Assembly: GCA_040005235.1 (NCBI GenBank)
Contig: JBDTZG010000109.1
Coordinates: forward strand, 1 to 11,695
DNA length: 11,695 bases
Source of the DNA: Acidobacteriota bacterium
GTDB lineage: Bacteria > Acidobacteriota > Thermoanaerobaculia > Multivoradales > UBA5704
Reading direction: 5' to 3'
Part shown: positions 1 through 11,695 of the stretch, piece by piece
Position numbering within the stretch: the first letter of the stretch is position 1
How the letters are laid out: every line of letters begins with the position of its first letter
Made by a program: the position numbers and the translations under genes
The notes under the pieces: model-generated
Seen by the model: the letters and a program-made list of their open reading frames with translations, nothing else
Databases searched by the model: none
Told to the model about the DNA's origin: nothing

Positions 1-2
1 AT

Positions 3-419
3 GTGCAGAAGGCGTTCGAGGCCGGCGCCTGCGGCTATCTCACCAAGACCGCCACGGCCGAAGAGATGGAGCGCGCCATCTACGAGGTGCTCGCCGGCCG
101 CTTTTACGTCAGCCCGGAGGTGGCCCGAGCCGCCGTCCTCTCCGCGGCCTACAGCCGGAAGAGCCAGCCGACTGCGGCCGGCGAGACGCTCACCGCCCGC
201 GAGCACGACGTCCTGCGCCTGCTGGCCGAAGGGTTGAGCAACGACCAGATCGCCCAGCGGCTCAGCGTAGCGGTGACGACGGTGCGCACCCACCTCGGCA
301 AGCTCTACGGGAAACTTCGCCTCACGAGGCGGGTGGAGCTGGCGCTCTACGCCGCGCAAATCGGCGGCACGACGCAGGACCCGGACCCGGGTTACGACCG
401 CGACGAGATCGCGAGCTGA
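3..419 (+). CDS. NarL/FixJ-family two-component response regulator (C-terminal part of receiver plus LuxR HTH), 5'-partial
   Basis: Receiver tail 'AFEAGACGYLTK' followed by LuxR HTH 'LTAREHDVLRLLAEGLSNDQIAQRLSVAVTTVRTHLGKLYGKL'. TGA at 417-419; the true start lies outside the window. Confidence 0.93.
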   Translation: MQKAFEAGACGYLTKTATAEEMERAIYEVLAGRFYVSPEVARAAVLSAAYSRKSQPTAAGETLTAREHDVLRLLAEGLSNDQIAQRLSVAVTTVRTHLGKLYGKLRLTRRVELALYAAQIGGTTQDPDPGYDRDEIAS

Positions 420-426
420 CGCGCCC

Positions 427-2847
427 TCAGCGGGCCTCCAGCGCCCGGACGGGATCCACGCGCGCCGCGCGCATTGACGGCAGCCAACAGGCCACCGCCG
501 CGACCACCGAAAGCAGCGTGCCGATCGAGAGGTAGACCAGCGGGTCGCTCGCGCCGACGTCGAACAGCAACGTGGTCATCAGGCGCGTCACCGCGAGCGA
601 GGCCGCGAGGCCGATCGCGAGACCGACGCCGGCCAGCGTCATGCCGTGGCGCAGCACCATCTTCTGGACCGCCCCCGCCGACGCGCCGAGCGCCATCCGG
701 ACTCCTATCTCGGCATTGCGCTGTGCGACCGAGTAAGCCATCACGCTATAGACGCCGAGGCTGGCGAGCAGGAGCGCCAGACCGGCGAAGGCGATCAGCA
801 AATTCAAGGTCAGTTTCCGGCCGGCCATGGACTGGTCGACGATGTCCTGCATCGTTCCCGGGTTGGTGAGCGCGACCGAGGGATCGACCTCGGCGACCGC
901 GGACCGGACGCTGCGGACGAGAGCGTTTGGGTCGCCATCGGTGCGGATGAGGATACCGGTGAACTGCTCCGGGCGCTGCAGGACAGGGTAAAACATCTCG
1001 GGCCCCGGCGCCGCGGTCAGGCTCGCGGTGTGCGAGTTGGCGACCACGCCGACGATCACCGCTTCGAGGCCCATCATGCCGGTGACCAGCGTATGGCCGA
1101 GCGGGCTCTCCTTGCCGAACAGCTGCTTTGCCAGGGCCTCGTTGACGATGATCACCTGCTGACCGGCCGGGCCGTCGTGCTCGTCGAAGTCCCGGCCGGC
1201 CACGATCGGGATGCCGAGCAGGCCGAAGCGTCCCGGGCTGATCAGGTTGCGGATCGCCAGCGGCCGCTCGGATGCCGGCGGCAGCGCCCCGCCGATCACC
1301 GCGTAGGGTGACTGGCCGTTGTTGCCCGACAGTGGCGGATTGTCGGAGAACGCGACCAGTTTCGCACCCGGGATCTCCTGGAGGCGGTGGTAGAGGCGCG
1401 AGTAGAAGTTGACCGTGGATTCGCCGCGCCACGGGTAGCGCTCGGCGGGAATGGTGATGAAGCCGACGAAGGTGTGGTCGGAGCGGAAGCCGGGATCGAC
1501 GTCGCGGATCTTGAGGAAGCTTGAGACCAGGAGCCCGGTAGCCACCAGGAGCACGAACGACGCCGCGATCTCGGCGATCAGCAGCGCGGCGTGGAAGCGG
1601 TTCCGGCTGCGATCGGAGATCGAACCGTGGCTCGAATCGCGTACCGTCGCTGCGGGTGACCGGATCGGCGTGCCGAGCGCCGTCAGGAGCCCGAGCGTGA
1701 GCCCGGTCGCGAGCGCCACGCCCAGGGTGAAGGCGAGCACGGTCGGGTCGAGGCCGATCTCGTCGGCACGGGGGATCAGGTCGGCGCCGACGCGCGTCAC
1801 GACGCGCAGGATCGCCCAGGCAAAGCCGAGACCGAGCGCCGCTCCGGCGAGCGCCAAGAGCATGCTCTCGGCGAGCAGCTGCGTGACGATGTGCGACCTT
1901 TGCGCTCCGAGCGACACGCGGATCCCGATCTCCTTCCTCCGCCTCGCGAAGCGCGCGAGCACGAGGTTCGCCACGTTGGCGCAAGCGATCAGCAGCACGG
2001 CGGCGACGGCGCCGAACAGCGTGGCGTAGGTGCCGCGCTGGTTGCCCACCAGATTGTCGAGCAGAAACCCGGCGGTCACCGCCGCCTTGGCGTCGGCGTT
2101 GACCGCGTGAGTCTGCGCGTAGCTCTTCTGGATGACCTCCATCTCGGCGCGCACCTGGGCGAGCTCGACGCCGGGCTGGAGGCGCCCGAAGACGTTGAAG
2201 AAGAAACCGCCGTCGGCGATCTGCTTGGGATTCAAGAACGGCGCCTCGAACGGCCGTGCGGTGAAGAGCTGGGTCTGGCGGAAGGGGAAGCCCGACATGC
2301 TGGCGGGCATGACGCCGACGATCGTGTGCGGCTTACCGTCGAGGGTGAGCGTCTTGCCGATCGCATCGCGCTGACCGCCGAAGTGCGAGCGCCAGAAGCC
2401 ATTCGAGAGGATCACCACGGGCGGCCCGCCGGCTTTTTCCTCCTCGGCCACGAACGTCCGGCCCAGGATCGGCTCGACACCCAACAGCGAGAAGTAGTTT
2501 CCCGACACCATGAGCGCTTGGAACTGCTCGGGGTCGCCCAGGCCGGTGATCGTGTAGGCGTTGAAGATCGACACCGAGACGTCGCTGAACACCCGCTGCC
2601 GCTCGCACAGGACCTCGTATCGCGGCCAAGAGAATCCCGCCTGATCGAGCCCCTGCTCAGGGGCCGAGGAGGTGATCGCGACGAGCCGCTCGGGATGCTC
2701 GTACGGCAGCGGTTGCAGGAAGATGGCCTCGACCAGGCTGAAGATGGCGGCATTGGCGCCGATGCCGAGGGCGAGTGCCACGACCGCGACGGCGGTGAAC
2801 CCGGGGGACTTCACGAGCGAGCGGACGGCATAGCGGAGCGTCTTCAT
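427..2847 (-). CDS. ABC transporter permease, ADOP (acidobacterial duplicated orphan permease)/MacB-FtsX type, 806 aa
   Basis: Typical N-terminus '[37 protein letters not shown]', two MacB-periplasmic plus FtsX halves ('[11 protein letters not shown]...[13 protein letters not shown]', '[10 protein letters not shown]') and C-terminal '[11 protein letters not shown]'. AGGAGG RBS at 2857-2852 precedes ATG 2847 (GTG 2850 is an alternative). Confidence 0.93.
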
Positions 2848-2851
2848 CACC

Positions 2852-2883
2852 CCTCCTGTCGGCAGGCGGACATACCTATGATA
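2852..2883 (-). promoter_or_regulatory. Candidate -10 box (TATCAT) and RBS of the permease gene
   Basis: Minus-strand TATCAT at 2883-2878 and AGGAGG at 2857-2852; no convincing -35 at 17 bp. Confidence 0.4.
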
Positions 2884-3360
2884 CGAGCTTCGCACCGATT
2901 GGTTTTGCCCATCCCACCCGACAGGCCACTCGGCCCGCAGTCGATTCCGCCGATTCTCGCTGAGGCATACTCGCCCACCGGCGAGAGAGGCTTGCGCATC
3001 GCGCGGGTGCTGTGCGGCCTGTCCTTGATCCCCTTCGGCCTGGCGCATGTCGTCTATCTGAAAGAGACCGTCGTGCTGGTACCCGGCTACCTGCCATCCC
3101 CCGTGGCCTGGGCGTACCTCACCGGCGGAGCCTTCCTCGCCGCGGCCGCAGCGATGCTCAGCGGTGTCTACGCACGGCTGGCGGCCGCTCTCCTGACGTT
3201 GCAGCTGAGCGCCTTCACGCTGCTCGTGTGGGTGCCCCGTGTCGTAGCAGGCAACCTGAGCGCCTTCCAATGGGGCGAATTCGTCGTCAGCGTGGCCCTG
3301 ACCGCGGCCACCTGGGTGGTGGCGGATTCTTACCGCGTCCGGCTCGGACTCGCCGACTAA
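2878..3360 (+). pseudogene. DoxX-like membrane protein, probably only the C-terminal half (5'-truncated)
   Basis: From about 2977 it reads '[50 protein letters not shown]...[11 protein letters not shown]...LLVWVP...[10 protein letters not shown]', which matches the second repeat of duplicated DoxX proteins. The upstream 33 codons are Pro-rich and non-homologous, ATG 2878 has no RBS, and it overlaps the permease -10 box. Confidence 0.62.
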
Positions 3361-3658
3361 GAGGCCGACTCGATCTCGAGGTCGCCGGGCATCGAAGGCT
3401 GACGCTGCTCGAGCGCTGGCCCGCCCCGGCGGGATCGGCTCGCTCACGGATGAAAAAAGAACCTGGTCGCCGACCAGCGGGAGTGGCCAGGAGTCCATTG
3501 CGTCGAGGCCTCCTGACCGGGCTAGCGTCTTTGCCTGAATGCGGATCGCGGCCGTCGTCTGCCGAGATCTGGGCGCAAACGGCCGCCCCGGAAGCCCTCC
3601 TGACAGGAGGCACAGTCTAGGGCTGACTGCCTCTACTTGGGTGACGCCTGTTGCTGGT

Positions 3659-4168
3659 TCACAGGCCTAAATCGCACCCTTCGTAGCCTGGCTTGAGTGC
3701 ATCAAGCAGGCGATCCCATATCAACTCACTCCGCAGCGGCCCATGCATCGAACGCCCAACTCGCTCTTGCCGACCCTGGGAAGCGATCTCGAAGCCCCTC
3801 CGGTCATTCCTCCAACGATAAATCGGTGGCTCGGTCCATTCGATTAACTCGAAACCGGTCTCCGGTTCTAGCCATACACGAAGATCCGTGACGGGCCGCG
3901 CATAGAGCTCTGGGTTGTGCCCTAATCTGAGCAAATCGCCACACGGGACGGAGTTGATTATTTCTCTGCGTGGTTTGTAGGGAGCGTCGCCACGCCGCTT
4001 CGCAAAATCCGCCATATCGGAGAGATCTGATGTGGCAAGAGTGTAATGTAGCTGCATGATGTCCGCCACCCTTTTGCCTGAGTACCGAGGCGGAAGGATC
4101 ACTGCGATCTTGTCTGCAACGGCTGCATGGCGACCGCACCACTCCCACGTGACTAGCCACGCCTTCAT
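3659..4168 (-). CDS. Hypothetical protein, about 169 aa, lower GC than neighbours
   Basis: Globular-looking sequence starting 'MKAWLVTWEWCGRHAAVADKIAVILPPRYS'. Start uncertain (ATG 4168, 4192 or 4207). Two hand-counted 60-bp lines gave 50% and 58% GC. Confidence 0.68.
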   Translation of the reverse strand: MKAWLVTWEWCGRHAAVADKIAVILPPRYSGKRVADIMQLHYTLATSDLSDMADFAKRRGDAPYKPRREIINSVPCGDLLRLGHNPELYARPVTDLRVWLEPETGFELIEWTEPPIYRWRNDRRGFEIASQGRQERVGRSMHGPLRSELIWDRLLDALKPGYEGCDLGL

Positions 4169-4283
4169 TGCGTTCGGTCTAGTGCTTCTCATAGCGTTTC
4201 TCACCATTGCCTCTGCAGGGGGAAGACGGTCAACATCCACGCGGCCTTTTGAGGACTCGTTCCATGGGACCTCTCCCGAGGAA

Positions 4284-4817
4284 TCAGGTGAGCTCCGGGT
4301 AGCGTCCGACAAACCGGGTCCAGGAGTCATCCAGGCCGAAGCGCTCGATGAGGCTCGTTACTACGCTCCGGTCGACGGCAGCCTCGCTTAGCAGACGCGA
4401 AACGCGCTCGTAATCTTTCGAGCGGTGAACGTCGAGAGCGATCGCGATCAGGTACTCAGGGGTAAGAACCCAAGTTGGAACTGGCTTCGCGCCACCTTCA
4501 TAGGAAACGGCGACCGCCTGATCGAGAGCTTCCTTGGTGAGGCCCTTGGGGTCCTCGGCGGGGAGGAACTGCACCGGGATTCCTTCGATTACGAGGAACT
4601 CACCTTCGAACGAAAAGCCCTTCTGCGTAAGGTCCGCAAAGAGGGCTCGCAGGGGGTCGAGCGGGGGCGCGTCCGCGGGCACGACGATGAAGACATCGAG
4701 ATCGATCGTGTCGAAGGGCTCGACCCAGAAGATGGCGCCGACGGCACCACCGATCGCGTATTTCTCGATGACGCCACGCGCGACCAGATCGTTCAAGACT
4801 TCGAGGGTAGCTTCCAT
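4284..4817 (-). CDS. Putative nucleotidyltransferase (Pol-beta-superfamily; AbiEii/DUF6036-like), 177 aa
   Basis: Signature 'YAIGGAVGAIFW-EPFDTIDLDVF' (hGG...TxDhD) plus C-terminal 'RSKDYERV' (R-x-K-D motif). Confidence 0.8.
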   Translation of the reverse strand: MEATLEVLNDLVARGVIEKYAIGGAVGAIFWVEPFDTIDLDVFIVVPADAPPLDPLRALFADLTQKGFSFEGEFLVIEGIPVQFLPAEDPKGLTKEALDQAVAVSYEGGAKPVPTWVLTPEYLIAIALDVHRSKDYERVSRLLSEAAVDRSVVTSLIERFGLDDSWTRFVGRYPELT

Positions 4818-4981
4818 ACGATTCGGCCTGGAAGCCCCCGCGAGCGTAGGATTCCATCGGCTCGTTTCTGCATCGTGATCAGCATCTCGATCTTTTCGTG
4901 GAAAGGTCGGCGGGCCAGTTCCTTCCGTCGCCGTTCCTTCGCGCGGTAGATCTGTTCGAGCACTGAGGGGTCGATCGCCAT
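4793..4981 (-). CDS. Small basic helical protein (62 aa), putative partner/antitoxin of the nucleotidyltransferase
   Basis: 'MAIDPSVLEQIYRAKERRRKELARRPFHEKIEMLITMQKRADGILRSRG'. Overlaps the NTase start by 25 bp; an extended -10 box lies 7 nt upstream of its ATG. Confidence 0.72.
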   Translation of the reverse strand: MAIDPSVLEQIYRAKERRRKELARRPFHEKIEMLITMQKRADGILRSRGLPGRIVWKLPSKS

Positions 4982-4988
4982 TGGCTGA

Positions 4989-4997
4989 AATTTAGCA
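4989..4997 (-). promoter_or_regulatory. Extended -10 promoter (TGcTAAATT) for a probable leaderless transcript
   Basis: TG-n-TAAATT at 4997-4989, 7 nt before ATG 4981, with no SD sequence. Confidence 0.5.
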
Positions 4998-5029
4998 CAG
5001 CGGCCTAAAGGACGACGCGGCCTTCCTGC

Positions 5030-5074
5030 GTTTGCGTCAGCGACGACGCCTGCGGAAAGCTCTGAAGTCTTCAA
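5030..5074 (-). pseudogene. Probable N-terminal stub of a PIN/VapC toxin gene
   Basis: TTG 5074 overlaps the antitoxin 3' end in another frame and reads 'MKTSELSAGVVADAN'. hhhDAN resembles PIN strand 1 with the first catalytic Asp; similarity ends there. Confidence 0.5.
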
Positions 5075-5297
5075 GGATCTCCTCTTCCGAAACTCCCTTT
5101 TCCCCTAGGACTTCAGCCACGTGCCTGCCAACCACCGTCAGTAGATCCCGCCTGAAACCGGGCGGCAACCGATCCGGGTCCTCGAGCGGCACGAAAAGAC
5201 CCGAGATCTTGGCCTGCCGTGTGATGAGAACCGGCTCTCCCCCTTCGAAGAGGTGGGGCGACTCGGCAGCGGATTTCCGTAAGGTGGCAACTTTCAT
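5037..5297 (-). CDS. Phd/YefM-like (prevent-host-death) antitoxin, 86 aa
   Basis: 'MKVATLRKSAAESPHLFEGGEPVLITRQAKISGLFVPL' fits the Phd fold pattern (GEPVxITRxGK...hhVP); charged C-terminal helix; GGAGG RBS at 5307-5303. Confidence 0.75.
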   Translation of the reverse strand: MKVATLRKSAAESPHLFEGGEPVLITRQAKISGLFVPLEDPDRLPPGFRRDLLTVVGRHVAEVLGEKGVSEEEILEDFRAFRRRRR

Positions 5298-5313
5298 ATC
5301 GACCTCCAATGTG

Positions 5314-5342
5314 AGCCTAAAGTTTCGGGCGGATCTCGTCAA
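5314..5342 (-). promoter_or_regulatory. Sigma70-type promoter of the antitoxin gene
   Basis: TTGACG (5342-5337), 17-bp spacer, TAGGCT (5319-5314), immediately upstream of the RBS. Confidence 0.6.
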
Positions 5343-5395
5343 CTGATTGACCTTCGTTGGAAGCAGCGCGCTGCACGACGCCAGCGCTAGCGGAC

Positions 5396-6355
5396 CTACT
5401 TCGGGACCATGCCCATAGTCTCTAGCCACCTCTCGGCGAGCTTCGGCCATTCGGTGATGGGCGCTTCGGTCGGCCGTAGAGCAAACGCGTGCCCGCCTTT
5501 CGCAAACACGTGCAACTCTGCGGGAACGCCCGCCTTCTGGAGCGCCGAATAGTAGACGAGCGAGTTTTCGATCGGATCGATCGGATCGTCCTGCGCCTGA
5601 ACCAAGAACGTGGGCGGCGTTTTGGGGGTGACTTGAATGTCTGGATTGAGAACGAAGCCTTTCTCGGGCACCGCGAGATGTCCCGGATAGAGAGCCATCG
5701 CGAAATCCGGGCGGCAGCTCTCTTGATCGGCGGCGTCCACGACCGGGTAAAGGCGCTTGTCGAAGTGCGTGCTCATCGCCGCGACCATATGACCGCCCGC
5801 GGAAAAGCCCAGCACGCCGATCTTCCGCGGATCGACATGCCACTGCGCGGCCTTAAAGCGCACCAGCCCCACCGTCCTCTGCGCGTCTTGTAAAGCCGTC
5901 GGACAATCCCGATACGGCCCCACTTTCGCGCACGGCACGCGGTATTTCAGCAGCACGCAGGTGATCCCCTTGGAGGTCAGCCAATCACAGGCCTCCGTGC
6001 CTTCCAGGTCGATGGCTAGAACGTTGTAGCCGCCGCCAGGGAACACGACGACGGCAGCGCCCGTGTTTCGCCCCTTGGCTGGGAAGACGGTCATCGTAGG
6101 TTGCGAAACCTTATCGACATAGACCCAGGGCTTGCCGCCCACCAGATGCTTGGTCCCCTTGGCGTCCGCCACCGTTCCGGCGACCTCGGGTCCGTCGAGG
6201 ACCCGCGCATCCGGGACCGCCCCCGGCCAGATCGGCACTTGCGTATGGCCAGGCGAAGGCTGCCAAGCAGCCTGCTTCGCGTTCAACCGGAACTCCCCGG
6301 CCGCGATCACCAGAAGGGCCAGAAAGACGATTCGCACTCGGCGCCTCAATTCCAT
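5396..6355 (-). CDS. Exported alpha/beta-hydrolase (acetyl esterase/BD-FAE-like), 319 aa
   Basis: Signal peptide 'MELRRRVRIVFLALLVIAAG', oxyanion motif 'FPGGGY', nucleophile 'GFSAGG', acid 'QAQDDPID', His 'GGHAF'. GGAGGAG RBS at 6370-6364. Confidence 0.92.
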   Translation of the reverse strand: MELRRRVRIVFLALLVIAAGEFRLNAKQAAWQPSPGHTQVPIWPGAVPDARVLDGPEVAGTVADAKGTKHLVGGKPWVYVDKVSQPTMTVFPAKGRNTGAAVVVFPGGGYNVLAIDLEGTEACDWLTSKGITCVLLKYRVPCAKVGPYRDCPTALQDAQRTVGLVRFKAAQWHVDPRKIGVLGFSAGGHMVAAMSTHFDKRLYPVVDAADQESCRPDFAMALYPGHLAVPEKGFVLNPDIQVTPKTPPTFLVQAQDDPIDPIENSLVYYSALQKAGVPAELHVFAKGGHAFALRPTEAPITEWPKLAERWLETMGMVPK

Positions 6356-6387
6356 TCGTGTTTCTCCTCCAGCGGCCCTCAAAGCGA

Positions 6388-6608
6388 GGTAGAGACGTCC
6401 CCAGTACCCAACCACGATCCTATCCGGGTGCTGGCCGTCGGGGCGTCTCCGGTTTGGCAAGGTGGATCCTATCCGGGTACCTTCGCATGACGTCCCCGAA
6501 CGGATGTCCTTTTTTGTTCGTGGCGCCTGGGGTCGTTGGTGCGCTGGAGACGCCCCGACGGCCAGCACCCGGATAGGATCGTGGTTGGGTACTGGGGGCG
6601 TCTCTACC
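6388..6608. repeat. 63-bp inverted-repeat doublet of GTAG-family REP-like units (REPIN/MITE-like)
   Basis: 6388-6450 is the reverse complement of 6546-6608 with one mismatch, around a 95-bp spacer. Each arm reads GTAG-AGACGYCCC...GGGGCGTCTC. Confidence 0.85.
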
Positions 6609-6642
6609 GTTGCGCCTTCTCCCAAGCCGCCGCGCGCCAGCT

Positions 6643-7308
6643 CTACGGATGCGCGAGGTGAATATCCCCGCGGTGGCGCGGCAGAACCTCTAAATGTTCG
6701 AGGAACTGGCCGCTCGAACCCACGACGGTGATCCGGGCGCCTTCGACCATGAAGGGAATCGTGAACGGGTTGATTCCCGTCGAAGCGCAGATGAAGACCT
6801 GCATCTCGCCGGTGCCGTCGTCGAGGAAGACCTGATAGCCGTACGGCAGGTCGTTGATGATCGGCTGGTCGATCGTGCCGGTGACCTCGACCAGCAGTCC
6901 CTCGGTGGCCTCGCCGATCTCCCCCGTCGCAGCCGGCAGCGGCACGACGCGCGAGGCTCCATTGAGCTTCACGACGTCGGCCGACGACGCGGGCACCAAT
7001 TGCAGCAACCCGACGCCGTTGTCGCCGATCGTGCCGGTCGCCCGCACCCGGCGGTTGAAGTTGAGGTTGAGGTTGTCGATCGTGCTGACATAGATCCCGC
7101 CCGTCGCGTCCTCGATCGCGAAACCCTGATCGAAAGTCGACGAGGTGAAGACCCCGGAAGGGACCGTAACCGATCCCTCGACGGTCACCACGGTGCCCGC
7201 GGGCAGGCTCCGTGCCGCTGCGATGGAGATCACCGCCGCGTTGGCGCGGGCGGCGATGTTGACGGCGAGGGCAAGGGCCAGAATTACCCACAGCGTGCGA
7301 AGCTTCAT
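6643..7308 (-). CDS. Secreted protein with two tandem OB-fold-like repeats, 221 aa
   Basis: Signal peptide ending 'ANA-A'. Repeats 'SIAAARSLPAGTVVTVEGSVT...GFAIEDATGGIYV' and 'EGLLVEVTGTI...VFLDDGTGEMQVF...LEVLPR' resemble the YhcR-type OB domains of extracellular nucleases. AAAGGAGG RBS. Confidence 0.8.
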   Translation of the reverse strand: MKLRTLWVILALALAVNIAARANAAVISIAAARSLPAGTVVTVEGSVTVPSGVFTSSTFDQGFAIEDATGGIYVSTIDNLNLNFNRRVRATGTIGDNGVGLLQLVPASSADVVKLNGASRVVPLPAATGEIGEATEGLLVEVTGTIDQPIINDLPYGYQVFLDDGTGEMQVFICASTGINPFTIPFMVEGARITVVGSSGQFLEHLEVLPRHRGDIHLAHP

Positions 7309-7391
7309 GGCAAAACCTCCTTTAGAAAAGAGAGTGCATGAAAGCGAAGAATTCGCGCCGGCTATCGTGAGGGCTCCTTCGGATCGACAAA

Positions 7392-7417
7392 GGCCGGGCT
7401 CTCGCAAGAGCCCGGCC
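7392..7417 (-). terminator. GC-rich hairpin after the carboxypeptidase gene (intrinsic terminator or mRNA stabiliser)
   Basis: 11-bp perfect stem GGCCGGGCTCT/AGAGCCCGGCC with a 4-nt loop, 7 bp after the stop codon; only a short TTGT tract follows. Confidence 0.6.
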
Positions 7418-7424
7418 AAGCCGG

Positions 7425-9533
7425 TTATTGGTACGTCACCACGAGCTGCGGCCGGTTGCCGGAGGTCGAGTTGTTGCCCGAGTAGTAGCCGATGTAGTCG
7501 TTGCCGTTGTCGTCGTTGTCGTCGAGGTTGAAATAGACGCGGAGCTGGGTCGTGCTCGTCTTGCTGATCGCCGCGAGCCCGGAGGCGTTGAGGCTGCCTT
7601 CCGACCAGGTCCCGTCCGTGGCGGCGTTCGTAAGGCTCGTCGCCTGGACCGCCGTCGCCGTCGCCTGGAAGTCGCCCGTCTGGAGCGTCGTCGAGCCCGA
7701 GAAGGCTCCCGTCTGCACGTCGGCCCAGCAGGTGCCGTGGGTCGTGAAGGGGTTGGTGCCGGAGGACGTGCCGCGGCGCAGCCGCAGGGTCGCCGAAAGG
7801 ATCGTGGCACCGTCGGGGATCGGCGAGGTGTCGAACGAGACGACCGTTTTGTACTGGCGGTCCTGGTTGTTGTCGCCCACCCGCAGGGCGCTGGTGGTGG
7901 TGGCGGTGGCGTCGATCGAGCCGCCGACGTTGGTGGTCTCGCCCGATTCGAGCACCCAGCCGTCGCTGGCGGCGACCGAGGTATAGGTGACGACCGTCGG
8001 CGGAACGACCGGCGTGGCCGAGGCTTCGTTCGAGAATCCGCCCTCGCCCTGCGGGTTGGTCCCGGTGACAACGTAGAAATAGGGGGTCCCGTTGGTCAGG
8101 CCGGTGTCGGTATAGGTCGTGACGAGCAGGTTCGTCTGGATCGGCGTGTACGGCCCGCCGGTCGCCGTGCCGCGATAGACGTTGTGGCGGGTGGCGCCGC
8201 TGCCCGCGGTCCAGGAGAGACTGACCTGGCCGTTGCCCGGCGTTGCTACGAGCCCGCTCGGCGCGCCCGGCACGGCGCTGCAATACTGCGTCTGCTTGCC
8301 GATCACGGCGTAGGGGCAGGCGGCCTGTTCGAGCAGGTAGAGGACCGCGGCGCGGTTGCGGGCGGTCTGCGCCGGGATGTCCTCGTCCGGCGGATAGAAG
8401 CCGGGCGACGAGCCGACCGGGTACATCTCGAAGGTATAGGTGAAGATCCGGTGGACGCCGTAGAGCCAGTCGTTGATCGTGCCGTCAGTGACGTACAGGT
8501 CGAAGAGCTGTTGCGGCGTGTAGCCGTTCGTCGCAGCCATCGCCTGGCCCATCGCCACGAAGACGTCGTGATCGTCCTGGGTCATGTCGGCCGGGACGTC
8601 GGTGCTGGTGTAACCGTACGGCCACATCACCAGCTCGCCGTAGGTGTGAAAATCGATGTGGGAGGTGATCTGCTGCGCGCCGCCGATCACGCGGCTGTCG
8701 ACGAAGTCGCGGATCGCCGAGGTCTCGGGCGCCGAGAAGGCCGACGGCCCGCGGTAGGTGGTGCTGCTCGTCGAGCCGCTGCTGCCGCCGCAGCAACCCC
8801 ACCGGTAGCCGAAGTTGCGGTTCAGATCGGTGCCGACGTTTGACGAGCCGGCGTTCGGCTGGCGGTTCTTGCGCCAGGAGGCGTACGACCCGGTCGCGAT
8901 GTCGAACTCGCCGCCGTCCGGATTGGCATCGAAGACCAGCCAGATCTCGCGGTTGTCGACCAGGTTGGTGATCTGGGTATCGATGCCGTACTCGTCGGTG
9001 AGCATCCTCAAGGTATAGAGCCCCATCTCGACGGTCAGATGCTCGCGGGCGTGCTGGTGATGGGTGAAGAGGACCTCGGGCTCGGCCTCGTCGGTGCCCA
9101 CGTTGTCGGAGATCTTGACCAACCAGAGCGTGCGCCCTTCATAGGCCAGGCCGACGCTCGACAGGGAGACGATCGACGGATGGTCGAACGCGGCCTGCTG
9201 CAGCTCGGCCACCATCTCGGCATAGTCGTGGTAGTTCGAGTCGGCCGCCGGGAAGATGTCTGAAGGCGGCACCGGCATCTGAAAGCTGACGACCTTCAAA
9301 CCCAAGCCCGCCAAAGCCTTGAGCTCGGAATTCGTGGCTTCGACCAGGACGTAGTCGCGGCCGACCTCGAAGATGCCCGCGCCGGTCCCGGCAATGGCGG
9401 AGCGGGTCTTGCCGTCGGAGACGTTCGAGATCTTGTAGGTAGCGGGTCTCTCGAACGGCTGGGCGGCGGCAGAAGCCGCCAGGCCAAGCCCAAGCAACAG
9501 CAACAACGCGAGCGCAAGCCCTTGGTTTTTCAA
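7425..9533 (-). CDS. Secreted M14 zinc carboxypeptidase (carboxypeptidase T-like) with FN3 and C-terminal DNRLRE-like domain, 702 aa
   Basis: Signal peptide and propeptide; 'HAREH' (HxxE), 'WRKNR', 'DLNRNF', 'IDFHTY', catalytic 'FEMYP'; FN3 '[20 protein letters not shown]...YFYVVT'; C-terminal '[19 protein letters not shown]...RPQLVVTY'. TTG start with GAAAGGAG RBS. Confidence 0.93.
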
Positions 9534-9680
9534 AGGTGGCTCTCCTTTCGGTTAGTAGATTTCGTGCCGGGGATCGGCGTGCTGCGGTTGCCGTCAGCGG
9601 GCCGCAGTGCCAGCCCGAACGGTAGCCACTTGGTTTAGGTTTCCTTTGCCCACGTTAGCGCCTGCGATGTCGCTTGACCA

Positions 9681-9777
9681 TCCTCTCTAGCGATGATTTT
9701 TTGGGGCCTCCGTATCCTCTCTAGAGAGGAGGGCAATTTGCCCTGGAGAGGAGGCGGGAGTCCTTTCTAGAGAGGAC
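9681..9777. promoter_or_regulatory. Array of TCCTCTCTAGAGAGGA palindromes, candidate operator sites upstream of the carboxypeptidase
   Basis: Perfect 16-bp palindrome at 9715-9730; one-mismatch copy at 9761-9776 (extends to 9760-9777); left-part copy TCCTCTCTAG at 9681-9690; right-part copy CTGGAGAGGA at 9743-9752. Confidence 0.6.
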
Positions 9778-9803
9778 CCCTCACCGGCGGCACCCTCTCT
9801 CAC

Positions 9804-10095
9804 CCCAGGGCATCGGCCTTCGGCCTCAGCCCCGGGCTAGGCTCTCCCGGCCCGTTGGGCCGGCCGGGCCGCCCGCGACAACCTGGCGTGGAAAGGTGGC
9901 GAGCCCTGCACCCCGCCGGGCTCCGGGGGGCGCGTTGGCATCGACCGCGATGAGGCGCTGAGGAGGCACCGGCAATCCGGATCCGGCCCAACGGGCCGGG
10001 AGAACCTAGCCCAGGGCTGAGGCCGAAGGCCGATGCCCTGGGGCTCTGGGTTGAAGGTCACCACCTCCCGGCGGCCTGAAAGGCCGCGAGAACCC
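9804..10095. repeat. Left REP/REPIN-like cluster
   Basis: 60-bp unit CCCAGGGCATCGGCCTTCGGCCTCAGCCCYGGGCTAGG...GGCCCGTTGGGCCGG at 9804-9863, an inverted copy at 9983-10042, then the short hairpin GCGGCCTGAAAGGCCGC at 10071-10087. Confidence 0.9.
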
Positions 10096-10138
10096 AGGCT
10101 TGACAGATCCCCAGACGGGTGCTTGAGTCCCCGGCGCC

Positions 10139-10591
10139 ATGGCGCAATCCCTCTCCAAAATCTACGTTCATCTCATCTTCTCGACGAAGGACCGCGAGCG
10201 AACCCTGCCCGACGAGATTCGCCCCGATCTCCATGCCTACATGGGCGGTACGCTCAAAGGCCTCGGCTGTCTACCGATTGAAATCAACACCGAGCCCGAC
10301 CATTTGCACGCTCTGTTTCTCCTCGCACGGACCGAGGCGCTGAGCGACGTCGTCGGCCAACTCAAGAAAAGCTCGAACGACTGGCTGCGCAGCCAAGGCC
10401 CGGGGTTCGCAAGTTTTTTCTGGCAGGCGGGCTTCGGGGCATTTTCGGTGAGCCAGTCGCAAGTCGAAGACGTTCGGGCTTACATCCGCAACCAACGCGA
10501 GCATCACCGTGTCAAGCCGTTTCAAGAGGAGCTCCGTGCGTTCCTCGAGGCCTATGAAATCGAATTTGACGAGCGCTACGTGTGGGCCTGA
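10139..10591 (+). CDS. tnpA: IS200/IS605-family Y1 HUH transposase (REP-associated), 150 aa
   Basis: 'YVHLIFSTKDR', HUH motif 'DHLH', 'LKKSS', 'FFWQAGFGAFSVS', catalytic Tyr in 'YIRNQREHH'. A perfect TTGACA lies at 10100-10105 upstream. Confidence 0.93.
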   Translation: MAQSLSKIYVHLIFSTKDRERTLPDEIRPDLHAYMGGTLKGLGCLPIEINTEPDHLHALFLLARTEALSDVVGQLKKSSNDWLRSQGPGFASFFWQAGFGAFSVSQSQVEDVRAYIRNQREHHRVKPFQEELRAFLEAYEIEFDERYVWA

Positions 10592-10595
10592 AAGC

Positions 10596-10865
10596 TCTCG
10601 CGGCCTTTCAGGCCGCCTTTCTGTGGGGCCATTCAACCCAGGGCATCGGCCTTCGGCCTCAGCCCTGGGCTAGGCTCTCCCGGCCCGTTGGGCCGGACGG
10701 ACCGCCCGCGACAACCTGGCATGGAACGGCCCGAGGGCAAGGGTCACACCCTCCGGCGCCTGAAAGGCCGGGAGAATTTAGCCCAAGGCTGAGGCCGAAG
10801 GCCGATGCCCTGGGTCAATGGCAAGGGTCACCCACCCCTGGCGGCATGAAAGGCCGCGAGAACCC
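10596..10865. repeat. Right REP/REPIN-like cluster
   Basis: 10596-10617 is the exact reverse complement of 10070-10091. Long unit at 10637-10696, inverted variant at about 10755-10814, and a degenerate short hairpin at 10840-10865. Confidence 0.9.
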
Positions 10866-10871
10866 CCGCCG

Positions 10872-11695
10872 CTACGGCCGTGTCTCCACCGCCGGAATCG
10901 GCGTGCTGCAATTGCCGTGGTACATCTTCACCGGCCCCGCGCACTGGTGATAGGCGTCGAAGACGCTTTCGTATCCTTTGTCCTGCCACCAGGTGCAGAG
11001 CTGGCGGTTCCAGGCGCAGTCGAGATGGTAGAAAAGCTCTTCGTGCTCCAGGGCGAGGAGGGTGTAAAAGTCCTGGTCGCCCAGGTGGCCTTTGAAATGG
11101 TATTTCTCGACCAGGGCGGCGACGGCTTGCGGCTCCAACGCGTGGTTGAAGACGTCGGACTTGCGCAGCTTGCCGAGGTCGAGCAGCGTCGCTCCCGCGT
11201 TGAATCCTTGGAAGCCCTCGGGCCGCGGGGAGCCGAGCCGGGTACCGGGATGACCGTCGCGGTAGATCGTCAGCACGTGCCGGTAGACCGGTTGCAGCTC
11301 CGGCCCCAGACCGATCAGGTTGTCTTTGCCGAAGCGGTCGAACTCCTCAAAGAGCAGGTAAAGATTGGCCTCGAAGCGGACATCGAAGTCGAGCTTCGCG
11401 ATCCGCTCGATCTCCGGCAGGAGGCGGTGCATGCCGAGGGAGAGGAAGAAGATCGAATCGTTGTAGTAGGAGCCCTTGCCGGAGCTGAAATGCTTCTGCA
11501 TGTCTTCCACGATAGGGAAGATCTTCGCCGTCCATTCGTCCTTGTCGTGGAACACGAAGTGGACGCCCGGGCGCCGGTACGCCTGGAGGAATTTCTCCCC
11601 GTACGCCTTGCTTCCCGGGTCGGCGACGAAGTGCAGGGTGAGCTGCACGCCCGGCGGCAGCTCCAGGTGGCGGAAGAGCGATTCGATGCAGATCG
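10872..11695 (-). CDS. GT8 glycosyltransferase, xyloside xylosyltransferase 1 (XXYLT1)-like, 5'-partial
   Basis: The frame is open to the window edge (ICIESLFRHLELPPGVQLTLHFV...). DXD motif 'LDFD', 'GFNAG', 'HLGDQDFYTL', 'CAWNRQLCTWW', 'YHGNCSTPIP' and 'MQKHFSSGKGSYYNDSIFFLS' are collinear with animal XXYLT1 as recalled. TAG at 10874-10872. Confidence 0.88.
   Translation of the reverse strand, partial: ICIESLFRHLELPPGVQLTLHFVADPGSKAYGEKFLQAYRRPGVHFVFHDKDEWTAKIFPIVEDMQKHFSSGKGSYYNDSIFFLSLGMHRLLPEIERIAKLDFDVRFEANLYLLFEEFDRFGKDNLIGLGPELQPVYRHVLTIYRDGHPGTRLGSPRPEGFQGFNAGATLLDLGKLRKSDVFNHALEPQAVAALVEKYHFKGHLGDQDFYTLLALEHEELFYHLDCAWNRQLCTWWQDKGYESVFDAYHQCAGPVKMYHGNCSTPIPAVETRP

What the first reader, a model, noticed from the sequence alone, without database searches (positions are those of the whole stretch)
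10872..11695. Bacterial homologue of animal Notch xylosyltransferase XXYLT1 (candidate animal-to-bacterium gene transfer)
Seen: an intronless ORF with GC-rich codons like its bacterial neighbours, carrying FPIVEDMQKHFSSGKGSYYNDSIFFLS, LDFD, LFEEFD, ELQPVYRH, EGFQGFNAG, KYHFKGHLGDQDF, LDCAWNRQLCTWW and YHGNCSTPIP. Established (from recall): these blocks occur in the same order in metazoan XXYLT1, which adds the second xylose to Xyl-Glc-O-Ser on Notch EGF repeats. Ordinary bacterial GT8 enzymes (RfaI/RfaJ/LgtC/GspA) share only DXD, xNxG and DQD. Inference: an old, ameliorated transfer from an animal, or an unrecognised bacterial sister clade, implying an uncharacterised bacterial xylosylation pathway or a host-modifying enzyme.
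Basis: partly seen in the sequence, partly recalled or inferred. Interest (0 to 1): 0.92.

Follow-up and report, generated by a model that had tools for sequence, protein, structure and literature searches.

The report
Bacterial Notch-type EGF xylosyltransferase gene
A soil bacterium carries a real, bacterial-looking copy of the animal enzyme that finishes the sugar chain on Notch EGF repeats, and in its relatives this gene sits beside copies of the other enzymes of that pathway and EGF-repeat proteins bearing the matching sugar-attachment motif.

Summary
Observation confirmed. The minus-strand ORF 10872-11693 (273 codons, cut by the contig end) matches mouse XXYLT1 at E 5e-93 and is 52-54% identical to vertebrate XXYLT1, against 24% to GXYLT2.

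It is bacterial DNA, not contamination. GC3 is 0.87, like its neighbours. Orthologues lie in Acidobacteriota genomes, including 7.7 and 8.4 Mb contigs. The downstream M14 peptidase and hydrolase are syntenic with a relative.

In relatives the gene ends a conserved cassette:
- a GXYLT-like GT8 domain fused to a POGLUT1-like GT90 domain;
- an MFS transporter;
- sometimes an EOGT-like GT61;
- secreted EGF-repeat proteins, in which 23 of 27 repeats carry C-x-S-x-P/A-C.

So an animal-type Glc-Xyl-Xyl EGF glycosylation pathway appears to exist in bacteria. It is patchy: 12 of 92 genomes of one family, and none in the other families sampled.

A rooted tree puts the bacterial clade inside Metazoa, sister to vertebrates (100/99). 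An AU test does not reject a position outside animals (p 0.106).

The window's own assembly holds only the XXYLT-like piece. Enzyme activity, cell compartment and sugar-donor supply are inferred.

The parts
10872..11695 (-). 3' part (273 codons plus stop) of an XXYLT1-like GT8 glycosyltransferase gene. The 5' end lies beyond the contig end.
   Evidence: Translation. PDB XXYLT1 at E 5.2e-93. Full-length 98%-identical protein P0002, 339 aa. Logan contigs of 1507 and 1509 nt run about 600 nt past the window end.
10596..10865 (.). REP-like palindromic repeats between the glycosyltransferase stop codon and the transposase gene.
   Evidence: Inverted and direct repeats. Copies on contigs C136, C99, C21, C126, C82 and C64 of the same genome. 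Contig depth of 150-296 here in two runs.
10139..10591 (+). IS200-like Y1 transposase gene (REP-associated type), inserted between the XXYLT-like gene and the M14 gene.
   Evidence: Pfam Y1_Tnp at E 7.4e-24. Flanked on both sides by the REP-like repeats. Absent at this place in the syntenic relative L003.
9800..10095 (.). Second block of the same REP-like repeats, on the other side of the transposase gene.
   Evidence: Families D1, D2 and D4 and pairs I1, I2 and I4.
7425..9533 (-). Secreted M14 zinc carboxypeptidase with a weak, sub-cutoff fn3 match (20.6 bits vs 25). It is a conserved downstream neighbour of the cassette.
   Evidence: Pfam Peptidase_M14 at E 4.4e-62. 88% identical to the neighbour of the orthologue in L003. 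Found beside the cassette in 7 of 12 related loci.

Best explanation
The ORF is the C-terminal 273 residues of a genuine acidobacterial orthologue of XXYLT1, the animal xyloside alpha-1,3-xylosyltransferase. The contig ends inside the gene.

In related genomes of the same family the orthologue is the last enzyme of a conserved cassette. Its gene order is: sometimes an EOGT-like GT61, an MFS transporter, a secreted protein with calcium-binding-type EGF repeats, a GXYLT-like GT8 domain fused to a POGLUT1-like GT90 domain, the XXYLT-like domain (fused to them or a separate gene), and usually an M14 carboxypeptidase.

Proposed mechanism:
- The EGF-repeat proteins and the enzymes are exported, and the EGF repeats fold and form disulfides in the periplasm.
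- The POGLUT1-like domain puts glucose on the serine of C1-x-S-x-P/A-C2.
- The GXYLT-like domain adds the first xylose.
- The enzyme encoded in this window adds the second alpha-1,3-xylose from UDP-xylose, giving the same Xyl-Xyl-Glc-O-Ser glycan as on Notch.

Shown: the homologies, the cassette, the sequons, and the bacterial origin of the DNA.

Inferred: the enzyme activities, the periplasmic location, the supply of UDP-sugars (possibly through the cassette's MFS protein), that the window's organism has the rest of the cassette off-contig, and that the cassette came from an animal lineage long ago.
For: Homology:
- XXYLT1 4wlg at E 5.2e-93, collinear.
- The DxD motif, the H-L-G-D-Q-D block, the Y-H-G-N-C histidine and four cysteines are aligned and conserved (their roles are recalled).
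- 52-54% identity to vertebrate XXYLT1 against 24% to GXYLT2.
- The protein lies inside the XXYLT clade at 100/100 when rooted on GXYLT.

Bacterial origin:
- GC3 of 0.87, like the neighbours.
- 10 loci in Acidobacteriota MAGs, including a 7.66 Mb chromosome and an 8.38 Mb contig.
- Synteny of the M14 and hydrolase genes with L003.
- REP copies elsewhere in the same genome.

Cassette in 12 related loci:
- A GT90 domain directly upstream in 11.
- A GXYLT-like domain in 9.
- EGF repeats in 10.
- MFS in 8.
- EOGT-like in 5.
- M14 in 7.
- Most of the misses are contig ends.

Identity of the partner domains:
- The GT90 domain matches human POGLUT1 5l0r at E 2.8e-85 and fly Rumi at 1.7e-84, against POGLUT2 at 6.9e-25.
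- The N-terminal GT8 domain is 45-54% identical to the listed GXYLT1/2 homologues, mostly animal.
- The GT61 protein matches EOGT 9wjk at E 3.6e-49.

Substrates and donor:
- 23 of 27 EGF-like repeats in the cassette-linked proteins carry C1-x-S-x-[PA]-C2.
- A UDP-glucuronate decarboxylase candidate lies at G000 C35:102701-103624. Its best PDB hit is human UXS1, at E 9e-56 and 192.7 bits, above ArnA at 155.7.

Distribution:
- 12 of 92 genomes of the family.
- 3 of 401 in the class sample, all in that family.
- 1 of 401 (G000 itself) in the phylum sample.
- The nearest ESM Atlas clusters are 100% eukaryotic.

Tree: bacteria plus vertebrates at 100/99.
Against: - In the window's own assembly (100% complete by marker genes) I found no GT90 domain, no GXYLT-like domain, no EGF repeat with the sequon and no CHVPPGN-type protein. 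The cassette is therefore shown only in relatives, the nearest being a genome of the same genus.
- The AU test does not reject all animal sequences forming one clade with bacteria outside (lnL difference 4.83, p 0.106).
- The GXYLT-domain tree leaves the bacterial clade in an unresolved basal polytomy.
- No GT90 tree could be made.
- Leloir-type enzymes in the periplasm need nucleotide sugars there, which is not known for bacteria. The MFS protein has no informative relatives: Pfam MFS_1 at 37-38 bits only, and no PDB or NCBIfam hit.
- The UXS candidate is only moderately similar and falls below the NCBIfam cut-off (190.8 against 294).
- Signal peptides were judged by eye, without a predictor.
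- There is no evidence of activity.
Confidence: 0.65

Rival explanations
1. The family is old in bacteria and the animal enzymes derive from it, or both descend from a common ancestor. On this view the bacterial clade is a sister lineage rather than an import from animals.
For: The AU test does not reject bacteria outside Metazoa (p 0.106). The GXYLT-like domains are not nested in any animal group. Two bacterial subclades only 60% identical to each other exist, so the bacterial lineage is not young. Codon usage is fully bacterial.
Against: The bacterial range is very narrow: 12 of 92 genomes of one family, none in the other families of the class sample, and none besides G000 itself in the phylum sample. 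There was no match in plasmids or phages. All named homologues returned in three searches are animals, and the nearest Atlas clusters are 100% Eukaryota. The best tree nests bacteria within Bilateria at 95/89 and 100/99. Four animal-type EGF-modifying enzymes plus EGF repeats co-occur only here.
Confidence: 0.15
2. In this particular genome the XXYLT-like gene is an orphan remnant, or has been recruited to another acceptor such as a polysaccharide or lipopolysaccharide, without the EGF pathway.
For: No partner genes or EGF substrates were found in G000. The near-identical full-length form P0002 is a stand-alone 339-residue protein with its own N-terminal hydrophobic segment. A transposase with REP elements has been inserted next to the gene. 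Two of the seven other genomes of the genus have the cassette and five do not.
Against: The contig ends inside the gene, so everything upstream is simply missing from the assembly. The frame is intact and 98% identical to a copy from two metagenome runs. The catalytic motifs are conserved. The same-genus relative L003 has the whole cassette upstream with the same downstream genes. Stand-alone XXYLT-like genes also occur inside complete cassettes, for example L004 and L008.
Confidence: 0.12
3. The enzyme is a secreted effector that modifies EGF-repeat proteins of an animal host.
For: It is very close to the animal enzyme and carries an export signal (judged by eye).
Against: Candidate substrates with the sequon are encoded in the same cassette. 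The two runs that hold most of the stretch are labelled root and soil metagenomes. The enzyme needs UDP-xylose and a pre-made Xyl-Glc acceptor, which would not be available outside a cell.
Confidence: 0.03
4. The stretch is animal DNA that contaminates the bin or was wrongly joined at the REP repeat.
For: No single Logan contig spans from the transposase through the REP block into the gene.
Against: There are no introns and GC3 is 0.87. Orthologues at 81-95% identity lie deep inside megabase-scale bacterial contigs. The gene order with the M14 peptidase is the same in relatives. The REP elements recur on six other contigs of this genome. The animal homologues found in metagenomes have 23-43% GC and several are split into separate aligned pieces, consistent with introns.
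Confidence: 0.01

Closest known systems
XXYLT1 (xyloside alpha-1,3-xylosyltransferase 1, CAZy GT8; mouse structure 4wlg)
   Same: Collinear catalytic domain at E 5.2e-93 and 52-54% identity. The DxD motif, the H-L-G-D-Q-D block, the C-terminal histidine and four cysteines are conserved. The protein lies inside the XXYLT clade. In relatives it accompanies POGLUT1-like and GXYLT-like enzymes and EGF repeats with the O-glucose sequon.
   Different: It is encoded by a bacterium, has no introns and uses high-GC codons. The N-terminus is a signal-like segment rather than the long type II stem of the animal proteins (by eye). In several genomes it is fused into a single ~980-1140-residue GXYLT-POGLUT1-XXYLT polypeptide. 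Activity is untested.
GXYLT1/2 and LARGE1 (other animal GT8 xylosyltransferases)
   Same: Same GT8 fold family. A separate GXYLT-like domain is part of the cassette.
   Different: The window's protein is only 24% identical to GXYLT2 over 145 residues, scores 4e-08 to LARGE1, and is separated from GXYLT by a branch of about 4 changes per site.
Bacterial GT8 lipopolysaccharide transferases (RfaI/RfaJ/LgtC type; names recalled)
   Same: GT8 superfamily, with the DxD motif.
   Different: The Pfam GT8 model scores below its cut-off, at 14.5 bits against 24.3. There is no NCBIfam hit for the window's protein. The fused relative hits an LPS galactosyltransferase model at only 19 bits against a cut-off of 461.
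Animal Notch-type EGF O-glycosylation (POGLUT1 then GXYLT then XXYLT1; EOGT)
   Same: All three enzymes of the glucose-xylose-xylose branch, plus an EOGT homologue in 5 of 12 loci, are present with EGF repeats carrying C1-x-S-x-P/A-C2 (23 of 27) and C5-x-x-G-x-S/T-G-x-x-C6 (25 of 27; this consensus is recalled). The pathway and the sequon are as stated in the abstract and text passages of PMC3675014.
   Different: The genes are clustered and partly fused rather than dispersed. There is no ER. An MFS gene sits in the cassette in place of the SLC35-type nucleotide-sugar transporters of eukaryotes (recalled). No O-fucosyltransferase was found, but that search's control was silent.
Known bacterial protein O-glycosylation (lipid-linked oligosaccharyltransferase systems in the periplasm; cytoplasmic NGT/HMW1C type; recalled, not tested here)
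   Same: Glycosylation of secreted or surface proteins by dedicated gene clusters.
   Different: Here the enzymes are soluble Leloir-type GT-A/GT90 enzymes of animal type that act stepwise on folded domains. No oligosaccharyltransferase or lipid-carrier genes were seen in the loci examined.

Membership tests
XXYLT1 (GT8 xyloside xylosyltransferase) | Collinear similarity over the whole catalytic domain, much stronger than to any other GT8 subfamily | tested here: met
   4wlg at E 5.2e-93 over query 2-267, against LARGE1 at 4.3e-08. 52-54% identity to vertebrate XXYLT1 against 24% to GXYLT2.
XXYLT1 (GT8 xyloside xylosyltransferase) | Falls within the XXYLT clade in a tree rooted on GXYLT | tested here: met
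   The XXYLT clade of 41 rows has 100/100 support, and the bacterial clade of 13 rows lies inside it as sister to vertebrates at 100/99.
XXYLT1 (GT8 xyloside xylosyltransferase) | Metal and donor-site residues: the DxD motif (D225/D227 in mouse), L327 and Q330 in H-L-G-D-Q-D, and H382 (numbers and roles recalled; Yu et al. 2015 could not be read) | tested here: met
   All are aligned and identical in the alignment. A chain offset of 86 reproduces the recalled residue numbers.
XXYLT1 (GT8 xyloside xylosyltransferase) | Transfers xylose from UDP-xylose to Xyl-alpha1,3-Glc-beta-O-Ser on EGF repeats | not testable with these tools
   This needs an enzyme assay.
XXYLT1 (GT8 xyloside xylosyltransferase) | Type II membrane protein of the ER | tested here: inconclusive
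   The window lacks the N-terminus. The 98%-identical P0002 has a short N-terminal hydrophobic segment followed by Ala/Pro-rich linker, read by eye as a signal peptide or anchor. No predictor was available, and a bacterium has no ER.
XXYLT1 (GT8 xyloside xylosyltransferase) | Works downstream of POGLUT1 and GXYLT on sequon-bearing EGF repeats | tested here: inconclusive
   Partners and substrates lie beside the orthologue in relatives: GT90 in 11 of 12 loci, GXYLT-like in 9 of 12, EGF in 10 of 12. They were not found in the window's own assembly, whose contig ends in the gene.
Pfam Glyco_transf_8 (PF01501) | Score at or above the gathering cut-off of 24.3 bits | tested here: not met
   The truncated window protein scores 14.5 bits at E 0.026. 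The stand-alone orthologue L004:9716-10819 scores 21.7 bits. Most listed animal XXYLT1 proteins carry a precomputed PF01501 hit.
POGLUT1 (GT90) - neighbouring domain in relatives | Closer to POGLUT1/Rumi than to POGLUT2/3 | tested here: met
   POGLUT1 5l0r at E 2.8e-85 and Rumi 5f84 at 1.7e-84, against POGLUT2 at 6.9e-25. Pfam GT90 at E 2.1e-81.
GXYLT1/2 (GT8) - neighbouring domain in relatives | Closest homologues are glucoside xylosyltransferases | tested here: met
   All 120 listed hits lie between E 1e-107 and 1e-92. The named ones are mostly animal GXYLT1/2 or UDP-xylose:glucoside xylosyltransferase, with a few auto-named otherwise or hypothetical. The clade has 100/100 support against XXYLT.
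EOGT (GT61) - extra gene in 5 of 12 related loci | Full-length similarity to EGF-domain O-GlcNAc transferase | tested here: met
   9wjk at E 3.6e-49 over query 44-466, against POMGNT2 at 7e-05. Pfam GT61 at E 1.6e-14. All 30 Atlas hits fall in one GT61 family set, and the three shown are EOGT clusters.

The most novel reading that the evidence does not exclude
Soil Acidobacteriota run a complete animal-type EGF-repeat O-glycosylation system in their periplasm. It comprises POGLUT1-, GXYLT-, XXYLT1- and sometimes EOGT-like enzymes, partly fused into one three-domain polypeptide, acting on their own secreted calcium-binding EGF proteins. UDP-glucose and UDP-xylose would be supplied across the inner membrane by the cassette's MFS protein. 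That would be the first Leloir-type, nucleotide-sugar-fed periplasmic protein glycosylation pathway, and a multi-gene import of a metazoan signalling-protein modification module into bacteria.
Probability: 0.35. Interest if true: 0.95.

Novelty: new variant of a known kind. Interest (0 to 1): 0.88.

Why it matters
Glucose-xylose-xylose on EGF repeats is regarded as an animal invention tied to Notch, Crumbs and clotting factors. A bacterial cassette that encodes every enzyme of that branch, together with sequon-bearing EGF substrates, matters in four ways:
- It extends this glycan to another domain of life.
- It offers compact, intron-free and partly fused enzymes for making defined EGF glycoforms and for structural work. 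GXYLT matched no solved structure of its own in the PDB searches here.
- It is an unusually rich case of cross-domain transfer, in which several unlinked animal genes and their substrate module ended up in one operon-like cluster.
- It raises a concrete, testable problem: how nucleotide sugars reach a periplasmic Leloir enzyme.

Seven full-text searches found no report of bacterial XXYLT, GXYLT, POGLUT1 or EOGT homologues. In two further searches nothing relevant appeared among the listed titles and abstracts. Automatic annotation had already named one metagenome protein 'xylosyl alpha-1,3-xylosyltransferase'.

Tried and rejected
Contamination or chimera was rejected; see the rivals.

Partner genes in G000:
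- Searches with P0123, P0122 and Pfam GT90, a tblastn with all cassette genes, and a six-frame regex for EGF repeats and the CHVPPGN motif found only the XXYLT piece.
- This is an absence from the assembly, not a shown absence from the organism.

UDP-xylose synthase:
- Of 8 SDR candidates in G000, I took two to PDB.
- C7:2900-3817 is GDP-sugar-reductase-like.
- C35:102701-103624 is UXS1-like.
- The other six were not taken to PDB.

Other searches:
- O-fucosyltransferase PF10250: 0 of 5 genomes, but the control genomes were silent too, so this is uninformative.
- Plasmids and phages: no match.
- The second bacterial clade (P0007-P0009): the metagenome scan built from it returned only acidobacterial-type loci (L016, L017) and low-GC eukaryote-type loci, so its taxon and gene context stay unknown.
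- MFS protein: no PDB or NCBIfam relatives.
- Expression: no RNA holder was listed.
- Read-level bridging of the REP block: no listed Logan contig spans it.
- No structure or complex prediction was run. At 52-54% identity to a solved structure a fold would add little.
- I opened no supplementary files. They could hold residue tables for XXYLT1.

Rows left out of the trees:
- From the 50-row quick tree I dropped near-duplicate bacterial rows (L005, L006, L014, L016, L017, P0003-P0005), the partial or redundant metagenome rows (L018, L020, L024, L025, L026) and three vertebrates.
- I then added 14 named invertebrates, chosen for spread from the 120 hits.
- No arthropod, nematode or non-animal eukaryote sequence was available.
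Full report
WHAT IS IN THE WINDOW

The window is contig C26 of a 6.2 Mb, 140-contig genome (100% complete and 0.33% contaminated by marker genes). The contig ends at base 11695. On the minus strand, 10872-11693 is an open frame of 273 codons that ends with a stop at 10872-10874 and has no start inside the contig.

Similarity to XXYLT1:
- Against solved structures, the best match is mouse XXYLT1 (4wlg) at E 5.2e-93 and 315 bits, collinear over nearly the whole catalytic domain. LARGE1 follows at only 4e-08.
- BLASTP identity is 54% to chicken, 52% to shrew and 52% to shark XXYLT1. It is 48% to a brachiopod, 45% to a coral, 43% to a rotifer and 41% to a jellyfish homologue, and 24% over 145 residues to mouse GXYLT2.
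- In the alignment the DxD motif, the H-L-G-D-Q-D block, the histidine of Y-H-G-N-C and four cysteines are identical. With a chain offset of 86 these are D225, D227, L327, Q330 and H382. I recall these from the XXYLT1 structure paper as metal and donor-site residues. That paper is not held, so the roles are recalled, not checked.
- The Pfam GT8 model scores below its cut-off and NCBIfam has nothing.

IT IS BACTERIAL DNA

- Codon-position GC of the ORF (0.64/0.36/0.87) matches that of the neighbouring genes (my own GC3-based gene caller).
- The neighbours are ordinary bacterial genes: an IS200-like Y1 transposase, an M14 carboxypeptidase, an alpha/beta hydrolase, a MacB/FtsX-type permease and a LuxR-type regulator.
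- The transposase is flanked by REP-like palindromes (9800-10095 and 10596-10865). These recur on six other contigs of the same genome.
- A scan of one genome per prokaryote species found 10 loci encoding 81-95% identical proteins. All are in Acidobacteriota MAGs (labelled Thermoanaerobaculia, Holophagales or Acidobacteriota), including a 7.66 Mb chromosome, an 8.38 Mb contig and a 2.35 Mb contig.
- The nearest locus, L003, lies on contig 3 of genome G777 of the same genus as judged by matching coordinates. It has the M14 peptidase and the hydrolase downstream, in the same order and orientation as the window.
- Two metagenome runs of one study, labelled root and soil, hold 80-81% of the sampled words. 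They may be the source sample. Their contigs of 1507 and 1509 nt cover 10787/10789-11695 and run about 600 nt beyond the window end.
- The 98%-identical protein P0002 (339 residues, on a 1509-nt contig) supplies the missing N-terminus: a short hydrophobic, signal-like segment and an Ala/Pro-rich linker.
- No listed contig bridges the multi-copy REP block. The conserved gene order in relatives nevertheless makes a false join implausible.

THE CONTEXT IN RELATIVES IS THE MAIN RESULT

I called genes by GC3 and scanned them against Pfam. The orthologue proved to be the last enzyme of a conserved cassette.
- In L007 a single 977-residue frame holds three domains: a GT8 domain (35-268), a GT90 domain (335-670, E 2.1e-81) and the XXYLT-like domain. 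The same genome searched as G820 shows this frame open over 1017 codons with no stop.
- The GT90 domain matches human POGLUT1 (5l0r, E 2.8e-85) and Drosophila Rumi (1.7e-84) far better than POGLUT2 (6.9e-25).
- The N-terminal GT8 domain is 45-54% identical to the listed GXYLT1/2 homologues, which are mostly animal, with E between 1e-107 and 1e-92 for all 120 listed hits.
- Next to these lie an MFS transporter and a secreted protein. The secreted protein has an N-terminal module with a C-H-V-P-P-G-N-P motif, Dictyostelium-type Cys repeats and EGF repeats (Pfam EGF at E 5.5e-29).
- In some loci there is a 476-residue GT61 protein that matches EOGT over its whole length. The PDB hit is 9wjk at E 3.6e-49; all 30 Atlas hits fall in one GT61 family set, the three shown are EOGT clusters, and their taxa are 100% eukaryotic.

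Tally over the 12 related loci:
- GT90 directly upstream of the XXYLT domain: 11.
- GXYLT-like domain: 9.
- EGF repeats: 10.
- MFS: 8.
- EOGT-like: 5.
- M14: 7.
- A second, divergent GT8-GT90 paralogue: 4.
Most of the misses are loci whose contig ends before that position.

THE SUBSTRATES FIT THE ENZYMES

- A regular-expression scan of ten loci found open frames with two or more six-cysteine EGF-like repeats in nine of them, 27 repeats in all.
- 23 of these 27 begin with C1-x-S-x-[PA]-C2. This is the POGLUT1 sequon as given in the abstract of PMC3675014.
- 25 of 27 end with C5-x-x-G-x-[ST]-G-x-x-C6, which I recall as the EOGT consensus.
- One repeat also has the recalled O-fucose pattern.
- A search for the O-fucosyltransferase family found nothing, but its control genomes were silent as well.

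DISTRIBUTION

- The fused protein matched 12 of 92 genomes of the window's family at E 1e-20 or better, G000 included. That is 9 of 56 among good-quality genomes and 4 of 11 genera. All 11 other genomes match in the GT8-GT90 part.
- In an even sample of the class, 3 of 401 genomes matched, all in that family.
- In a sample of the phylum only G000 matched, 1 of 401.
- Neither plasmids nor phages matched.
- A second set of high-GC-looking proteins (P0007-P0009, 60% identical; one on a 12.8 Mb contig) forms the sister bacterial subclade. Their organism is unknown.

ORIGIN

The careful maximum-likelihood tree used LG+C20+F+G4 and 48 rows: 13 bacterial, 11 vertebrate, 14 named invertebrate, 3 eukaryote-type metagenome and 7 GXYLT outgroup rows. 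It gives:
- an XXYLT clade at 100/100;
- cnidarians branching first;
- a bilaterian-plus-bacteria clade at 95/89;
- protostomes at 85/96;
- a clade of vertebrates (95/83) plus a monophyletic bacterial group (100/100), joined at 100/99.

Two results weaken it:
- Forcing the 28 animal rows into one clade costs only 4.83 log-likelihood units, and the AU test does not reject that tree (p 0.106).
- The GXYLT-domain tree (35 rows, careful) shows a monophyletic bacterial group (99/92) in an unresolved basal polytomy with vertebrate, lophotrochozoan and amphioxus sequences. The second GT8-GT90 paralogue arises as a duplication within the bacteria.

No arthropod, nematode, sponge or protist sequences were in the trees, and no GT90 or GT61 tree could be built.

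I favour an old import from an animal lineage for three reasons. The bacterial range is narrow. Every named homologue is an animal protein. The nearest Atlas clusters are purely eukaryotic. The import would have been followed by full codon amelioration, domain fusion and duplication. An ancient sister relationship is not excluded.

Some animal homologues recovered from metagenomes align as one uninterrupted piece. Examples are L018, 84% identical to a coral protein, and L022, which groups with a jellyfish protein. Others are split over four pieces. Donors with intron-free genes are therefore conceivable.

HOW IT MOST LIKELY WORKS

Shown:
- The window encodes an XXYLT1 orthologue with its catalytic motifs intact.
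- Relatives pair it with POGLUT1-like and GXYLT-like domains and with sequon-rich EGF proteins.

Inferred:
- The enzymes and substrates are exported. The N-terminal hydrophobic segments of P0002, P0123 and P0122, and lipobox-like or twin-arginine-like N-termini in P0005 and P0008, were read by eye.
- The EGF repeats fold and oxidise in the periplasm.
- Glucose, then xylose, then the second xylose are added stepwise.

Open problems:
- Donor supply is unexplained. The genome has a UDP-glucuronate decarboxylase candidate whose best solved relative is human UXS1 (E 9e-56). It is below the NCBIfam cut-off for the one related model.
- Nucleotide sugars would have to cross the inner membrane. The conserved MFS gene is the obvious candidate, but it has no informative relatives.
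- The biological role of the glycosylated EGF proteins is unknown. Stabilisation or protease protection of secreted matrix or adhesion proteins is my guess. It rests on the known stabilising effect of O-glucose on EGF repeats (recalled) and on the flanking secreted peptidases.

LIMITS FOR THIS WINDOW

The window's own assembly contains none of the partner genes and no EGF substrate. The contig stops inside the gene. The differences from the metagenome contigs cluster in the last 200 bases, which suggests strain variation broke the assembly. For this organism the cassette is therefore an inference from a same-genus relative.

Within the genus, two of the seven other genomes searched have the cassette and five do not.

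COMPARISON WITH WHAT IS KNOWN, AND VERDICT

The gene is a member of the XXYLT1 subfamily by every sequence test I could apply. It differs in host, gene structure, N-terminus and fusion architecture.

The system resembles the animal Notch-type O-glucose pathway in its enzymes and sequons. It differs in being clustered and partly fused, in lacking an ER, and in having an MFS gene. It does not resemble the known bacterial protein O-glycosylation systems (recalled).

On the literature:
- Seven searches returned nothing on bacterial homologues of these enzymes.
- Two more searches showed nothing relevant in the listed titles and abstracts.
- I read only passages of PMC13683433 and PMC3675014.

I rate it a new variant of a known kind, of high interest.

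Noticed in passing
window 9800-10865: An IS200-like Y1 transposase gene (10139-10591) is flanked on both sides by REP-like palindromic repeats. The repeats recur on six other contigs of the genome (C136, C99, C21, C126, C82, C64). This looks like a REP-associated transposase with its repeat family, inserted where the relative L003 has a small secreted-protein gene.
   Followed up: partly
L010:5027-6454 (also L004:2213-3511, L009:4084-5467, L012:2518-3822, L017:4967-6426): A full-length homologue of animal EOGT, the EGF-domain O-GlcNAc transferase (GT61), lies in 5 of 12 cassettes. In L009 it is read in one frame with the MFS gene. 25 of 27 cassette EGF repeats fit the recalled EOGT consensus.
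   Followed up: partly
P0003 (87% identical homologue; likely encoded in L016, not checked): One lineage has a single EGF-like domain, without the O-glucose serine, fused to the N-terminus of the stand-alone XXYLT-like enzyme (precomputed Pfam hEGF).
   Followed up: no
L003:2653-3882, L003:7005-7487(-), L008:10926-11390(-), L004:18199-18609, L010:4096-4947, L006:2-901: The EGF proteins begin with a conserved module containing C-H-V-P-P-G-N-P, followed by Dictyostelium-type CTDC repeats. Short secreted paralogues with only this module are scattered around the cassettes. The short L003 paralogue had no Pfam hit, and I found no Pfam family covering the module.
   Followed up: no
P0007, P0008, P0009: A second bacterial-looking clade of XXYLT-like proteins is 60% identical to the window's protein. 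One lies on a 12.8 Mb contig and one has a twin-arginine-like, lipobox-like N-terminus. Their organism and gene context could not be retrieved.
   Followed up: partly
L018:682-1551, L022:610-1488 versus L031 and L032: Low-GC metagenome contigs carry animal XXYLT1 genes. The coral-like and jellyfish-like ones align as a single uninterrupted piece of about 290 residues. Others are split into four pieces over about 2.2 kb, as expected for introns.
   Followed up: partly
window 3501-5500: GC drops to 0.58-0.61, against 0.65-0.71 elsewhere. The two ORFs here (3659-4330 and 4284-4817, minus strand) have no Pfam hit. Only part of the stretch is shared with the syntenic relative L003.
   Followed up: no
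L008:2755-3903: A secreted Kelch-repeat beta-propeller protein lies a few kilobases upstream of the cassette in the complete chromosome. Its Pfam hits are to the KLHDC2/KLHL20 and attractin-type propellers. It is another eukaryote-flavoured domain in the neighbourhood.
   Followed up: no
G000 C121:21934-22884 and C113:31001-31549: The C-terminal roughly 180-340 residues of the M14 peptidase recur in other proteins of the genome at 37-55% identity. This suggests a shared C-terminal sorting or binding domain.
   Followed up: no
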